Positions 1 through 64,000 of a stretch of DNA of 64,000 bases are shown one piece after another. Each line of letters starts with the position of its first letter. Position 1 is the first letter of the stretch. Both the position numbers and the translations under genes were made by a program. The notes below the pieces were generated by a model. The model saw nothing but the letters and a program-made list of their open reading frames with translations, had not been told where the DNA came from and did not search any database. Source of the DNA: Verrucomicrobiota bacterium (GTDB lineage Bacteria > Verrucomicrobiota > Verrucomicrobiia > Limisphaerales > UBA8199); contig JBDHQH010000002.1 of the NCBI GenBank assembly GCA_039806935.1, forward strand, positions 33,872 to 97,871, read 5' to 3'.

Positions 1-1810
1 GCTCGCGCGCGCTCAGGCGCCATTGTTGGCCAGGATGCTCCAGACGATGGCCGGCCCCTCGGGGATCCGCGAAGGAGGAGGTCTGCAAATGCTCGCGCAG
101 ATCAATCTCAAAGCGGCTGTGCCAGCGCACCAGCTTGCGCCAGAAAAGCACCGCGAGGGCCACGGCCGTCCCGAGCAAGGCGAGCACCCCCCAGCGCGAC
201 AGCCCCTCGAACGGAACGAACATCGAGAGCCACACCAACACCGCGACATAGGCGGCGCCCCGAAGCAGGGTTTCAAAAGCCGATTTTAATCGGGTCCGGT
301 GCCGGCGCCCGCGCGTGGCGGCCTCCGCACAGATCATCGCCACCGCCTCGATCATCCGCCAAAGGGCCACCAGCGGCATGATCAGCAAGCCCAGGTAAGC
401 GCCCCAGAACAACGCCGGCAGTCCCACAGGTCCGGCCCAGTCCGGCGAAAGCCACTTCTCAGCCAGCCGGTAGGCCGGCGGGGCAAGAATCAACAAGCCG
501 GAAATGAACAACACCTGGATCACGATTTGCGCCCAGCGCGGCCCGGTCAGTTTCCAGAACAGGCTGGAGCGTTGCCGATGCCGGAAGCTCTCGATCCAAT
601 CGTGATAAAAACGCGCCGCTTTCACCGCAAATTCGGGCTGGAGCCGCTCGAATTGGACGCTGAACCACTCCGGACGGCGGATGAGGACGGGCGTGGCGAC
701 GGTGCTGAGCAGGCAGAGCGCGATGGCCAGTGCGTAAAACCAATCCGGCACCAGGGCGGCCTGGACTGCCACCAGGGCGATCACGAGCGAGAACTCGCCG
801 ATTGGCGTCAGGCAAACGCTGGAGCGGACCGCGTCTCCCGCGCGACGTCCGATCAGCAGCAGAGCCAGGGTGGAGGAGAGGCTTCGCCCCGCCAACGCGA
901 GGCCAAACACCAACAGCGCCACGGGCCAGATGGTTCCCAGCAGCTTGAGATCCAGCAACATGCCGACGGCGACAAAGAAGAGCGCGCCAAACACTTCGCA
1001 CAGGCCGCCCAGGGAACGATCGATGCCGGCCTGGTGACCGGTGCTCGCAATCACGCTGCCCAGCAGGAATGCGCCAATCGCCGCGGGAAAGCCGTTCCGC
1101 GACGAGAGCCAGGCCATTGCCAGCAGCAGTCCGACAAGGAACAGCGGGCGCAACTCCCCCGGGGTGGGGCGATTCAGGCGTTTGAGCAGGGGAGGAACCA
1201 ACAACACCGCAATGATCAGCATCGCCGCCATGACCGCAACCAGGCGCAGGCTGGTCTCCACCAGCGCCGCGGCGCCCATGGACGCCGAGCGGTGGACCAG
1301 CGTCAGCACCGTCAACATGATCACCGCCACGAGATCGTCCAGGGCGGTCAGGCTCAGCGCCGCCTGGCCATAACCGCTGTGGATGGCGTTGTTCTCCCGC
1401 AGGGTTTTGCCGATGATGGCCGTGCTGGAGACCATCAGCATGCTCGCGAGCACCAGGCCGTAAATTGCGGGCCAGCCCAAGGCATGCCCGAGCAGGCGGC
1501 TGCCATTGAACACCAGTACGGCAATGACCAGGGCGGCCAACACCAGCGGCAAGCCGACGGACTTGAGCTTTTGCAGCGGGAGACCCTGGCCGATCTGAAA
1601 AACCAGAAAGACCAGACCCACCTGAGCCAGGGAATGAATCTGGCTGGTGTCTTTGATCAGCGCGAAAAGCGGCGTATGCGGGCCCAGCAGAATGCCGGCG
1701 GAAATATAACCGAGGAGAAGCGGCAGGCCCAACCGCCGGCAAATCCAGCCGGCAGCCGTGGCCGCCAGCATCACCAGCCCTAAATCCTGGATGAAATCGA
1801 TGCCAACCAT
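1..1810 (-). CDS. Cation:proton antiporter (CPA2/Kef-like), C-terminus runs off the left edge
   Basis: Missing from the ORF track because it is edge-truncated. The minus frame from ATG at 1810 (MVGIDFIQDLGLVMLAATAAGWICRRLGLPLLLGYISAGILLGPHTP...) stays open to position 2. It is a long multi-TM hydrophobic sequence. The listed 299..1783(+) and 459..1961(-) ORFs are R/G/P-rich shadows. Confidence 0.85.
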   Translation of the reverse strand, partial: MVGIDFIQDLGLVMLAATAAGWICRRLGLPLLLGYISAGILLGPHTPLFALIKDTSQIHSLAQVGLVFLVFQIGQGLPLQKLKSVGLPLVLAALVIAVLVFNGSRLLGHALGWPAIYGLVLASMLMVSSTAIIGKTLRENNAIHSGYGQAALSLTALDDLVAVIMLTVLTLVHRSASMGAAALVETSLRLVAVMAAMLIIAVLLVPPLLKRLNRPTPGELRPLFLVGLLLAMAWLSSRNGFPAAIGAFLLGSVIASTGHQAGIDRSLGGLCEVFGALFFVAVGMLLDLKLLGTIWPVALLVFGLALAGRSLSSTLALLLIGRRAGDAVRSSVCLTPIGEFSLVIALVAVQAALVPDWFYALAIALCLLSTVATPVLIRRPEWFSVQFERLQPEFAVKAARFYHDWIESFRHRQRSSLFWKLTGPRWAQIVIQVLFISGLLILAPPAYRLAEKWLSPDWAGPVGLPALFWGAYLGLLIMPLVALWRMIEAVAMICAEAATRGRRHRTRLKSAFETLLRGAAYVAVLVWLSMFVPFEGLSRWGVLALLGTAVALAVLFWRKLVRWHSRFEIDLREHLQTSSFADPRGAGHRLEHPGQQWRLSARE

Positions 1811-2034
1811 AATTGGAAGCAAGCCGTCGCCCCCTCACCTTAGCGAATGTGATGCCAATCGGCCAGTCCGCAGGAAACGTTCGGAAACCACAGCGACTCA
1901 GAGCTTTTATCGGCCGGCGGTGATTTCCAGCGGAATCTTTTATGCCGGCGTTGGTTAACATTGTGCCGTCCGGGAAGGGGTGATTACCGATAAGCCGAGG
2001 AAAAACAAGAGGGCAGGCCGTGATCAGTGAATCT

Positions 2035-2076
2035 CTTGACGCAAGTCAAGGATTCTGGCGCGGCGACCTCTACAGT
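2035..2076 (+). promoter_or_regulatory. FNR/CRP-family-type palindrome CTTGAC-N4-GTCAAG plus -10-like TACAGT upstream of the molybdoenzyme operon
   Basis: Perfect 6-bp inverted arms at 2035-2040 and 2045-2050, resembling the TTGAT-N4-ATCAA / TTGAC-N4-GTCAA class. TACAGT lies at 2071-2076. The palindrome centre is 41.5 bp upstream of the A of ATG 2084. Confidence 0.4.
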
Positions 2077-2083
2077 GGCGGGC

Positions 2084-3631
2084 ATGCGAACTCCGCGCCG
2101 ACTCATGGACTGGCTGAGCTTGACGGTGGTATGCGCCTCCGCGCCTGGTTTGATGGCGACGAGTGTGACGGCTGCGTCGCTCGAGGCTGGCAAAACGATT
2201 TATCTCCAGCACTGCGCCGCCTGTCACGGTGATGGCGGCGACGGCAACGGGCCGGCCTCGGTCTGGCTTTTTCCCCGGCCGCGCAACTTCAGCGCCGGCC
2301 TGTTCAAAATCAAATCAACACCCGGAATGGAGTTGCCGTCCGACCAGGACCTCCTGGATACGGTCACGCGCGGCATGCCGGGCAGTTCCATGCCGAGCTT
2401 CACCTATCTGGCCGAGCGCGAACGCCGGGATGCCGTGGAATACGTCAAATTTCTCACCGCTTACACCAATGACGCAGGCAACCGGGTGAATCGGTTCGAA
2501 CAGGCCCAGGCCGGCGGCGTCAGTTCGCAAGCGATCCAGATCCCGCCGGAACCGCCGGTAACGGTGCAATCGCTGGCCGACGGAGCCCACCTTTTTACCA
2601 AGCTGAATTGCGTGATGTGCCACGGCGAGACCGGCGCCGGCGATGGGCCCAATGCTTCGACCTTAAAAGACACTCAGGGCCTCTATTTGCCGCCGCGGGA
2701 CTTTAGCACCGGAGCGTTTCGTGGCGGCCATACCGGCCGGGATTTGTTCACGCGGATCGCGGTGGGTCTGCCGGGAACTCCGATGGTGGCTTTTGACAAT
2801 CAGGTCATGACAGATCGGGAGCGCTGGTCGCTGGTGCATTACATTCAATCCCTCCGGCGGAAGGACGTGGAAATCAACGACCTTTTGGCGCCCGTGGACG
2901 ACCGCATACGCGCCCCGCGAGTTCGGGGCAAGTTGCCGGTCGAGTTGACTGATCCGGCCTGGGAGCGGATGGATCCCGTTCGCGTGGCTCTGAATCCACT
3001 GTGGCCGGAAAAAGATACGATTTACGCGGTGGCGGTGCGCGCGGCGCATGACGGCAAGCGCCTGGCGGTGCTTTGCACGTGGAAAGATCCGATTCCCGAC
3101 GGGGCGCCGGTGCGAGTGCAGGATTTTCAGGATGCCATGGCATTGCAATTCGCGATGGATGGGAGCCCCTCGTTCCTGGGCATGGGGGACGCGACTCACC
3201 TGGTCAATATCTGGCAATGGAAAGCCGGATGGCAGCAGGAGGCGGACGGGAGGCGCGCGGACATGGCCGAGTTGTACCCCGCGATGCACACGGACACCTA
3301 TTTCGCCACCAGCTACCGGACGGCGCGTGACGCGGGAAACGCGGTTTCCCGCCCGCATCTCTCGCCGGTCGAGGATGCCAATGCGCGCGGCTTCGGCACC
3401 TTCAAATCCCAATCGCCCGCCGGGCAGAACGTCAGCGGGCGGGGTGTTTGGCGGGACGGCTCCTGGAGCGTGGTGTTTGTGCGGACGTTGAAGTCCCGGG
3501 AGGCGGAGGACGTGAAGCTCGCCATCGGCAAGCCGGTCCCCGTCGCTTTCGCCGTATGGGATGGACAAAACCGCGACCGTAATGGGCGCAAAGTCGTCAG
3601 CAACTGGCATCAACTTATTCTGGAACCCTGA
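2084..3631 (+). CDS. Gamma-type electron-transfer subunit: N-terminal dihaem cytochrome c fused to an EB_dh/DOMON-like haem-b domain
   Basis: Sec-type signal MRTPRRLMDWLSLTVVCASAPGLMATSVTAAS. Two CxxCH motifs: CAACH at 2213-2227 and CVMCH at 2609-2623. The C-terminal half (DFQDAMALQFAMDG...IWQWKAGW...VAFAVWDGQNRDRNGRKVVSNWHQL) looks like ethylbenzene-dehydrogenase gamma/NxrC-type domains. The ORF opens at GTG 2027, but ATG 2084 gives the better signal peptide. Confidence 0.8.
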   Translation: MRTPRRLMDWLSLTVVCASAPGLMATSVTAASLEAGKTIYLQHCAACHGDGGDGNGPASVWLFPRPRNFSAGLFKIKSTPGMELPSDQDLLDTVTRGMPGSSMPSFTYLAERERRDAVEYVKFLTAYTNDAGNRVNRFEQAQAGGVSSQAIQIPPEPPVTVQSLADGAHLFTKLNCVMCHGETGAGDGPNASTLKDTQGLYLPPRDFSTGAFRGGHTGRDLFTRIAVGLPGTPMVAFDNQVMTDRERWSLVHYIQSLRRKDVEINDLLAPVDDRIRAPRVRGKLPVELTDPAWERMDPVRVALNPLWPEKDTIYAVAVRAAHDGKRLAVLCTWKDPIPDGAPVRVQDFQDAMALQFAMDGSPSFLGMGDATHLVNIWQWKAGWQQEADGRRADMAELYPAMHTDTYFATSYRTARDAGNAVSRPHLSPVEDANARGFGTFKSQSPAGQNVSGRGVWRDGSWSVVFVRTLKSREAEDVKLAIGKPVPVAFAVWDGQNRDRNGRKVVSNWHQLILEP

Positions 3632-3647
3632 GAACTCCCCCCAAACC

Positions 3648-6600
3648 ATGAACCATAATCTTTCCCGCCGTGACTTCATCCAGCGCAGCGGCCTCGCGGG
3701 CGCCGGCATCGCCGCCGCGCAAATGCTGCCCCTTCGTTTTTTGCAGGCCCAGACGGCCGAAGAACTGGCGAACCCGCTGGCGCATTACCCCAGCCGGGAT
3801 TGGGAGAAGCTTTACCGGAACCAATACGCCTACGACCACACCTTCTCCTGGGTGTGCGCCCCCAACGACACGCATAATTGCCGCATCACGGCGCAGGTGC
3901 GGAACGGCGTCATCGTCCGGCTGGGCGAGGAGTACGACGTCGATACCTACTCGGACATTTATGGCAATCACGCCACAGCCAACTGGGGCAACCGGCATTG
4001 CGCCAAAGGCTATACTTTCCATCGCATTCTTTACGGTCCTTACCGGCTCAAGCACCCCATCGTGCGCCGGGGATGGAAGCGCTGGGCCGACGCGGGTTTT
4101 CCGGAACTGACCCCCGAGGTCAAGGCCAAGTACCTTTTTGATTCGCGGGGGACGGACAAATTTGAGCGGATTTCCTGGGACGACGCCCTCTCCTATATCG
4201 CCCGGGCCATGAAGGCCATCGCCGTGAGATACAGTGGCGAGGCGGGCGCCCAACGGCTTGAGGCGCAAGGCTACCCCAAGGAGATGATCGAAGACATGGG
4301 CGGGGCCGGCACCCGCACCATTAAAATGCGCGGCGGGATGGGATTGCTCGGCGTGCTGGGCAAATACGGCATGTACCGGCTCTGCAACTCGCTGGCGTTG
4401 CTGGACGTCCACGTCCGCGGGGTGAAACCGGAGGAGGCCAGGGCGGGCCGCATCTGGTCCAATTACACCTGGCATGGCGATCAGGCGCCCGGCCATCCCT
4501 GGGTGCATGGGCTGCAGAATAGCGAATGTGATTTCAATGATCTGCGCAACGCCAAGCTGATCATCATGAACGGCAAGAACCTGGTGGAGAACAAAATGGC
4601 GGATGCCCACTGGTTCATCGAGTGCATGGAGCGCGGGGCTAAAATTGTCGTGATCGCGCCTGAATATGGCGCCCCCTCCACCAAGGCCGATTACTGGATC
4701 CCGGTGCGGCCGTCCACCGATGCCGCGCTGTGGCTTGGAGTGACGCGTTTGATGATCGACAAGGGCTGGTATGACGCGGTGTTCGTGAAACAATTCACCG
4801 ATTTTCCGCTCCTGATCCGCACCGACAATCTTCAGCGGCTGCGCGCCGCCGAGGTGTTCCCGAACTACACCAGCCGACTGCCGGAGGACAGTCCCAGCAA
4901 GAAAGTCCAGGGATTGACGGATGAGCAGCATCAGAAGCTGGGAGATTTCGTGGTCTGGGATGCCGCCGAGGACGCGCCGAAGGCGTTGACTCGGGACATG
5001 GTCGGCAAGACCCTCGCGCAATCCGGCATTGATCCGAGGTTGGACTTCCGCGGCCGGGTGAAGCTGGCGGACGGCAGCGAGGTTGAGGCGGCCACAGCCT
5101 GGAGCTTGTATCAGGTGCATCTCAAAGATTACGATCTGGACACGGTTGCCGAGATCACCTCCGCGCCCAAAGAGTTGGTGGAACAACTGGCCCGGGATCT
5201 CGCCACCATCAAGCCGGCGGCGATTCACCAGGGGGAAGGCATTAATCACTGGTTCCATGCGACCGAGGCCAATCGTGCGGCTTATCTGCCGCTGATGCTG
5301 ACGGGGAACATCGGCAAACCCGGGACCGGCTGCCACGGGTGGGCAGGCAATTATAAGGCGGCGCTGTTCCAAGGCAGCAAACTGACCGGTTGGGGCTTCA
5401 AAGGCTGGGTGGCGGAGGATCCCTTCGAGCAAAATCTGGATCCGCGGGCGCATGGACGCGAGGTGAAAGCGCACGCTTACACGAAGGACGAGGAACCGGC
5501 CTACTGGAACCATGGCGACCGTCCGTTGATTGTGGATACGCCCAAGGAGGGACGGAAGTGTTTCACGGGCAAATCCCACATGCCCACGCCCACCAAGGCG
5601 ATTTTCACCACCAACGTGAATCTGATCAACAACGCCAAATGGGCGTATGGGATGATCAAAAACGTCAACCCCAACGTGGAACTGATTGTCACGATGGATA
5701 CTCAGATGACCGCGTCGGTGGAGTATTCCGATTTTGGTTTGCCGGCCAATTCCTGGGTGGAATTTCAGGACCTCGAGGTGACGGCGAGCTGCTCGAATCC
5801 GTTTCTGCAAATCTGGAAGGGCGGCATCAAGCCGCTTTACGATTCGCGGGATGACCTGTCGATTCTCGCGGGAATCGCGGCGGCTCTGGGCAAGCTGACC
5901 GGCGACAAGCGGTTCCACTCGCACTTCAAGTTCGAGCACGAAGGCAAGCGCGGGATATATATCCAGCGGCTGCTGGATACCTCGACGACGACCGCCGGCT
6001 ACCAGCTTGATGACATCATGGCAGGGAAGTATGGGCCGCCCGGCGGCGCCCTGATGCTTTTCCGCTCCTATCCGCGGATTCCCTTCTACGAGCAGGTCCA
6101 GGATGCGTATCCTTTCTATACCGACACCGGCCGGCTGCATTCGTACAGCGATGATCCAACGGCGCTTGCCTGCGGGGAAAACTTCATCGTTCATCGCGAA
6201 GGACCCGAGGCGACCCCGTATTTGCCAAATGTCATTATCAGCTCGAACCCGCTGGTGCGGCCCAATGATTACGGAATTCCTCTCGATGCCGAGCATTGGG
6301 ACGAGCGAACGGTGCGCAATGTGAAGCTGCCCTGGGCGGAGGCCAGGAAGACCACCAACTTCCTTTGGAAGGACGGCTATCAGTTCTATTGCCTGACCCC
6401 CAAATCACGCCATAGTGTTCACTCTTCCTGGGCGAATGTGGACTGGCATCTGATCTGGAACTCCAATTTCGGCGATCCGTATCGGTTGGACAAGCGCCTG
6501 CCGAATGTCGGCGAGCACCAGATCCATATGAACCCGCAGGCGGCTCGCGACCTGGGCATCAAAGATGGAGATTACGTATATGTGGACGCCAATCCGGCGG

Positions 6601-7121
6601 ATCGTCCCTACCTCGGCGCGACCCCTTCCGATCCGTTTTACAAGGTCAGCCGGCTGATGCTGCGCTGCACCTATAACTCGGCTTATCCGTATAACGTCGT
6701 GATGATGAAGCACGGTTCGTTCATCGCCACGGAGAAGACGGTGAAGGCGCAGCAGACGCGGCCGGACGGACTCTCCCTGACCGAAGAGGGCTACATCTCG
6801 AATTTTCGCTTCGGCTCCCAGCAGTCGGTTACCCGCAACTGGCACATGCCCATGCACCAAACCGATACCTTGTTTCACAAAACCAAGGCCATGATGGGCT
6901 TTATTTTCGGCGGGGAAGCCGATAACCACGCGGTAAACACAGTGCCCAAGGAATGTTTGATCAGCGTCACCAAGGCGGAGGATGGCGGCCTGGGCGGCAA
7001 AGGCCCCTGGAAACCCGGCCTGAACGGCATGGCTCCCGACGCCGAGAATGAAACCATGAAAAAGTACCTCGCGGGCGACTTCACCGGAACCGGCGGTCCC
7101 GCGGCGCAAGGTTTCGAGTAG
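3648..7121 (+). CDS. Molybdopterin (bis-MGD) oxidoreductase alpha subunit, type II DMSO reductase family, NarG/NxrA-like, Tat-exported
   Basis: Twin-arginine signal MNHNLSRRDFIQRSGLAGAGIAAA. The N-terminus aligns by eye with E. coli NarG (RDWE...; FS0 region; YTWHGDQAP matches WYCDLPPASP, with a conserved Asp at 4479-4481). Length is 1157 aa. The antisense 3615..6296 ORF is a shadow. Confidence 0.9.
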   Translation: MNHNLSRRDFIQRSGLAGAGIAAAQMLPLRFLQAQTAEELANPLAHYPSRDWEKLYRNQYAYDHTFSWVCAPNDTHNCRITAQVRNGVIVRLGEEYDVDTYSDIYGNHATANWGNRHCAKGYTFHRILYGPYRLKHPIVRRGWKRWADAGFPELTPEVKAKYLFDSRGTDKFERISWDDALSYIARAMKAIAVRYSGEAGAQRLEAQGYPKEMIEDMGGAGTRTIKMRGGMGLLGVLGKYGMYRLCNSLALLDVHVRGVKPEEARAGRIWSNYTWHGDQAPGHPWVHGLQNSECDFNDLRNAKLIIMNGKNLVENKMADAHWFIECMERGAKIVVIAPEYGAPSTKADYWIPVRPSTDAALWLGVTRLMIDKGWYDAVFVKQFTDFPLLIRTDNLQRLRAAEVFPNYTSRLPEDSPSKKVQGLTDEQHQKLGDFVVWDAAEDAPKALTRDMVGKTLAQSGIDPRLDFRGRVKLADGSEVEAATAWSLYQVHLKDYDLDTVAEITSAPKELVEQLARDLATIKPAAIHQGEGINHWFHATEANRAAYLPLMLTGNIGKPGTGCHGWAGNYKAALFQGSKLTGWGFKGWVAEDPFEQNLDPRAHGREVKAHAYTKDEEPAYWNHGDRPLIVDTPKEGRKCFTGKSHMPTPTKAIFTTNVNLINNAKWAYGMIKNVNPNVELIVTMDTQMTASVEYSDFGLPANSWVEFQDLEVTASCSNPFLQIWKGGIKPLYDSRDDLSILAGIAAALGKLTGDKRFHSHFKFEHEGKRGIYIQRLLDTSTTTAGYQLDDIMAGKYGPPGGALMLFRSYPRIPFYEQVQDAYPFYTDTGRLHSYSDDPTALACGENFIVHREGPEATPYLPNVIISSNPLVRPNDYGIPLDAEHWDERTVRNVKLPWAEARKTTNFLWKDGYQFYCLTPKSRHSVHSSWANVDWHLIWNSNFGDPYRLDKRLPNVGEHQIHMNPQAARDLGIKDGDYVYVDANPADRPYLGATPSDPFYKVSRLMLRCTYNSAYPYNVVMMKHGSFIATEKTVKAQQTRPDGLSLTEEGYISNFRFGSQQSVTRNWHMPMHQTDTLFHKTKAMMGFIFGGEADNHAVNTVPKECLISVTKAEDGGLGGKGPWKPGLNGMAPDAENETMKKYLAGDFTGTGGPAAQGFE

Positions 7122-7137
7122 CGCCGCCCAGCCCTGG

Positions 7138-7431
7138 ATGCTTATGCCCAAAGACGAATTTGATTTCGAGGATCCGCTGGAATTGAACGGCGTGGCGTTC
7201 CTGACCGGCGAGGATACCACGGATGCCATGTGCGAATGTTTCATCGAGGAATTCATGCGCCTGGGGCACAGTCCGGAGCAACTTCTGGCGCTCTTTCGCA
7301 ATCCATACTACCTCGGCCTGCACATGGTGCTGGAGCAGCGCGGCGAAGCGTTTGTCCGTGAGCGCATCACGGAAGTCTTCGCGCGATGGGGCAGGGCGCA
7401 CAGCAATCAGCAATCACAAAACAAAGCATGA
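7138..7431 (+). CDS. Small acidic hypothetical protein (97 aa) between the alpha and beta subunits
   Basis: ATG lies 16 nt after the alpha stop. Its stop overlaps the beta ATG as ATGA (7428-7431), implying translational coupling. Composition is unbiased and protein-like (MLMPKDEFDFEDPLELNGVAFLTGEDTTDAMCECFIEEF...). Confidence 0.6.
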   Translation: MLMPKDEFDFEDPLELNGVAFLTGEDTTDAMCECFIEEFMRLGHSPEQLLALFRNPYYLGLHMVLEQRGEAFVRERITEVFARWGRAHSNQQSQNKA

Positions 7432-8699
7432 GCAACGTACTCAACTGGCAACTGGGCCGCGACATGGACTATCCCTATGAGGCGGCCTACCCGGATCAGC
7501 AGTTTGCCTTTGTGTTCAACCTGAACCGCTGCATCGGTTGCCAGAGTTGCACAATGGCCTGCAAATCGACGTGGACCTTCTCCCGCGGGCAGGAGAACAT
7601 GTGGTGGAACAACGTCGAGACCAAACCCTACGGCGGCTATCCGCATCATTGGGATGTGAAGATCCTGGATCTTCTCGAACGGGCCAACCCGGGCGGCCAA
7701 ACCTGGGATCCGGACGCCAAAGACGCGAAAGGGCCTTACGGCAAATTCAACGGCAAGACGATTTTTGAAGCCGCCCGGATGAATGTCAGCCCCGAAGGCG
7801 CGCAGCGGGCGCTGGGGTACCTGCCCGCGGATGAAGAGTGGTCCGCACCGAATCGGTATGAGGATCATCCGGTCGGAGCGGAGAAGGGTGTGAAGGGGCA
7901 GGGCTTTAAAGGCGGCGAGGCGCTGCCGCAGCACAAGACCTGGTTTTTCTATCTGGCGCGCATTTGCAACCACTGCTCCTACCCCGCCTGCCTGGCGGCG
8001 TGTCCGCGGAACGCGATCTACAAGCGGCCCGAGGACGGCATTGTCTTGATCGATCAGGAGCGCTGTCGCGGCTATCGCAAGTGCATGGAGGCCTGCCCTT
8101 ATAAGAAAAGTCTTTACCGAGGCACCACTCGAACCAGCGAAAAGTGCATTGGTTGCTTCCCGCGGGTCGAGGGCCGGGATCAGCAGGGCGGCGGTTTGCC
8201 CATGCAGACCCGCTGCATGGCAGCTTGCATCGGCCACATCCGGCTCCAGGGGCTGGTGGAAATGAACCGGGATGGCACTTGGAAAGAGAATCGCCAAAGC
8301 CCGCTCTACTATCTGGTGCATGTGGCCAAGGTGGCCTTGCCCATCTATCCGCAGTTCGGCACCGAACCCAACGGTTATTACATTCCCCCGCGGTGGGTGC
8401 CGCGCGGGTATCTCCGGCAGATGTTCGGCCCGGGGGTGGATGCGGCCGTGGAGAAATACAGTGCGCCCGACCGCGAACTACTTGCGGTTTTGCAGCTTTT
8501 TGGCAAAGATCATCGCATCTGCCACCACTACGAAATCAAGGAGGGGCCGAAGGTGTTTGAAACCGAGATTCGCGGAAAGAAGTTCGAGATGTACAACGAC
8601 ACCATCATCGGCTACGCGAAAGATGGAACGAAAATCATTGAAACCACCGTGGAAGAACCCATCCACATTCGGCCGGATAAGCATGCGAACTCCATCTGA
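7428..8699 (+). CDS. Iron-sulfur beta subunit, NarH/NxrB-like (four Fe-S cluster motifs)
   Basis: CIGCQSCTMACK, CNHCSYPACLAACP, CRGYRKCMEACPY and CIGCFPR, plus a WWNNVETKP motif as in NarH. At about 423 aa it is shorter than the cytoplasmic 512-aa NarH. Confidence 0.9.
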   Translation: MSNVLNWQLGRDMDYPYEAAYPDQQFAFVFNLNRCIGCQSCTMACKSTWTFSRGQENMWWNNVETKPYGGYPHHWDVKILDLLERANPGGQTWDPDAKDAKGPYGKFNGKTIFEAARMNVSPEGAQRALGYLPADEEWSAPNRYEDHPVGAEKGVKGQGFKGGEALPQHKTWFFYLARICNHCSYPACLAACPRNAIYKRPEDGIVLIDQERCRGYRKCMEACPYKKSLYRGTTRTSEKCIGCFPRVEGRDQQGGGLPMQTRCMAACIGHIRLQGLVEMNRDGTWKENRQSPLYYLVHVAKVALPIYPQFGTEPNGYYIPPRWVPRGYLRQMFGPGVDAAVEKYSAPDRELLAVLQLFGKDHRICHHYEIKEGPKVFETEIRGKKFEMYNDTIIGYAKDGTKIIETTVEEPIHIRPDKHANSI

Positions 8700-8880
8700 G
8701 GAACCGGATCGCACAGTGGAAGGGCCAAGCCGCGAGTGGGCCGCGCGTCCGGCCAGGGCGGCGCGCTCCATCTTCGGAAATTACACCGCACCGGAGGAGA
8801 GTACCCAGGACGAATCGCCAGCGGCGCCGGCCAATCCCTTTCCGGGTTCAGGGCCGCTGCAAGCCGGTATTGATTCAGCG

Positions 8881-9624
8881 ATGGCTCGGGCGTTTATCTA
8901 TCGTTTTCTCGCCCAGGCCTTCGCCGACCCCACAGAGGGAAATTGGGCGTGGCTGAGTGCGACGGAGAACCGCCGCTCGCTCCAGAGCGCCGTTCGAGTT
9001 CTGGCCGGGGGCGCCCCAGCGCTGGCTGAGGCTGCGGACGCGTGGTTGGCCCGGCTGGAGCCGAAGGAGTTCGAGACGTTCCTGGAGTCCTACCTCGCGG
9101 CGTTCGGCCATGCGGCTCGGGGCCGCTGCCCGTTGAACGAAATCGAATACGGAGATATCAAGGCGGATCCGCTGTTTCAACCGCATCGGCTGGCGGATTT
9201 GGCCGCATTTTATCGGGCCTTTGGTCTCGAGGTGGCGGACGGGGCGGACGAACGCCAGGATCATCTCTGTCTCGAATTGGAGTTCATGTGCGTCCTGGCG
9301 GCCAAGGAGGCCTACGCGCTCGAGCATCAGCTCGAACCCGGCGAGTTGGCCACTTGCCACGATGCCCAAAGGAGATTCTTGCGGGAACATCTCGGCCGTT
9401 GGACGCCGGCGTTTTCGCGGCGCCTGGCGCGACTGGCCGGCGATAGCGCGCTGGGCAGCCTCGCGAATTTGCTGCAAGCGCTGATCGAGGCGGAATGCGA
9501 GCGTCAGGGAATTCCACCCGGCAGCGAGGATCTGCTGCTGCGACCGGTCGATGAGGCGGCCGAGAGCCTCTGCCAATCTTGCGGACTGGCCAACCTGCCG
9601 CCGGGAGCGGCGCCGACGGCCTAG
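8881..9624 (+). CDS. NarJ/TorD-family redox-enzyme maturation chaperone
   Basis: MARAFIYRFLAQAFADPTEGNWAWL...YLAAFGH...CPLNEIEYG...DHLCLELEFMCVLA is typical of the TorD/NarJ/DdhD-like delta subunit. An alternative ATG at 8683 overlaps the beta stop and would add a 66-aa low-complexity N-terminus. Confidence 0.75.
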   Translation: MARAFIYRFLAQAFADPTEGNWAWLSATENRRSLQSAVRVLAGGAPALAEAADAWLARLEPKEFETFLESYLAAFGHAARGRCPLNEIEYGDIKADPLFQPHRLADLAAFYRAFGLEVADGADERQDHLCLELEFMCVLAAKEAYALEHQLEPGELATCHDAQRRFLREHLGRWTPAFSRRLARLAGDSALGSLANLLQALIEAECERQGIPPGSEDLLLRPVDEAAESLCQSCGLANLPPGAAPTA

Positions 9625-9628
9625 CTAT

Positions 9629-10585
9629 ATGCGCCTGCGCTACGACGAAGATTTTGTGGAAGCGGTCGTTCTCGGCGCGGCGGGTGCCGGGCAGAGGAAC
9701 ATTCCGGCGCTCCAGATCAGCCGGTTCCACCGGCACCGGGAGCGGCTCTACACCATACTCGATCCAGACGAGCGCAACGCCGCTTTTTTCAAACTCCATC
9801 TGGAGTGGTTTCGCGAATGGGGATTGGAGCAGCGTTTGATTGGGCCTTTGCGGCATTTTCCTTTACTCGCCACCGGGCTGGCGGCGTTGGCGGTGCGTCA
9901 GGCGCGCGGTCGGGATGACGAGGGATCCGAACTCTACGTCAATGAGCAGGGCGTCCGGACCGGCGTTCTGGCCATGCGCCCGGAACGATTGATCCGCGAT
10001 CTGGAGCTGCCGACATTTTTGCGCCATGAGCTCACTCATCTGAACGATATGCTTGCCCCGGCCTTTGGTTATCGTCCTGAGCTGGCGGGAGCAGGCGAAT
10101 TTCTGGGATCCCAACGACTGGCGCGCGAGCGGTATCGCCTGCTGTGGGATGTGACCATCGACGGGCGCGCGGCGCGCGACGGCCATCCAACCCTCGCCAC
10201 CCGGGAGCAGCGCTGGGTGGCTTTCATCCGGGGTTTTCCTTTTTGGGACGATACTCAACAACGGGAAATTTTTGACTCGCTTTGGAGTGATCCCCGCCCC
10301 ACTCACGCGCGATTGGAGGAACTCGTTCGCGATCCGCGCCAATTGCTGCGCGCCGGACCCGGCCCGGGGTCGCCATGTCCTTTGTGCGGCTTCCCCAGTT
10401 TTGCCTGGGCGGAAGCGGCGAGTCTTGCGGACGAAACCCTGAAAGCCATCCAAGCCGAATTTCCGGCGTGGTCTCCGAGGCGGGGTGTTTGCCGCAGGTG
10501 CGCCGAGATCTATCGGCGCGGATCACCGGCCGTGGCCGGCGAATCGGTTCGCCGCCACAACGAGGTTCAGCCTTCGCTCCCATGA
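9629..10585 (+). CDS. Hypothetical protein with an HExxH motif and a C-terminal CxxC...CxxC pair
   Basis: ATG lies 4 nt after the chaperone stop, and its stop overlaps the next ATG (ATGA). HELTH is at 10025-10039. CPLC...CRRC sits near the C-terminus. No family recognised. Confidence 0.65.
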   Translation: MRLRYDEDFVEAVVLGAAGAGQRNIPALQISRFHRHRERLYTILDPDERNAAFFKLHLEWFREWGLEQRLIGPLRHFPLLATGLAALAVRQARGRDDEGSELYVNEQGVRTGVLAMRPERLIRDLELPTFLRHELTHLNDMLAPAFGYRPELAGAGEFLGSQRLARERYRLLWDVTIDGRAARDGHPTLATREQRWVAFIRGFPFWDDTQQREIFDSLWSDPRPTHARLEELVRDPRQLLRAGPGPGSPCPLCGFPSFAWAEAASLADETLKAIQAEFPAWSPRRGVCRRCAEIYRRGSPAVAGESVRRHNEVQPSLP

Positions 10586-11043
10586 TTGCGATCCGCCAGC
10601 TTTTTCTTTCTCCCGGCCACAATTTTTTCGGGCATCACGGCCAACCCGCAGGACAACATCCGGCCTTGGAAGTGGATGAACTGGACTGCCGCGCCAACCG
10701 CGGCATCCGTGGCGACCGCTTTTTCGATTACCAGCCGGATTATAAGGGGCAGATCACGTTTTTTTCCGAGGAGATCTTCGACGCCATGCGGCGTGAGCTT
10801 GGCCTGGCGGACGCGCAACCGGTCGCGGCCCGGCGCAATGTGCTGGTTCGGGGGGTGGACCTGGACACCCTGATCGGAAAGGAATTTGAGATTCAAGGGG
10901 TGCGGTTCGCCGGGGTGGAGCAGTGCAAGCCTTGTTACTGGATGAACTCCGCCCTGGGCCCCGGAGCGGAGGATTGGATGCAAGGGCGGGGCGGCTTGCG
11001 GGCGCGGATTCTGACCGATGGGATTTTAAGGCGCACGGCATGA
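10582..11043 (+). CDS. MOSC domain-containing protein (YiiM-like)
   Basis: MIAIRQLFLSPGHNFFGHHG...RGDRFFD...RRNVLVRGVDL...FEIQGVRFAGVEQCKPCYWM...GGLRARILTDG matches the MOSC beta-barrel pattern with its conserved Cys. ATGA overlaps at both ends. Confidence 0.8.
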   Translation: MIAIRQLFLSPGHNFFGHHGQPAGQHPALEVDELDCRANRGIRGDRFFDYQPDYKGQITFFSEEIFDAMRRELGLADAQPVAARRNVLVRGVDLDTLIGKEFEIQGVRFAGVEQCKPCYWMNSALGPGAEDWMQGRGGLRARILTDGILRRTA

Positions 11044-11639
11044 ACCTGGGCGCAGTCATCCTGGCGGGCGGTGAATCAAGCCGGATGGGGCGAGATAAGG
11101 CTTGGGTGACGGTGGCGGGCCAGCCGTTGATGGTCCGGGCCAACCGGGCCATTCGCGAGGCGGGTGTCTGTGAAGTCTATATCTCCGGCCATGGCGGACG
11201 GGACTATTCGTCGCTGGGCTGCCCGGTGTTGGTGGATCGGGAACCCGGTTTCGGTCCGCTGGCCGGAATGGATCGCGCGCTGGAAGAGGTGCGGGCGCCG
11301 TTGTTATTGGTGCTGGCGGTGGATTTGCCGCGTCTGGATGCCGAATTCATCCGCCTGCTGGCCGCGCAGTGCGATCCGCTCACGGGCGCCATTCCCAGAG
11401 TGCGCGGCCAATTAGAGCCATTGGCGGCGATTTACCCCAAACGTTGCCGGTATTTGGCCCGGGATTGCCTGTTGCGACGCCAGTTGGCGGCGCGCGAATT
11501 TGCCAATGCCTGCCTGCGCGAGCGCGCCGTCAAGGCCTTTCCGGTGGGGCGTCGGCATGTCCGCTGCTTTGACAATTGCAACACGCCTGCCGATCTCGCC
11601 GCTGTCGGAATTGGAGCCGGAGCCGGCGAGTACCCTTAA
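11040..11639 (+). CDS. mobA: Molybdenum cofactor guanylyltransferase
   Basis: MNLGAVILAGGESSRMGRDKAWV...GPLAGM...LVLAVDLP matches the MobA signature. This fits a bis-MGD enzyme encoded upstream. Confidence 0.85.
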   Translation: MNLGAVILAGGESSRMGRDKAWVTVAGQPLMVRANRAIREAGVCEVYISGHGGRDYSSLGCPVLVDREPGFGPLAGMDRALEEVRAPLLLVLAVDLPRLDAEFIRLLAAQCDPLTGAIPRVRGQLEPLAAIYPKRCRYLARDCLLRRQLAAREFANACLRERAVKAFPVGRRHVRCFDNCNTPADLAAVGIGAGAGEYP

Positions 11640-11715
11640 TCAAATCTGGGCATTCCACCCCACGCCGGCGACGCGGCGCCGCGCGGCGTTTCGTGGTAGG
11701 TTCAACTCGCAGAGT

Positions 11716-12498
11716 ATGAACATCCAACTTACCGGACGTCGGGCGCTGGTCACTGGCGGCAACTCAGGCATAGGCGCGGCCATTGCGCTGGGTTTAGCGG
11801 AAGCGGGCGCCAAGGTAGCCGTCAACTATCTCACGCATCCCGAAGCAGCCCAAGACCTCGTCAAGAAAATCCAGGAACGTCAAACCGACGCCTTGGCGTA
11901 TGAGGCGGACATCGCCAATCCGGAAGCGGTGCGCGCCATGTTTGCCAGGTTGGATGAGGCGTGGGGCGGCGTGGACATCCTGGTGAACAACGCTGGTGTT
12001 GATGGAGCGCGCCAACTGGGCTGGGAAGCCGATCCGGTTGCCTGGCGGCGGGTCATCGAGATCAACCTGTTCGGCGCTTTCTACTGCGCGCGCGAAGCCT
12101 TGCGGCGCATGATTCCGCAAAAAATGGGCGTGGTGCTTAGCATCAGTTCGGTCCACGAGGTAATCGCCTGGTCCGGCTACAGCGCCTACACCGCCAGCAA
12201 GGCCGCGGTGGGGATGATGACCAAGACCCTCGCCCAGGAGGCGGCGCCTTTCGGCGTGCGCGTGCTGGCCCTCGGCCCAGGCGCCATCCAAACCCCGATT
12301 AATCAGAGCGTCTGGAGCAATCCCGCCAGTCTGAAAGACTTGCTGGACAAAATCCCACTGAATCGGCTGGGCCGCCCCGAAGACATCGCCCGGATGGCCG
12401 TAGTGCTGGTGTCGGATGCCGCCTCCTATGTTACCGCCCGCACGATCTACGTGGACGGCGGGATGACGAACTATCCCAGCTTCGCCCACGGCGGCTGA
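11716..12498 (+). CDS. SDR family oxidoreductase (glucose 1-dehydrogenase-like)
   Basis: TGGNSGIG Rossmann motif, NNAG, and the S...YxxxK catalytic pattern (YSAYTASK). Confidence 0.85.
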   Translation: MNIQLTGRRALVTGGNSGIGAAIALGLAEAGAKVAVNYLTHPEAAQDLVKKIQERQTDALAYEADIANPEAVRAMFARLDEAWGGVDILVNNAGVDGARQLGWEADPVAWRRVIEINLFGAFYCAREALRRMIPQKMGVVLSISSVHEVIAWSGYSAYTASKAAVGMMTKTLAQEAAPFGVRVLALGPGAIQTPINQSVWSNPASLKDLLDKIPLNRLGRPEDIARMAVVLVSDAASYVTARTIYVDGGMTNYPSFAHGG

Positions 12499-12554
12499 AG
12501 CACGGACGGGCCTTCCAGCGAGAACCGATCCGATGGCCGTTTCCGGCCGGGCGG

Positions 12555-13133
12555 CTATTTTGCGATGGGTTCGATGACGCCGCAGGCCACGCGCGCGCCC
12601 GCGTTGCCGGTGGGCTGCGTCGCCAGATCGTCCGGTTGCGCGTGAACGATGACCGATCTCCCGAGAATCGAGTTTGGCCCCTGGAAAGCCATGCGGGTAT
12701 CGACAAAGTCCAGCCGGGCATGGCCAGATTTGTCGGCCACCAGATTCCCCATGTCGCCCACGTGCGATTGCGGAGAGTTCGGCGCGCCATGCGGCATGCC
12801 GGTGGGATTAAAATGTCCACCCGCTGAACTGGCATCCGGGGCGGAGCAATCACCATGCTCGTGAATATGGAATCCGTGCTGGCCGGGAGTGAGATCCCTG
12901 ACGTCAGCGACGATTCGGAGCCCGCCGGCCACGCGCGTGAATTTCACCGTGCCATTGGCCTGGTTGCCTTGAGTTGGTTTGAGCACCGCGATGGCACGCT
13001 TAGGCGCGGTCTCTGGCGAGCCCGACCGCTCATGAGTCGCGCAACCCGACATCCCCATGATCAACGCCGCCAGTGGCAGCACCGTGCCGCCGTTCCATCC
13101 TTTCGCCTCGTTCCGAACCTTTTGCTCCCGCAT
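12555..13133 (-). CDS. sodC: Cu/Zn superoxide dismutase, lipoprotein-type signal
   Basis: GFHIHEHGDCS, GGHFNP, HVGDMGN and GARVACGVI motifs. N-terminal lipobox-like MSGC. Confidence 0.9.
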   Translation of the reverse strand: MREQKVRNEAKGWNGGTVLPLAALIMGMSGCATHERSGSPETAPKRAIAVLKPTQGNQANGTVKFTRVAGGLRIVADVRDLTPGQHGFHIHEHGDCSAPDASSAGGHFNPTGMPHGAPNSPQSHVGDMGNLVADKSGHARLDFVDTRMAFQGPNSILGRSVIVHAQPDDLATQPTGNAGARVACGVIEPIAK

Positions 13134-13242
13134 ATTGTATATCCCTCGGTTGACCCATCCATTGGGTGCGGGCCGAATCTAGGCCGGATCTCCGCCGAAT
13201 GCAACCCGGCGCGCGCGCGGGCGCGCGGAAATCCACCCTCGA

Positions 13243-14148
13243 TCACACTTTGCCGACTTTGGCCATCCGGGCGAGGGTATCATCTACTTCCTCCGTCGAG
13301 AGCATTCCGACGGTGATGGCATCGACCAGATCATTTTTAAAAACGAAGTTCAGGGATTGGTCTTTTTCTTCGGGTTGGCGCAGTTTGCCCGCGCCAAAGA
13401 TTTTCATGCCGACCACGGCCTTTCCGTTTTTGCGGGCCGTCTTGAGCACCTCGGAAACCTCTTCGACCGGGCCGTCCATGCTGTATTGCGAGCCGCCTTT
13501 GTGGTTGATCCGGGCAAAAATGACATCCACCCAAGGATGGGTGGAGGCAGTTTTGAGCGCGCCGAGGCTGTGGCAGGAAACACCCACAGCCCGGATGGCG
13601 CCCTTTTGCTTCAGGCTGGAAAGCTCGTCACGCACGCGTTTTTGAGCCTCGGTCCACCGCGGGTCGGTCATGCAATGTATCAGGCAGATGTCAATCACCT
13701 CCACCCCTAATTCGGCGCGAAAACGATCCACTTCCTCGACCGCGCCACCGGATGGCTGGTTCCAATCCTCCTTGCCCACCCAGATTTTGCTGAGCAGGGT
13801 GCAGCGATCACGCGCGATGCCTCTGATCGCTTCCCGAACGTAAGGATGTGTGCCATACAGGTCGGCCATATCGAAAAATCGGATTCCTTCATCCAACCCG
13901 CGGCGTACTAACCGGTCGAAGGCCTCATGCCCCAGCCGGGTATGATCGGAGGCGCGGCGGCTGCCGTTGAAGCCGGTGCCCTGGGCCAGTCGTGATGTTT
14001 TGATGCCGGTTTTTCCGAGCGCGACGGTATCGGAGCCCTTCCAGGACCGCGTCGTCGGTTCACCGCCAAAGAGGCCGGGGGTCGCGGCCAAAGCTCCGGC
14101 GCCAGCCAGGGAGTAGTAGAGGAAGTCACGTCGATTGCAGTTCTTCAT
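13243..14148 (-). CDS. Aldo/keto reductase with Tat-type signal
   Basis: MKNCNRRDFLYYSLAGAGALAA signal. The AKR-like body includes FFDMADLYG and the conserved C-terminal region. Confidence 0.8.
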   Translation of the reverse strand: MKNCNRRDFLYYSLAGAGALAATPGLFGGEPTTRSWKGSDTVALGKTGIKTSRLAQGTGFNGSRRASDHTRLGHEAFDRLVRRGLDEGIRFFDMADLYGTHPYVREAIRGIARDRCTLLSKIWVGKEDWNQPSGGAVEEVDRFRAELGVEVIDICLIHCMTDPRWTEAQKRVRDELSSLKQKGAIRAVGVSCHSLGALKTASTHPWVDVIFARINHKGGSQYSMDGPVEEVSEVLKTARKNGKAVVGMKIFGAGKLRQPEEKDQSLNFVFKNDLVDAITVGMLSTEEVDDTLARMAKVGKV

Positions 14149-14345
14149 ATAGGTTGATTTGAATTTGCGCCGCGTCGATTCTCAGGCAGCAGCATAGCTT
14201 ACCCGGGTGCGCGTTCAAGCAACGTTTGCGCTGAGGAACTTTGTTCGGGTTGGTCAAAAATCGACAACGTCAACCACGCGGCCGGGTAGCTGTTCTAATA
14301 TGCAAGTGACTGATAATGTGGGAGCTACATCGGTGTGGCGGACAA

Positions 14346-14361
14346 TGGCATCTAGGCTGCT
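14346..14361 (+). promoter_or_regulatory. Sigma54 (-24/-12) promoter upstream of the PII-amt genes
   Basis: TGGCATCTAGGCTGCT matches the TGGCACG-N4-TTGCW consensus. GG is at 14347-48 and GC at 14359-60 with canonical 12-nt register. It lies about 60 nt upstream of ATG 14422. Confidence 0.55.
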
Positions 14362-14415
14362 TAGAGTTCGCAGCGACGTGACGTGCAATCGAAAAATGCG
14401 GCGCGCAGATGCTGA

Positions 14416-14760
<345 letters not shown>

Positions 14761-14793
14761 GGCCGAGCGCGTTTGGCTGCCAGGAATTCTCGT

Positions 14794-16248
14794 ATGCGAA
14801 CCGTCGTTTTATGGGTCGCGCTGCTGATGGCGACAGGACTGAGTCAGCCGGTGGTGGCGGCGGAAGCCACGCTGGTTCCGGAGCGCACCGTTGAGGAACG
14901 GCTGGATGATCTGGAGGCCTACTTTCACAACGCTCCCCGTCATGCCGACCCGAGCGCGACCAGCCGGATTTTCGTCGCCGGCCCCGGGCATAACAGTTGG
15001 ATGATGACTGCGTCCGGCCTGGTGCTTTTCATGACCCTGCCCGGACTCGCGCTGTTTTATGGCGGTCTGGTGCGGCGGAAAAATGTTTTGTCCGTTCTGG
15101 CCCAATGTTTGGGCATTGCCGGGCTGGTCACCATCCTTTGGTGGGCGGTGGGCTATAGCATCGCTTTTCATCCGGGCCGTCCCGCCTGGGGATCACTGGC
15201 GTGGGCATTTCTCGGGCATGTGGGCGGCGCGCCGAACCCTGATTACGGAGCGTGGGTTTCGCAGAGCGTGTTTGCCATGTACCAGCTTATGTTCGCGATC
15301 ATTACCCCGGCCTTGATCGTCGGGTCGGTCGCTGAACGGATGAAGTTTTCGGCCCTGCTGTTATTCATCACTCTCTGGATGTTTGTGGTGTATTTTCCAC
15401 TGGCGCACATGGTGTGGGGGGTGGATGGGCTGATGAACGGCGCGGGCAACGCCCACGCGAGGATCAAGGCAATTGATTTCGCGGGGGGCACGGTGGTTCA
15501 CATGTCCTCGGGGTGGTCGGCGTTGATTCTCTGCCTGCTGCTGGGCAAGCGCCTCGGCTTTGGGCGGGAGCCGATGCGCCCGCACAACATGGTGCTCTGC
15601 ATGGTGGGCACGGGCATGCTTTGGGTGGGTTGGTATGGTTTCAACGCCGGCAGCGCCATGGCGGCTGATGGGATTGCCGCCAACGCGTTCATGACCACCA
15701 CGCTGGCCGCCGCCACGGGCTCGATTGTTTGGGCGCTGGCGGAATACGCTTTCCGTGGCAAGCCCAGCACGCTGGGATTTTGCTCGGGGGCGGTGGCAGG
15801 TCTGGTAACCATTACGCCGGCCTGCGGGTTTGTCACTGCCAATGGCGCCATGGCAATTGGTGTCGCGGCGGGCCTGGTGCCCTTTTTTGCCTGCTGGAAG
15901 CTCAAGAACTGGATTGGTTATGATGACGCTCTGGATACGTTCGGGATTCATGCAATTGGCGGGACTCTGGGCGCGCTCCTGACGGGATGCCTGGCGCGGA
16001 CGACGGCAAACCCAAATCTCGAGTTGAACCTCAGGGCTTATGTCACCAATTCCTTTTTCCAACCGCTGGTGCTGGAGCAGCTCAAGGCGATTGCGCTCAC
16101 CTTGCTGCTGGCGACCCTTTCCACGGCTATCCTGGCGATGCTCGTCCGCGCCTTCGTTGGCTTGCGGGTTTCGGCGGAGGTGGAGACTTCGGGCCTGGAT
16201 CTGGCTGAGCACGGAGAAGAAGGCTATCATGCGCAAGCGCATTTATGA
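14794..16248 (+). CDS. amtB: Ammonium transporter (Amt family)
   Basis: Signal peptide followed by a multi-TM Amt pattern (FAGGTVVHMSSGWSAL, WVGWYGFNAGSA, DDALDTFGIHAIGG). The track ORF opens at TTG 14773; the first ATG is 14794. Confidence 0.92.
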   Translation: MRTVVLWVALLMATGLSQPVVAAEATLVPERTVEERLDDLEAYFHNAPRHADPSATSRIFVAGPGHNSWMMTASGLVLFMTLPGLALFYGGLVRRKNVLSVLAQCLGIAGLVTILWWAVGYSIAFHPGRPAWGSLAWAFLGHVGGAPNPDYGAWVSQSVFAMYQLMFAIITPALIVGSVAERMKFSALLLFITLWMFVVYFPLAHMVWGVDGLMNGAGNAHARIKAIDFAGGTVVHMSSGWSALILCLLLGKRLGFGREPMRPHNMVLCMVGTGMLWVGWYGFNAGSAMAADGIAANAFMTTTLAAATGSIVWALAEYAFRGKPSTLGFCSGAVAGLVTITPACGFVTANGAMAIGVAAGLVPFFACWKLKNWIGYDDALDTFGIHAIGGTLGALLTGCLARTTANPNLELNLRAYVTNSFFQPLVLEQLKAIALTLLLATLSTAILAMLVRAFVGLRVSAEVETSGLDLAEHGEEGYHAQAHL

Positions 16249-16259
16249 TTTCGATCGCC

Positions 16260-16275
16260 GGGCACGTTGTTGGCA
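16260..16275 (+). promoter_or_regulatory. Sigma54 (-24/-12) promoter upstream of glnA
   Basis: GGGCACGTTGTTGGCA. GGCACG is at 16261-66 and the -12 GC at 16273-74, 12 nt from the -24 GG. It lies about 70 nt upstream of ATG 16344. Confidence 0.55.
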
Positions 16276-16324
16276 AGGGGCCGAGAACAGGCCAGGCTGG
16301 ACATTGCTAAAACAAAACATCTGA

Positions 16325-16344
16325 TAGACCCAAATAGACCCAAA
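16325..16344 (+). repeat. Perfect 10-bp tandem duplication TAGACCCAAA x2 abutting the glnA start codon
   Basis: Read directly: ...ctgaTAGACCCAAATAGACCCAAAtg... Confidence 0.9.
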
Positions 16345-17756
16345 TGAACACACCCAAGAGCGTAATCGATCTGGCCAAAAAAACCGGGGCCCGCATGGTC
16401 GATCTCAAATTTGTGGATACCTTCGGCGCCTGGCAGCATTTCAGTTGCCCCATTCGAGAGTTGACGGAGGAGGTTTTTGAAGAGGGCTTCGGCTTTGATG
16501 GCTCGAGCATTCGCGGCTGGAAGAGCGTGGAAGCTTCGGACATGCTGGCGATTCCTGATCCGACGACCGCCTTTCTGGATCCGTTCTGCGCCGAGCCCAC
16601 GCTGTCCCTGACCTGTGCGATCGCGGAAACCGGCGCGAAAGTGGCCTATATCCGGGATCCCCGCGGAATCGCGCAGAAGGCGGAGAGATATCTGGCCGGC
16701 ACCGGCCAGGCGGACACGGCTTATTTCGGCCCGGAAGCCGAATTCTTCGTGTTCGACAATGTCCAGTACGACAACAAGAGCAACGGCGCGTTTTACAGTG
16801 TCGAATCCGAGGAGGGAATCTGGAACAGCGGACGCGAGGAAATGCCAAATCTTGGCTACAAGATTCGGCACAAGGAGGGCTACTTTCCCGTCGCTCCGAC
16901 GGATCAGCAACAGGATCTGCGCACCGAGATGAGCCTGGTGATGGAGCGCCTCGGTCTGGTCATCGAGCGCCAACACCACGAGGTGGCGACGGCCGGGCAG
17001 GCGGAAATTGATTATCGCTATGACACGCTCGTCAGGGCGGCGGATGCCATGATGGTGTTCAAATATGTGGTCAAGAACGTCGCTCGCCGCCACGGCAAAA
17101 CGGCCTGTTTCATGCCCAAGCCGCTTTTCGGCGACAATGGCTCCGGCATGCACACGCACATCAGCTTGTGGAAAAAGGGCAAGCCGCTATTCGCGGGAAA
17201 CGAGTACGCCGGCCTTTCCCGGATGGCGTTGTATTTTATCGGCGGGCTGCTGAAACATGCCCGGGCGCTGTGCGCAATCTGCAATCCCACAACGAACAGC
17301 TACAAGCGGCTTGTGCCGGGCTACGAAGCGCCGGTGAACCTCGCGTATTCCGGGCGGAATCGCTCGGCGGCGGTGCGCATTCCGATGTACAGCGAGAATC
17401 CGAAATCCAAGCGTATCGAGTACCGCCCGCCCGATCCGGCCGCGAATCCGTACTTGGCGTTCGCCGCGCTTTTGATGGCGGGCCTGGACGGAGTGCTGAA
17501 CAAAATCGATCCCGGCGAGCCGCTGGACAAAAACATCTACGAATTGCCGCCCGAAGAGCTGAAGAAAGTGCCGAGTGCCGCCGGCAGCCTGGCCGAGGCG
17601 CTCGATGCGCTCGAAAAGGACCATGAGTTTCTGCTCAAGGGCGACGTCTTCACCATGGACTTTCTCGACATGTGGATGGCGAGCAAGCGCAAAGAGCAGG
17701 ACGCCCTGCGGTTGCGGCCGCATCCCTACGAGTTCTTCCTCTACTATGATGTTTGA
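16344..17756 (+). CDS. glnA: Glutamine synthetase type I
   Basis: 470 aa. The N-terminal beta-grasp ([23 protein letters not shown]) and the catalytic region ([35 protein letters not shown]) are classic GSI motifs. Confidence 0.95.
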
Positions 17757-17811
17757 AACGTAAATTTTGATGGTTGCCCCGGGCGGCTCCGGCTATGCTG
17801 CGGGCCGCACG

Positions 17812-18576
17812 ATGCGATCGATACACGTATTCCAATCGGGGCGCCCGTTGAGGCGCGCTACAGCCCGCGCAGCGGCAGGTATTCTTCTCCTCGCCTTTTG
17901 CGGGGCCGTTCTGGCCGGAGAGACATACCTTCGCCCGGGGCGTCCGGATGGCATCGCCCTGCTGCCGCCGCCTCCGGCCGCGGGATCGGCCTGGGAAAAG
18001 GCGGATTTGAATACCGTTCGCGAGGTGTTGAAGGCGCGCACCCCGGCGCAGGAGGAGAGGGCGTTTCGGAGCGCGAGCCTGCGTTTTGAATATTTCACCA
18101 ACGCCGTCGGCCCGGTGCTCGATCTTTCCCGTTTGCCACGCACGGACGCGCTGCTCAAGGCGGTCAAAAAGGAGACGGGCGAGGTTATCAATATCCCGAA
18201 GGATCATTGGGAACGAAATCGTCCTTACGTGCTGGATCCCGAGTTGAACGTTGGCCGCCCCGAACGCAGCTTCAGTTATCCCAGCGGGCACTCGACCCGC
18301 GGCACGCTGTATTCCCTGGTCATGGCGGAACTCTTTCCCGAGCAGCGCGAAGCGGTGCTGGAAATCGGGCGGAACATTGGCTGGGACCGCATCGTCATTG
18401 GCAAGCATTTTCCGACCGATGTGTTCGCGGGACGGGTTCTCGGAAAGGCGATTTTCCGGGAGTTCATGGCCAATCCGGACTTCCAGCGAGATTTGAAGGA
18501 GGCCCGGGAGGAGATCGCCGCCGCTCGCCGCCGCGCCGCCGCTCAATCGGTAACGGAGGAGGCGGCTCTCCGGTAG
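17812..18576 (+). CDS. Class A acid phosphatase / PAP2 family, secreted
   Basis: Signal peptide, then LLPPPPAAGS, and the PAP2 motifs PSGHSTRG and GKHFPTDV. Alternative starts at TTG 17767 and ATG 17770. Confidence 0.8.
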   Translation: MRSIHVFQSGRPLRRATARAAAGILLLAFCGAVLAGETYLRPGRPDGIALLPPPPAAGSAWEKADLNTVREVLKARTPAQEERAFRSASLRFEYFTNAVGPVLDLSRLPRTDALLKAVKKETGEVINIPKDHWERNRPYVLDPELNVGRPERSFSYPSGHSTRGTLYSLVMAELFPEQREAVLEIGRNIGWDRIVIGKHFPTDVFAGRVLGKAIFREFMANPDFQRDLKEAREEIAAARRRAAAQSVTEEAALR

Positions 18577-18862
18577 CAATCGTGCTCGCGGATCACGCGG
18601 GCTGGCAGCTACTCGCTGCCTTGAACTTCGCTTTGTTGTTCGCAGGCGCCGCGCGGTCCGGGCACCTTGCTGCCCGCCAACTTGCGGCTGTAGTTTTGCC
18701 GGCATCGCAACCGGCGCCGTTTCGCCTCGGCGTCCGGTTTTGTGACTCGCAATCGAACCGCGGACTGGTCCGGCGCGCTTGAATTTCTCATCCGGCAAAT
18801 TCGTCTCGGCCCGGCCAGTGGACAACCGGGGAAAAAGCAGCGCCGAGTTCCGTCCGGCTAGC

Positions 18863-19786
18863 TCACAAGCGGAAGACCTTGCGCACGTACTCCCGGCTCA
18901 GGCGGTGGTTCTCCGCCATGGATCGGGTGACCGCAGTGCCAGGCTCGAAGGCGAGTTCCACGACGAAGCGCCGGGACAGCTTGTGTTTGCGCGCGTAGCG
19001 TGCAATGGCGGGATAGTCGATGTCTCCTTCCTCAAGGCTCTCCACCCAGACGCCTTTCCGGCTTTGCCGCAGGTGCCAGGTGACGATCCGCTCCCCGTAC
19101 TGCTGGAGCGCTTCCAGCGGCGGCAGGCCGCCCTTCCAAACCCAGTGTACGTCGTAGCAAAAGCCTACCCACTCGGGGCGGGTACGCTGAAAATTGGAAT
19201 GAAATTCCCTGGCCTGGCTCGCCATTTCCGGCAAATGTTGGTGGACACCCAATTGCAGTCCCAGGCGCCGCAGGCCTTTCCCCAGATCCGACAAGGATTC
19301 GGCCTGGGACTTGAGTTCTTCGTCTGTCTTCTCGCGTCCGATCGGGTCGGCATTGCAGTTGATGATTTCAAAGCCTGCTTTGGCGCACACCTCCGCCGCG
19401 GCAAGAATTTTCTCGATCCGGGCCTTCGCTTTCTCCCGCTCGTGCAATTGGGCGCCCACATACAGGCTGACCGGACGCAGGCCTTGGGCGCGGAGCTGAT
19501 CAGCGAAACGGGCGTTTTCCGCGGGCTGGTCCACATTCAAAAAATTTTCGAGATAGTCATAGCCGCAATCGCCCAAGGACTTGATGACGGCGGCCACCTC
19601 CAGCGGCTTCCGCTCCCGCGCGGCGGATTGCATCCAGCCGTAGATGTTGGAACCGACCAGTCCGCCGGATTTTGCTGCGCCAAGGGCCTGGGGGGGTAAG
19701 GAACCGAGCGTCGCCCCGGCGAGCAGGGCAGCCTGGCGGATGAATTGGCGGCGTGGAAATTTTCTGGAAAAAAGCGGGCTGGGCAT
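18863..19786 (-). CDS. Sugar phosphate isomerase/epimerase (xylose isomerase-like TIM barrel), Tat signal
   Basis: The signal SRKFPRRQFIRQAALLAGATLG is followed by a TIM-barrel-like body. Confidence 0.7.
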   Translation of the reverse strand: MPSPLFSRKFPRRQFIRQAALLAGATLGSLPPQALGAAKSGGLVGSNIYGWMQSAARERKPLEVAAVIKSLGDCGYDYLENFLNVDQPAENARFADQLRAQGLRPVSLYVGAQLHEREKAKARIEKILAAAEVCAKAGFEIINCNADPIGREKTDEELKSQAESLSDLGKGLRRLGLQLGVHQHLPEMASQAREFHSNFQRTRPEWVGFCYDVHWVWKGGLPPLEALQQYGERIVTWHLRQSRKGVWVESLEEGDIDYPAIARYARKHKLSRRFVVELAFEPGTAVTRSMAENHRLSREYVRKVFRL

Positions 19787-19806
19787 GGTGGTTCGTTTCC
19801 GCTGGG

Positions 19807-21234
19807 CTAAATGTTGGGCGGCACCAGGGCGCCCTGGCCATTGAAGTACGGGAAATGATCCCAGTGATCATCATCCCGGACCGCGCGGGGATCCGCGGTT
19901 TCCTTCATCCAGGCGTCCAGCCGCTGGCGCAATTCCCGCCGGGTTGTAGCATACGCGGGGTCGTCCGCGACGTTGTGCATTTGCTGGGGGTCGCGCCGCA
20001 GATCGTAGAGCTCCTCGGCCGGGCGCTTGCCGAAACAGAGCTCGAAACTCCGGCTAACGGACGGATCGGCACGGCGCGCCAGGATGTCGCGTTTGGTGGG
20101 GCCGTCGTCGCAATCGCCGAAGATGCGGGGTGGATCGGTCTCGATAGCCGGGGCGCCCGCCGGCCAGCGATCCGCTCGCAAATTGCGAATATAGAGGAAA
20201 CCGGGGGTGCGAATGGCGCGCATGGGATAGCTGGTGTTGCCCGGCCGCACGTAGGCGTGGCGCTCCCGTTCGAGAAACACCGTGTCGCGCAATCCGGATT
20301 TTTCCGCGCCTGTCAATAAACCGAAAAAGCTTTTGCCGGTCATGGCGGCGGGAGGTCGCAGGCCGGCGGCTTCGAGGAACGTCGGGGCGAGATCCATCAA
20401 GTTGATAAAGTCCTCGCTGACCTGGCCGGGTTTGATTTTCGCCGGCCAACAGGCCGCCAACGGCTGGCGGGTTCCGCCGTCGTAAAGGTTGGCCTTGCCG
20501 CGGGGGAAAGGCCAGCCGTTGTCGCCCGTCATCACCACCAAGGTGTTGGTCCGGCGGCCGTTTTCATCAAGCTGCCTCAAGAGTTCGCCGACCTCGCGGT
20601 CAAATCGCTCGACCTCGTGGTAATAATCGAGGATATCCGCCCGGGTGGTCGCCGTATCCGGCCAGTAGGGGGGCACCTTGATCTGCTCCGCTTTATCCGG
20701 ACGGGCGCCGGAACCTGGCTTGTAAGGGCGGTGGGGATCATGGCTGCCGAACCAGAAGCAGAACGGCTGGGAGGCGGGAACCGTCTTCAGAAACTCGGCG
20801 AAATTCGGGAAGGCCGGGCCCGCCGGGTTGCGCGTAAATCCGCCGGCCTGGAAATTGCCAGGAGCCCAACCCTTCCGGGTGCAGCCGACGGCGTAGCCCG
20901 CTTTCTCCAATAGATCCGGATAGACGGGGAAGTCGCTGGGCAAAAGCCCCCAGAGGCAACTGCCTTCCCGAAGCCGGTGGGGATATTGGCCAGTCAGCAT
21001 GGCAGCTCGCGAGGGAGTGCAGCTCGGGGCTGCGCTGAACGCGTGATGAAAGAGGATGCCCTCTCGGGCGAGGCGATCAAAAGTGGGCGTGCGAACCACC
21101 GCATCGCCATAAGCGCCCGCATGCGGCCAGGCCCAATCATCCGCCACACAATAGAGAATATTGGGGCGGCCTTCCGCACCATTCGCGGCCAGGGCAAGCG
21201 TCCAGGCGAAGATCCAACCGAGCCGGCTCTTCAT
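19807..21234 (-). CDS. Sulfatase (formylglycine-dependent)
   Basis: Signal peptide. NILYCVADDW...SCTPSRAAMLTG contains the C-x-P-x-R formylglycine motif. Confidence 0.9.
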   Translation of the reverse strand: MKSRLGWIFAWTLALAANGAEGRPNILYCVADDWAWPHAGAYGDAVVRTPTFDRLAREGILFHHAFSAAPSCTPSRAAMLTGQYPHRLREGSCLWGLLPSDFPVYPDLLEKAGYAVGCTRKGWAPGNFQAGGFTRNPAGPAFPNFAEFLKTVPASQPFCFWFGSHDPHRPYKPGSGARPDKAEQIKVPPYWPDTATTRADILDYYHEVERFDREVGELLRQLDENGRRTNTLVVMTGDNGWPFPRGKANLYDGGTRQPLAACWPAKIKPGQVSEDFINLMDLAPTFLEAAGLRPPAAMTGKSFFGLLTGAEKSGLRDTVFLERERHAYVRPGNTSYPMRAIRTPGFLYIRNLRADRWPAGAPAIETDPPRIFGDCDDGPTKRDILARRADPSVSRSFELCFGKRPAEELYDLRRDPQQMHNVADDPAYATTRRELRQRLDAWMKETADPRAVRDDDHWDHFPYFNGQGALVPPNI

Positions 21235-21321
21235 GATCCCAGTAAAGCAAACGACGCCAGAGAAGAAATCACTATTTTGGGGTTTTTTCCTCGTCTTGGC
21301 CCGTGGGTTATGTTTGTCTTC

Positions 21322-24306
21322 ATGGAGGACATGCGCTGGCGAAGCTTCACTTGGCTGCTGGTTGGCCTGGCCTGGCTGGCAAGGACGTCAGCGGCGGAGT
21401 TCGCCGCAGTCACCGAGCTGGCCAACATCTTGCCGGGCACGGATCAGGTTGGGGCGCTGGCTGCCGGCGAAACGTTCGCGCCCTTCCGCTCCTACGAGAC
21501 CAACACCGTGGCGCTCGCTGCCCAGACCTTTCTCACGCGGGGAGATCCGGAGCAGTGGCGTTTCTTTTCTTTTTCAAACTCGCTTCCCCTGAGCTATCTG
21601 GTATTTGCCACGTTTCCGGCCGGGCGCATCCCGCCCAAGGGGCCGCCTTTGAACTGCCCGGGTCTCGAACCGGAACCGGATTTGGATCTGTACGTCTCCA
21701 CGGATCCGGGGTTGACGAATCTGGAGGCTGGCGCTCTCGTCGAGGCCGGCCGGTCCACCAGCCGGGGTGGAACGGAATTGGTCCTTTTGACCAATGTCCA
21801 GCCCGGGCAATTTTACCTTGCGATCAAATGCGAGTCGCCGGAAGGGGCGGAGTTCGGCGTGCTGGCGTATGGACGCAACGCGCCCTTCACTACCGCGGAT
21901 CCCGAGGGGCCGCTGAATGCGGAAGGATTTGTGATCTCGCCCGAGGCCGCGCCCAGCGGGCAGGCCACGGTGGCGTATGCTTTCGCGGTCGTGCCGGAAC
22001 CGGGGCTGATCCGGCGGCTGGTCGTCTCGAACACGGTTTCCGGGACCGGGGAGGGATTGACGCTTTCCCTCGTCCATGGCCCGCGGTGTGTGGTGTTAAA
22101 GGATCGCACCGGGGTGGGTGAATGGATCCACGAAGCGCTGGTCTTTGACGATTCCCCGGAAGCGGATCTTTCATCCGCAGCGCGCGCAGACGGCCCTGGC
22201 TCGTTGCGCGATCTGGGGGGAAGGGAGGGGCAAGGTCTGTGGGTGGCGGCGTTATCGACGACCAACCTGCCAGCCCGGTTGGAGCGATTCAGTTTCCAGC
22301 TCCAACCCCAAGCGCCACTGGATGGCGCCACCGTCATCGTGCCAGCTCACGGGTGCAGGGAAGACTTTTTCAAAATCTCGCCGGAGAGCGCGGGTCTTCT
22401 GATGGACTTCTGGCTTTGCCCCGGCCCCGGCCCGGTGACAGTTCAGCTTTGCCGCCCCGGGTGGGCGGGGCAAAGCCAATGGTTGGGACTGGACGAGGCG
22501 CGCAGCCGAGGCGCGCTTGAGCTCAGTCCGTCCTCTTACCCGCCGTTGAATCCAGGCATCTGGTCGATTATACTGACCAACTCCGGAGCTGAAGACGGAC
22601 AGATCTCGCTCTCCATCTCGAGGCATCCGGGCGAGGCGGTGTTGCCATCCGTTGCCGTTCAAACGATGGCGCCGGCGGTAATTTCTGATAACGCGGTTTC
22701 CTCGGCAGTTCTCGAGGTGAGCCAAACCGGGACCGTGGCGTCGGCCCAAGTGGCGGTGCTCATCCATCATCCCCGACCGAACGATCTGGAGCTGCGTCTC
22801 GTCAGCCCCTCGGGCCGGAGTGGTCTCTTGTCGGCTCAACGCGGCGGCAGTGCCTCAGGTGGGCTGGGCTGCGATCTGCTGGTCACGAATCCAGTCCCCG
22901 TGTTCACGTCCGGCGGCCCTGAGGCTTCCACCAATCTCGTCGAAACCGGGCGGCCCTCCGGGACACTGCTCATCGATTACGATTTTCTCGGCGAAGCGGA
23001 CCGCATGACGATTTATCACGATGGCCGGTTGATTCTCGACACCGGCCCGGTCAGCGGCGCGGGACACACCAACGTGGATTATGGGCCGGGAGGCTCGACG
23101 GCGGTCTTGATCGTGATGAATGAAGGAGGCGCCGTGAGCGAAGATACGGTCTGGCTCTACACGGCGCGCTCCGTTTACACCATCCCAATTCCGCTGCGTT
23201 TCACCGACCAGCCGCTGCTCGCCGAGCCGGTCAAGTTCGCCGGCCCGCGTTTGACCAATATTACATGGTCCCTGGACGACGGGACGGCGCAGGGCATTTG
23301 TTATCTGCCGGAGCAGTCGCTGAGCGCCTTTCACGGTGAGCCGTCGGCGGGTTCCTGGCGCCTGGAGATTCAGGACACCCGCGCGGGTCCCGCGGGGGCT
23401 GCCCCGGCGCTGGCCGCCGCGGAGTTGAGCTTGTGCCTGGAGCGGGCGAATCCGGCGCCGTCGGTGGTGACGCTGACCAACTGGATCGCTTTCCAGCCGC
23501 AAGCGGTCCTGGCGCCCGGGGGGGTGAACTACTACCGTTTCGAGGTTCCGGAGGGGTCCGTTCGCGCCCAGTTTGAGGTTGAGCAACCCACCTCAGATCT
23601 GACTTTAGCCGTCCGGCGTGGGTTGCCTTTGCCGACGATTGAAAACTGGGATTACCTCAGCTCCAACGCGAGTTCTAACTCCGAGCTGACGGTAGTTTAT
23701 GATTTTTCGCGACCCGTGCCTCTGACCAGCGGGGAATGGTATCTGGCGGTGCTGAATGAATCCGCCTCGCCGGCCCTTTACAGCGTCAGGGCCGGAGTTG
23801 GTGTCGAGTACGGGACGAACACGGAAATCGTCGATCTCGAGATCGTCAACTCGAATTTATGCCTCACTTGGGCCTCGCTGCCGGGGGCGCATTATTACGT
23901 GCTGGGACGAGCGGATGGTGAGGTCGGCGATTGGCTTCCCATTAGCGCGGAGATCATCGCCGAGGGGCTGACGACTCGGTGGTGCGGTCCGCTCAGCGGC
24001 GGCTCAGGCTTTTTCCGCGTAGTCGAGGGGCTGTTGCTTTTTCCGCCGCCGTTGATGATCACCAGGGTGGGGGAGACAGAGAACGGGCCGCAACTGGCGT
24101 GGAACGCGCCCGCCAACACCCGTTTTCGAGTCGAGTGGTCGCCGAGTCTGGAAGCTCCGCGCTGGCAAACTTTTACCAACCCCATTCCGAGCACGGGCAC
24201 AAATTATTTGTTTCTGGATGACGGCCTGGGCGCCGGCGGTTTCGAGGCGCAACGGTTTTATCGCCTTCGCTGGCTCCCGGGACCGGCGGCGCTGGACGCG
24301 CGTTGA
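21322..24306 (+). CDS. Large secreted protein with PPC-like and proprotein-convertase P-domain-like modules and two C-terminal ...FYR beta-sandwich modules; no protease domain seen
   Basis: Signal MRWRSFTWLLVGLAWLARTSAAE. P-domain-like VSSAVLEVSQTGTVASAQVAVLIHHPRPNDLELRLVSPSGRS...GSWRLEIQDTRAG. PPC-like YYRFEVPEG...GEWYLAVLN. The track ORF start at 20977 overlaps the sulfatase gene, so it is unlikely; candidate ATGs are 21310, 21322 and 21331. Confidence 0.8.
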   Translation: MEDMRWRSFTWLLVGLAWLARTSAAEFAAVTELANILPGTDQVGALAAGETFAPFRSYETNTVALAAQTFLTRGDPEQWRFFSFSNSLPLSYLVFATFPAGRIPPKGPPLNCPGLEPEPDLDLYVSTDPGLTNLEAGALVEAGRSTSRGGTELVLLTNVQPGQFYLAIKCESPEGAEFGVLAYGRNAPFTTADPEGPLNAEGFVISPEAAPSGQATVAYAFAVVPEPGLIRRLVVSNTVSGTGEGLTLSLVHGPRCVVLKDRTGVGEWIHEALVFDDSPEADLSSAARADGPGSLRDLGGREGQGLWVAALSTTNLPARLERFSFQLQPQAPLDGATVIVPAHGCREDFFKISPESAGLLMDFWLCPGPGPVTVQLCRPGWAGQSQWLGLDEARSRGALELSPSSYPPLNPGIWSIILTNSGAEDGQISLSISRHPGEAVLPSVAVQTMAPAVISDNAVSSAVLEVSQTGTVASAQVAVLIHHPRPNDLELRLVSPSGRSGLLSAQRGGSASGGLGCDLLVTNPVPVFTSGGPEASTNLVETGRPSGTLLIDYDFLGEADRMTIYHDGRLILDTGPVSGAGHTNVDYGPGGSTAVLIVMNEGGAVSEDTVWLYTARSVYTIPIPLRFTDQPLLAEPVKFAGPRLTNITWSLDDGTAQGICYLPEQSLSAFHGEPSAGSWRLEIQDTRAGPAGAAPALAAAELSLCLERANPAPSVVTLTNWIAFQPQAVLAPGGVNYYRFEVPEGSVRAQFEVEQPTSDLTLAVRRGLPLPTIENWDYLSSNASSNSELTVVYDFSRPVPLTSGEWYLAVLNESASPALYSVRAGVGVEYGTNTEIVDLEIVNSNLCLTWASLPGAHYYVLGRADGEVGDWLPISAEIIAEGLTTRWCGPLSGGSGFFRVVEGLLLFPPPLMITRVGETENGPQLAWNAPANTRFRVEWSPSLEAPRWQTFTNPIPSTGTNYLFLDDGLGAGGFEAQRFYRLRWLPGPAALDAR

Positions 24307-24415
24307 TCGAATGTTTGCTGGGCAAACGAATCAGCCGCCTTCCGGGGTTATTTGCGCCGGATCGATTTAGGATTTACATTGGCGCCCATGGGAATTTTCC
24401 CGGGAGGGCACGATA

Positions 24416-25960
24416 ATGGGAACGGGCATGACGACGAAGGATCATCCGGAGCCGACGGTATTTATCATTTTTGGCGGTGGAGGCGATTTGACCTGGCGCA
24501 AATTGGTGCCGGCACTCTTCAGCCTCCATCTGGAGAAGAGCCTGCCGGAGCAGGTGGCCATTCTCGCAGTGGACGCGGCCGAACTTACGGATGCGGCGTT
24601 GCGTCACCGGTTGCACGACGGGGCGAAACAGTTTGGCCGCGCCCAAGGCTGGAAGGCTGCCGATTGGGCTGCTTTCGCCGAGGACATCCACTATTGTCAT
24701 GGGGATTTTAACAATCCCAAGACTTACGCGGCCTTGGCGAAGCGGTTGGAGGAAATCGACCGCGACTGGGGGAAGCGAGCCGAGCATATTTTTTATCTGG
24801 CCACGCCGCCCGCCTTTTTTGGGGTGATTCCCGATCGGCTGGGGGAGGCCGGATTGGCGCGGGAACGGGAACGCGCTCGAATTGTCATCGAAAAGCCGAT
24901 CGGCCGCGATCTGGAATCGGCGCGGGCGCTGAATGCTACCCTGGGCGGAAACTTTCATGAAACGCAAATTTTTCGCATCGACCATTACCTGGGCAAGGAG
25001 ACGGTGCGGAACATTCTGGCTTTTCGATTTGCCAACCCGCTGTTCGAGCCGATCTGGAATCGACGTTACGTAGATCATGTCGCCATTACGGTGGCCGAAG
25101 AGGTGGGCGTGGAACATCGCGGGAGTTATTACGAGCATGCCGGAGCCTTGCGGGACATGGTGCAGAATCACCTCCTCCAGTTGCTTTGCCTGGTTGCCAT
25201 GGAGCCCCCGGTCTCGTTTCAACCCGATGAAATTCGCAACCGCAAAGTCGATGTGCAGCACGCCATCCGTCCCATCCGCCATGAAGAGGTGCATGAAACC
25301 ACCGTGCGCGGGCAATACGGCGCTGGTTGGATTCGCGGCCAGCGCGTCCGAGCTTATCGCGAGGAGGTTGGCGTTTCCCACGACTCCATCACTCCCACTT
25401 TTGCCGCCATCAAGCTCTTCGTGGACAACTGGCGCTGGCAGGGAGTTCCTTTTTATCTGCGCACCGGCAAGCGCTTGGGCCGGCATGTGTCAGAAATCTC
25501 GATCCGCTTCCGCGCCGTGCCGCATCAAGCCTTTCCTCCCGAGGCCACCTTCAATTGGCAACCGGCGCGCCTGGTGATCTGCATCCAGCCGGATGAGGGC
25601 ATCGTGCTCAAGTTTCAAGCTAAGCAGCCGGGCCCCAAGATTCGCCTGCGGCCCGTGGACATGCGTTTCAGCTACCAGGAGTCATTCAAGGCCCCGTCAC
25701 CGGACGCGTACGAAACCCTGCTGTGGGACGTGATGGCTCGCGACACGACGCTGTTCATGCGCGTGGACCAGGTGGAGGCTGCCTGGTCGTTATTGGCGCC
25801 CGTGCTGGAAGTGTGGGCGGCCAGTTCACCGAATGATTTTCCCAATTATGCTTCGGGTTCCTGGGGGCCGGAGACCGCCGAGGGGCTCATTGCGCGGGAT
25901 GGCCGGACTTGGACCCTGCCGACCTTGTTGCATGAGCCTCCCATTGACGAGAAGATGTGA
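24416..25960 (+). CDS. zwf: Glucose-6-phosphate dehydrogenase
   Basis: FIIFGGGGDLTWRKL, RIDHYLGKE and the EKP motif region. 514 aa. Confidence 0.95.
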   Translation: MGTGMTTKDHPEPTVFIIFGGGGDLTWRKLVPALFSLHLEKSLPEQVAILAVDAAELTDAALRHRLHDGAKQFGRAQGWKAADWAAFAEDIHYCHGDFNNPKTYAALAKRLEEIDRDWGKRAEHIFYLATPPAFFGVIPDRLGEAGLARERERARIVIEKPIGRDLESARALNATLGGNFHETQIFRIDHYLGKETVRNILAFRFANPLFEPIWNRRYVDHVAITVAEEVGVEHRGSYYEHAGALRDMVQNHLLQLLCLVAMEPPVSFQPDEIRNRKVDVQHAIRPIRHEEVHETTVRGQYGAGWIRGQRVRAYREEVGVSHDSITPTFAAIKLFVDNWRWQGVPFYLRTGKRLGRHVSEISIRFRAVPHQAFPPEATFNWQPARLVICIQPDEGIVLKFQAKQPGPKIRLRPVDMRFSYQESFKAPSPDAYETLLWDVMARDTTLFMRVDQVEAAWSLLAPVLEVWAASSPNDFPNYASGSWGPETAEGLIARDGRTWTLPTLLHEPPIDEKM

Positions 25961-26556
25961 CTACCGCCCGAAGATCCCGGCGAACCGCCAAGCCGAAGTC
26001 CGCCCGATCAGGGCCGGTGATTTTCACGGTGGGGCATTCGACGCGCTCGATTGAGGATTTCATTCACCTGCTTCAGGCCCACGCGGTGACCCGGGTCGTG
26101 GACGTGCGAACCGTCCCACGCTCCCGGCATAACCCGCAGTTCAATCGCGAGTTTCTGCCGGAATCGTTGAAAACCGCCGGTATCGGCTACACTCACGATC
26201 CCGCCTTGGGGGGACTGCGACGCACCTCGAGCGCGTCGATCAACACTGGGTGGAGAAACAGTTCCTTTCGCGGATTCGCCGATTACATGCAAACGCCCGA
26301 GTTTGGGGCCGCCCTGACTGAGCTGATTGCGCTGGCGCAAAAGGATCAGCTCGCGCTGATGTGCGCCGAGGCGGTGCCCTGGCGCTGCCATCGTTCGCTG
26401 ATCGCTGACGCCCTGCTGGCGCGCGGCCTGCGCGCGGAACATATCATGAGCCCGACCAGTCGCCGCGCCCACACTCTGACGCCGTTTGCCCGGGTGCGGG
26501 GCGTCCAGGTAACCTATCCAGCCCCGGAACCCATCGCGCTTTCCTATGAACAATGA
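25957..26556 (+). CDS. DUF488 family protein
   Basis: The GTG start overlaps the zwf stop (GTGA). IFTVGHSTRS...VVDVRTVPRSRHNPQFN...MCAEAVPWRCHRSLIAD is the DUF488 pattern. Confidence 0.75.
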   Translation: MTTARRSRRTAKPKSARSGPVIFTVGHSTRSIEDFIHLLQAHAVTRVVDVRTVPRSRHNPQFNREFLPESLKTAGIGYTHDPALGGLRRTSSASINTGWRNSSFRGFADYMQTPEFGAALTELIALAQKDQLALMCAEAVPWRCHRSLIADALLARGLRAEHIMSPTSRRAHTLTPFARVRGVQVTYPAPEPIALSYEQ

Positions 26557-27283
26557 TTATTCTTACGCGCGTTGCCTCGCCTATCTGGACAACCAGAAGC
26601 GCCTTCAAGATCAACCGGCGGCAGTCCCTGGCCCCCCGCCTCCGGCGGTGGCTATATCCCGTCAGAGCGGTTCGGGCGCGATTATCATCGCCGACAAACT
26701 GGCGGAATACCTGAAGGCTCGCGGCCCCTCCAGCGATCGGCCCTGGACGGTTTTTGATAAAAATCTGCTGGCCAGGGTATTGGAGGACCATCACTTGCCC
26801 GCGCGGCTCCAAAAGTTTTTGCCAGAGGATAAAGTGAATGCCATCAGCGACACGGTGGATGAGATTTTAGGCCTGCATCCGCCCTCGTGGCTCATTGTCC
26901 GGCAATCCACGGAGACCATTCTGCGCCTCGCCGAGCTGGGCAATGTGATTCTCGTCGGACGGGGGGCCAACGCCATCACCAGCGGGCTGCCGAATGTTTT
27001 GCGCGTTCGGTTGATCGGATCGGTGGAACGACGCCTGGAACGGTTGCGGCAAAGGGAGAGCCTGGATCATGCGCGGGCACTGGAGCTGCTTCAACGCACC
27101 GACCGTGGGCGGGCCCGATACGTCCGAACCTACTTTCACCGAAACATCGCCGATCCGCTCCATTACGATCTGACGGTAAACACCGATCATCTGGCTGAAG
27201 AGGAGGTGGCGCGTTTGTTGGGGGAGGCGCTGCTGGCGCGCCTTGATTGGATTCGCCGCGAACCCGAGCGGCAGGTTGCCTGA
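26546..27283 (+). CDS. Cytidylate kinase-like family protein
   Basis: P-loop-like ISRQSGSGA...IADKLA, followed by GNVILVGRGAN and a C-terminal helical region. Confidence 0.55.
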   Translation: MNNDYSYARCLAYLDNQKRLQDQPAAVPGPPPPAVAISRQSGSGAIIIADKLAEYLKARGPSSDRPWTVFDKNLLARVLEDHHLPARLQKFLPEDKVNAISDTVDEILGLHPPSWLIVRQSTETILRLAELGNVILVGRGANAITSGLPNVLRVRLIGSVERRLERLRQRESLDHARALELLQRTDRGRARYVRTYFHRNIADPLHYDLTVNTDHLAEEEVARLLGEALLARLDWIRREPERQVA

Positions 27284-27285
27284 TT

Positions 27286-27945
27286 TCAGGAAGCGGGCGA
27301 AGCGCCCGCATGCCGGGAAAGCGCGGCCTCGAGCTCATCCGCCAGGCCGCCCACGGCCCGGCTCAACGCGTGGGCGAGAGCTCCATAATCCTCCCCGCTC
27401 CAAGCCGCGGATCTCGGCGAAAAGCGGCCTCGTTCAAGAACCCGGCCAGCCACGCTCAACCGCCAAATGGCGGCGAATTCCGCGGCGCCGCCGCCGGGCC
27501 CGCGCGCGCCCTGGCAGGCCAACACCCGAATGGAAATCACCAAGGCTGGCGGTGAACCCTGCGGAATGGGGCTCGTCACCACCTCCGGTCTGCCCGGAAG
27601 AGCGCGCAAGTTCTCGGCCAGGACGCGACGCAGGCCATCGCTCAACGGTTCCGCCCATTGATGGAATTCAGCGAACCTTACCTCATTGGTTCCGGTGCGT
27701 ACCACCATCTTTCGGGTATTGAGGAATTCCGCGAGTTCGATGGGCTCCAGCCGCACTCGCATGCCGCGCCGGGAGACCGCTCCTGCCGGGTGGGCGGCGA
27801 TTGGGGTGAGAAAATAATAGCGCCCAGTGCTGCGGACCGGTTGGAAGGGCGCGCAGCCGTCGCCCAGCAATAAAATCGCCGTGAGCAACCCTACGAGCGA
27901 GCGGGCGCCGGACCAGAGAAAAAGCTGAGTTTTCATGAAGGTCAT
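27286..27945 (-). CDS. ABC-transport auxiliary lipoprotein (PqiC/YmbA, DUF330-like)
   Basis: Signal with Cys (LLLGDGC). It is the last gene of the MlaE-MlaF-MCE operon, and its 4-nt start overlaps the MCE gene stop. Confidence 0.6.
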   Translation of the reverse strand: MTFMKTQLFLWSGARSLVGLLTAILLLGDGCAPFQPVRSTGRYYFLTPIAAHPAGAVSRRGMRVRLEPIELAEFLNTRKMVVRTGTNEVRFAEFHQWAEPLSDGLRRVLAENLRALPGRPEVVTSPIPQGSPPALVISIRVLACQGARGPGGGAAEFAAIWRLSVAGRVLERGRFSPRSAAWSGEDYGALAHALSRAVGGLADELEAALSRHAGASPAS

Positions 27946-28949
27946 TGTGCTGAGGGCGGCTGCTGCCGTCCGCTGAGCAGCGCCTTGGGATGGCGCTCCA
28001 GATAATCAGCCAGGCTTTCGATCGTCCGCGCGGTCCGAGTGAGTTGTTGCACCAGGTCCCGAGTGTCCTCGCCCAATTGGTTGCGCAACGCGAGAAAATC
28101 CCGCACTTCCAAAGCGGTCTGGTTCACCGAGCTGAGAGCGATTTTCCCTTGCGCCACGGTCGTTTCAAATTGTCCGCTCAAAGGAACCACCTGCGCGTTC
28201 AAATTGGTTAACAGACCGTCCAGGGACACGGCGGCGCCTTCTATTCCAGCAATGGCCGATTGCAAATTCGTCGAGGCGGCCAGTCGTTCGATCGAACCAG
28301 CGGCGGCCGAGAGGTGATCGGTCAGCCGGTTGGTTTGGAGCTGGCTGACCTGCCGGTCCACCTTTGCGATCACCTCGCCGACCTGGCGGCCGATTCCCGC
28401 CAGATCCAACTGGCGAAGCTCGTCCAAAATCCGCGAGCCCGCTTTGGTGAGCTCGGCCATGGTCGAAGGGACGGTCGGCACGACGGGGTAGGGGGAGGCT
28501 GGCAGATTCGTGGCGGGCGGATGCTCGCGCGGGTTGTAAAAGTCCAGTTCCACAAATTTTGATCCCACGATGCCGGCGGTTTGAATTTGCGCCCGCAACC
28601 CCTCCGTGACCAACTGGGAAATTACCCGATCATCGTTCAGGTGAATCGGTTTGCCGTCCGGGGTCGAGACGCGGCCGCGGCTTACCTGGCAAAGCGCGCG
28701 CACCAGGGATTCATGGCTTCGGCGATCGTAGAGGACGCCGACCTCGACAATCTGGCCAACCCGGACTCCATTGAGGCTGACCGTGGTGCCCTTGTCCAGG
28801 CCCTGGGCCGAGCCGGACAGATAAAACACGAAGTGACCGGAGGGCCGGAACCCATTGCCGGACGCCAGGGTCAGCAAGGCAATCACCGCTAAAATGAGGG
28901 CGCCCAGAATGAAAGCGCCCAGCAGCAGAGGGTTGAGCCGCACTCTCAT
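27942..28949 (-). CDS. MCE/MlaD family substrate-binding protein
   Basis: N-terminal TM helix, an MCE-domain pattern (VSLNGVRVGQIVEV), and a C-terminal helical extension. Confidence 0.8.
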   Translation of the reverse strand: MRVRLNPLLLGAFILGALILAVIALLTLASGNGFRPSGHFVFYLSGSAQGLDKGTTVSLNGVRVGQIVEVGVLYDRRSHESLVRALCQVSRGRVSTPDGKPIHLNDDRVISQLVTEGLRAQIQTAGIVGSKFVELDFYNPREHPPATNLPASPYPVVPTVPSTMAELTKAGSRILDELRQLDLAGIGRQVGEVIAKVDRQVSQLQTNRLTDHLSAAAGSIERLAASTNLQSAIAGIEGAAVSLDGLLTNLNAQVVPLSGQFETTVAQGKIALSSVNQTALEVRDFLALRNQLGEDTRDLVQQLTRTARTIESLADYLERHPKALLSGRQQPPSAQ

Positions 28950-29735
28950 TTAAGCTCCGCTCTCCGTGGTCCGGCGGATGGAGTCGGCGTGGAAAAACTC
29001 CCTCGCTAACGGTGGTTCCGTTTGGCGCGCGATTTCGTCGGGGGGGCCCATAGCGACAATGCCTTTGATGTCCGCGTCCAAAAGGATCATGCGGTCCGCG
29101 ATGCTGAAAATGCTTGGCAATCGGTGGGAGACGACCACCACGGTGGCGCCGACGGTTTGCCGAATCCGGAGGATCAACTGGTTGATCTGGCGGGCGGTGA
29201 TCGGGTCGAGGCCCGCGGTGGGTTCATCGAAAAACAGGATTTGGGGATCGAGCGCCAGCGCCCGCGCCAGGGCGGCCCGTTTCTGCATTCCGCCACTCAG
29301 TTCCCCTGGGTAGCGGTCTTGGCAGCCCGCCAGGCCGACCTGGGCCAGTTTCAGCGCGACAATTTCGGCGCGCGTCGCCCTCGGCAGCCTCGTGTACAGC
29401 ACCAGCGGCAGGCTGATATTTTCAAACAGCGACATGTCGCTCCACAAAGCGTGATCCTGGAATAAAACTCCGAACGCCTCAAAAAACTCGCGCCGATCAA
29501 ACGATTCGGCTCCGGGGAACGGTTTGCCGAAGTATTTGATTGCACCTCCGGCGGGCATCTGCAGCCCGACCAGGTGGCGCAACAGAGTGCTCTTGCCGCA
29601 CCCGCTGCGCCCGGCCACAAAGAAAATCTCGTTGCGGCGCACGGAAAAGGAGACCTCGCGCAGCACCACATGGCCACCGTAACGGCATTCGAGGCGCTCG
29701 ACTTGGATGATTTCCTCGCTCCGGGCCGGTGTCAT
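28950..29735 (-). CDS. ABC transporter ATP-binding protein (MlaF-like)
   Basis: Walker A GRSGCGKST, signature LSGGMQKRAALARAL and Walker B ILFFDEP. ATG 29735 lies 4 nt after the permease stop. Confidence 0.9.
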   Translation of the reverse strand: MTPARSEEIIQVERLECRYGGHVVLREVSFSVRRNEIFFVAGRSGCGKSTLLRHLVGLQMPAGGAIKYFGKPFPGAESFDRREFFEAFGVLFQDHALWSDMSLFENISLPLVLYTRLPRATRAEIVALKLAQVGLAGCQDRYPGELSGGMQKRAALARALALDPQILFFDEPTAGLDPITARQINQLILRIRQTVGATVVVVSHRLPSIFSIADRMILLDADIKGIVAMGPPDEIARQTEPPLAREFFHADSIRRTTESGA

Positions 29736-29739
29736 GATT

Positions 29740-30858
29740 TTAGAATCCGAGATTATCCAGGATGGGGGCAAACAAGGTGTCCGCAACAATGATAGCGGTG
29801 ATGCCGGTCACCACCGCCGAGGTCGCGGCTCGCCCCACTCCGGCGGACGATCGCTCGCATTGCAATCCGCGCAAGGTGCCCGCAAGGCCAATCAGCACAC
29901 CAAACACCGCGCCCTTCACCACGCCGACAATGACGTCCGCCAGCGACACCGCCGCTTGCAGCCGCACCCAGAATTCCGTGCTCGAGATATCGATCGAGGA
30001 AAGCGTGACCATGAACCCGCCCAGGATGCCGAGCAGATCCGAGTACAGGGTGATCAACGGCATCATGCAGAAAAGCGCGCCCAATCGGGGCAGCACCAGA
30101 AAAGAGATCGGGGAGACCCCCAGCACCTCCAGCGCGTCAATTTCGCCGCTCAAACGCATGTTCCCGAGGTGAGCCGCAAACGCCGCGCCGGTGCGCCCGG
30201 CCAGAATCACGGCGGCCAGCACCGGGCCGATTTGTCGGACCACCGCCTGACCCAGACCGTTGATGACATACATTTCGGCGCCGAACTGCCGGAGCTGGGA
30301 TACGGTTTCGTAAGCAAACACCACTCCGATTAAAAAGCTGAGCAACCCCACGATCGGCAGCGCCTTGGGCCCCGCCTGAACCATTTCCCCCACAAAATCC
30401 CGCCAGTGAACCTGGCGCGGATCCGCCGGAGCCTCAACGGTTCCCACGGCGCATTCACCGATGAAACGGATCGAGTTTTTCAGCCGGTCGGCGGTGCGCT
30501 TGCCCCACCGTCGGAGGATGCGCCCGAGGCGTTCCGGCGTTCGGGGCGGGGGCGCGCTCTCCTCGCTTTCCCGCAGGTGACGCAAGAGCGCCTGGAGAGG
30601 CTCTGGAAGCGCTTCCAGACTAAGCGAGGTCTGGTGCTCGGCGCACCAGTTGCGCAAATGCAGGAGAAAGAGCGGGAGCGAACTGTCCCATGCCATCAAG
30701 TTCCGAGGGATTACGCGGATTCGGCGCGTGGCCGGGTGAGCTGCCATCAGCTCGCCGGGTCCCGGCAAAACTTCCGTGAGACGCCAGCATCCGCCCACGC
30801 GCAGCACCACGTCATGATTGTTCGGTTCGATTTCAGCTACTGGGCTTGCTGGTTCCAT
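29740..30858 (-). CDS. MlaE-family ABC permease with N-terminal STAS-like extension
   Basis: The C-terminal 250 aa are typical MlaE (GPKALPIVGLLSFLIGVVFAY...IDALEVLGVSP...). The track start at 31161 overlaps parE, so ATG 30858 (MEPASPVAE...) is preferred. Confidence 0.85.
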   Translation of the reverse strand: MEPASPVAEIEPNNHDVVLRVGGCWRLTEVLPGPGELMAAHPATRRIRVIPRNLMAWDSSLPLFLLHLRNWCAEHQTSLSLEALPEPLQALLRHLRESEESAPPPRTPERLGRILRRWGKRTADRLKNSIRFIGECAVGTVEAPADPRQVHWRDFVGEMVQAGPKALPIVGLLSFLIGVVFAYETVSQLRQFGAEMYVINGLGQAVVRQIGPVLAAVILAGRTGAAFAAHLGNMRLSGEIDALEVLGVSPISFLVLPRLGALFCMMPLITLYSDLLGILGGFMVTLSSIDISSTEFWVRLQAAVSLADVIVGVVKGAVFGVLIGLAGTLRGLQCERSSAGVGRAATSAVVTGITAIIVADTLFAPILDNLGF

Positions 30859-31147
30859 ACGAGTCGCGCTCAGGGTGAGGCGCCCGGCAGCCCCGGCTCC
30901 GAGGCCAGGGTTGGATGGCGCACATCCGCCGGTGTGTCCCTTGTTCCCGCGTATACATCTTTCCCCGTCCCCGCTTTTGCGGCTTTCGGAAACGGGTCGT
31001 TTTTGCCAGCCGCCGCCGGTTGACATGACAGCTTCCACCGGCTTGAGCGGGCCGCAATTGGGGTCTTGACCTTCCCTCGAGAATTGGATCCGGGCGAGTA
31101 CAAAGGTTGATCCGGATCGCGCCGCTCCAGTAGGTTGTTCATCGAGT

Positions 31148-32974
31148 ATGGCAGAGACCAAGCACGTTTACGATGAGAGCAAGATCAAGACGCTCTCCTC
31201 GCTGGAGCATATCCGACTGCGCACCGGCATGTACATCGGGCGCATCGGCGATGGATCCCATTATGACGACGGCTGTTATATATTATTGAAAGAGGTGATC
31301 GACAACGCCATTGATGAGTTCATCATGGGCGCTGGACGCGAAGTGCGGGTGACCCTTCAGGACCAGGCGGTCACGGTGCGGGATTTTGGCCGTGGAATCC
31401 CGCTGGGCAAGGTCATCGAGTGCGTTTCGCAGATCAATACCGGCGCGAAATACAACGATGACGTCTTCCAGTTCAGTGTGGGATTAAACGGCGTTGGCAC
31501 GAAAGCGGTCAACGCCCTCTCGCGCGAGTTTTTGGTCCGCAGCCATCGGGAAGGCCAATTCGTTGAGGCGATTTTTAAACAGGGCAAGCTCAAAGGGGAA
31601 AAGAAAGGCAAAACCAGCGAACCGGATGGCACCCTCATTCGTTTCGAGCCGGACCCCGCCATTTTCAAGTCCTACGGCTATCGGCCTGAGCATATTGAAC
31701 GGCGGTTGCGGCATTATAGTTATCTCAATTCGGGGTTGAAATTGTTCTTCAACGACCAGGTGTTTCAATCCCGCAACGGCTTGCTGGATCTGGTGATGGA
31801 GGACCTTCGCGCCGACGGCAGCGAGCCGATCTACGCTCCACTGCACTACGGGGAAAAGACCCTCGAATTCTGCTTTACGCACAGCAACAGCCGCTATGGC
31901 GAGACGTTTTACTCGTTCGTGAACGGACAATTCACCAGCGACGGCGGCACGCATTTGAGCGCCTTTCGCGAGGGCCTGCTCAAGGCGGTCAATGAACACG
32001 GCCGGGAAAAGTTCGAGGGCGACGACGTGCGCGAGAGCATGGTCGGCGCGGTCGCGATTCGATTGAAAGAGCCGGTTTTTGAGTCCCAAACCAAGAACAA
32101 GTTGGGCAACACCGAAATTCGCGCCGACCTCGTGAATCGCGTCCGCGAGGAATTGTTGCATTTTTTCAACCGAAACAAAGAGGTGGCCGATCGGATTATC
32201 GCCAAGGTTCAGGACACCCGGCAGTTGCGCAAGGAATTGCAGGAGGTGAAGAAGCTTGCGCGGGAGCGAGCCAAGGCCATTACCATCCGCATCCCGCAGC
32301 TCAAGGATTGCAAGGAACATTTCAACCGAGCTCGCGGCAAAGGCAAGGGCACCATGATTTTCATCACCGAAGGCCAGTCCGCCGCCGGCTCGATCGTAAG
32401 CTGCCGCGAGGTGGCCACCCAGGCGATTTTCGTGCTGAAGGGCAAGCCCTTGAACGTCTGGGATCTCAAGCGGGACATCGTTTATAAAAATGATGAGATG
32501 TACAATCTCATGCGCAGTCTCGATATCGAAGACACCCTCGAGAATCTCCGCTATGAAAAAGTGATTTTGGCCACCGACGCGGACGTGGACGGCCTTCACA
32601 TCCGCAATCTGATGATCACCTATTTCTACAAATTCTTTGATCAGTTGATCCATGACGGACATTTGTACGTGCTCGAAACCCCGTTGTTCCGGGTGCGCAA
32701 CAAGGAGCAAACTTGTTACTGTTATTCCGAGTTCGAGCGCGACGAAGCGGCGCGGAAACTGGGCAAAAATTGCGAGATCACCCGGTTCAAGGGGCTGGGA
32801 GAAATCTCCCCCGCCGAATTCAAGCAGTTTATTGGCAAAGAAATGCGGCTGAGCAAAGTCGAGTACGCGCCGCGTCCGGACGCGGCGGGAATCCTTGGGT
32901 TTTACATGGGCAAAAATACTCCCGAGCGGAAAGATTACATCATGGAAAACCTGGTGGTCGCGATGGAGGAGTAA
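31148..32974 (+). CDS. parE: Type IIA topoisomerase subunit B (short ParE-type)
   Basis: GHKL ATPase motifs (LEHIRLRTGMYIG, EVIDNAIDE, GLNGVG), the Toprim region and the TEGQSAAG motif. 608 aa. Confidence 0.9.
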   Translation: MAETKHVYDESKIKTLSSLEHIRLRTGMYIGRIGDGSHYDDGCYILLKEVIDNAIDEFIMGAGREVRVTLQDQAVTVRDFGRGIPLGKVIECVSQINTGAKYNDDVFQFSVGLNGVGTKAVNALSREFLVRSHREGQFVEAIFKQGKLKGEKKGKTSEPDGTLIRFEPDPAIFKSYGYRPEHIERRLRHYSYLNSGLKLFFNDQVFQSRNGLLDLVMEDLRADGSEPIYAPLHYGEKTLEFCFTHSNSRYGETFYSFVNGQFTSDGGTHLSAFREGLLKAVNEHGREKFEGDDVRESMVGAVAIRLKEPVFESQTKNKLGNTEIRADLVNRVREELLHFFNRNKEVADRIIAKVQDTRQLRKELQEVKKLARERAKAITIRIPQLKDCKEHFNRARGKGKGTMIFITEGQSAAGSIVSCREVATQAIFVLKGKPLNVWDLKRDIVYKNDEMYNLMRSLDIEDTLENLRYEKVILATDADVDGLHIRNLMITYFYKFFDQLIHDGHLYVLETPLFRVRNKEQTCYCYSEFERDEAARKLGKNCEITRFKGLGEISPAEFKQFIGKEMRLSKVEYAPRPDAAGILGFYMGKNTPERKDYIMENLVVAMEE

Positions 32975-33040
32975 GCCTCCATGACCGGCTGTGGTTCCAC
33001 CCGCCGAAAAATCGCGCTTCCAGTTTGACGCAAATTTCAC

Positions 33041-35158
33041 ATGGCTCGCAAACGCAAAATCCAGCCGGCTCAGCCGGAATTACCCATGAGCGAATCGCCG
33101 GGCACGGCGGGATCGGCGCCTGCCGCGCCGGCTCCGAACAATGGCAATGGCATTGTCCACGTCCACGATGAACCGCAGGCGCTTCCGGCGGCGCGCCGCC
33201 CGTTTGCGCCGGGGAAAATCGAATTACCCCTGCACTCGCGGGTCAACCGCGGCTTCCTGGACTACGCTTCCTACGTCATCCGTGACCGGGCCATCCCCAA
33301 TTTAGCGGATGGTCTCAAGCCAGTGCAGCGCCGGATTTTATGGGCTCTGCATGAGAAAGATGACGGGCGGTTCATCAAGGTCGCCAACATCGTCGGCCAC
33401 GCCATGCAGTATCATCCGCACGGCGATGCCTCGATCGGCGACGCGCTGGTGGTGCTGGCCAACAAACGGTATCTGATCGAAGGACAGGGGAATTTCGGGA
33501 ATCTCTTCACCGGCGACGTGGCTGCCGCGCCGCGCTACATTGAATGCCGCCTGACGCCGCTCGCGCGCGAAGAGATTTTTCATGATGAGATCACGGAGTT
33601 TGTGCCCAGCTACGACAGCCGCAACCGGGAGCCGATCGTCCTGCCCTCGAAATTGCCGCTGTTGTTGATGCTCGGCACCGAAGGCATCGCCGTGGGCATG
33701 GCCTCGCGCATTCTGCCCCATAATTTCCCGGAGTTGCTCGAGGCGCAGATTGCCATCCTGAAAAATCAACCTTTTAAGTGCCTCCCGGATTTTCCCACCG
33801 GCGGGCTTATGGACGCCCGCAGTTACCAGGATGGCGCGGGCGAAATCAAAGTTCGCGCCCGGATCAAGGCGAAGGATGAATCCACCGTCCTGATCAAGGA
33901 AATCCCGCCCACGACGACGACGGACGCGTTGATTGGCTCGATCGAGAACGCCTCCCGCAAAGGCAAGATCAAGGTGAAGAGCATCAACGATTTCACCGCG
34001 GAGGAGGTGGAGATCGAGGTGAAAGCGCCCGCGGGAGTGAGCGCCGCGCAACTCATCGACGCGCTTTACGCTTTCACCGATTGTGAGGTCACTATTGTCA
34101 GTCGGATCATTGTCATCAAGAACAACCGACCGGTGGAGATGACCGTGTCGGAAGTGCTGCGAGAGAACACCGCGCAGCTCACCCGGATCATTCAGCGCGA
34201 GCTCGAGCTTCAGGCCGCCAAACTTCAGGACGAACTGCACTTCCGCACCCTGGAGCGCATCTTTATCGAGGAGCGCCTTTACAAGCGCATCGAGCAGTGC
34301 AAAACCAACGAGGCGGTGATGGCGGCGGTTTACGACAGTTTCCAACCCTTCCGCAAACAGCTTGTCCGCGAACTGGCTGATCCGGACATCGAGCGTTTGT
34401 TGCAGGTGCGCATTCGCCGGATTTCGCTGTTCGACATCCAGAAGCACCGGGAAGAGATGGAGAAGGCCAGAGCCGAGTTGGGGGCGGTGCGCCAGAGCCT
34501 CAAAAACCTGTCTGCCTATGTTATCCGCCATCTTCAAGGTTTGCTCGCCAAGTACGGTCCGCAATATCCGCGGCTGACCAAATCCAGCCGTTATGACGAG
34601 GTGGATGCCCGGGAAGTCGCCTTCAAGGCTTTCAAAGTCGCTTACGACCGGGGATCAGGTTATCTCGGGCACAAGATCTCGGGGGAGGAATTCCGGATCG
34701 ATTGTACGAAGTTTGACAAGCTGCTGGTGCTCTTCCGTGACGGGCACTATCAGGTCCTGGAGCTGCCGGAAAAGCAATTCGTCGGCCCGGATGTGATCTT
34801 TTGCGGATTACCCGAGCGCGACCGGGTTTTCACGCTCGCCTACACCAACCGGGAGGCCACTTATCTGAAACGGTTCACTTTCGGAGGAACCATTCTCAAC
34901 AAGATCTATCATTGCATCCCGCCGAAATCGAAGATCTTGTTTTTTGAGCCGGACACACCGGCGGAAATCTTTATCAAATATAAGCCGGCCCCCTACCAAA
35001 AGGTCAATCAGCAGACCTGTCAACCGTCGCAAGTCGAGGTGAAAGGGCCGAAAACCCGGGGCCGTCAGATCTCGATCAAGGACGTCTCGACGATCAACAG
35101 CAAACCGCCGCGCGGTTGGGACGCCGAAGCGCCCACTACCCGGCTTCAGTTCGCCTGA
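33041..35158 (+). CDS. parC: Type IIA topoisomerase subunit A (ParC-type, short C-terminal domain)
   Basis: AIPNLADGLKPVQRRILWAL, YHPHGD, and an active-site region containing APRYIECRL. 705 aa. Confidence 0.9.
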   Translation: MARKRKIQPAQPELPMSESPGTAGSAPAAPAPNNGNGIVHVHDEPQALPAARRPFAPGKIELPLHSRVNRGFLDYASYVIRDRAIPNLADGLKPVQRRILWALHEKDDGRFIKVANIVGHAMQYHPHGDASIGDALVVLANKRYLIEGQGNFGNLFTGDVAAAPRYIECRLTPLAREEIFHDEITEFVPSYDSRNREPIVLPSKLPLLLMLGTEGIAVGMASRILPHNFPELLEAQIAILKNQPFKCLPDFPTGGLMDARSYQDGAGEIKVRARIKAKDESTVLIKEIPPTTTTDALIGSIENASRKGKIKVKSINDFTAEEVEIEVKAPAGVSAAQLIDALYAFTDCEVTIVSRIIVIKNNRPVEMTVSEVLRENTAQLTRIIQRELELQAAKLQDELHFRTLERIFIEERLYKRIEQCKTNEAVMAAVYDSFQPFRKQLVRELADPDIERLLQVRIRRISLFDIQKHREEMEKARAELGAVRQSLKNLSAYVIRHLQGLLAKYGPQYPRLTKSSRYDEVDAREVAFKAFKVAYDRGSGYLGHKISGEEFRIDCTKFDKLLVLFRDGHYQVLELPEKQFVGPDVIFCGLPERDRVFTLAYTNREATYLKRFTFGGTILNKIYHCIPPKSKILFFEPDTPAEIFIKYKPAPYQKVNQQTCQPSQVEVKGPKTRGRQISIKDVSTINSKPPRGWDAEAPTTRLQFA

Positions 35159-35208
35159 GAGCGGCTTTGGCATTGCCCCGCCCCCTGGCCGCAAACTACG
35201 CTGGCGCG

Positions 35209-36084
35209 ATGAATGGCTTGCGGATTTGGCTGCTATTGGGCTTGTGCGCGCCCGTGGCGTGGGCCGGCACACTCGCTCAGATACGAACCGTTTACGGCAC
35301 ACTCGAGGTGGAACTCTATGATCACGAAAAGCCTGCGACGGTGGCTAATTTCAAGAAGTTGGCGCAAGCCGGCGCCTGGCAGAATTCATTTTTCCACCGG
35401 TTGGTGCCGGGCTTCGTGCTGCAAGGCGGCGGGTTTGTCGGCTATAGCCCACAGGCGACCAATGAACTGGCACCCCCATGGTATGGCCTGGGGGCGGCCA
35501 TCAGCTTTGGGAGCGTGACCAACGAGTACGCCGTCGGCCCGCGGCTCAGCAACACCAATGGCACCCTGGCCATGGCCAAGGTGGGGAGCGACCCCGATTC
35601 CGCCTCGAATCAATGGTTCATCAACCTCGGCAATAATGCCGCAAATCTGGACAACCAGAATGGGGGCTTCACCGTGTTCGGGCGCGTCATCCATGACCCG
35701 GATGGGGTGCTGCCGTTTCTCAATACTCTTCGGCCCGGTTACGGCCAGGTGAACATGGGCTACTGGTACCCGGGCGATTCGGTGGCCACGGGGCTGTTCA
35801 GCGAGCTGCCCGTCACCTACGCGGGCAATGTCCCGCCGCGGCACCGGGATCTGCTTTACTTCGACGTCTCCTTTCTTTCGGTGCAAGTCAGCGCCGCCAA
35901 TCACCAGCCGTTGATTTCATGGAATTCGGTGGCTGGCCGCGCGAACGTGATCGAGTTCACCACGAACTTTCCCCCGATTTGGAGGACGCTGGTTTCCACC
36001 AATGGCAACGGCCAGCGACTGGCCGTCGCCGATCCCGCCGCCACCAACGGGTTCCGATTCTATCGCGCGCGCGTACTTTATTGA
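35209..36084 (+). CDS. Secreted cyclophilin-type peptidyl-prolyl isomerase fused to a C-terminal ...FYR module
   Basis: Signal MNGLRIWLLLGLCAPVAWA. Cyclophilin motifs FHRLVPGFVLQGGG, GTLAMAK and NQWFINL. The tail is ISWNSVAGRANVIEF...WRTL...FRFYRARVLY. Confidence 0.85.
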   Translation: MNGLRIWLLLGLCAPVAWAGTLAQIRTVYGTLEVELYDHEKPATVANFKKLAQAGAWQNSFFHRLVPGFVLQGGGFVGYSPQATNELAPPWYGLGAAISFGSVTNEYAVGPRLSNTNGTLAMAKVGSDPDSASNQWFINLGNNAANLDNQNGGFTVFGRVIHDPDGVLPFLNTLRPGYGQVNMGYWYPGDSVATGLFSELPVTYAGNVPPRHRDLLYFDVSFLSVQVSAANHQPLISWNSVAGRANVIEFTTNFPPIWRTLVSTNGNGQRLAVADPAATNGFRFYRARVLY

Positions 36085-36119
36085 TTGAGCGCAGTCGGGG
36101 GGTGATTAAAATCGCCTTT

Positions 36120-37757
36120 ATGAAACGGAACTCGACCGCGTCACTTAAACCGAAACAAGTCTATCTGGTTTCCAGTGGAGATCTGCGCCTCTCCGCCAAT
36201 CAGCAGTGTTGGCCTGAGCAGGCTAAAATGGAGGCCGCGCTGGCGAAGGCCCTCCAGGCGCAGGGCTGGAAGCCGGTCCGCGCCCATCCTTACGACAGGG
36301 CGAAGAAGCACGGCTTCATCGATTCCCAGAAAATGGGCCTCGCGGTGTTCCGCCAAATGGATCCGCGCGCTCCGGTCATTGTGGCCGAGAGTGTCTGGCA
36401 ATATAGCCATCATGTGCTCGCCGGGTTGACGACTCACCAGGGACCAATTCTCACCCTCGCCAATTGGAGCGGCACCTGGCCGGGACTGGTCGGATTGTTG
36501 AATCTGAATGCCTCCCTCACCAAAGCCGGCGTCCACTACAGCACCCTCTGGAGCGAGGATTTTCAGGACTCGTTTTTCAAGGCCGGGCTGAGCGAATGGC
36601 TGACCACTGGCGAGTTGCGGCATGATCTGAGCCACGTCCGGGATTTCAAACGCTTGAAGATCGCCGCGGAAGACGAGGCTCTGGGGCGGGAGGCAGGACG
36701 CCGGTTACGCCAGGAGAAGGCCATCATCGGAGTGTTCGATGAAGGCTGCATGGGGATGTTTAACGCCATCATTCCCGATGATCTTTTGCATGCCACCGGG
36801 GTTTTCAAAGAGCGCCTGAGCCAATCCACTCTGTACGCGGCCATGCGGGAGGTCCGTGACGAGGAGGCGCGCGGGGTTCTCGAGTGGCTGCGGCGGAAAG
36901 GGATGCAATTTGATTGGGGCAGGGATGAGGCCAGTGAGCTGACCGAGAGCCAGACCTTGGATCAATGCAAGATGTACGTGGCGGCGGTGCGCTTGGCGGC
37001 TGAATTCGGCTGCGCCGCCATTGGCATCCAGTATCAACAAGGATTGAAGGATCTTGCCCCGGCCAGCGACCTGGCCGAAGGCTTGCTCAATAACGTGGAT
37101 CGTCCTCCGGTGCGCTGCCCGCAAAGCGGCAGAGTATTGTTTGAAGGCGAAGCCGTGCCGCATTTCAACGAAGTGGACGAGTGCGCCGGCTTGGACGGAT
37201 TGGTAACCTATCGGTTATGGCGTGAATTGGGCTTTGCCCCCGAGAACACGCTTCACGATCTGCGGTGGGGCCAGAGTTTTCGCGCTAACGGACGCGAGGA
37301 TTATGTCTGGGTTTTGCTCATCTCGGGTGCGGTCCCGCCAGCGCATCTTGCCGGCGGGTACAAGGGCGCCCGCAGCCAAAGGCAGCCGCCCATGTTCTTC
37401 CGGCTTGGCGGCGGCACCATCAAGGGCATCTCCAAGCCCGGCCATGTCGTCTGGAGCCGTGTTTTCGTGGGTGGCGGGAAACTTCACTGCGACCTCGGGG
37501 TGCTCGAGTCGGTTAAGTTGCCCGAGGCTGAAACCGAGCGACGCTGGCGGGCCACCACGCCACAATGGCCCATGATGCACGCGGTTTTTGACGGCATCAC
37601 TCGGGACCAGATGATGGCTCGGCATCAGGCCAATCATATTCAGGTGGCCTACGCCCCCAATCGCGCGCAGGCGCATCGCGCTTGCCGCATCAAAGCCGCC
37701 ATGCTCGAGGCCATGGGGGTCGAGACGCATTTTTGCGGCCGCGTGGACTTGAAGTAG
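36120..37757 (+). CDS. L-fucose isomerase family protein
   Basis: The N-terminal and C-terminal regions align by eye with FucI-type isomerases (WPMMHAVF...ANHIQVAY versus WPTTWFAP...ANHGVLTIG). The specific substrate is not inferable. Confidence 0.6.
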   Translation: MKRNSTASLKPKQVYLVSSGDLRLSANQQCWPEQAKMEAALAKALQAQGWKPVRAHPYDRAKKHGFIDSQKMGLAVFRQMDPRAPVIVAESVWQYSHHVLAGLTTHQGPILTLANWSGTWPGLVGLLNLNASLTKAGVHYSTLWSEDFQDSFFKAGLSEWLTTGELRHDLSHVRDFKRLKIAAEDEALGREAGRRLRQEKAIIGVFDEGCMGMFNAIIPDDLLHATGVFKERLSQSTLYAAMREVRDEEARGVLEWLRRKGMQFDWGRDEASELTESQTLDQCKMYVAAVRLAAEFGCAAIGIQYQQGLKDLAPASDLAEGLLNNVDRPPVRCPQSGRVLFEGEAVPHFNEVDECAGLDGLVTYRLWRELGFAPENTLHDLRWGQSFRANGREDYVWVLLISGAVPPAHLAGGYKGARSQRQPPMFFRLGGGTIKGISKPGHVVWSRVFVGGGKLHCDLGVLESVKLPEAETERRWRATTPQWPMMHAVFDGITRDQMMARHQANHIQVAYAPNRAQAHRACRIKAAMLEAMGVETHFCGRVDLK

Positions 37758-37867
37758 GTGGGAGATCACCCGCGCCAAAACGAGAACAACACCCTACGCC
37801 GGGACGGTTCAACCGCCTGCTCAGGACACTTGTTTTTTGTGAGGCACGGCCATAAAGTGTACTGGTT

Positions 37868-38323
37868 ATGAAGAACGATCTGGTGTCTGTTCAGATCCGC
37901 GGGATTCTGCCCGCGAACAGCGGCTGCGCGCTGTTTGTGGGGAATGACGACAAGGTCTTCGTCATCAACGTGGAACCGAATATGGGCGCCATCATCGGCA
38001 TGTTTCTGCGCGACACTCCCAAGGAACGTCCGTTGACCCACGATCTCATCCAGAGCATTTTCAAGGGGTTCAGCATTAGCGTCGAGCGGGTCGTCATCAC
38101 CGAATTGCGTAATTCCACCTACTTCGCCCGGCTGGTGCTCCAGCAGCAGAACGAGATCGCGCGCAAAATTGTCGAAATTGATGCCCGGCCCAGCGATTGC
38201 CTGGCGCTGGCCACCGCGCAAAAGCGCCCCATCTACGTGGCCAACGCGCTCTTTGACCAGGTCGAGGACATGAGCGAAGTCCTTGATCGCATCAACGAGG
38301 GCGGCACGAGCGAGCTCGAGTAA
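37868..38323 (+). CDS. Bifunctional nuclease (BFN/DUF151) family protein
   Basis: VFVINVEPNMGAIIGMFL...RPLTHDL...ITEL...TYFARLVL...IDARPSDCLALA is the BFN pattern. Confidence 0.75.
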   Translation: MKNDLVSVQIRGILPANSGCALFVGNDDKVFVINVEPNMGAIIGMFLRDTPKERPLTHDLIQSIFKGFSISVERVVITELRNSTYFARLVLQQQNEIARKIVEIDARPSDCLALATAQKRPIYVANALFDQVEDMSEVLDRINEGGTSELE

Positions 38324-39472
38324 ATGCCCCGTGCCGACTCCAGCCGGCCTGCCGCTCCCCTGTTTTTGATTTGCGGGGAGGACGAATTCGCCGTTCAACA
38401 ACGGACGCGGCGGCTGTATGGTGAATGGACGGAGGAGGTGGGGGGCGCAGATCACGAAATCATCGACGCCGCGGTCACCAACAGCGGCGAGGCGATCAAG
38501 GCCATTTCACGGCTGCAAGAGGCGCTGCAGACTCTGCCTTTCTTCGGCTCCGGCAAGGTCATCTGGTTCAAGAACTGCTCTTTTCTGGGGGACGAACGCG
38601 CTGCCGATACCCAGGCGGTGACGGACTCCCTGGCAGCACTGGCCCAGGAGTTGAAAGATTTTTCATGGGGGAATGTGCGGCTGCTGATCAGCGCCGGGAA
38701 GGTCGATAAACGAAAGACATTTTTCAAAACCCTCGACAAGCTGGGCACGGTCGAGACGTTGAATGGTTGGAGCGCCGAGACCAGGGACTGGGCCACCCAG
38801 GCGCAGGCATGGGTCTTGCAGGCAATCCGAGAGCGCGGGAAAGCAATCGCGCGCGATGCTGCGGCCGAGTTGGTAGAGCGCGTGGGGCCGAATGCGCGCC
38901 AATTGGACAGCGAGCTGGAAAAACTGGCTCTTTACGCGGAAGGCCCGATCGTCGAGCGGGAGGACGTCGAGGCGGTGTGCGTCCGGAATAAGACCGCGCG
39001 GGCTTTCGCCTTGGGCGAGGCGTTGGGGAATCGAGATCTGCCCGAACTCCTGCGGCGTTTGGATGAGGAGCTCTGGGACCAGGCGAGTTCGCAAAAATCG
39101 GGCATCCGTGTGTTGTACGGCCTGATTTCTAAAATCCGCGCTCTCTTGTTGCTCAAGGAGATGCTACGCGAAGGCTGGGTGCAGCCGACGGGGTCTTTCC
39201 CAGGCTTCAAAGGGCAACTGGAGCGAGTGCCCGTCGCCCGACTTCCCGCGGATCGCCGCTACAACCCCCTGACGATCAATGCCTATGTTTTGTTCAAGGC
39301 CTTGGGTCAGGCGGGGCGTTATACGGAAGCGGAGCTGATTCGCGCCATGGAACTCCTTTTGGAATGTAATCTGCGGCTCGTTACCAGCGCCTTGGATGAG
39401 ACCCTGGTATTGCAGCAAGCTTTGGTGCAGATTGTCGGAGAAGCCGGTCCATCCGCGGGCAGGGCGGGGTGA
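38324..39472 (+). CDS. holA: DNA polymerase III delta subunit
   Basis: The N-terminal PLFLICGEDEF motif, the length, and the helical C-terminal domain. It starts immediately after the BFN stop. Confidence 0.65.
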   Translation: MPRADSSRPAAPLFLICGEDEFAVQQRTRRLYGEWTEEVGGADHEIIDAAVTNSGEAIKAISRLQEALQTLPFFGSGKVIWFKNCSFLGDERAADTQAVTDSLAALAQELKDFSWGNVRLLISAGKVDKRKTFFKTLDKLGTVETLNGWSAETRDWATQAQAWVLQAIRERGKAIARDAAAELVERVGPNARQLDSELEKLALYAEGPIVEREDVEAVCVRNKTARAFALGEALGNRDLPELLRRLDEELWDQASSQKSGIRVLYGLISKIRALLLLKEMLREGWVQPTGSFPGFKGQLERVPVARLPADRRYNPLTINAYVLFKALGQAGRYTEAELIRAMELLLECNLRLVTSALDETLVLQQALVQIVGEAGPSAGRAG

Positions 39473-39491
39473 TTGATTCCGGCCACATGAT

Positions 39492-40025
39492 ATGAAGCGC
39501 CCCGTGATCAATTCGTCGGCCAGAATGTGGGTTCTGGCGGGCGATCGCTTTGCCTCGATCAAGATCAGCGGGCGGGCCAATTTCTCCTCGAGCATCGATT
39601 TTCGAACGGTGTTGAACGAACTCGCGGTCAAAGGATACCGCTACTTTGTGGTCGATCTTTCTGAGTGTCTGTTAATGGATAGCACGTTTTTGGGCGTGCT
39701 GGCGGGTTTCGGATTGAAGATGAATCCGCAAAAGCCGGGCGGGAGCAGCCAGGCGATCGAGTTGCACAATCCCAACGAGCGCATTCTGGACCTGTTGGAA
39801 AATCTCGGGGTGTTGCATCTGTTCCACATCAGCCAGGGCACGCCCGCCCAACGGCATTTAGTCGAGGCCATCCCGGGCGCCCCTGATACCAAAGAGGAAC
39901 TGGCGCAGGCCTGCCTCGAGGCGCACCATGCCTTGATGGAGGCGAATCCACAGAACGTATCGCGCTTCAAGGATCTCACGCGATTTCTGGCCGAGGATTT
40001 GAAGCATCTGAAATCTCAGCCGTAG
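39492..40025 (+). CDS. STAS domain protein (anti-sigma-factor antagonist-like)
   Basis: RYFVVDLSECLLMDSTFLGVLAG...IELHNPNERILDLLENLGV is the SpoIIAA/STAS pattern. Its 3' end overlaps the convergent uvrD gene by 10 nt. Confidence 0.7.
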   Translation: MKRPVINSSARMWVLAGDRFASIKISGRANFSSSIDFRTVLNELAVKGYRYFVVDLSECLLMDSTFLGVLAGFGLKMNPQKPGGSSQAIELHNPNERILDLLENLGVLHLFHISQGTPAQRHLVEAIPGAPDTKEELAQACLEAHHALMEANPQNVSRFKDLTRFLAEDLKHLKSQP

Positions 40026-42055
40026 CCGCGCAAGTTCCACTCCTCGAGCAACTCGCCCGGAATTTCCCGCAGGAACCTCGAGGGATGCTGCATCGCGTCC
40101 TGGCCGCCGGTGAATTGCGCGCGGAGCAGGGGAAAGGCCAGGTACAGCTCGTTGCGCGCGCGAGTAATCGCCACGTACAATAATCGTCGTTCCTCCTCGA
40201 TGGCGTCCGGCTGTTCCAAGGACCGTTGCGAGGGGAACAGCCCGTCGCAGAGCATGATGAGGAAGACCACGTCGAACTCCAACCCTTTGGCCTGATGGAT
40301 GGTGGAGAGGCGCATCTGCTCGTCATCTCTCCCCGCCCCCGGCTGGCCATCCTCAGCCTCGACATTGGTCAGCAGCGCCAATTGCGCCAGGAACTCATCC
40401 AGGGCGGAGAATTGCCGGGCAAACACCCCGAGTTGCTCCAGATCCTCCAGGCGCGAGCGGTGGTTCGCGTAGTTCTCCCTTAAATGCTCGTCATACCCGG
40501 CCTCGAGCACGATCCGGATCATCTCGGCGGCGTTGCTTCGGGTCGAGGGCGCCTCAAGCTGGGCCACGGTAGCCGCCATTTGCGCCCATGCGACCGCTGT
40601 CTTTCTGCTCACCGAACCGGCGCAGGCTTGCAGCGCCGTGGCCACCGGATTCTTCGCCTCGCGGGCGGGCGCTTCCCCCGCCGGGGGGCGGGGCGGCAGA
40701 TACTCCGAGTAAATCTTCCAGAGCTTGCCGGCTCCCTTGTCGCCCACACCGGGCAGGAGTTGAGCCAGACGCTTGAACGAGAGTTCATCCCGGGAATTAA
40801 GCACCAATTTGAGATAAGCGGTCACATCCTTGATGTGTGCCTGTTCAAAAAAACGGATGCCGCTGGTGATCGAGAATGGGATGTTGCGCCGCGTCAGCTC
40901 GAGTTGCAGCTCGAGCGCGTGAAAATGCGAGCGATACAGCACCGCCATTTGGCGAAGCGGCACCCCTTCCTCCCGCAATTCCAGCACGCGTTGGGCCACG
41001 AACGACGCCTGTTCACCGGCATCATGGCAGGCGAGCAAGACTGGCTTGGAGCCGGATTTTCGGTCCGGCGCGAGCCGTTTCTCGTATTGCGAGAGATTGG
41101 CCTGGATGGCCGCGTTGGCCACGCTCAGGATTTCGGGCGTGCTGCGGTAATTCGTCTCGATCTTGTACACCCGGGCGCCTGGGTAACGCTCGGGAAAGCG
41201 AATGATGTTTTGGTAATTGGCGCCGCGCCAGGCATAAATGCTTTGCGCATCATCGCCGACCACCATCACATTTTTGTGCCGCTCGGCTAACCGGTCAATC
41301 AATTCCCCCTGGAGCTGGTTGGTGTCCTGGTATTCATCGACCAGGATGAACTGAAATCGGCGCTGGTATGATTCGCGCGCCTCCTCGTGCTCCCGCAACA
41401 GCTTCAGCCAAAGCGCCAATAAATCATCGAAATCCATGGCGTTGCTCGCCCGTTTCCGCTCGGCGTAGCTTTCCCACAGAGCGGTGATCTCGCGGGTCTG
41501 CTCGGCGAAATACGGGAATTGCTGGTCGATCACCCGCGCCGCCGGCTGGCCGGTATTCAAGGCCAGCGAAAAAATCTCGCCCAGCACCTCTGGTTTGGGA
41601 AAGCGCCGGGACTTGATGTCGATGCCGGAATCGGCCACGCAGGTGGCTACCAGATGCCGGGCGTCCTCGCGATCCATGATCGTAAAGTCACGTTGAAAAC
41701 CCAGCCGCGGCGCATGCTGGCGCAAAATCCGGTTTCCGATCGCGTGAAAGGTGCCGCCCCAGAGTTCCGAGAGCCCTTGTCCCAGCAAATCAGCCACTCG
41801 GCGCATCATTTCCCGGGCGGCCTTGTTGGTGAAGGTCAACAGCAACATGCGCTCGGGAGGGATTCCCTGCTCGAGCAAAAAGGCCACACGGTAAGTAAGC
41901 GTGCGCGTTTTGCCCGAGCCCGCCCCCGCCAGTACGAGCGCAGGACCAGGGGGCGCAGTCACCGCCTCGAGTTGTTGTTCATTCAGCTCGCGCGCGTAAT
42001 CGATCTGGAGGTGGACTGGCGCCCGGAAAGGCTGCAACACGTAATCCCGCGACAT
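40016..42055 (-). CDS. ATP-dependent DNA helicase, UvrD/PcrA/Rep family
   Basis: LNEQQLEAV, AGAGSGKT, VDEYQDTN, and the QGLEFD-type motif (AKGLEFDVVF). The track ORF opens at GTG 42103; ATG 42055 is preferred. Confidence 0.92.
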   Translation of the reverse strand: MSRDYVLQPFRAPVHLQIDYARELNEQQLEAVTAPPGPALVLAGAGSGKTRTLTYRVAFLLEQGIPPERMLLLTFTNKAAREMMRRVADLLGQGLSELWGGTFHAIGNRILRQHAPRLGFQRDFTIMDREDARHLVATCVADSGIDIKSRRFPKPEVLGEIFSLALNTGQPAARVIDQQFPYFAEQTREITALWESYAERKRASNAMDFDDLLALWLKLLREHEEARESYQRRFQFILVDEYQDTNQLQGELIDRLAERHKNVMVVGDDAQSIYAWRGANYQNIIRFPERYPGARVYKIETNYRSTPEILSVANAAIQANLSQYEKRLAPDRKSGSKPVLLACHDAGEQASFVAQRVLELREEGVPLRQMAVLYRSHFHALELQLELTRRNIPFSITSGIRFFEQAHIKDVTAYLKLVLNSRDELSFKRLAQLLPGVGDKGAGKLWKIYSEYLPPRPPAGEAPAREAKNPVATALQACAGSVSRKTAVAWAQMAATVAQLEAPSTRSNAAEMIRIVLEAGYDEHLRENYANHRSRLEDLEQLGVFARQFSALDEFLAQLALLTNVEAEDGQPGAGRDDEQMRLSTIHQAKGLEFDVVFLIMLCDGLFPSQRSLEQPDAIEEERRLLYVAITRARNELYLAFPLLRAQFTGGQDAMQHPSRFLREIPGELLEEWNLRGYG

Positions 42056-42196
42056 CCCCGCCACCCTATTACGCAACTCGCGTGATGGCAATCGAGCCGT
42101 CACGTCGTCAACAAAACAAGTTGCTTTCTTTGCGCGAGGCCGGTATTGCTCTGAGCGGTTCGTGAATTATTAAATCTTTGTATATCCTCAACGAAT

Positions 42197-43228
42197 ATGG
42201 CTGAAAATTGTTTCCATCCCAGCATCGAAGGGGCGCAGCACGGCGCCAAGAGCCTTCCGGAATTCCTGAGCTATGCCAAGCGCTCCGGCGCTCGCGGAGC
42301 ACAACCCTCAAACTTCATGCTTCAGGGGGACAAGGGCCTCAAGAGCGCGAAAGAAATCAAAGCCGCCTTCGCCAGGGCCAAATTGTCGCTCGACGGCGTT
42401 TCCGCCCACTGTCCGTTCTGGGTGCATACCACCGCCTGGACCGGCAGTCCGACAGTCCGACCTTTCATCCCGGGCGACGTGGCCAAGAAATCGCTGTCGG
42501 ACATCGAGAAGTGGGCGGAGGACTACATTCTTCGGCTGCTGGATTTATGCGCCGAGCTGAAGGTGAAAATTGTCCCGATGTTCTGGGGGGTGGCCTTTGG
42601 GTGGGAAGCCGCGACCGGGTATCCCTGGGGATTCTGGGCCGGTCCGAATTATGATTTGATCAAGGAAGGACAGGAGCGGTTTGTAACCAAAACGGCCAGG
42701 ATCCGCCAGCACGCCAATAAGCTGGGCATCTATCTCGCCCATGAAATTCACCCCGGCACCGGAGCCATGTGCGCGGATGATTTCAACCTGCTCGTCAAGA
42801 TTTGCGACGGGGACAAATGCCTCACCGTCAACGCGGATCCGTCGCATTGCTGGGAGGGCGAGAATTGGGAGACGCGGTTTCTCAAGGTGGCCTCGCGCAT
42901 TTACGCCTGCCATGTGAAGAATTACGTGATCCGCCCTGGCTTGCCGCTGCGCATGATGGAGCCGTCCTGGCAAAAGCGCGCTATGCAATTTGTGGACATT
43001 CCCACGGGCGACCTGAACATGACCCGCTACGTCGAATTGCTGATTCACACTGGGTTTCCCAAACGATATTGCGAGATCATGGGCGCCAAGAGCGCTCCAT
43101 TAGTCGTCGAGGCGGAGAGCGCTTACCGGGATCTCGATGCCACCAGCGCCAACGCCATCCAGTACGTTCGCGATCACCTCTGCTTCCCTCTGGCCTCCGG
43201 CTCATTCGAAGAGGGAATGGGCGAGTAA
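42197..43228 (+). CDS. Sugar phosphate isomerase/epimerase (xylose isomerase-like TIM barrel)
   Basis: AHEIHPGTGA...NADPSH is a metal-ligand-like pattern typical of this fold. Confidence 0.65.
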   Translation: MAENCFHPSIEGAQHGAKSLPEFLSYAKRSGARGAQPSNFMLQGDKGLKSAKEIKAAFARAKLSLDGVSAHCPFWVHTTAWTGSPTVRPFIPGDVAKKSLSDIEKWAEDYILRLLDLCAELKVKIVPMFWGVAFGWEAATGYPWGFWAGPNYDLIKEGQERFVTKTARIRQHANKLGIYLAHEIHPGTGAMCADDFNLLVKICDGDKCLTVNADPSHCWEGENWETRFLKVASRIYACHVKNYVIRPGLPLRMMEPSWQKRAMQFVDIPTGDLNMTRYVELLIHTGFPKRYCEIMGAKSAPLVVEAESAYRDLDATSANAIQYVRDHLCFPLASGSFEEGMGE

Positions 43229-43256
43229 AAACGGCTTAAGCCTTAGATTTGGCAGC

Positions 43257-43296
43257 GGGCAGCCAGTCTTTTGGGGCTGGTTGCCCGTTTGATTTC
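43257..43296 (+). terminator. Rho-independent-type terminator hairpin
   Basis: A 10-bp stem of GGGCAGCCAG (43257-66) and CTGGTTGCCC (43277-86) with one G-U pair and a 10-nt loop. It is followed by GTTTGATTTC and sits between convergent genes. Confidence 0.5.
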
Positions 43297-43322
43297 GGAT
43301 GCGAAGCCGCGCCTCGACACAG

Positions 43323-44408
43323 TCAATCTCGTGTCGTGGCGGGCAGCTTGCCTGCCTTGTAACTCTCCAAAACTTTTCGCAACTCCTTTTTCAGGCTCTC
43401 ATCCTGCGCCACTTCGATTGCGGCCTCTTGCGTGGAGACCGCTTCGGTTGCCTTGCCTAGCAGGAACTGGAGCCGCGCGAGCGTATCCAGAATGGCGGAT
43501 TCCTTCCGCCCGGAAAGTTCGTTGGCGCGTTCAGCGGCTTTGATCGCCGCGGCCACCGCCTCCTTTTTGGCGCCTTCGTGCGTGGCCACCATCCAGGCAA
43601 TCTGATTCTGCACCTGGGCATTATCTTTGTACTCCTCGCCCAATTTATCAATTAATTGGGCGGCTTGGGGAGCGTCTCCCTTCCCGAGCAGCACCTGCAA
43701 GCGGGCAGGCTCGAGACCCCGCTGATGTGGCTCCGGAATGGCCCGGGTCAGTTCGTCCAACACCTTTTCGGCTTCGTCCCAATGCTTGCCCTGTATCGCC
43801 TCGCCCAGTTTTTTTCCCAAGGCCGAGAGTTTCTCCTCCTGTTCGCGGTCCTTGGCGGCCTCGGCGGATGCCTTTTGCACGTCGTAGGTTCCGGCCAGTA
43901 CCTCATCAATCGTCTGGGTTTTGAGGCTCAGGGGATGTCCGATCCAGGCAATGCGCCCCTTCTTGTCCACTAAAAAGGCGGTGGGAATGCCGTTTTGATC
44001 TGCGGCTTCCATCCAAGTGGTGGCCATGGCGCCCTTTTTGTCTTTGGATTTGTCATCCAGCGCGACCCGGTAAGTCATCTTGTCGCCCATTTTTTTGACG
44101 AAGGGGGTGACTTCCGCCTCGTCTCGTTCCCAGACATCCTGTCCGATGATGATCAGGTCTTTGGCTTTGTACTTTTGCCAGAGTTCGTTCAAATGGGGAA
44201 TGGTTTGGCGGCATGGGCCGCACCAAGTCGCCCAAAACTCGACCAGGTAAGCTTTGTTGGCTGCGAATTCTTTCACCGGTTCGCCTTGCACCCATTTGCC
44301 CGTTTGGAGTTTGGGCGCCGGATCACCCACTTTTAGAGTCGCGGCCGACAGCCAGGACGTCGAGGCGGCGAGCGCGGTGATCAGGCAGGATACCATCAGT
44401 TTTTTCAT
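43323..44408 (-). CDS. Secreted thioredoxin-like (TlpA/ResA-type) protein with C-terminal helical/TPR-like region
   Basis: Signal MKKLMVSCLITALAASTSWLSA. Thioredoxin active site FWATWCGPC. Confidence 0.85.
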   Translation of the reverse strand: MKKLMVSCLITALAASTSWLSAATLKVGDPAPKLQTGKWVQGEPVKEFAANKAYLVEFWATWCGPCRQTIPHLNELWQKYKAKDLIIIGQDVWERDEAEVTPFVKKMGDKMTYRVALDDKSKDKKGAMATTWMEAADQNGIPTAFLVDKKGRIAWIGHPLSLKTQTIDEVLAGTYDVQKASAEAAKDREQEEKLSALGKKLGEAIQGKHWDEAEKVLDELTRAIPEPHQRGLEPARLQVLLGKGDAPQAAQLIDKLGEEYKDNAQVQNQIAWMVATHEGAKKEAVAAAIKAAERANELSGRKESAILDTLARLQFLLGKATEAVSTQEAAIEVAQDESLKKELRKVLESYKAGKLPATTRD

Positions 44409-44516
44409 AAGCAGTGATTTTTCCCAATGTAACCATAAATGCCGACCGCGCCAGCAACAAAAAAACGCCCCGAGCAAGCGGAGCGTTCGCGATCAGCGGG
44501 CGGGTGCGCCGGGTGG

Positions 44517-44768
44517 CTAGCCGATCCGGCTGCGGCGGTTGAGCCGGGAAAGCATGACGTTCCGGACGGTCCGCTTCAGAATGCGGTGAGCCCGAGCCAG
44601 GGCATCGTCCAGGCGGGCGCACTCTTCGAGCTCATTTTCATCTAGAGGCTTTTTATTGGCGATGATCTGGGCGGCGCGGCTGCAAGCGGCGCGCATGGCG
44701 TCAATTTCATAAGCAATCCGGGCAGTGCGCCCGATTGGCAGAGCTGCGTTGCGTTTGGTTGATCTCAC
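44517..44768 (-). CDS. Small helical hypothetical protein (83 aa)
   Basis: GTG-initiated ORF with unbiased helical composition, upstream of and co-oriented with the thioredoxin-like gene. No family recognised. Confidence 0.3.
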   Translation of the reverse strand: MRSTKRNAALPIGRTARIAYEIDAMRAACSRAAQIIANKKPLDENELEECARLDDALARAHRILKRTVRNVMLSRLNRRSRIG

Positions 44769-44858
44769 GCTTACAGGATGCCGCCGCGCGGCTCGGGGGA
44801 CATTCGGCGGGTGTCCGAATGTGTTATCCGTGTTTGTCTGACAAGCACCCCAGGCGGT

Positions 44859-45107
44859 TTACGATTTTTTCTGAAGCTTATGGCCGTACTTCCGGCTGAA
44901 GCGATGGCAATCGGCGAATTTGCTCCGGCCTTCGTCATTTTCCCAGACTTCGTCGTAGCCGGGGGTGGTGGGCGCCGCCCGCAACGGCTTTTCGCTCAAG
45001 ACGGTGCCCTGTTCGTCGCACTGGATTTCCAGATGCCGCGCTTTGGCGGCGCGGTTCCATCGGTTCGACAAAATAATCAGCACTTTGCGCGTGGTCTTCG
45101 TTTTCAA
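44859..45107 (-). CDS. Small basic hypothetical protein (about 82 aa)
   Basis: This is the 3' end of the otherwise spurious 603-aa track ORF. From TTG 45107: KTKTTRKVLIILSNRWNRAAKARHLEIQCDEQGTVLSEKP...HRFSRKYGHKLQKKS. It has lower GC and is K-rich and protein-like, and it is divergent from the Gfo/Idh/MocA gene. Confidence 0.4.
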   Translation of the reverse strand: MKTKTTRKVLIILSNRWNRAAKARHLEIQCDEQGTVLSEKPLRAAPTTPGYDEVWENDEGRSKFADCHRFSRKYGHKLQKKS

Positions 45108-45230
45108 CGCCCCAGCATTTCGAACTTCCGCCCCGGGCGTCAATACGGTTTCAAAAGATCGATTTGCGTTTGAATGCTGAAGTTGCCGCGTCGTCTGTAT
45201 AATTGTAAAGTCGTGCTGGTTGCAGTGCTT

Positions 45231-46589
45231 ATGAATGATGTGAATGCGTCCGTCCCCGGTCAAACCCGTCGTGTCTTCATCAAGAACGCCGCCACCGCCG
45301 CAGTCGCGGTGGGCGCTTCCGGCGTGTCGAGAACACCCGTGTACGGCCAAACCCAGGCCCCTGCCGCCGGTCCGGTGCCGGGCGCCAATGACCGCCTCAC
45401 GGTCGCCTATATCGGCACCGGACACCAGGGGATGAATCACATCAAGATCCAGAAGAAATTCGCGGCTGACAACAACATCGCGCAGGCGGCGGCCTGCGAT
45501 GTGTATCAACCGCGGCTGGAGCAGGCGCGCGCGTTCATGGGTTTGGCGGCGGGCGACACCTACCGGGACCATCGAAAGCTGCTCGAGCGAAAAGATATCG
45601 ATGCGGTCGTGATTTCGACCGTGGACAACTGGCATGCGCAGATCTCGATCGATGCCATGGAGGCGGGGAAGCATGTTTTTTGCGAGAAGCCCATGAGCCG
45701 TTATTTCGCGGAGGCATTTGGGGTCTACGATACCGCGAAACGGACTAAAAGGACCTACGTCGTCGGATCCCAGGGTTGCATGGATCCGAAGTGGCACAAA
45801 GCCGCCGAGTGGATTAGAGCGGGAAAGCTCGGTCCGCTGGTTTGGGGGCAGGGTTCGTATTGCCGGAATAATCCGAAGAACAGCGAATGGACGTTCCCGA
45901 TCGATCCGGCCGCGAACGAAGGCAACCTGGATTGGAACCGTTGGCTCGGGCGGGCGCCCCGGATTCCTTTCAACCCTGAGCATTTTTGCAGTTGGCACAA
46001 GTATTACGCCTATAACTCGGGGATCATTGGGAATCTGCTGCCGCACCGCTTCATGCCCATGATGCTGGGCACCGGGAATCCGGAGTTCCCCCGCCGGGTC
46101 GTCTGCACCGGAACCCGCAAAGTATCCACCGACCGCGAAATCACCGACACCACGCACCTGCTTGTGGAATTTCCGAGCGGATTGACACTGGTGATGGCGG
46201 GCACAACCGTGAACGAGCAAGGCCTGCCGGAGGTGTTGCGCGGGCGCAAGGCGACTCTGCATTTCGCCTCGAGCCAAAACCGCGTGGAACTCCATCCCGA
46301 GGCCCTCTTTGCGGACGAACTCGACGCCGACACTTTCAACGAGGGCCAGCCGACCGAGCGGATTGAGTTTCTGGAAAAGGACTTCTTTGACTGCATCCGC
46401 AGCGGGCGGGAGCCCGTTGCCAACGTCGATTTGGCGTTGCGTGCGCAAACCTGCCTCAGCCTGGCCGAGATGTCCGAGCGAATGGGTTTGGCGCTCTTTT
46501 TCGACGAGTCGCAAAGGCTTCTCAGGACAGGCGACGGACGGGCCATCACGCCCTTGAGCTACGACACGGTGATTCCGAAGCTGAGTTAA
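45231..46589 (+). CDS. Gfo/Idh/MocA family oxidoreductase with Tat signal
   Basis: TRRVFIKNAATAAVAVGASG, followed by the Rossmann motif VAYIGTGHQG and the EKP motif (FCEKPM). Confidence 0.88.
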   Translation: MNDVNASVPGQTRRVFIKNAATAAVAVGASGVSRTPVYGQTQAPAAGPVPGANDRLTVAYIGTGHQGMNHIKIQKKFAADNNIAQAAACDVYQPRLEQARAFMGLAAGDTYRDHRKLLERKDIDAVVISTVDNWHAQISIDAMEAGKHVFCEKPMSRYFAEAFGVYDTAKRTKRTYVVGSQGCMDPKWHKAAEWIRAGKLGPLVWGQGSYCRNNPKNSEWTFPIDPAANEGNLDWNRWLGRAPRIPFNPEHFCSWHKYYAYNSGIIGNLLPHRFMPMMLGTGNPEFPRRVVCTGTRKVSTDREITDTTHLLVEFPSGLTLVMAGTTVNEQGLPEVLRGRKATLHFASSQNRVELHPEALFADELDADTFNEGQPTERIEFLEKDFFDCIRSGREPVANVDLALRAQTCLSLAEMSERMGLALFFDESQRLLRTGDGRAITPLSYDTVIPKLS

Positions 46590-46608
46590 GGAGGCCGGCC
46601 GCCAACGC

Positions 46609-48813
46609 TCAAGGGGAACGGAACGCGAAAGTCCAGCCGTGGCTGTCCTGGCCGGCGAGCGACGATCCATCTACCGCCAGCGTGAGAGTGTCCCGCCCCC
46701 CCTTGAACCAGGGTTCAATCGCGGTGCGCGCGACTCCGTACGTGTTCGGCCGGATATCGAAAACCAAGCTGATCACACCCGCTTCAGGATAAATTTTTCC
46801 GGCGAGTTGGCGGTAGAGCGTCGGGGCGGCGGCGGACTCCAGCCGGGCCTCGAGCGTGTTTGCGCCGGACTCGACCTTCAGCAAGAGCAGGCGCAGTTGA
46901 CTGCGCTGGGACCGAGCGGCGTCCACGGCATCCCCGGAGGCCACCACTCCAGCCCGGAGCAGCGATTGCAACACCTGCTGGCGCATCGCGCCCATTTGGC
47001 GACGTCTCGTGGTCTCTTCAAGGGAAAGAGGCTCGAAACGAAATGTTTGTCCGCGGTAATCACCCATCAGCGTGTCATTTTCCATGTGCAAGGCCAGCGA
47101 CGAAAGTCTCGGCAGGAAGGCTTTCGGAGGAATGCCGGGTGGAACAGAGTCGCGGATCTGCGTCAGGCGGAGGGGCCAGTGGGCCTCGCGATAGCGGTTG
47201 CCGATTAAGGGACCGGCCAATTGGAACTGCCAGGCAGGATGTGAGGGATCCTCGAGCACCGCCTGGACAGGCGATCCCGCATCGGGGACGCCTCCAAACC
47301 GCAACAGTATTTGTTCGCTCCCGGTCGCGCTGGTTTTCACCACTCCCGAGTAGATAGCCGCCGGTTGCAGCGCATCCAACATGGCAAAATAATCAGGGCT
47401 GGCGGCGCGTTTGACGTGTTCGGTTTCCTCGTCCGGCACCCGGGACCACTCGCTGGCCGTCCCCGCGAGACTGCCGATCAACCGTTCCCCTTTCACGGCA
47501 AGCAAAAGATGGATCATCTGCGGGTTGTCCAGCACCGGACCTCCCGAGCGAATTACTTGATCAGAAAGCGAAGTGAGCGCCACCTGAAAGCCCTCGGTGG
47601 CGGAATCGTATTTCCATTCCCCCTCGAATAACCGGCCATCTCCCCAGCCGCCGTCGTTGTGAAACATCGCTTTCAGAGTATGTATGTCAGAGTTGGCGGA
47701 GGATTCGATTATTTCCAGATACACCGGACGGCTCTCCTTGCGCACGGCCACGGTGCTGGTGAAGATCGCGCCCGGGCGGAAAAAGCCGGTAAGCGCCTGC
47801 TCTTCGCTCCGGTGGCCGGCCATCGCTTCCGCGAGGAGCTTTTGGCGCGCCTCTTGAAGTTTCGCCAGCGTCCCGGTTTGCTCGCCCGCGAGGGCGCGCA
47901 ATCGCGCGAGATCTTCAGGGCGTCCGACGTCAAAGGCTTCACCTTCGAGTTGTCCGCGAGGGCGCTGGTCCTGAGGAAAGGCCCCGATCGAGAGATTATC
48001 CAAGCTCACCTGCCAGGAACCACCCCGCCTCACGGCGCGAAGCCCTGCCGAACCGTCAAAGGCCTTGCCGGGGGGCGTGGCTAGCTTGACGAGCGCGATG
48101 CGCGTCAAATCCGGTGGGCGAACCGAAAAGCCGGCGATTTGCAGCAGCCGCGGCCCTTCTTTGGCGCTGAGCAGCTCAGTGATTTGCCGGTTTGCGCCCA
48201 GATCCATTTTCATTTCCTCCTCGAGATACCGGGCAGCGGGAAGCGGAGCGTACAAGGGCTGAATCAACGTGGCGGTGAAGGTGGCAGAGATGCCGGCTAC
48301 ACCCCGATACTGCGGGCCGGCTCGAAAAGAAAGCGATTTCAACGCGAGTCCTCGCTGGGCAAGCGCCGGGGCCAGAGCATTCTCAAGGGCAGAGCGAGGG
48401 AGGGCGGGAGGACGCCGTTGCCAGTGGATGTATGCGGGGATCGCGAGGATCGCCGCCGCGACCACCGCCACCGTTGCCCAGCGGATTACTCGCTGGCGAG
48501 CGGCGGCGGTTTCGGCGGCTTGCTTTTCGTCGCGCAGCCGCTCGAGTCGTGCGCGGAGTTGCGCTCCCTGTTGTTCTCGGAGGCGAAGGTGAGCCAGGGT
48601 CTTTCGTTCCTCGGCCAGCCGGTTTAACGCCCATTGGCAGCGCTGGGCTGCCGGTCGTGAAGCCACCTCGGGCGGCAAGGGAGCCGGGTTGGCGATGGAT
48701 TCGCCGACGCCGGAGTGTCCGAGATGGGCTTCGAGTTCCCGGCGCGCGGTGGTGGCCGCGGTCCACTTGGAGAGGCATGCCCGAAAGAGGATGGGTTCAA
48801 AATCTTTTCCCAT
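46609..48813 (-). CDS. Single-pass membrane protein (734 aa), last gene of the FtsK/WXG-like operon
   Basis: The cytoplasmic N-terminus has a coiled-coil-like stretch (LRLREQQGAQLRARLERLRDEKQAAE). One TM segment, WATVAVVAAAILAIPAYIHW, is encoded at 48421-48480, followed by a C-terminal domain of about 600 aa. No family recognised. Confidence 0.8.
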   Translation of the reverse strand: MGKDFEPILFRACLSKWTAATTARRELEAHLGHSGVGESIANPAPLPPEVASRPAAQRCQWALNRLAEERKTLAHLRLREQQGAQLRARLERLRDEKQAAETAAARQRVIRWATVAVVAAAILAIPAYIHWQRRPPALPRSALENALAPALAQRGLALKSLSFRAGPQYRGVAGISATFTATLIQPLYAPLPAARYLEEEMKMDLGANRQITELLSAKEGPRLLQIAGFSVRPPDLTRIALVKLATPPGKAFDGSAGLRAVRRGGSWQVSLDNLSIGAFPQDQRPRGQLEGEAFDVGRPEDLARLRALAGEQTGTLAKLQEARQKLLAEAMAGHRSEEQALTGFFRPGAIFTSTVAVRKESRPVYLEIIESSANSDIHTLKAMFHNDGGWGDGRLFEGEWKYDSATEGFQVALTSLSDQVIRSGGPVLDNPQMIHLLLAVKGERLIGSLAGTASEWSRVPDEETEHVKRAASPDYFAMLDALQPAAIYSGVVKTSATGSEQILLRFGGVPDAGSPVQAVLEDPSHPAWQFQLAGPLIGNRYREAHWPLRLTQIRDSVPPGIPPKAFLPRLSSLALHMENDTLMGDYRGQTFRFEPLSLEETTRRRQMGAMRQQVLQSLLRAGVVASGDAVDAARSQRSQLRLLLLKVESGANTLEARLESAAAPTLYRQLAGKIYPEAGVISLVFDIRPNTYGVARTAIEPWFKGGRDTLTLAVDGSSLAGQDSHGWTFAFRSP

Positions 48814-48829
48814 AAACGAAATTGTGGTG

Positions 48830-49237
48830 TCAGTCGCTTCCGGCGGCGGTCGCCTGGGCGATCAGGCCTCTCACGCCCGCGGCTAGATGATCGGTTTGAT
48901 CCGCCTGGGCCAAGGCGGTTGACGCTTCGCGGAGCGCGGCCTGGGCGCTCTGGTCGGACGCGGCGGCATTCCGCGCGGCTTCGGCGGATTCAGCGGCGCA
49001 CTGGCGGTGCTTCTCTTCCGCAAGCAGGCCTGCCTGCGCCGCCGATGCCAATTCGCGGTGCTGGGCTGCCACGGCGGCCAGGACCGTGGATTCCGCCGCG
49101 GCTCGAGGCTGAAGAAATTTTTGTTCCGCGGCGCGCGCGTTGGCGTCCCGCCAGAGGATCCGGGCCTCGGCCAGGACGTCCGCCAGCGAGCGGGCTTGCC
49201 GCTCGAGCGCCCAAAGCAGATCTTCCCGTTCACTCAT
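48830..49237 (-). CDS. Ala-rich helical protein (135 aa) with a W-R-D motif
   Basis: ATGA overlap with the upstream gene. ILWRDANARAAEQKF at residues 27-41. Composition predicts an all-helical protein. Confidence 0.7.
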   Translation of the reverse strand: MSEREDLLWALERQARSLADVLAEARILWRDANARAAEQKFLQPRAAAESTVLAAVAAQHRELASAAQAGLLAEEKHRQCAAESAEAARNAAASDQSAQAALREASTALAQADQTDHLAAGVRGLIAQATAAGSD

Positions 49238-50187
49238 GGCAAAACCCCCGGGCGGTTGAGTTCTTGCAAGGCTTCGATGGCGCGATCGATTTCTCCGCGT
49301 CCGGTGTCTTCGTAAATGGTGATTTCCGAAGCTGAATGTTCAGCCAGCCGGAGCTGGGCGGCCGCGTCTCTGATGCGGATGCCCGCAAGCTGAGCGGCTC
49401 CCGTTAGTTCCTCACTCGCGGAGTGTTCGCGATTCACTGCCGCGCGGGCCTCGTTGGATGCCTGTCGCGCCGCCGCGGCCAGGCGCAGTGCGCCATGCGC
49501 GGCGCTCACGGCGGCATGGCCGGACGCCACTGCGCGAGTGGCGGCCCCCAGCGCCGCTTCGGCATGTTCCACCGCGTGGGAACAGGCGGCCACTCGAGAC
49601 TCGGCGCGGCTGACTTCCCGTCGCGCGGTCTCGACTTGTCCTCGAGCCGCAGTCACGGCGCGTTCGGCGCTGGCCAGGGCGGCATACAGACTCGAGCAGT
49701 CACGCGCCGGGCCGTTCGGGTCGCGTGGCGCGGAGGCGCACGCGCGATACGCGCTGGCGGCGGCGGCGCAACGCCGTTCACATTCCGCAAGCACGCTCAG
49801 GGCAGCGGCCAAATCGCGCCGCGCGGTTTCGAGCCTCTCGCGGGCCTTTGCCAGATTGCCTCGCCAGAGCGCCACGGCCGCGTGGGCCTCCCGCAAGGCT
49901 GCTTGCGCATTGGCCAGTGCCTGGCCGCCACGCTCCTGGCTTCGCCGCGCGGAGGCTTCAGCCTGGCCGGCGAGATGCTCCGCTTCCCGGACGCGCCGTT
50001 CGTCTTCTCGCGCAGCCTCCGTCGCCAGAGCGGCCAGGCCCTGGACTCGGCGGGCGTGCTCCTCGGAGTGCCATTGCTCGCGGGCAGTGTCCTCCATTCC
50101 TGAACGCAGCACGGAACCACTGCGCCGAAGCTCGTAAGCCACGGATTCCAAAGCGTTGATTAAGGCGGTGGGATTATGCTGGGTCAT
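49234..50187 (-). CDS. Ala-rich long helical-hairpin protein (317 aa) with a canonical W-x-G motif
   Basis: 4-nt overlaps at both ends. ALWRGNLAKA (W108-R-G110, encoded at 49858-49866). Central Cys/Pro turn ECERRCAAAASAYRACASAPRDPNGPARDC. Confidence 0.75.
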   Translation of the reverse strand: MTQHNPTALINALESVAYELRRSGSVLRSGMEDTAREQWHSEEHARRVQGLAALATEAAREDERRVREAEHLAGQAEASARRSQERGGQALANAQAALREAHAAVALWRGNLAKARERLETARRDLAAALSVLAECERRCAAAASAYRACASAPRDPNGPARDCSSLYAALASAERAVTAARGQVETARREVSRAESRVAACSHAVEHAEAALGAATRAVASGHAAVSAAHGALRLAAAARQASNEARAAVNREHSASEELTGAAQLAGIRIRDAAAQLRLAEHSASEITIYEDTGRGEIDRAIEALQELNRPGVLP

Positions 50188-50477
50188 GGCAAGTCCGGAT
50201 GGGTGCGATTAGCCTCCCGTAAAGCGTCGAGGCGTTGACCAAGCAATGGGCGCAGACGCTCGATGGCGCCGAGGTAATCCTCGAACAGGCGCTCGGTGCG
50301 GAGCCACCCGGCGCGGAACTGTTCCGCCGCCTCGCCCTCGTAAACCTCGGAAAGCGCCCGCCAGGAGCTTTGTAGTGGCGGCAATTCCGATCGCAAAAGG
50401 CCAGTCTGCCGGGTGAGAGCCGCCTGATAATCCTCCAACGCCGCCGCCAGATATTTCAGATTTTCGGCCGTGCTCAT
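50184..50477 (-). CDS. WXG100-like small helical hairpin protein (97 aa, Y-E-G variant)
   Basis: The length and the central motif EVYEGEAAEQFRAGW (residues 44-58) mirror the ESAT-6-type pattern W-x-G-x4-A-[YF]. It immediately follows a second small helical protein. Confidence 0.7.
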   Translation of the reverse strand: MSTAENLKYLAAALEDYQAALTRQTGLLRSELPPLQSSWRALSEVYEGEAAEQFRAGWLRTERLFEDYLGAIERLRPLLGQRLDALREANRTHPDLP

Positions 50478-50480
50478 GAT

Positions 50481-50753
50481 TTAGGAACCAAGGAGATACC
50501 GGCGCAGGGCGGCGGATTTTTCGCGCAGAAAAAGTTCGAACGCGGGCGCTTCGCGCGCGCGGTACCGTTCCAACTGCTGGGCGAGTGGCTGATAAAGAGC
50601 GTCATAATCGCGCCGGAAAGAATCCTTCCAAAGCGGCGCCAGCCGGTCATGCGCCGACGCCAGTTCGCGGGCGGCGATGCTGAGCCGCTCGTGAAAGGCG
50701 CGTAAATCCCGGTGGAAACGCTCGAGGCGGGCCAATTGATCGTCCATGCTCAT
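50481..50753 (-). CDS. WXG100-like small helical hairpin protein (90 aa, W-K-D variant)
   Basis: Central motif PLWKDSFRRDY (W42). Its start overlaps the ATPase stop by 4 nt. It is predicted all-helical. Confidence 0.65.
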   Translation of the reverse strand: MSMDDQLARLERFHRDLRAFHERLSIAARELASAHDRLAPLWKDSFRRDYDALYQPLAQQLERYRAREAPAFELFLREKSAALRRYLLGS

Positions 50754-53700
50754 GTGGAGTGGGCGGACCGGCGGGCGAGGATTTGCGCGAGCGCCGGCAA
50801 CTCGGCCAGCGCGCCGTGGTTCGAGTCATCGCCACTTTCCAGTCGCGCGGCTACCGGCGGTTTGAAACGGACCAGACTCCCGGTATCCGCGTTGAAAATG
50901 AGAGCGCAGATGGGAAGATCGCCATCCGCTTGCAAGGTGGCCGCCACACGTTTGCCGGTCAGATCACCGGATTCGTCCTCGGGCATTTGCAAAAGCAGAC
51001 GGTGGTCAAAATGGGAGACACCTTTGCGCAGGTCAATGAGCGCGCAGAGCGCCCGGCCGCTTCCAGTGCTCAGAATCACATGAATGCCGAGCGCCGGCCC
51101 CTCGGTAAACAACCGGCGGAGCCTTGCGCCGGCGGGCGATTCGATGGGGGTTCCGTAAGGATCCGGTTGGCGCGCCAGGCTCTCGAATCGTTCGGGCTCC
51201 AGCAGGACAACAAAGAGACTGGGGCAGGCGCCGCGAGCCAGGTCGTCGAGGCCTTTCCGAGTGTCGAGTTCCGTCTCCAACTCCCGCAACACGGCTTCGA
51301 CCTCGCCGGGGTCGGTTACCACCCGACAAGCAGAGCGTGTGCTCCTCGCGACGTGTTCGTTCCAGGCGGGGGCCACCCGCGCCCAGGGCGAGCCGCGCGG
51401 TGTGCGATCCAGCAAAACAAAACGATTGAACCGTCCCTCGAGGTTCAGCGCGAAGCTGGTTAGCACACTCAGCAATAACCCGTGCCGGGCATTCGCGTGG
51501 TTGCCAACGATCAGGAGATTGTCGTGTCGTTTGCGCTTCAGTCTCAGGTCGGCATACCCGCGCACGTTAAATTCCTGGCCGACCCAGGCGATGCGCGGAT
51601 GCTCGGCCGGGTACCATTCAGCAGCGCCCACGCCGCCCTCCGCGAGGGGGCGTTTCACCCAATGCTCGAGCTCTTCTGGTTGGGGCGCGGAGGGGAGCGC
51701 TGCCAAGGCTGCCAGCCGCGGATTATCCAGCAGCTTGGGCTGGGCCAGACCCTCGAAAACCAGCGGCGCGCGCAATTGGGGAAATCGCACGGCGGCGTGC
51801 GCGGCGAGCCCCTCGACCAGGTGTTCGCGCTCGGTCGCTCGGAGCAGCGCGATGATCCCTGAGACATTGAAGCCGTCTTGTCCGCTGCGATCGTTGAGCA
51901 CCACCTTGCCGGGGCCGTCCAGGGCATTGATGGCCTCTTTGCCAGCGCGCTGGAACTCGGTCAAGGTGGCCACTTCCGCCTGGGCAATTTTCATCGCGAC
52001 ACGCAGCGCAATCTGGCTGAAGATCTCGTCCCGGCGCAGCATGCCGCTGGCTCCGAAGCGCTGGGAAGCCAGCAGCATGTGCAGGCCGGCGCTGCGCCCC
52101 TGGGCGCCCAGCAGCGCCAGATATTTCGAGGCTTCTCCCTCCCGATCGCCTTCGAACAACTCCTGATATTCATCGACCACCAGCACCAATCGGGGCAGGG
52201 GAGGCAAATCCGGCTGAGCTTGCCGCAGCCGCGCGTAATCCTTGAAGCCGGACACCTGATATTTGCGGAAGATCCCGTTGCGCCGCTCCATTTCCTGCGC
52301 CAGATCCGCCAGCAAGCTGCGAGCGAGTTGCGGCGAGGTGTTCAAGGATAACACCTCCGAGTGCGGCAGCCGGCGGTAGGTTCGGAACTCGACTCCATCC
52401 TTGCCGTCCACGAGATAGAATTTCAACTGCTCGGGCGAATAGCGCTGCGCGAGTCCGAGGATGAACACATGGAAGAGATTCGATTTCCCCATGCCGGTGC
52501 CGGCGCCAATCACCCCATGCACACAGGGCTGACCATCCTCGCTTTCCCCAAGCAGAATGCGCAGGGCGTCCTGCTCGCTGCCGCGGGCGCCGACGGGCGT
52601 AACCACCCGTTCCACGGACGACTCCCGCCACCACGCCTCCTCCGGCAGGCCCACCAACCCGGTGAAAGAGAGTTCGGAGCGAATCGCTTCGGCCTGGCTC
52701 AACTTGGTGAGCAAGGCTGATTGCAAAGCCGCCGCCGGGGGCGCATCAAGGGCCAGCCGCCAACCCGCGCCCGCTAATTCCTCGGCCTTGGCCAGCGGGT
52801 ACCAGGCGTGAGGAAAGGCCTTGATGCCGGATTGATCCATGTCGAATCCGCGCGGGAATTCCGCTGTCGTGTCCCAATGGAGCACCAAGTAGGTGCCGCC
52901 CTCCATGCCATTGTTGGCGATGCGGCGCAACAACTCGAGGCTGCGGCTGTCCATTTCAAATCCGCGTGGAAAATCCGCCACCACAACCAATTGCAGCTTT
53001 TCGCGACGCCGTTGGTTGGTTGGAATCTGCTCAAACGAACGGACCGAACCTCCCAAATGGTTGCGAGCCACCCGCACAAAGTTTCGCTCGGCGGATTCCA
53101 GGTCCTGAAAGAGGTCGGTGTTCTCGATGCGGCCCGGCAGGCGATTGGCCCAGCGGAAGGAGTTGCCGCTGTTGTGGGGATCAAGAAAAAGAAATCGCAC
53201 CTGATTGGGTAACGCCAGGGCGATCCGCCAAATCAGGGATTGAATGGCGTCGAGCACCGGCTGGCGGCGGGCGGGCTCGCTGGCCAACACCAGGGTCCGT
53301 TGCTGCCCGACAAATGGCGCCAGGAAGGGGGATGCCGGCCCTGAACCTTGCGCGGCCTGAATTTGGCCGAGGCATAGTGAATCGGGCAAATCGGTGACTC
53401 TCTGTTGCTCGGCCGGGTTGTAGCCGGCCCAGACGGATTCGTTCCAGCCAGGCCGCAAAAGCGGCGGCACGCGGCTCCAGGCGACCCCGCATTCCTTGTC
53501 AGCCGCCTCGGAAACGGCGGCGAATTCTTTCATCGCCCCGCGCCCCTCAAGCAGCGCCCGGGCCGCCAAGACGGGCAGGAGTCGTTCCGTTGCTGATTTT
53601 AGAGCCGCAGTTTCGCCGGCCAAAGCGTCCATTTCAGCCAGCCAGGGCTCGATGCCCCGAGCCTTGCCGCGGGAGCACCGCGCCTCGAGCTCGGTGATGG

Positions 53701-53776
53701 CCGACGGCTCGCCCGCGCAGGCTCGCTCGGCTAACGCTCTCGTCTGGCTTTGTCCCGCTGTGGAAGAATCACCCAT
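50750..53776 (-). CDS. FtsK/SpoIIIE-family ATPase with three P-loop-type modules (EssC/EccC-like architecture), no TM segment
   Basis: Middle module: Walker A GAGTGMGKS (52481-52507), Walker B LVLVVDEYQ, and GRSAGLHMLLASQR (FtsK RAAGIH..ATQRP-like). The flanking modules repeat the fold pattern with degenerate P-loops: LASEPARRQPV...LQLVVVADFPRG, and VGNHANARHG...LFVVLLEPERF...ALGIHVILSTG. ATG 53776 is preferred; the track ORF opens at TTG 53914. Confidence 0.85.
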   Translation of the reverse strand: MGDSSTAGQSQTRALAERACAGEPSAITELEARCSRGKARGIEPWLAEMDALAGETAALKSATERLLPVLAARALLEGRGAMKEFAAVSEAADKECGVAWSRVPPLLRPGWNESVWAGYNPAEQQRVTDLPDSLCLGQIQAAQGSGPASPFLAPFVGQQRTLVLASEPARRQPVLDAIQSLIWRIALALPNQVRFLFLDPHNSGNSFRWANRLPGRIENTDLFQDLESAERNFVRVARNHLGGSVRSFEQIPTNQRRREKLQLVVVADFPRGFEMDSRSLELLRRIANNGMEGGTYLVLHWDTTAEFPRGFDMDQSGIKAFPHAWYPLAKAEELAGAGWRLALDAPPAAALQSALLTKLSQAEAIRSELSFTGLVGLPEEAWWRESSVERVVTPVGARGSEQDALRILLGESEDGQPCVHGVIGAGTGMGKSNLFHVFILGLAQRYSPEQLKFYLVDGKDGVEFRTYRRLPHSEVLSLNTSPQLARSLLADLAQEMERRNGIFRKYQVSGFKDYARLRQAQPDLPPLPRLVLVVDEYQELFEGDREGEASKYLALLGAQGRSAGLHMLLASQRFGASGMLRRDEIFSQIALRVAMKIAQAEVATLTEFQRAGKEAINALDGPGKVVLNDRSGQDGFNVSGIIALLRATEREHLVEGLAAHAAVRFPQLRAPLVFEGLAQPKLLDNPRLAALAALPSAPQPEELEHWVKRPLAEGGVGAAEWYPAEHPRIAWVGQEFNVRGYADLRLKRKRHDNLLIVGNHANARHGLLLSVLTSFALNLEGRFNRFVLLDRTPRGSPWARVAPAWNEHVARSTRSACRVVTDPGEVEAVLRELETELDTRKGLDDLARGACPSLFVVLLEPERFESLARQPDPYGTPIESPAGARLRRLFTEGPALGIHVILSTGSGRALCALIDLRKGVSHFDHRLLLQMPEDESGDLTGKRVAATLQADGDLPICALIFNADTGSLVRFKPPVAARLESGDDSNHGALAELPALAQILARRSAHST

Positions 53777-54360
53777 AAATACAATAGTTCGCCGCTCGAA
53801 GTCCGGTTTGCTGATCGCCCGAGTCGGTCCGCGGGGGTGTGAGCCAGCACCGGGAAACAAAACTGCGCCATCAGTTACGCGCAATACTCTTATACTGGAT
53901 TCTGATCCAGTCAACGGAAGAATGGCGTGACTGGGGCGCCGGCGGGCGCCGCAAACGCTCCGGCGTTGCGTATCGCCGATCTCTGCGATGGCCGGGGGTC
54001 CCGCACCGCCACCGCGCGGGTCAGGCTGAATGAAAACAGGGCTCTGTAGCAGCCGAAGAAAGCAATGCCAACCCCAAGGGGTTCGGGGGAAAGGGAACGG
54101 GGGAGACTGCGATGGGTTGTGCGCCCCACCGAGAAAAACGGAATGTCGAGGGTCAGTTCGAGTTCCCAGCAGGTTCGGATTTTTCCCCCGCCAGCGGAGC
54201 CAATTTGCTTTAAATCCGATTCCAAGGTGTTACTCTGCGTCCTGGGCGGAAGGCGCGGAAGGCGGTTTGTTTCAAAATTGGCTTGAGCTTCCGGGTCTCC
54301 CGCCTTAGATGATCGTGGCAAGCCGCATTCCGCGGCCACGCCCAACGACTGCCCTGAATC

Positions 54361-55449
54361 ATGACTGTTCAAAGCCTGTTTACGACCCCGTCCGCCGGCG
54401 CGCTCGACCTGTTGTCGCTGGGAGCCCTAGTGCATCGGCTGGATCCCGGAGTGATCCCGTTTCGCAAAGCCGCCGCGTGCGAGATCCACGTCAGCGGCGG
54501 TGAGTTTAATGTGGCTGCGAACCTGGCGGACTGTTTTCGGCTGCGCACAGGGATCGTCAGCGCGATGGTGGATTATCCGTTGGGCGACCTGATCGCCGAG
54601 CGGGTGCGAGCCATGGGGGTGCGGCCTTTTTACAAGCACTTTCAGCACGATGGAGTGCGCGGACCCAACATGGCGGCAGTTTACAGCGACCGCGGGCAGG
54701 GCGTACGCGCTCCAGTAGTGTTTTACAACCGGTGCGACGAGGCCGCGGCGCGGTTGAAGCCCGGAGATTTCGATTGGAAGGGAATTTTTAGCGAGGGCGT
54801 CCGGTGGTTCCATAGCGGAGGCATCTTTGCCGCGCTTTCGCCGACGACCGCCGAGTTGATCATCGAAGCCATGCAGGCGGCTCGGCAAGCGGGCGCGGTG
54901 GTTTCCTTCGATTTAAACTACCGGGCCAAGCTTTGGAACAGCTCAGGCGGCCATGAGCGGGCGGTTGCCATCCTCGATCGCATCGTCAGGCAGGTGGATG
55001 TGCTGGTGGGGAACGAGGAGGATTTGCAAATGGGCCTGGGGATTCCGGGGCCTGAGGTGGCGGCCAAATCGAAGCTGGATCCGAGCGCGTTTCTGGCCAT
55101 GATCGGCCAGGTGACCCGGAAGCACCCGCATTTGAAGGTGCTGGCCACTACCCTGCGGGAAGTGCATTCCACCAATCGGCATAGTTGGAGCGCCGTGGCC
55201 TGGATCTGCGGCCGCACCCACGTGGCGCCCACCTGCGAATTGGACGTTCTGGACCGCGTGGGCGGCGGGGATGGATTTGCCTCGGGTTTGTTTTACGGTT
55301 TGTTGCAGGGGTTGCCGGAGGAGGAAGCGGTCAAGCTGGGCTGGGCGCATGGCGCGCTGCTGACCACTTTCCCGGGGGATACCACGATGGCGACGCTGGA
55401 GCAGGTCGCGGCGTTTGCCCAAGGCGGTTCCGCGCGGATTCAACGGTAA
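54361..55449 (+). CDS. PfkB-family sugar kinase (2-dehydro-3-deoxygluconokinase-like)
   Basis: GGEFNVAANLA near the N-terminus, and the C-terminal GGGDGFASGLFYGLL anion-hole motif. Confidence 0.8.
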   Translation: MTVQSLFTTPSAGALDLLSLGALVHRLDPGVIPFRKAAACEIHVSGGEFNVAANLADCFRLRTGIVSAMVDYPLGDLIAERVRAMGVRPFYKHFQHDGVRGPNMAAVYSDRGQGVRAPVVFYNRCDEAAARLKPGDFDWKGIFSEGVRWFHSGGIFAALSPTTAELIIEAMQAARQAGAVVSFDLNYRAKLWNSSGGHERAVAILDRIVRQVDVLVGNEEDLQMGLGIPGPEVAAKSKLDPSAFLAMIGQVTRKHPHLKVLATTLREVHSTNRHSWSAVAWICGRTHVAPTCELDVLDRVGGGDGFASGLFYGLLQGLPEEEAVKLGWAHGALLTTFPGDTTMATLEQVAAFAQGGSARIQR

Positions 55450-55450
55450 A

Positions 55451-55485
55451 TGACACAAAAAGAGCGGCGCCTCCCGGAGCCGCTC
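55451..55485 (-). terminator. Rho-independent-type terminator downstream of the wbp-like operon
   Basis: A 7-bp stem of GAGCGGC (55462-68) and GCCGCTC (55479-85). On the minus strand it is followed by TTTTTGTGTCA (55451-61). Confidence 0.45.
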
Positions 55486-55635
55486 CTGCCTTGAACGTTC
55501 TTCGCCCCATGACGAACGAAGAACTGGCTCAGGATACCCTGCGGCGTGTCTTCGGACTATTGGGGTGTTGCGCCTATTTTCCGGTCCGCGAGACCCCGGG
55601 TGAGCGGCGGTCGCACGGCGCGGCCCCATCCCGGT

Positions 55636-56943
55636 TCAGGCTTTCCACAATTGTCCGGGGCGGGTGGCGATGCCCGCCATGGCGTTCCGCGTGTCCACGA
55701 TGCACGGCGCCCAATCCGCCAACTCCTGATAATTCACGTTCGCGTGGTTGGTGGATATCAACACCAGATCGTAGCCGCTGATCGTCTCCTTGCTCCAGGC
55801 GACCGATTTGGTTCCTGCCCAATGGGGGTGTTCTCGGGTCGGCCGGATGACCGGGACGTAGGGGTCGTGGTAATCGATCCGGGCGCCGCGATTCTTGAGC
55901 ATCTCCATGAGCACATAGCTGGGAGATTCGCGCTCGTCATCCACGTTGGGCTTGTAAGCCAGTCCCAGCACCAGAATCGAGCTGCCATTGACCGACTTTT
56001 TCCGGTCGTTGAGCGCGTCGGCAACGCGATGCACCACGTATTCCGGCATCGCGGTGTTCACTTCCCCCGCCAACTCGATGAACCGGGTATGCTGACCATA
56101 CTCGCGGGCCTTCCAGGTCAGGTAAAACGGGTCGATAGGGATGCAATGCCCGCCCAGGCCGGGGCCCGGATAAAAGGCCATGAACCCGAACGGCTTGGTT
56201 TTGGCCGCCGCGATCACTTCCCAGACATCGATGCCCATCGCGCTATACACCACCTTCAACTCATTCACCAGCGCGATGTTTACGCTCCGAAACGTGTTCT
56301 CGAGCAACTTGGTCGCCTCGGCCACGCGGCAGGAAGTGACCGGCACCACCACCTTGACCGCGCGCGAGTAGAGTTCGGTGGCGCGTTGCAGGCAGGCGGG
56401 GGTGAGGCCGCCAACCACCTTGGGAATCAAGGAAACCTTGCTGTCCGGGTTGCCCGGATCTTCCCGCTCGGGCGAAAAAGCCAGGCAGAAATCGCGCCCC
56501 GCCTCCAGGCCGGAGCCAATCTCCAACACCTCGCGCAAATCCTCCTCGGTGGTGCCCGGGAAAGTCGTGGACTCGAGCACCACCAGCATGCCCTTGCGCA
56601 GATGCCGGGCAATGCTCTTGCCGGTATCCAGAATAAATGAAAGATCCGGCTCGCGGTTGGCGTTCAACGGCGTCGGCACGCAAATCACTACCGCGCTCAC
56701 ATCCTGGATCCGGCTGAAATCCGTCGAAGCCGAAAAGGCACCGGATTTGACCACCTCGCTGACCGTCTCCGGCGCGATGTGCTTGATGTAGCTGCGGCCC
56801 TGGTTCAAGGCGTCCACCTTCGAGGTGTCAATGTCCAGTCCGAGCACCGTGGCGCCCGAGCGGGCGAATTGAAACGACAACGGCAGCCCGACATAGCCGA
56901 GCCCGACAATGGCAATTTTCAGAGGTTCCTGTGTTTGTCCCAT
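55636..56943 (-). CDS. Nucleotide-sugar 6-dehydrogenase (UDP-GlcNAc/ManNAc dehydrogenase, WbpA/WecC-like)
   Basis: KIAIVGLGYVGLPL Rossmann motif, and the catalytic Cys region GPGLGGHCIPIDP. ATG 56943 is preferred over the track start at 57207, which overlaps the upstream gene. Confidence 0.9.
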   Translation of the reverse strand: MGQTQEPLKIAIVGLGYVGLPLSFQFARSGATVLGLDIDTSKVDALNQGRSYIKHIAPETVSEVVKSGAFSASTDFSRIQDVSAVVICVPTPLNANREPDLSFILDTGKSIARHLRKGMLVVLESTTFPGTTEEDLREVLEIGSGLEAGRDFCLAFSPEREDPGNPDSKVSLIPKVVGGLTPACLQRATELYSRAVKVVVPVTSCRVAEATKLLENTFRSVNIALVNELKVVYSAMGIDVWEVIAAAKTKPFGFMAFYPGPGLGGHCIPIDPFYLTWKAREYGQHTRFIELAGEVNTAMPEYVVHRVADALNDRKKSVNGSSILVLGLAYKPNVDDERESPSYVLMEMLKNRGARIDYHDPYVPVIRPTREHPHWAGTKSVAWSKETISGYDLVLISTNHANVNYQELADWAPCIVDTRNAMAGIATRPGQLWKA

Positions 56944-57017
56944 AAAGTGAGCGCAATAAGTAATCGTTCCGACGCGCGACATCAAGAGGCGGGAGGCATA
57001 CGGGGGCGTTTTCGCGG

Positions 57018-58136
57018 CTACCGCCCGAGGCTGGCTTTCAACGTCTCCGCCACAAACCGGATCTGGTCGGGCGTCAGCTCGGGATACATCGGCAGCGACA
57101 AAAACTCGCGGGCGCAGCGCTCGGCCACGGGGAAAGAGCCGGGGCCATAGCCGAGAAAAGCATAAGCCTTTTGCAGGTGGATGGGGACCGGGTAATGAAT
57201 CGAGCAATTCACGCCCCGGGCGGCCATGCGTTGCAGCACCCGGTCGCGGTGGGGCACCCGCACCGCGTAAATGTGATAGACGTGGGTGTTAAATTCACCC
57301 ACCGCCGGGCGGATGACGCGCGGTTCGTCCGCCAGCGCCTCGTCGTACAGGCGGGCGGCGGCGCGCCGGGCGGCATTGGCGGCCTGCAGGCGGCCGAGCT
57401 TCAGGCGCAGCACCGCGCCCTGGATGCCATCCATGCGCGAATTCCAGCCGATGGCGGTATGCGTGTATTTGGCGGCCCGCCCGTGATTGCGCAGCATCTC
57501 GATTTTGCTGTGCAATTCCCCGTCATTGGTGACCACCGCGCCGGCCTCGCCGAACGCGCCGAGATTGTTGCCCGGATAAAAGCTGAAACAACCCGTCGCC
57601 CCCAGGCTGCCGGCCAGCCGGGCTTTGTAATCCGCGCCGTGGGCGTGGCTGGCCTCCTCGACCACCGGCGTGCCGTGATGGCGCGCCACGGCGAGCAGCG
57701 AATCCATCTCGGCCATTTGTCCAAAGATATGCACGGGCACGATCGCCTGAGTGCGCAGGGTGATGGCTTGCTCCACCCGCGCCGGGTCGATCGTGTAGGT
57801 TCGCTCGTCGATGTCGGCAAAGACCGGTCGGGCGCCGCACAGGCTGATGGCCTCGGCAATCCCCATAAACCCGTTCGGCGCGGTGACCACCTCATCTCCC
57901 GGGCCAATCCCCAACGCCAGCAGGCTTAACCAAAGCGCCTCGGTGCCGCTGCCTACCCCGATCGCGTGCCGAGTTCCGCAAAACCGGCCAAAGGCCTCCT
58001 CGAACTCCCGCACAAACGGCCCGCCGGCAAAGGCGCCCGCCTCGGTCACCTGCTTGATCGCCTCCATGAGTTCCCCCATGATCGGCTGGTGTTGCACTCG
58101 CAGGTCTATGAACGGGACTTGCACGGCGGAGTTCAT
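57018..58136 (-). CDS. DegT/DnrJ/EryC1/StrS family aminotransferase (WbpE-like)
   Basis: VPFIDLRVQH, GVGSGTEAL, and a PLP-Lys-region pattern. Confidence 0.9.
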   Translation of the reverse strand: MNSAVQVPFIDLRVQHQPIMGELMEAIKQVTEAGAFAGGPFVREFEEAFGRFCGTRHAIGVGSGTEALWLSLLALGIGPGDEVVTAPNGFMGIAEAISLCGARPVFADIDERTYTIDPARVEQAITLRTQAIVPVHIFGQMAEMDSLLAVARHHGTPVVEEASHAHGADYKARLAGSLGATGCFSFYPGNNLGAFGEAGAVVTNDGELHSKIEMLRNHGRAAKYTHTAIGWNSRMDGIQGAVLRLKLGRLQAANAARRAAARLYDEALADEPRVIRPAVGEFNTHVYHIYAVRVPHRDRVLQRMAARGVNCSIHYPVPIHLQKAYAFLGYGPGSFPVAERCAREFLSLPMYPELTPDQIRFVAETLKASLGR

Positions 58137-58625
58137 CTACGCGGAAATCGGCCGTCTCAGCGGACGCGCCGGGTTGCCCGCGACGGTTGCCTCATCTGGA
58201 ACATCCTTGGTGACCACGCTCCCGGCGCCGATGATCGCCCTGCGCCCGATGGTCACTCCACACAAAATCGTGGCCCCCGAGCCAATGGACGCACCCTCCT
58301 TGACCAGGGTAGGAACACACCGCCAATCCGCCTCGGTCTGCAGGCGCCCATCCGGGTTGGTCGCGCGCGGGAAACGATCGTTGATAAACGTCACTCCGTG
58401 CCCCACGAAAACCTCGTCCTCGATCCGGACGCCCTCGCAAATAAACGTGTGGCTCGAAATTTTGCAGCGCCGGCCCACGCTGGCCCCTTTTTGGATCTCG
58501 ACAAAGGTGCCGATCTTGGAATCGTCCCCGACCGCGCAGCCGTAGAGATTCGTAAAGGCGTGGACCTTGACGCGCTCGCCCAGCTTGACGTCCGGGGCGA
58601 TCCTTTGGAAAAGCTGCTCGCTCAT
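58137..58625 (-). CDS. Left-handed beta-helix (hexapeptide) N-acetyltransferase (WbpD-like)
   Basis: Hexapeptide repeats (IGTFVEIQKGASVGRRCKISSHTFICEGVRIEDEVFVGHGV...). It abuts the aminotransferase start. Confidence 0.85.
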   Translation of the reverse strand: MSEQLFQRIAPDVKLGERVKVHAFTNLYGCAVGDDSKIGTFVEIQKGASVGRRCKISSHTFICEGVRIEDEVFVGHGVTFINDRFPRATNPDGRLQTEADWRCVPTLVKEGASIGSGATILCGVTIGRRAIIGAGSVVTKDVPDEATVAGNPARPLRRPISA

Positions 58626-58708
58626 GTCTGAATGACTCTGGTTGGACCCGCGCCAGGTCGCGTCACCTTTTCGACCGGCAGTCGCTCCGCGCGCATGCCA
58701 GGCCTCGG

Positions 58709-59851
58709 TCAGACGGAAACGATTCCGGGCTTTTCAGCCGCGCGGCTGCTTTCCGGTCCGTGCCCGTTGTGCCCATGGCCGTTGCCGTTTTGGCTGCGTC
58801 CATGGCCATTCCGAAAAACCGGCTGAGTCATGTCGATGGCCGCTCCCTTCAGCTTGAGCGACTCGCCCGACGCCTCCAGAATCCGCACGACCTCCAGACC
58901 CAGTTTTCCGCCGGTAATCGGTTCGGCGCCGTTCCGCGCGCATTCCAGAAAGTGATGCACCTCCAGCTTCAGCGGCTCGTCTTGCTTGATATACGGGACG
59001 TAAGCGTCGCCGTAATGATAGGAATATGTGAACTCGGCGAAGGTGTCGTAATGCGGCGGCACCTCGACCCGGGCATCATAAATTTTCAACTTTTCCAGCG
59101 GCTCGGTGTCATCATAGACGATCATTCGCTGCGACCCCACAATCGTCATCTGGCGAACCTTCTTCGGATCCAGCCAGCTATTGTGAATAAACGCGCAGCG
59201 ATTCTTGCGGAATTCCAGATGCATCATGGTGACATCCTCGATCCCGCGGCTCACATGGCTGCTCCCCTGGCAGGACACTTTCGCCGGCAACTCATCCAGC
59301 AAATAAAGCAAAATGGAAATGTCGTGCGGGGCTAAATCCCAGGCCACATTGATGTCTTTTTGAAACAGCCCGAGATTCAAGCGCCGCGCCGAGACGTACT
59401 GCACCTCGCCGATGTCGCCGGCGTCCACAATCTCCTTCATGCGGCGCACTGCCGGGGAAAACAGGAAGGTGTGCCCCACCATGAGCGTGAGGCCCTTTTC
59501 CCGCGCGAGAGCGACCAACTCCTCCGATTCGGCAGCCGTGCGCGTCATGGGTTTCTCGACGAACACATGTTTGCCGGCCAGCAGCGCGGCTTTGGCCATG
59601 TCAAAGTGAAACCGAACCGGCGTCGCCACGAAAATGGCGTCCAGCTCGGGGCGGCTCAGCACCTCCTGGAAATCCCGGGTCATGGCGACCTGCGGGTACA
59701 GGCGCTTCATGTGTTGGAGGCGCTGCTCGCTGGTGTCGCAAAGCACTTGCAGACGGCAATCTTGCGATTGGCTCAGGTTGCGGATCAGGTTCGGACCCCA
59801 ATACCCGCAGCCGACCACGCCGACATTTAAGATCTGTTTCTTTGTCATCAT
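58709..59851 (-). CDS. Gfo/Idh/MocA oxidoreductase (WbpB-like) with a His/Gly/Asn-rich C-terminal tail
   Basis: VGVVGCGYWGPN and EKPM motifs. The tail is FRNGHGRSQNGNGHGHNGHGPESS. The start overlaps the stop of the upstream transferase. Confidence 0.85.
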   Translation of the reverse strand: MMTKKQILNVGVVGCGYWGPNLIRNLSQSQDCRLQVLCDTSEQRLQHMKRLYPQVAMTRDFQEVLSRPELDAIFVATPVRFHFDMAKAALLAGKHVFVEKPMTRTAAESEELVALAREKGLTLMVGHTFLFSPAVRRMKEIVDAGDIGEVQYVSARRLNLGLFQKDINVAWDLAPHDISILLYLLDELPAKVSCQGSSHVSRGIEDVTMMHLEFRKNRCAFIHNSWLDPKKVRQMTIVGSQRMIVYDDTEPLEKLKIYDARVEVPPHYDTFAEFTYSYHYGDAYVPYIKQDEPLKLEVHHFLECARNGAEPITGGKLGLEVVRILEASGESLKLKGAAIDMTQPVFRNGHGRSQNGNGHGHNGHGPESSRAAEKPGIVSV

Positions 59852-60867
59852 AGGTTGGTGCTGCTCGGAATGGATTTGGCGATGGAAGCGACGGCGGACT
59901 CCTGGCTCTCCCCCCGCCGGCCGCGCAGTTTGCGGCACTGCCGGTACAGGGCTGGGAAGGTGCGGAACAGGATGGCAATATCCAACCAGACGCTCTGGCG
60001 TCGGCTGTACTCGATGTCCAATTCCACCATCCGCCGAAAAGTGGTTTCGTTCTTGCCGTTGACCTGCCAGAGACCGGTCAACCCGGGGACGGCGTCAAGC
60101 CGGCGACGCTGCCAGGGTTCGTATTGCTCGTATTCATACCGCAGGCATGGGCGCGGGCCCACCAAGCTCATTTCTCCACGGATGATGTTGATCAACTGCG
60201 GCAGCTCGTCCAGCCCGGTCGCCCGCAGCAGGCCGGCCAGCGGCGCCAACCGCGGATCCTGCCGGGCGTCCAGCTTCTCCATCGGTTGGTTGGACGTGAT
60301 CAGATGCCGGGTGTGCGCTTCGTGCGAGCGAGTCTCGGCGTCCACTTTCATGGTGCGAAACTTGAAGAGGGTGAACTCCGCGCCGCGATGGCCGATCCGC
60401 TTCTGGCGGAAGAACACTGGCCCTTTGGAGCCGAGCTTCACGATCAACGCCACCATGCCGCAAATGAGCAGCCAACCTGGAAAAATCAGCGCGATCAGCG
60501 CCAGATCCAATACTCGTTTGGAGGCGGGAAGCCGACCTGGCCGGCTGGCACTGATCCCCGCTCTCTCGATCCCTAGACTCACGACTTCGTTCATCAATTC
60601 AATTCCACGCACCCACCAGGCTTCGGCCATTTCCCCGCGGTGAGTCTCTGCCCATCCGCTCAGTGTTCTCTCGGGCCACTGAACCCTCGCCAAACCTGGC
60701 GCGTGATTACGTGCGTTTATGATCGTGCGGTCGTGAAATAGTGCAACTCCGCTCATTACGGAAACCGTGTCGGTGAAATTACGGAGCCGCTTCCCGAGGC
60801 AAGTACCCGGGTGCGCCAGTCGTCCGAAAAGCCAATCGAAGCCCGATATTTCCCCGAGGAATGCCAT
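59848..60867 (-). CDS. Polyprenyl-phosphate glycosyl-1-phosphate transferase (bacterial sugar transferase, WbaP/PglC family)
   Basis: KRVLDLALIAL...GPVFFRQKRIG...FKFRTM...DELPQLINIIRGEMSLVGPRP are hallmark motifs. ATG 60867 has a purine-rich AAGAG stretch upstream. Internal ATGs at 60630 and 60594 would give a more typical short form. Confidence 0.85.
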   Translation of the reverse strand: MAFLGEISGFDWLFGRLAHPGTCLGKRLRNFTDTVSVMSGVALFHDRTIINARNHAPGLARVQWPERTLSGWAETHRGEMAEAWWVRGIELMNEVVSLGIERAGISASRPGRLPASKRVLDLALIALIFPGWLLICGMVALIVKLGSKGPVFFRQKRIGHRGAEFTLFKFRTMKVDAETRSHEAHTRHLITSNQPMEKLDARQDPRLAPLAGLLRATGLDELPQLINIIRGEMSLVGPRPCLRYEYEQYEPWQRRRLDAVPGLTGLWQVNGKNETTFRRMVELDIEYSRRQSVWLDIAILFRTFPALYRQCRKLRGRRGESQESAVASIAKSIPSSTNL

Positions 60868-60887
60868 GATTCTCTTTCAGGCGGTCG

Positions 60888-61121
60888 CTAACACCCCGGC
60901 GACCCAATCATCGCCGGCCGTCCCTCTCCGGCGCTTAGCATGGCTTTCGCCCGAGGTTTGCCGCCGGTTTTATCGCCGGGTTGGGACACCCTTGATTGTT
61001 GCTCCTGTTTGGATAAGAATCGCTCATTATGCGCGGCGAAGCCGCTGCCAGCGGCGGCGGCCAGCGCCAGAGTGCAAACCAGGCTCAACCCGACCCAGCT
61101 TAATAATAACGTGATTAGCAC
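60888..61121 (-). CDS. Possible small membrane protein (77 aa)
   Basis: N-terminal hydrophobic helix MLITLLLSWVGLSLVCTLALAAAAG. It sits between the NusG-like gene and the transferase. No family recognised. Confidence 0.3.
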   Translation of the reverse strand: MLITLLLSWVGLSLVCTLALAAAAGSGFAAHNERFLSKQEQQSRVSQPGDKTGGKPRAKAMLSAGEGRPAMIGSPGC

Positions 61122-61164
61122 GCCGTTTATCCAAGCAAAACGTATGCCTGAAATCAGGTTTGCC

Positions 61165-61758
61165 TTAGATTAATTCCAAAAGATCCGCCTCGACCCGCAC
61201 CGCCGCAGCCTGATTGATGAAATCCAGGCGCAATATCACCGTCGTCATGCCCGAGCGCCGCTCCACATAGCCTTCAATGCCTTGCAACGGACCTCCCTTG
61301 ATCCGGACCCGCACCCCTTCCTCGACCGCAGGCGCCAAGCGAATCCCGACTCCAGCCTCCAAGGCCAATAAAATATCTTCCAATTGACTGCTAAACTTCT
61401 CTTGGTCAGATACTTCCAAAAGGCGCACCAGATGGTCGTTCAGCGCCGCCTCCCTCCGCGCGGGATCCAATCGCAAGAAAACGTAGCCCGGGAATAGCGG
61501 CTTCCGGAAGATCGCGGTTTTGCCGCGATATTTTTTCACGGAATCGTAGCACGGCAGCGTCACGGAGAGAGCGTTTCGGGAACAGGTTTCCGCGAATTTT
61601 TTTTCCCGGCGAGGCTTCGTGTGAGCAACAAACCAGCAGGTTTCCGACACTCGCAAAGCATTCAAACCACTCCGCCTTGTGTCAATGCGGCATATTTTGT
61701 CGGCGGTTGAGGCCCATACCTGCCTACTTATCAAGCACGCTGCCCAATTTGAGATCAT
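61165..61758 (-). CDS. NusG-family transcription antiterminator paralogue (RfaH/UpxY-like)
   Basis: WFVAHTKPRREKKF...FPGYVFL (NGN domain) and a KOW-like VRIKGGPLQGIEGYV. The true start is probably internal (GTG 61650, giving VSETCWFVAHTKP...). Confidence 0.75.
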   Translation of the reverse strand: MISNWAACLISRQVWASTADKICRIDTRRSGLNALRVSETCWFVAHTKPRREKKFAETCSRNALSVTLPCYDSVKKYRGKTAIFRKPLFPGYVFLRLDPARREAALNDHLVRLLEVSDQEKFSSQLEDILLALEAGVGIRLAPAVEEGVRVRIKGGPLQGIEGYVERRSGMTTVILRLDFINQAAAVRVEADLLELI

Positions 61759-61932
61759 CTGTGTCCCCTCCTGGGATAGATCAAAAACGGCTTCGGGGGA
61801 TCGCTTGGAATAAATTGCAATTTGTAAGAGCCTGTGGAGAAGCAGGTTATTACAAAAATCACCAACCTGATCGGCGCGTTACCATGTCCGTTGTGAGAAG
61901 TGGCAATCATTTTCCTATATCGCGGTCAGGTT

Positions 61933-64000
61933 ATGTCGATTGTGGTTGTTTTTGGCAGGGTGAGACGCACGGCTCATCTGGTTTTGATAGCGGCTTTCCT
62001 CAGCGCAAGTCTCAGCGGCTACGCGGGGACGAGCGTAATACTATCCTGGGGTGCGAGTCCGTCTCCAGGGGTCAGCGGGTATAAGCTCTATCAAGGCGGG
62101 GCGAGCCGGCATTACGGCACTGTGGTGGATGTGGGGCAGACCATGCGCCAAGGGGTCAGCGGCCTGGTTTCCGACGCGGTTTATTATTTCGCAGTGAGCG
62201 CTTACGACACCAACGGCTTGGAAAGCGTCCTTTCCTCCGAGTTGGTGTTCACCAACAGCCCGAATAATCCTCCGGTTATTTCCACGCTCCTCGACGTCGT
62301 CACCACTCCCGGCGCGCCGGCGGGCCCGCTTCTGTTCACCATCGGGGATGCGGAAACCGCCGCCTCCAACCTGACGGTTTACGCGGAAAGCTCGGATCCG
62401 GTTCTGATGCCCACCAATCAAATCGTGTTCGGCGGTTCGGAATCGGACCGGACCGTGACGTTGACGCCCGTCACCGACCGGACTGGAGTTGCTCAAATCA
62501 CGATATCGGTATCGGACGGCGTGGATGCCTCGAGCACGGCCTTTTACCTCGTGGTGCAACCTACGGGTGGCCGCCCGGGTGGAGATACCAATCAACCGGC
62601 GGTGACGATGCAGCCGAAGGGATCCGGTAAAATTCAAACCTCCGCCGTGCGGCCGATGGTGGCGGGGCGCAAGTACACCGCTACCGCTGTGCCGGATCCC
62701 GGCCACGTTTTCGGCGGCTGGACGGGAGATCTCTCGGCCAGCACGAAACTCATTAACTTCACTGCTACGAAAGGCATGGTGCTCGAGGCCAACTTTTATC
62801 CCGTCACCGTGGCTGTGAATGGTCGGGGACAGATCACGCCGAATCTCGCCAAGGCCAAGGGGCTGGTGGCCGGAAAGCGATATACGATAACCGCAATTCC
62901 AGGGGTGGACCAGGTGTTCAGTGGCTGGAGCGGCTCGTTCGATTCCATGGCGCCCAAGCTGGTTTTTACTTTGGGCACGAACACGGTGCTCCAGGCCAAT
63001 TTTATTCCCAATCCATTCCTGCCCGTGAAGGGCATTTATCAAGGCCTGTTTTTCGAAACGGCGAAATTAGAGCAGACGAGCGCCGGGCTCTATACCATTC
63101 AGGTCACCCGGCGCGGCACCTACTCAGGGGCGCTGTGGATTGGCGCGAACCGCTATCCGCTCAGCGGGAGCCTCGATCTCGACCTCAACGGGCAAAAGCA
63201 AATTGCGCGGCGCGGCGCCTCGGCGCTGCGCCTGGCCTTCCAGATTTCGTCTGGCGGTGGCGCGCCACGGCTTTCGGGAACGCTCAGTGACGGTGATTGG
63301 GTGGCGGCGTTGGCCGGGGAACGGGCGGCGGCCAGCGCGCTGGCTGGCAAATCCATTCCGCAAGGCAAATACACGCTGCGATTCCCCGGAGTTTCCGGCT
63401 CGGAAGTGCTGCCTGGTGGTGATGGCTTGGCCACCGCCAAGGTGGCCGCCTCCGGCACCATCACCATCAGCGCGATCCTGGCTGACGGGACGAAATTCAC
63501 CAAAGCGGCGTGGCTCTCGGAAAGCGGCCTCTGGCCCCTGTACTCCTCGCTTTATCAGGGTGGCGGCTCGGTGCTGAGTTGGCTGAGGTTTGGCGGCGAG
63601 CGGGAGGTGATCTCGGGTGAAGCTAGCTGGATCAAGCCGGCGAAGCCAAAAGAGCAGTATTATCGCGGAGGATTCACCAATCGTCTGGCGATCGCTGGCT
63701 GGCGTTATCAAGCGCCCGGCGTGGCAAAGCCGGTGCTGAATCTGGCTTCCGCCACCATCTCCTTTGAAAATGGCAATCTGGAGTCTTCGTTTGCTAATTT
63801 GATCGCCATTGGGCCCAAAGGCGGAGTTACGAACCTCGGCACGAATGGCCTCTCGCTCGCCTTTACCCGCCCGGACGGAATGTTCACCGGCAAGGTGGTA
63901 CAGCCGGATACCGGCCGACGTTTCACCTTTTACGGAATTGTGTCGCAACCGCTGGATGCCGGCTTTGGTTTCCTGCTGGGCGTCGATCAGACCAGTCGGG
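61933..64000 (+). CDS. Large secreted protein with an FN3 domain and InlB-B-repeat-like modules; runs off the right edge
   Basis: Missing from the track because it is edge-truncated. Signal MSIVVVFGRVRRTAHLVLIAAFLSASLSGYAG. FN3-like ILSWGASPSPGVSGYKLYQG...YYFAVSAYDTNGLES. Two GxG...AxP..G..F.GWxG...ANF modules. The antisense ORFs 62041..63042 and 63124..63948 are shadows. Confidence 0.85.
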   Translation, partial: MSIVVVFGRVRRTAHLVLIAAFLSASLSGYAGTSVILSWGASPSPGVSGYKLYQGGASRHYGTVVDVGQTMRQGVSGLVSDAVYYFAVSAYDTNGLESVLSSELVFTNSPNNPPVISTLLDVVTTPGAPAGPLLFTIGDAETAASNLTVYAESSDPVLMPTNQIVFGGSESDRTVTLTPVTDRTGVAQITISVSDGVDASSTAFYLVVQPTGGRPGGDTNQPAVTMQPKGSGKIQTSAVRPMVAGRKYTATAVPDPGHVFGGWTGDLSASTKLINFTATKGMVLEANFYPVTVAVNGRGQITPNLAKAKGLVAGKRYTITAIPGVDQVFSGWSGSFDSMAPKLVFTLGTNTVLQANFIPNPFLPVKGIYQGLFFETAKLEQTSAGLYTIQVTRRGTYSGALWIGANRYPLSGSLDLDLNGQKQIARRGASALRLAFQISSGGGAPRLSGTLSDGDWVAALAGERAAASALAGKSIPQGKYTLRFPGVSGSEVLPGGDGLATAKVAASGTITISAILADGTKFTKAAWLSESGLWPLYSSLYQGGGSVLSWLRFGGEREVISGEASWIKPAKPKEQYYRGGFTNRLAIAGWRYQAPGVAKPVLNLASATISFENGNLESSFANLIAIGPKGGVTNLGTNGLSLAFTRPDGMFTGKVVQPDTGRRFTFYGIVSQPLDAGFGFLLGVDQTSR

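Follow-up and report, generated by a model that had tools for sequence, protein, structure and literature searches.

Current reviews and surveys assign type VII secretion to Actinomycetota and Bacillota, and a 2024 survey that covers the T7SS variants c to j is confined to Gram-positive bacteria. 'Mobile versions of T7SS' were listed by Zhang, de Souza, Anantharaman, Iyer and Aravind (2012; Biol Direct 7:18, PMC3482391), who describe in footnote 6 of their Table 1 a distinct three-domain YueA-like ATPase, in which the middle HerA/FtsK domain alone is active, linked to solo WXG proteins in verrucomicrobia, planctomycetes, cyanobacteria, bacteroidetes and proteobacteria. Among solved structures, HP0062 of H. 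pylori (3FX7/2GTS) is a helical hairpin of 86 aa whose dimer is an antiparallel four-helix bundle; it carries W-R-D in its bend and clusters with an FtsK/SpoIIIE protein (PMC3397514).

Here we analyse a cassette of the kind already noticed in the 2012 paper (PMC3482391), found in a 64,000-nucleotide stretch of a Verrucomicrobiota contig (JBDHQH010000002.1; hereafter the window). As in the published description, the cassette has an ATPase with three FtsK/HerA domains, the middle one active, and small WXG-type proteins adjoining it; it lies outside Bacillota and Actinomycetota, its phyletic range matches the published one and its distribution looks mobile. Unlike the cassette presented here, the footnote names the ATPase and solo WXG proteins only, without the W-x-D paralogue, the hairpin of about 22 nm, the p135 family or the tail-anchored TM protein described below. 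A literature search, Gram-negative and diderm phyla included, returned no experimental study of the cassette and no secretion evidence for any of its members. Homologies, gene order, motif conservation, domain fusions and the presence of a single active P-loop were computed directly.

Organization and distribution of the cassette

A preliminary description of the window had drawn attention to four consecutive open reading frames (ORFs), all on the minus strand and encoding proteins of 90, 97, 317 and 135 aa, and had read them as a heterodimeric WXG pair with two larger substrates or adaptors. These four small helical genes are part of a six-gene cassette that includes an ATPase related to the T7SS motor:

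50750..53776, minus strand: EccC/EssC-like FtsK/SpoIIIE ATPase, about 1008 aa, with Pfam, NCBIfam and PDB matches
50481-50753, minus strand: p90, 90 aa, predicted WXG100-superfamily hairpin
50184-50477, minus strand: p97, 97 aa, probable WXG100 family member by profile match
49234-50187, minus strand: p317, 317 aa, modelled as a long antiparallel helical hairpin
48830-49237, minus strand: p135, 135 aa, helical, no named family
46609..48813, minus strand: p734, last gene of the operon, membrane protein

The start of p90 overlaps the stop of the ATPase gene by 4 nt, and p317 overlaps both p97 and p135 by 4 nt. A scan for promoters and terminators gave no signal above background. The mechanically called ATPase ORF begins at TTG 53914 (1054 aa); ATG 53776 is the likely start, because codons 1-46 lack coding periodicity and the gene of a relative encodes 1009 aa. 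A 153-aa ORF with a hydrophobic stretch directly upstream of the ATPase (53911-54372, minus strand) was rejected as a gene because it has neither coding periodicity nor a TM-family match.

The cassette is present in at least eight bacterial phyla, mostly diderm. The order ATPase-p90-p97-p317-p135 was found in Acidobacteriota, Cyanobacteria, Chloroflexota, Bacteroidota, Verrucomicrobiota and a Ghiorsea MAG and is kept in more than 25 loci; the same order occurs on a Deinococcus plasmid, adjoining IS elements. Marinifilum breve, M. flexuosum and Deinococcus actinosclerus SJTR are among the carriers. Linkage of the WXG100-type genes to the FtsK/SpoIIIE-family ATPase gene is seen in 31 of 31 related loci and on one plasmid.

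Conservation of the motifs

All four motifs stand where the preliminary description had placed them, namely W42-K-D in p90, Y46-E-G in p97, W108-R-G in p317 and W29-R-D in p135, and in p90 and p97 the motif is indeed central, at most 3 residues from the midpoint. The helical character attributed to the proteins likewise agrees with the all-helical AF2 models of p317 and p135 and with the solved helical hairpin matched by p90 and p97. The pattern [WY]x[GD] alone is weak evidence because it is frequent in composition-preserving shuffles (p90 38%, p97 45%, p317 39%, p135 16%); the joint chance of finding it in all four proteins is about 1%. When the motif columns were followed in cross-phylum alignments, each of the four families proved to have an invariant or almost invariant W or G/D column. 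The motif is conserved in full in p90 (W42/D44) and p135 (W29/D31), with Y46 of p97 and G110 of p317 variable. This conservation across phyla, not the pattern itself, is real support for the motifs.

One could suppose that the motifs are coincidental in unrelated Ala/Arg-rich helical hypothetical proteins and that the four genes have no common function, as the frequency of the loose motif in shuffles and the variability of p317 G110 and p97 Y46 would allow. The data on conservation and synteny (the near-invariant W or G/D columns, the gene order kept across loci and the 4-nt overlaps) already contradict such a coincidence, and the natural fusions and the significant homology to WXG100 and HP0062 presented below also speak against it; we regard it as extremely improbable.

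The small proteins p90 and p97

In the p97 family, G48 is present in all 34 members, A51 and F54 are invariant, and position 46 is Y in 24 of 34 and otherwise A or S, never W. The motif [Y/A/S]46-x-G48 together with A51 and F54 is the counterpart of the W-x-G-x-A-A-x-x-F core. The window's p97 matches Pfam WXG100 (PF06013) at 2.4e-5 and 25.0 bits (cut-off 27.3) over profile positions 2-84 of 86, and TIGR03930 at 4.6e-4 and 20.3 bits (cut-off 44.85); Pfam WXG100 is matched by 25 of the 34 family members, at best with 1.2e-9. The top solved match of the p97 family profile is HP0062 (8.6e-5), followed by ESAT-6-like and EsxB chains.

The p90 family keeps W42 and D44 in 29/30 members each, and G stands at the third motif position in none of the 30, so that the motif is a W-x-D variant, not W-x-G. 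The window's own p90 has no Pfam WXG100 match; 21 of the 30 family members do (best 4.3e-5). Here too HP0062 (3fx7) is the top solved match of the family profile (3e-4), with W-x-D aligned on its W-R-D, and EsxB and ESAT-6-like chains come next. HP0062 is thus the best solved match of both profiles and shares with p90 a W-x-D instead of a W-x-G in the bend; it differs in being a reported homodimer, whereas the cassette has two diverged paralogues.

Compared with each other by hhalign, the p90 and p97 families align W42-K-D44 on Y46-E-G48 (E 2e-5, probability 77%), and one natural protein, P0019, is a p90-linker-p97 fusion. Judged by these profile alignments, p90 and p97 appear to be diverged WXG100 paralogues, and the fusion suggests that they probably pair with each other. 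The WXG pair of the preliminary description is supported as a WXG100-superfamily pair by the Pfam WXG100 and HP0062 matches, the mutual hhalign match and the fusion, and the EccC/EssC-like ATPase directly upstream of p90 supports the same reading. A strict W-x-G is absent from both small proteins, p97 having [YAS]-x-G and p90 W-x-D.

Within the EsxB and PE proteins, a YxxxD/E motif stands at the end of the bundle. The YxxxE of p90, first called weak, is conserved better than assumed (Y64 in 28/30, E/D68 in 25/30) and is followed by a G-P break. The C-terminal segment of p90 is also strongly conserved (L76, Y86, L87, G89) and ends in R-Y-L-x-G.

The larger helical proteins p317 and p135

The AF2 model of p317, made from a single sequence, is all-helical (pLDDT 87.4, pTM 0.60) and consists of one antiparallel hairpin of about 22 nm, with helices 6-152 and 165-310 and Ala heptads. 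Within the family W108 is found in 20/20 members and G110 in 5/20, and C150, C164 and C202 are conserved. The motif of p317 does not behave as a WXG-type turn, since G110 varies within the family and the model, which turns at residues 153-164, puts W108 in the middle of a helix. Foldseek with the model returned generic long hairpins only, among them the chemoreceptor cytoplasmic domain (TM-score 0.73) and SMC/MukB arms; these matches have no bearing on function. A Pfam scan of 20 p317-family members yielded no consistent family, and LXG (PF04740) is not among the listed matches.

Homologues of p317 carry a C-terminal GNAT fusion in loci L005, L007, L008 and L016, and the homologue in L010 shows a weak CdiA-CT RNase A-like match at its C-terminus. 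By this comparison, the window's p317 appears as the bare form of a carrier domain that is fused elsewhere to variable C-terminal domains. For p317, the suggestion that the two larger proteins act as substrates or adaptors is plausible in view of the variable nuclease or GNAT domains found at the C-termini of its homologues and of those of p97.

p135 follows p317 in 22 related loci. W29 and D31 are present in 22/22 family members, in the context W-x-D-[DEN]-A-A, and no other column is invariant; P44 is conserved. The AF2 model, built on a shallow alignment of 7 close sequences, is one continuous helix from 3 to 133 (pLDDT 94.6, pTM 0.48) and lends the preliminary reading no support. p135 is not assigned to the WXG100 proteins, as hhalign of its family against those of p90 and p97 was not significant (probability 3-4%). 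A Pfam scan of 22 p135-family members gave no consistent match, LXG (PF04740) being matched by 2 of the 22 (0.0035). That p135 and p317 are both without significant WXG100 or LXG similarity is a point against T7SS-like export.

The ATPase and its putative membrane partners

The ATPase has three FtsK-like domains. Walker motifs occur in the middle one only, A at residues 471-478 and B at about 578-585 in the numbering of the 1054-aa ORF; the C-terminal domain covers residues of about 780-1019. It matches Pfam FtsK_SpoIIIE at 1e-29 and, partially, NCBIfam EccCa at 2.6e-38; its nearest solved structures are EccC 4nh0 (1.7e-38), then EccC5 and YukB (down to 3e-24), and the match to an FtsK structure is much weaker (3e-8). 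A search of a phage collection found no full-length homologue of the ATPase. No transmembrane segment is predicted in the window's ATPase, unlike EccC and EssC, which likewise counts against T7SS-like export.

These matches bear on the possibility that the cassette is a DNA-translocation or conjugation module, whose ATPase would pump DNA like TraB or TcpA and whose helical proteins would be accessory or structural factors of a mobile element. The membership of the ATPase in the FtsK/SpoIIIE family, the plasmid location beside transposases and the public annotation as 'DNA translocase FtsK' agree with it; the other public label of the cassette is 'hypothetical protein'. However, the FtsK match of 3e-8 stands against 1.7e-38 for the EccC/EssC type, one catalytic domain of three is a T7SS-like multi-domain layout, the Deinococcus plasmid is typed as non-mobilizable, the conserved core contains no relaxase, integrase or replication gene, and the constant partners are WXG100-type proteins. 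We hold such a module to be very unlikely.

The sole membrane protein of the operon is p734, in which a single TM helix (109-127) precedes about 600 residues without an assigned fold. Searches of Pfam, NCBIfam, PADLOC and the PDB gave no match for it, and it contains no internal repeats. A 738-aa homologue with 50% identity occupies the same position in GCA_044224905.1, and p734 is absent from the 31 cross-phylum loci; it is lineage-specific. In 20 loci elsewhere, a gene for a tail-anchored protein of about 125 aa lies beside the cassette. Most related loci encode a soluble ATPase, and some homologues have an N-terminal hydrophobic extension; in L017 the extension contains two adjacent hydrophobic stretches, judged by eye, and the one in L021 aligns by hhalign with the tail-anchored family (E 3e-4, probability 38%). 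Homology of the p734 N-terminus to the tail-anchored protein was considered and found no support (hmmsearch marginal, hhalign probability 1.6%).

Effector domains

The p97 domain forms the N-terminus of fusions to AHH (1.6e-14) and Tox-REase-2 (1e-9) nucleases, and such WXG-nuclease fusions were found in cyanobacterial cassettes. Among 145 p97-family clusters, 20 exceed 200 aa, most of those inspected having a C-terminal extension; two long proteins carry the p97 domain at the C-terminus. In L007 the REase fusion is followed by a 125-aa ORF other than p135, a candidate immunity gene, and in L030 a Tse2-like toxin gene lies directly past the cassette. In L008, L016 and L030, p135 comes directly after the nuclease fusion with no obvious immunity gene there, an arrangement as compatible with intracellular effectors as with secreted ones. 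Most cassettes, the window's copy included, have no enzymatic effector domain.

The cassette might accordingly be an intracellular conflict system, anti-phage or anti-plasmid, in which the ATPase would recognize invading DNA or protein or act upon it, the helical proteins would serve as adaptors for holding or activating exchangeable nuclease and GNAT effectors inside the producer, and nothing would be secreted. Its patchy occurrence across phyla, near IS elements, toxin-antitoxin genes and a methylase, would suit such a system, as would the swapping of effector domains on a constant adaptor, known from many defence systems, the three nuclease loci without an obvious immunity gene, the mostly soluble ATPase, and the PADLOC FtsK-domain models (SspH, mad8) that match the active domain of the ATPase. 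Yet the PADLOC matches are to generic FtsK-domain models and confined to the P-loop domain, the other five operon proteins match no defence model, and the ATPase is far nearer to EccC/EssC than to DNA translocases. Further points against it are the scarcity of enzymatic effectors, missing in this cassette too, the conserved membrane-anchored partner that goes with the cassette, and the candidate immunity ORF after the toxin fusion in L007. To our knowledge, WXG100 proteins are known only as T7SS substrates or co-substrates, which argues in the same direction. We consider an intracellular conflict system unlikely.

Discussion

On balance, we infer with somewhat better than even confidence that the cassette is related to the type VII (ESX/Ess) protein-export system, as a compact version of it that moves horizontally. 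The EccC/EssC-like ATPase, the WXG100-type pair with its natural fusion, the conserved gene order with 4-nt overlaps, the architecture resembling polymorphic toxins, the membrane link and the conserved YxxxD/E of p90 speak for this reading. Against it stand the lack of canonical T7SS membrane components among the six operon proteins, the generic Foldseek matches of p317, the absence of an enzymatic effector domain from the window's copy and the three nuclease loci in which p135 takes the place of an obvious immunity gene. In such a system p90 and p97 would form an EsxB/EsxA-like four-helix-bundle heterodimer, in which p90 would bear the recognition elements, namely Y64-x-x-x-E/D and the conserved C-terminal segment with its R-Y-L-x-G end. 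Their docking site would probably be the degenerate C-terminal domain of the ATPase (compare the EsxB tail on EccC D3). With the small helical proteins as escorts, p317 would act as an LXG-like carrier or as a substrate, and in other genomes p317 or p97 would deliver a C-terminal nuclease or GNAT domain. The ATPase would act at the inner membrane, tethered by a membrane partner: p734 in the window, and in other loci either the tail-anchored protein described above or a membrane extension at the N-terminus of the ATPase itself.

The cassette shares several features with T7SSa/ESX of Actinomycetota: EccC is the closest solved ATPase, the bicistronic pair of diverged WXG100 proteins is comparable to EsxB-EsxA, and a YxxxD/E is found in one partner only (p90), together with a conserved C-terminal segment. 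It differs in that neither small protein has a strict W-x-G and in that the YxxxE of p90 lies about 20 residues past the bend, before the G-P break. With T7SSb of Bacillota it has in common a multi-domain FtsK-like ATPase homologous to YukB (3e-24), WXG100 proteins, and a long helical N-terminal carrier with polymorphic C-terminal toxins and small helical proteins encoded alongside; this arrangement recalls the LXG-Lap pre-secretion complexes (PMC9600955). Unlike in T7SSb, the ATPase has neither FHA domains nor TM helices and is degenerate in its first and last domains, not just in one, LXG is missing among the listed Pfam matches of the p317 family, and the hosts are diderm. Pfam and NCBIfam scans of the six operon proteins returned no EccB, EccD, EccE or MycP, a difference from T7SSa, and no EssA, EssB, EsaA or EsaB/YukD, a difference from T7SSb; among the called genes of related loci no canonical T7SS membrane-core component was seen.

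Diderm hosts pose a difficulty for T7SS-like export, and no part of the cassette accounts for passage across the outer membrane. A further possibility is that the cassette is a self-sufficient minimal exporter for diderms, mechanistically distinct from T7SSa and T7SSb, with p317 as a periplasm-spanning carrier or conduit. A soluble ATPase with one active domain would then be recruited to the inner membrane by the tail-anchored partner or p734; the Ala-zipper hairpin of p317, at about 22 nm, would approximate the width of the periplasm, the Cys pair flanking its tip could form a disulfide staple outside the cytoplasm, and p317, more than mere cargo, would move both WXG-type partners and fused toxins in the direction of the outer membrane. 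We think this improbable.

The comparative data define four protein families and their invariant residues, two of the four families being without a Pfam model. If protein export by a relative of type VII systems is true, the cassette would be the smallest T7SS-like apparatus known, a defined unit of five or six genes that could be transferred to a model organism, and the passage of WXG-type substrates and nuclease toxins across two membranes would call for an explanation. Should the cassette prove to be an intracellular conflict system, it would give WXG100 folds a role outside secretion, likewise a novelty.

An operon of six closely packed genes

Six closely packed ORFs lie on the minus strand at window positions 46609-53914. 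Four of them encode small helical proteins named by length in amino acids.

Genes of the operon (window coordinates)
50750-53914, minus: ATPase, EccC/EssC-like FtsK/SpoIIIE protein (1054 aa, mechanical ORF)
50481-50753, minus: p90 (ORF)
50184-50477, minus: p97 (ORF)
49234-50187, minus: p317 (ORF)
48830-49237, minus: p135 (ORF)
46609-48813, minus: p734 (ORF)

Overlaps of 4 nt at three junctions (ATPase/p90, p97/p317 and p317/p135) and gaps of 3 and 16 nt at the remaining two indicate that the six genes form one operon, with translational coupling probable. The upstream neighbor is divergent and the downstream neighbor convergent. The 1054-aa ORF opens with TTG; because codons 1-46 (53777-53914, minus) do not show the codon-position GC pattern seen in the rest of the operon's genes and the ATPase gene of a relative encodes 1009 aa, the real start is probably the ATG at 53776, giving about 1008 aa. 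Directly upstream, a 153-aa ORF (53911-54372, minus) has a hydrophobic stretch and no coding signature.

The ATPase is closest to EccC

The ATPase matches Pfam FtsK_SpoIIIE (1e-29) and, partially, NCBIfam EccCa (2.6e-38). Its closest solved relatives are EccC (4nh0, 1.7e-38), EccC5 and B. subtilis YukB (3e-24), with FtsK matched at only 3e-8. Alignment of 24 sequences reveals a single Walker A (AGTGMGKS, 471-478 of the 1054-aa ORF) and a single Walker B (LVVDEYQELFE), both belonging to the second of three FtsK-like domains; the first and third keep only degenerate remnants. The window's ATPase has no hydrophobic segment. A soluble ATPase would suit the main rival to a secretion function, namely an intracellular conflict system with swappable effectors, whereas the affinity to EccC argues against it. 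This ATPase is the protein noted by Zhang et al. (2012; PMC3482391) in verrucomicrobia, planctomycetes, cyanobacteria, bacteroidetes and proteobacteria.

Conservation of the motif columns

The motifs proposed in the preliminary description are present at W42-K-D (p90), Y46-E-G (p97), W108-R-G (p317) and W29-R-D (p135). [WY]x[GD] is a permissive pattern, recurring in 38%, 45%, 39% and 16% of shuffles of p90, p97, p317 and p135, respectively (about 1% jointly), and it is conservation that decides. We therefore collected 31 related loci via the ATPase, aligned each protein family and counted columns.

Conservation of columns in each family
p90: W42 29/30; D44 29/30; P40 28/30; Y64 28/30; E/D68 25/30
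p97: G48, A51 and F54, 34/34 each; Y46 24/34 (A or S in the rest)
p135: W29 and D31, 22/22 each, the sole invariant columns
p317: W108 20/20; G110 5/20

Conservation thus holds for W42/D44, G48, W29/D31 and W108, and fails for p97 Y46 and p317 G110. The p90 Y-R-A-R-E, initially rated weak, proved to be well conserved (Y64 and E/D68).

p90 and p97 are related to WXG100 proteins

p97 itself matches Pfam WXG100 along profile positions 2-84 of 86 at 25.0 bits, below the cut-off of 27.3; the profile is also matched by 25 of 34 p97-family members (best 1.2e-9) and by 21 of 30 p90 relatives; the Pfam scan of the window's own p90 returned no match. For both family profiles the first match is the structure of H. 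pylori HP0062 (8.6e-5 for p97, 3e-4 for p90), followed by ESAT-6-like and EsxB chains. HP0062 is a helical hairpin forming an antiparallel four-helix-bundle dimer, with a W-R-D bend and an FtsK/SpoIIIE neighbor gene (PMC3397514), and the p90 W-x-D lines up on this W-R-D in the profile alignment. Compared with each other profile to profile, the two families align over 82 columns (E 2e-5, probability 77%), setting W42-K-D44 on Y46-E-G48. In addition, p90 and p97 occur naturally fused through a linker in P0019 (203 aa), a representative protein matched by p97, with blastp values of 1.4e-16 and 1.2e-22 for the respective halves; such a fusion is classical evidence pointing to physical interaction. 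These results support the reading of p90 and p97 as a WXG pair, with a literal W-x-G in neither.

p317 and p135 form separate helical families

Modeled from a single sequence (pLDDT 87.4, pTM 0.60), p317 is a single, very long antiparallel hairpin, about 22 nm at 1.5 Å per residue, whose helices span 6-152 and 165-310 on either side of a loop at 153-164. The predicted loop places W108 mid-helix, so that W108-R-G, with its variable G110, is not a WXG-type bend. Family members share alanines at heptad spacing (A115, 122, 129, 143, 174, 181, 188, 195 and others) and three conserved cysteines. C150 and C164 flank the predicted loop and are jointly absent in 2 of 20 sequences (by eye, two Verrucomicrobia); C202 is invariant and in the model would face the W108 region across the hairpin. 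Foldseek with the p317 model returned generic hairpins only, and no Pfam family recurs among family members.

Two verrucomicrobial homologues (L017:13339-14997 and L021:13192-14838) are extended at the N-terminus by about 220 aa, and this stretch contains an HNH-like motif (EVDH...N...N) that Pfam did not report. Both lack C150 and C164 and keep C202, the pattern that a functional pair of cysteines would give. Separately, P0033 (396 aa) links the C-terminal portion of a p97 domain with a hairpin resembling p317; it may be a genuine fusion or may stem from a frameshift or a truncated gene call.

The p135 model, built from seven close sequences, is a single continuous helix (pLDDT 94.6, pTM 0.48). 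Because Pro44 is conserved in 19 of 22 sequences, this one-helix monomer may be too simple. The context W-x-D-[DEN]-A-A resembles the WXG100 core; we do not assign p135 to WXG100, as hhalign comparisons with the families of p90 and p97 gave only 3-4% probability.

Distribution, mobility and a membrane partner

The order ATPase-p90-p97-p317-p135 recurs in Pyrinomonadaceae, Blastocatellia, many cyanobacteria, Anaerolineae, Caldilineae, Marinifilum, Chitinophagaceae, Saprospiraceae, Verrucomicrobiae and a Ghiorsea MAG, with ATPase identities of 29-45% across related loci. On a Deinococcus actinosclerus plasmid the cassette adjoins IS701 and IS4 transposases, and its genes bear only the annotations 'DNA translocase FtsK' and 'hypothetical protein'. 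A close relative (GCA_044224905.1) has the complete set of six, with a p734 homologue of 738 aa, between different flanking genes.

In 20 of these loci the cassette is accompanied by a member of a sixth family, tail-anchored proteins of about 125 aa whose TM helix is C-terminal, encoded before the ATPase or after p135; such a membrane partner speaks against a purely intracellular conflict system. Marinifilum and two Verrucomicrobia have instead an ATPase N-terminal extension with a hydrophobic segment, which in L017 shows two adjacent hydrophobic stretches (by eye) and in L021 aligns with the tail-anchored family (E 3e-4, probability 38%). The window has no gene for this partner. Its cassette's only membrane protein is p734 (46609-48813, minus), a single-pass protein with about 600 residues beyond the TM helix, no internal repeats and nothing matching it in Pfam, NCBIfam, PADLOC and the PDB, conserved at the same operon position only in one close relative (50% identity). 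We found no detectable match of its N-terminus to the tail-anchored family.

Some loci hold further genes. Two Chloroflexota loci (L006:7897-10566 and L009:16398-19085) encode a second large P-loop protein, HerA/DUF87-like with a weak FtsK match and about 890 aa long, a few genes downstream of the cassette; the equivalent place holds a 1217-aa TPR-CHAT protein in L001 and an SNF2/PLD helicase in L016. A 170-aa cyanobacterial protein of no known family is inserted between p90 and p97 (L008:6584-7096), and in P0022 this type is fused to the N-terminus of the p97 domain.

Effector fusions

Cyanobacterial cassettes contain a second p97-type domain that carries a fused Tox-REase-2 (1e-9) or AHH nuclease (1.6e-14, 4.7e-14). 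Searching 1.84 billion representative proteins with p97 gave 145 clusters, 123 of at most 110 aa and 20 above 200 aa; the long proteins include AHH-type sequences and, by eye, NucA/EssD-like, GIY-YIG-like, GNAT and unknown C-terminal domains. Three fusions (P0092, P0117, P0120) have in common a C-terminal domain of about 280 aa that lacks annotation and shows conserved motifs (e.g., GEEYGH...FPQGFDGVYFD...EFKGQ); it may be an undescribed toxin domain. Among p317 homologues, those of L005, L007, L008 and L016 end in GNAT, and that of L010 in a weak CdiA-CT RNase A-like domain.

A 125-aa ORF unlike p135 follows the REase fusion of L007 and is a candidate immunity gene; in L008, L016 and L030, p135 directly follows the nuclease fusion and an obvious immunity gene is absent. 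Frequent lack of an adjacent immunity gene would fit intracellular conflict, but many cassettes, the window's copy among them, carry no enzymatic cargo or effector, and the ATPase's five partner proteins match no defence model. Immediately beyond the cyanobacterial cassette of L030 comes a standalone Tse2-type ADP-ribosyltransferase toxin (1.4e-14; L030:16083-16574); the ORFs after it comprise an unknown one of 177 aa, a MazF toxin, part of an IS1 transposase and a DNA methylase. This locus also has a p97-AHH fusion, which contains an in-frame stop.

A proposed minimal, mobile T7SS-like module

This kind of locus is already known but uncharacterised: the cassette was noted computationally in 2012 (Zhang et al., PMC3482391), HP0062 was solved in 2009 with no function assigned (PMC3397514), a 2024 survey of T7SS variants covers Gram-positive bacteria only, and our literature searches returned no experimental work on the cassette. 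As far as we found, the p317 hairpin family, the p135 W-x-D family, the tail-anchored partner, the p90-p97 fusion and the toxin fusions within cyanobacterial cassettes have no earlier description.

Pfam/NCBIfam scans of the six operon proteins found none of the canonical T7SS membrane components. The hosts are diderm bacteria, and nothing found accounts for outer-membrane transit. Our best-supported interpretation is a minimal, mobile module resembling a T7SS, for which we infer every mechanistic step. p90 and p97 would form an EsxB/EsxA-like pair, with p90 carrying the recognition features (YxxxE/D and a conserved C-terminal segment ending R-Y-L-x-G). The ATPase would recognise these features and power export at the inner membrane, and p317 would act as a carrier or substrate similar to LXG proteins, with the small helical proteins as its escorts.

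Follow-up and report, generated by a model that had tools for sequence, protein, structure and literature searches.

The operon at 46609-53776 on the minus strand of the window (the whole stretch of 64,000 nucleotides that we analysed) probably encodes, with a probability that we put at roughly 0.6, a pared-down export system that resembles type VII secretion and handles helical-bundle proteins, and whose motor would be a cytoplasmic three-module ATPase. The ATPase itself, encoded by the first of the six genes, is confirmed as a membrane-free relative of the type VII secretion motor ATPase, built of three FtsK/EssC-type P-loop modules (Table 1). Walker A, Walker B and the ASQR motif are all present in the middle module only, and predicted ATP binding and hydrolysis are confined to this EccC-D1-like part of the protein; ASQR is presumably the counterpart of the FtsK-family TQRP motif bearing the arginine finger, a role that we assign from family knowledge. 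The degenerate N- and C-modules have kept the fold without the P-loop, and purifying selection acts on both: dN/dS is 0.14 and 0.13, respectively, within a range of 0.07-0.14 for all three modules, while aa 1-104 are the least constrained part (about 0.29). FtsK_SpoIIIE is the sole Pfam domain (1e-29), a match to AAA_22 being sub-threshold and overlapping the same P-loop region, and no FHA domain is matched by Pfam even at E<=1. The top Kyte-Doolittle window of 19 residues reaches 1.46 and coincides with a strand/helix predicted in the C-terminal P-loop module, and thus the protein has no transmembrane (TM) helix. The original prediction of an EssC/EccC-like triple FtsK module with only the middle P-loop intact, and with neither TM nor FHA regions, therefore stands, and all motifs that it quoted were located in the ATPase.

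Table 1. Features of the operon and its ATPase, in window coordinates
Feature	Position	Strand	Details
Leader, promoter-like stretch	53777..53914	-	TTGACT, then palindrome CTGGAT-caga-ATCCAG, then TATAAG; by reading the sequence
ATPase gene	50750..53776	-	1008 aa from ATG 53776; public gene call and 70%-identical orthologue begin at the same Met
N-terminal helical region, aa 1-104	53465..53776	-	one long predicted helix, aa 43-101
N-module, aa 105-375	52652..53464	-	degenerate FtsK/EssC-type P-loop fold; Foldseek, hhalign, dN/dS
LASEPARRQPV, aa 164-174	53255..53287	-	N-module; strand-helix gap at the expected Walker A site
M-module, aa 376-690	51707..52651	-	predicted to be catalytically competent; most EccC D1-like
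Walker A GAGTGMGKS, aa 424-432	52481..52507	-	G428, G430, K431, S432 invariant
Walker B VVDEYQ, aa 533-538	52163..52180	-	D535, E536 invariant
ASQR, aa 570-573	52058..52069	-	Q572 invariant, R573 at least 90%
C-module, aa 691-1008	50753..51706	-	degenerate P-loop module, homologous to M-module and EccC D1-D3
GNHANARHG, aa 758-766	51479..51505	-	degenerate Walker A position of C-module; family consensus GxxNxARYG, without Lys-Ser/Thr
90-aa helical hairpin, A family	50481..50753	-	W-x-D turn (LWKD, aa 41-44); conserved C-terminal RYLxG tail
97-aa WXG100-like hairpin, B family	50184..50477	-	YEGEAAEQFRAGW (aa 46-58); tail LDALREANRTHPDLP
317-aa Ala-rich coiled-coil protein, C family	49234..50187	-	conserved cysteines; B-like C-terminal tail (IEALQELNRPGVLP)
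135-aa helical protein, D family	48830..49237	-	WxDxxA motif, aa 29-41
734-aa single-pass membrane protein	46609..48813	-	TM aa 109-131 = 48421-48489; last operon gene

The kinship with secretion ATPases is seen in both structure and sequence. The best PDB match of the full AlphaFold model is the cytoplasmic D1-D3 region of EccC (4nh0; Foldseek E 1.5e-32, 984 aligned columns), and PDB sequence matches are to EccC, EccC5 and YukB, best on D1. Both flanking regions are P-loop folds: the N-module, modelled separately (pLDDT 84.7), matches EssC D2-D3, EccCb1-D2 and the FtsK motor with Foldseek E-values of 4e-9 to 3e-7 (4lya 3.9e-9, 9jv8 2.3e-7, FtsK 3e-7) and is aligned by hhalign to the M-module at 1.8e-4 and to the C-module at 9.7e-6, while the C-module aligns to the M-module at 97% (E 1.2e-11), with GNHANARHG falling on GAGTGMGKS. 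In profile comparisons with EccC, the active middle module is closest to D1 (E 1.5e-32) and not to D2 (7.7e-22), D3 following at 1.8e-13. The C-module is homologous to EccC D1-D3 with no clear preference between D2 and D3, and the N-module occupies the place of the degenerate 'DUF' domain of EccC, to which its E-value is only 3.3e-3. The modules are not a simple D1-D2-D3 series.

An open reading frame of 1054 aa does exist at 50750..53914 (-) when read from TTG 53914, as the predicted length of 1008-1054 residues allowed, but the true start is most likely ATG 53776 (M47), since homologues and the public gene call begin there. The stretch between the two codons is probably not translated; TTG 53914 falls within TTGACT, a -35-like hexamer with a palindrome after it. 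A generic promoter scan did not report this leader. The 153-aa open reading frame immediately upstream of the ATPase is not conserved at the orthologous locus and is absent from gene calls, and so the corrected gene model gains neither a TM nor an FHA part.

The genes of the operon abut or overlap, the start of the 90-aa gene and the ATPase stop by 4 nt, and the operon is intact and identical across six independent contigs. Ordinary chromosomal genes surround the window's cassette, and its mobility is not obvious. What is conserved elsewhere is a cassette of the ATPase, two WXG100-like hairpins (90 and 97 aa), a coiled-coil protein of roughly 320 aa and a helical protein of roughly 135 aa; the last four, families A to D, occur at 50, 47, 27 and 19 loci, respectively, always in the same order downstream of the ATPase, with which they are co-inherited. 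Families A and B are paralogous, and the best PDB matches of both are H. pylori HP0062 and next EsxB and EsxA. Pfam WXG100 is matched by 16 of 20 members of family B and 7 of 20 of family A; of the window's own proteins, the 97-aa one reaches 25.0 bits, under the 27.3 cut-off, and the 90-aa one has no Pfam match by itself. A search for the Pfam LXG domain among the helical proteins gave nothing beyond single sub-threshold matches.

The family sharing the ATPase layout comprises about 1,750 representative clusters at 50% identity, the nearest relative of the window's copy being from a Limisphaerales metagenome-assembled genome (70% identity). Exactly one Walker A is found in 102 of 115 full-length representatives, the pattern is kept over the full length of 12 homologues in an alignment, and the ATPase was found at 58 genome loci in Verrucomicrobiota, Acidobacteriota, Chloroflexota, Cyanobacteria, Bacteroidota, Actinomycetota, Proteobacteria and Planctomycetota; such conservation places the one-Walker-A layout far beyond chance. 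Further members are Deinococcus proteins and one from a Deinococcus plasmid. An N-terminal hydrophobic segment is present in some members, so the lack of TM helices is not universal in the family.

How the ATPase meets the membrane is less straightforward. No canonical type VII membrane genes lie near it (no EccB/D/E/MycP or EsaA/EssA/EssB partners), and across related loci the cassette is not accompanied by any conserved polytopic membrane protein or outer-membrane component. A small tail-anchored single-pass protein of roughly 120-145 aa, which we call c2, is present in 23 related loci and on the Deinococcus plasmid. The c2 profile also matches N-terminal extensions of long ATPases (E about 1e-4 to 4e-4 in a database of 882 sequences), with E-values worse than about 1e-4 for the Marinifilum and Verrucomicrobia ATPases, and a domain related to the cytoplasmic part of c2 may accordingly be fused to the ATPase N-terminus in some lineages, a statistically weak match. 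The window holds no c2 homologue. The 734-aa protein, which the original prediction had put forward as a possible membrane coupler, is the operon's sole TM protein and a plausible candidate by elimination only: it is confined to Limisphaerales-like genomes (4 clusters) and has no detectable homology to c2.

Clues to the cargo come from other lineages, where B, C and D proteins bear C-terminal nuclease (AHH, REase-fold) or acetyltransferase (GNAT) domains; the C and D proteins of the window hold no toxin domain, and its helical proteins are all 'solo'. A Herpetosiphon D protein, recognised by the D-family profile over aa 1-130 (2.7e-26), carries an AHH nuclease (63.6 bits), B is joined to AHH at locus L023 and to Tox-REase-2 at L013, D to GNAT at L034, and C to GNAT at L010, L013, L014 and L023; AHH is also found in the split copy at L055. 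On a Helicobacter plasmid, an FtsK-like ATPase that likewise has a single active module is encoded together with an A-like hairpin, an HNH endonuclease and an SMI1/KNR4 gene. Immunity to exported toxins is a typical role of the SMI1/KNR4 (SUKH-type) family. Together, the fusions and the Helicobacter toxin next to its SMI1/KNR4 gene point to effector export of the type VII kind.

The same neighbourhoods can be read in another way, as an intracellular conflict or anti-phage system. An invader would be sensed, or the helical proteins remodelled inside the cell, by the soluble ATPase, and the nuclease and GNAT fusions would serve in abortive infection, being set free or activated in the producing cell and not exported. 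The soluble ATPase, the lack of any conserved channel and the patchy spread of the cassette over phyla would fit this, as would the flanking genes in other genomes (TPR-CHAT, HerA-like, SNF2-PLD, WD40 and PHP/AAA_21 proteins), which look like defence or conflict islands and are compatible with an intracellular role too, the IS elements adjoining the cassette on the Deinococcus plasmid, and several toxin fusions with no obvious immunity gene after them, clear ones not being found beside the fusions at cyanobacterial and Chloroflexi loci. We nevertheless regard this reading as unlikely, if the most serious of the competitors: PADLOC models match only via generic FtsK-domain similarity (SspH, mad8), WXG100 hairpins, like AHH and Tox-REase-2, are a hallmark of polymorphic toxins that are exported, the SMI1/KNR4 gene directly follows the HNH toxin in the related Helicobacter cluster, the cassette has a conserved tail-anchored membrane protein, to which a part of some ATPases is apparently related, and among FtsK relatives the secretion ATPase EccC D1 is by far the nearest to the active module.

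Much less probable still is that the protein translocates DNA, as FtsK, TraB or conjugative coupling proteins do, and that the small genes are unrelated passengers. Some database copies are indeed annotated as 'DNA translocase FtsK', the FtsK motor (E about 2e-15) and TcpA are among the Foldseek matches of the full model, and members are occasionally found on plasmids; yet NCBIfam FtsK scores 25 bits (3.5e-6) against 132 for EccCa (2.6e-38; curated cut-off 509 bits), the protein has no DNA-binding domain (its Pfam content being FtsK_SpoIIIE only) and no TM anchor, the operon is without relaxase, replication and partition genes, the four helical proteins are linked to the ATPase at about 50 loci in many phyla, and a full-length member is present on only 1 of 72,556 plasmids. 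A last reading, in which a normal EccC/EssC has decayed to a gene that no longer functions, with its TM region and two active sites gone, might be suggested by the destruction of two of three P-loops, the absence of canonical membrane genes nearby and the split ATPase genes at a few related loci (L043, L052, L054 and L055). It is effectively refuted by conservation: the architecture recurs in more than 1,000 clusters at 50% identity, the degenerate positions hold a conserved consensus of their own, the dead modules show dN/dS of 0.13-0.14, and the operon is undamaged on the six independent contigs.

If the operon is an export system, the ATPase would act as a ring, like FtsK and EccC, with the dead N- and C-modules as scaffold and docking sites for substrate or adaptor; they may read the conserved C-terminal tails, RYLxG in A and (E/D)R[IL]xxLxxxNRP in B and C. 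We suspect that A and B pair into an EsxA/EsxB-like four-helix bundle, which may itself be exported or may escort C and D, as Lap proteins do with LXG toxins in T7SSb. A small partner, and not TM helices of its own, would hold the ring at the inner membrane. The usual partner in the family would be the tail-anchored protein, or the related domain where it is fused to the ATPase; in the window's genome, the role would go to the cytoplasmic N-terminus and TM helix of the 734-aa protein, whose outer domain of roughly 600 aa would sit in the periplasm.

The architecture is not new. In a one-sentence footnote without data, Zhang et al. (2012) noted three FtsK-type modules, the middle one alone active, with WXG-type neighbours in the lineages also seen here, Verrucomicrobia among them; they spoke of 'solo' WXG genes and of 'mobile' systems. 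Work on H. pylori HP0062/HP0066 describes the architecture too. Compared with the footnote, we find five to six conserved cassette genes, including the tail-anchored membrane protein, and, in contrast to 'solo', WXG-type and D-type proteins fused to AHH, REase or GNAT in several lineages. HP0062, a WXG100-like hairpin (PDB 2GTS, 3FX7) considered here together with the FtsK/SpoIIIE protein HP0066, is the top solved structure for families A (5.9e-5) and B (3.5e-4) and has the same W-x-D turn (WRD) as the window's 90-aa protein. The Helicobacter plasmid ATPase (823 aa) likewise has a single Walker A, mid-protein (M-module profile 2e-55), but is shorter and distant (25% identity over aa 263-632; N-module profile E 0.002), and its cluster has the HNH toxin and SMI1/KNR4 gene in place of C and D. 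FtsK/SpoIIIE translocases share the P-loop superfamily, Walker A, Walker B and the (T/S)QR arginine-finger motif, whereas FtsK has one motor domain and the window's ATPase three modules, no TM region and a different genomic context. With EccC (T7SSa) and EssC/YukB (T7SSb-i), the window's ATPase shares tandem FtsK-type modules and the linkage to WXG100-type genes; EccC, however, has three Walker A motifs, and the window's protein has a single nucleotide-binding P-loop and neither TM helices nor FHA. As with the LXG/WXG toxins and Lap/WXG100 helpers of T7SSb, small WXG100-like hairpins stand beside longer helical proteins, which in some cassettes end in AHH, Tox-REase-2 or other enzymatic domains. 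All nine T7SS variants catalogued by Garrett & Palmer (2024) are from Gram-positives and have a membrane-bound ATPase; the arrangement of ATPase and WXG100-type genes described here occurs widely, both in Gram-negative phyla and in others.

All the motifs quoted in the original prediction are present in the ATPase, a minus-strand gene product of 1,008 residues, and the middle P-loop is the only intact one, as that prediction had it: there is a single Walker A, and LASEPARRQPV and GNHANARHG stand in for the other two. The middle module (M-module, residues 376–690) carries AGTGMGKS, VVDEYQ and ASQR, all conserved family-wide (R573 of ASQR at 90% or more), and these motifs place the protein among the P-loop ATPases of the FtsK/HerA superfamily, for which at least one domain should have a Walker A of the form [AG]xxxxGK[ST], a Walker B of the form hhhhDE and a (T/S)QR arginine finger. 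Pfam FtsK_SpoIIIE matches residues 465–621 of the long form, the version counted from an upstream TTG, at 1e-29 (104 bits against a cut-off of 24), and AAA_22 gives a sub-threshold match to the same region. In NCBIfam, the middle region aligns with D1 of the EccCa model at 2.6e-38, against 3.5e-6 for the FtsK model; measured against the curated cut-offs, the scores are 132 bits versus 509 for EccCa, 74 versus 347 for EccCb and 96 versus 778 for EssC. No FHA or Yop-YscD match was found with Pfam at E ≤ 1, the N terminus being all-helical in the predicted structure, and a hydropathy scan reached a maximum KD19 of 1.46, inside the C-terminal P-loop module, with soluble helices predicted for the N terminus; the expected lack of both FHA and transmembrane regions is borne out by these searches.

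The flanking modules had been taken for P-loop folds despite their altered motifs, and the structural comparisons agree. In an AlphaFold2 model of the whole protein (12-sequence alignment, pLDDT 78, pTM 0.62), the order strand-strand-strand-helix-strand...helix-strand is predicted three times, and the top PDB match in Foldseek is the cytoplasmic D1–D3 part of T. curvata EccC (4nh0; E 1.5e-32 over 984 aligned columns), followed by EccC and EssC D2–D3 and the FtsK motor. The C-module (residues 691–1008) aligns with the M-module in profile-profile comparison with hhalign (97.4%, E 1.2e-11), GNHANARHG falling on GAGTGMGKS, and its profile finds solved structures of EccC5, EccC D2 and EssC D2 at 5e-9 to 8e-5. 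The N-module (residues 105–375) is much more divergent in sequence, with profile matches to YukB at 0.048, to the M-module at 1.8e-4 and to the C-module at 9.7e-6; modelled alone (pLDDT 84.7, pTM 0.86), it matches EssC D2–D3 at 3.9e-9 (TM 0.61), EccCb1-D2 at 2.3e-7 and the FtsK motor at about 3e-7 in Foldseek, and no other fold matched that model at comparable significance. Both flanks are of the FtsK/EssC type, and the ATPase has three tandem FtsK-type domains.

To which domains of EccC these correspond can be said for one module. Local-mode hhalign against alignments of the DUF, D1, D2 and D3 regions from 50 EccC proteins gave the M-module E values of 1.3e-4, 1.5e-32, 7.7e-22 and 1.8e-13, respectively, which makes the live module equivalent to D1, not D2. 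The corresponding values for the C-module are 1.2e-4, 2.4e-7, 2.7e-8 and 3.8e-8; we tried to assign it to D2 or D3, and found it equidistant from all three ATPase domains, at about 1e-7 to 1e-8, and unassignable. For the N-module, they are 3.3e-3, 0.073, 0.017 and 0.24. Its position would fit a counterpart of the EccC DUF, but the match of 3.3e-3 (probability about 10%) is not significant and we make no such claim; in Foldseek, D2, D3 and FtsK are better matches than an ESX-3 EccC chain (1.9e-3). Judged by profiles, then, the D1 identity of the M-module is the only EccC domain assignment established, and the order degenerate/D1-like/degenerate may be said to recall EccC DUF-D1-D2 minus the transmembrane helices and the fourth domain.

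We take 50750-53776 as the gene, on the grounds that the identical ATPase occurs on six public contigs where the same six genes are called, the first from ATG 53776; that the start of a 70%-identical orthologue falls on the same internal Met position; and that the TTG "start" lies inside a TTGACT hexamer. Next come the perfect palindrome CTGGAT-caga-ATCCAG and then TATAAG, and the stretch as a whole might serve the operon as promoter and operator, with the reservation that its spacer is short and a generic promoter scan did not report it. Checking the gene model revealed no hidden transmembrane or FHA part and no coding extension upstream; a 153-aa open reading frame there, considered as a missing membrane part, is junk-like in sequence, not conserved in the orthologous locus and covered by no gene call. 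Five co-directional genes follow 3' of the ATPase with 4-nt overlaps or gaps of at most 16 nt. Bordering the operon are genes for a PfkB-family kinase (divergent) and a GFO/IDH/MocA oxidoreductase (convergent), and tRNA and Rfam scans of the window gave no matches. Over the Ala-rich 317- and 135-aa genes, the GC content rises to 0.68, from about 0.61 window-wide; this peak probably reflects composition and not foreign origin.

Coordinates of genes and other features in the window and in related loci of other genomes (L numbers)
Feature	Location	Strand	Remark
ATPase-bearing open reading frame	50750-53914	-	1,054 aa if counted from TTG
ATPase gene as adopted	50750-53776	-	1,008 aa from ATG
Possible promoter with operator site	53885-53914	-	
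Rejected upstream reading frame	53911-54372		153 aa
90-aa gene	50481-50753	-	A family
97-aa gene	50184-50477	-	B family
C-terminal tail of 97-aa protein	50187-50231	-	LDALREANRTHPDLP
317-aa gene	49234-50187	-	C family; Cys at 136, 140, 150, 164, 202
C-terminal tail of 317-aa protein	49237-49278	-	IEALQELNRPGVLP
135-aa gene	48830-49237	-	D family
734-aa gene	46609-48813	-	
GC peak	48001-50000		
c2, three examples	L013:7684-8043; L006:5773-6159; L062:6345-6773		
c2, Parabeggiatoa	L043:14907-15620		
Thioredoxin-like protein, Marinifilum	L020:15321-16514		
D-type N-terminus + AHH nuclease, Herpetosiphon	L015:13356-14411		63.6 bits; D-type HMM 2.7e-26, aa 1-130
B-type WXG + AHH, Dolichospermum	L023:6797-7663		54.3 bits
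B-type WXG, AHH on second reading frame, split copy	L055:14521-15381		52.8 bits
B-type WXG + Tox-REase-2, Prochloron	L013:13257-14003		39.1 bits
D-type + GNAT, Chloroflexia MAG	L034:14511-15455		20.9 bits (cut-off 20.7)
C-type + GNAT	L010, L013, L014, L023		up to 31.4 bits
Long C-type proteins, two Pyrinomonadaceae MAGs	L005:4234-5658; L036:13235-14653		DNGRHR in last ~100 aa
Cassette region, Helicobacter sp. NHP19-012 plasmid	L063, 27083-42135		47-kb plasmid

A scan of one genome per species found 58 related loci, in Verrucomicrobiota, Acidobacteriota, Chloroflexota, Cyanobacteria (Microcystis, Prochloron, Dolichospermum and Phormidium), Bacteroidota (Marinifilum and Chitinophaga), Actinomycetota, Planctomycetota and several Proteobacteria, the nearest relative of the window's locus being that of a Limisphaerales (Verrucomicrobiota) MAG. 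In tblastn searches with the window proteins, the 90-, 97-, 317- and 135-aa proteins turn up in 50, 47, 27 and 19 of these loci, respectively; the genes of these four families (A–D) always lie just 3' of the ATPase gene and in constant order. In about 50 loci, the ATPase gene is adjacent to one of WXG100 type, the arrangement expected of a type VII secretion system (T7SS) locus. The window's own 97-aa protein matches Pfam WXG100 (PF06013) at 2.4e-5, with 25.0 bits against a gathering score of 27.3, and has a Y-E-G turn where W-x-G is expected; the turn of the B family is YEGxAAxxFxxxW, and 16 of its 20 members match WXG100, at best with 7e-9. The A family, with a W-x-D turn and a conserved RYLxG C terminus, matches in 7 of 20 members and is related to the B family over the full length (E 3.4e-5). 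The best solved structure for both is Helicobacter pylori HP0062, then EsxB and EsxA, the B-family profile reaching HP0062, EsxB and ESAT-6-like structures at 3.5e-4 to 5e-3; in the HP0062/HP0066 pair, an ESAT-6-like protein has been noted beside an FtsK/SpoIIIE protein, and the name "WXG100 secretion system" has been used for it. The D family was considered as WXG100 or LXG, but we do not claim it as either, a single member having a weak LXG match and PDB profile searches returning generic coiled coils.

The B and C families have a common C-terminal tail, (E/D)R[IL]xxLxxxNRP, conserved across phyla, which could be a common recognition or export signal. The C-family profile, searched against a large protein database, returned only one sequence of the query alignment and one close relative, which says little about the family. 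Among the cysteines of the 317-aa protein, C150, C164 and C202 are nearly invariant in the family; in a cytoplasmic coiled coil this is uncommon, and they might form disulfides after export or bind metal. In Marinifilum, a membrane-anchored thioredoxin-like protein is encoded just 3'.

As the ATPase lacks an anchor of its own, the original prediction left membrane coupling to a partner, possibly the 734-aa protein. When we clustered the reading frames around the 58 loci with a simple ORF caller and BLAST, a sixth conserved gene emerged, in at least 23 loci: c2, a protein of 110–145 aa with a helical cytoplasmic part, a TPPxE motif and one transmembrane helix at the extreme C terminus. Its gene follows the D gene in Chloroflexota and Acidobacteriota and immediately precedes the ATPase gene in Cyanobacteria, and a Deinococcus plasmid carries the whole cassette with c2. 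In Parabeggiatoa, c2 has an extra outer domain, PEGA-like as judged by eye. Against a database of 882 proteins, a c2 HMM found upstream transmembrane proteins of 123–136 aa in Chitinophagaceae and a Verrucomicrobiota MAG (1.8e-6 and 1.5e-4) and, more weakly, the N-terminal extensions of long Actinomycetota ATPases (about 1085–1130 aa; about 4e-4) and of the Marinifilum ATPase (domain E 0.013). Hydrophobic segments at the N terminus occur in some long ATPases (2.62 in L024, 2.03 in L031 and 2.38 in L056), and a sister group of about 1,300 aa has two adjacent transmembrane-like segments. It appears that members of the family repeatedly require attachment to the membrane and achieve it in various ways.

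The window has no c2 gene, and the sole transmembrane protein of the operon is the 734-aa protein, so its candidacy as the partner stands by elimination. Its layout is like that of c2, with some 108 aa of charged helices before a transmembrane helix at residues 109–131 (hydropathy 2.05) and about 600 residues more, but homology was not detected: the c2 HMM gave no match and hhalign 28% over 16 columns, and we regard the architecture as analogous. The protein occurs in the Limisphaerales orthologue alone among the 58 loci (tblastn) and in four clusters of a 5.8-billion-protein collection, has no Pfam, NCBIfam or PADLOC family match and, in self-BLAST, no internal repeats; its outer domain of about 600 aa is an orphan and probably periplasmic.

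The strongest argument for an export device comes from the toxin-fused relatives. In several lineages, B-, C- or D-type proteins continue into AHH, Tox-REase-2 or GNAT domains, all above the Pfam cut-offs, and a helical protein with a C-terminal enzymatic domain is, according to the literature, the architecture of exported polymorphic toxins; the window's own A–D proteins have no fused enzymatic domain. A Helicobacter plasmid has, in a row, genes for an A-type hairpin (3e-8), an HNH endonuclease, SMI1/KNR4, a 77-aa protein and an 823-aa FtsK-like ATPase, which the M-module HMM matches at 2e-55 and whose one Walker A is central. The SMI1/KNR4 family is part of the SUKH immunity superfamily. Beside this cluster lie the replication gene and a toxin-antitoxin pair of the MazF/RHH type. 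The DNGRHR region of the long Pyrinomonadaceae C-type proteins, which Pfam does not recognize, is reminiscent of ParB/Srx-type nuclease domains.

Conceivably, soluble ATPases of three modules, one live and two dead, would form a ring that sits on a second ring made of single-pass proteins, c2 in most lineages and the 734-aa protein here, and would push folded helical bundles, in some lineages carrying nuclease or acetyltransferase toxins, across the inner membrane. That the cassette is a distinct T7SS-related export machine of diderm and other non-Firmicute, non-mycobacterial bacteria, working without a polytopic membrane protein, is a tentative reading to which we give a probability of about 0.3. 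The operon has no matches to EccB, EccD, EccE or MycP, nor to EsaA, EssA or EssB, in Pfam and NCBIfam, and in the literature ATPase-dependent export of WXG100 proteins is unconfirmed for Gram-negative clusters. A serious alternative is that the cassette acts in intracellular defence. The neighbours in other genomes are those of conflict islands (TPR-CHAT, HerA-like, SNF2-PLD, WD40 and PHP/AAA_21), several toxin fusions have no obvious immunity gene after them, and the survey of the 58 neighbourhoods found no polytopic membrane or outer-membrane component travelling with the cassette; on the other hand, PADLOC-DB 2.0 matches the ATPase only through the generic FtsK domain (SspH and mad8) and gives no significant match for the other five operon proteins, the 317-aa protein having a marginal coiled-coil hit (JetC, E about 0.01–0.07). 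A DNA pump is poorly supported, for an FtsK DNA translocase has a membrane anchor, a single motor and a DNA-binding gamma domain, whereas this ATPase has no transmembrane segment, no other significant Pfam domain and 25 bits against a cut-off of 1566 with NCBIfam FtsK.

The idea of a dead remnant, also poorly supported, is at odds with the size of the family and the selection on it. An exhaustive search with the N-module HMM matched 1,750 representative clusters at E ≤ 1e-3 (1,072 at E ≤ 1e-10), mostly of 920–1000 aa, and a word-indexed search found full-length homologues of 947–1078 aa, one of them from Deinococcus. Exactly one Walker A, counted as [AG].{4}GK[ST], is present in 102 of 115 full-length representatives, and the degenerate sites carry a consensus of their own, such as GxxNxARYG in the C-module. 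Comparison of the window's gene with the Limisphaerales orthologue gives dN/dS values of about 0.14 (N-module), 0.07 (M-module) and 0.13 (C-module), which are rough, as synonymous sites are near saturation; together with the family-wide conservation, they indicate that the dead modules are functional parts and not decay. The cassette is patchy across many phyla, and one plasmid copy lies beside IS elements. A variant in Actinomycetes and Acidimicrobiia (L027, L032, L033, L037, L038, L042 and L051) has longer ATPases of 1085–1130 aa, an approximately 315-aa downstream protein in place of the A–D set and conserved two-TM neighbours of about 600–700 aa and about 230 aa, some contigs having two ATPase copies. 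The ATPase gene is split into two or three reading frames in L043, L052, L054 and L055, and so is the AHH toxin gene of L055; such copies are either in decay or misassembled in the MAGs.

Compared with known systems, the ATPase is neither EccC nor EssC. Those proteins have an N-terminal membrane anchor and P-loops in D1, D2 and D3, the EccC proteins that we examined having three Walker A motifs, and EssC of the T7SSb type has N-terminal FHA domains; the window's protein has no anchor, no FHA domain, one P-loop and sub-threshold scores. It does match a family footnoted by Zhang et al. (2012), with three HerA/FtsK domains of which the middle alone is active, adjacent stand-alone WXG-type genes (here, the 90- and 97-aa genes directly 3') and Verrucomicrobia among the listed taxa, and it is a typical, intact member of that Gram-negative family. 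For its description as "mobile versions of T7SS," the signs are mixed: the distribution is patchy and one plasmid copy lies beside IS elements; the window's copy is flanked by sugar-metabolism genes and has no neighbouring mobility genes. The WXG genes were called "solo," which the AHH, Tox-REase-2 and GNAT fusions of Chloroflexota and Cyanobacteria contradict. A 2024 catalogue of T7SS variants a–i (Garrett & Palmer) covers Gram-positives only, with membrane-bound ATPases, and the literature that we searched, up to mid-2026, held no experimental work on the family. The original interpretation was essentially right in substance but a rediscovery of a family already known computationally; for the family as a whole, the present analysis adds the equivalence of the live module to D1, a fixed core of five genes, a tail-anchored partner with its fusions, common C-terminal tails and relatives fused to toxins.

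Overall, the window holds an intact, typical member of the family with one lineage-specific accessory gene. Type VII secretion is regarded as a system of Actinomycetota and Bacillota, centred on membrane-embedded EccC or EssC. The present family, with more than 1,000 sequence clusters from Verrucomicrobiota, Cyanobacteria, Bacteroidota, Acidobacteriota, Chloroflexota, Deinococcus and others, retains a D1-like motor and WXG100 partners but has shed the membrane domain, two of the active sites and every known core partner. If the cassette does export, it would be the simplest T7SS relative, a minimal T7SS-like machine in diderm bacteria, and would offer a handle on the role of the non-catalytic EccC domains and the identity of the channel; it would also be a route of toxin delivery that has gone unrecognized in Gram-negative and environmental bacteria, bloom-forming Microcystis among them. 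If no export takes place, WXG100 proteins would be acting inside the cell, a role not yet considered in the field.
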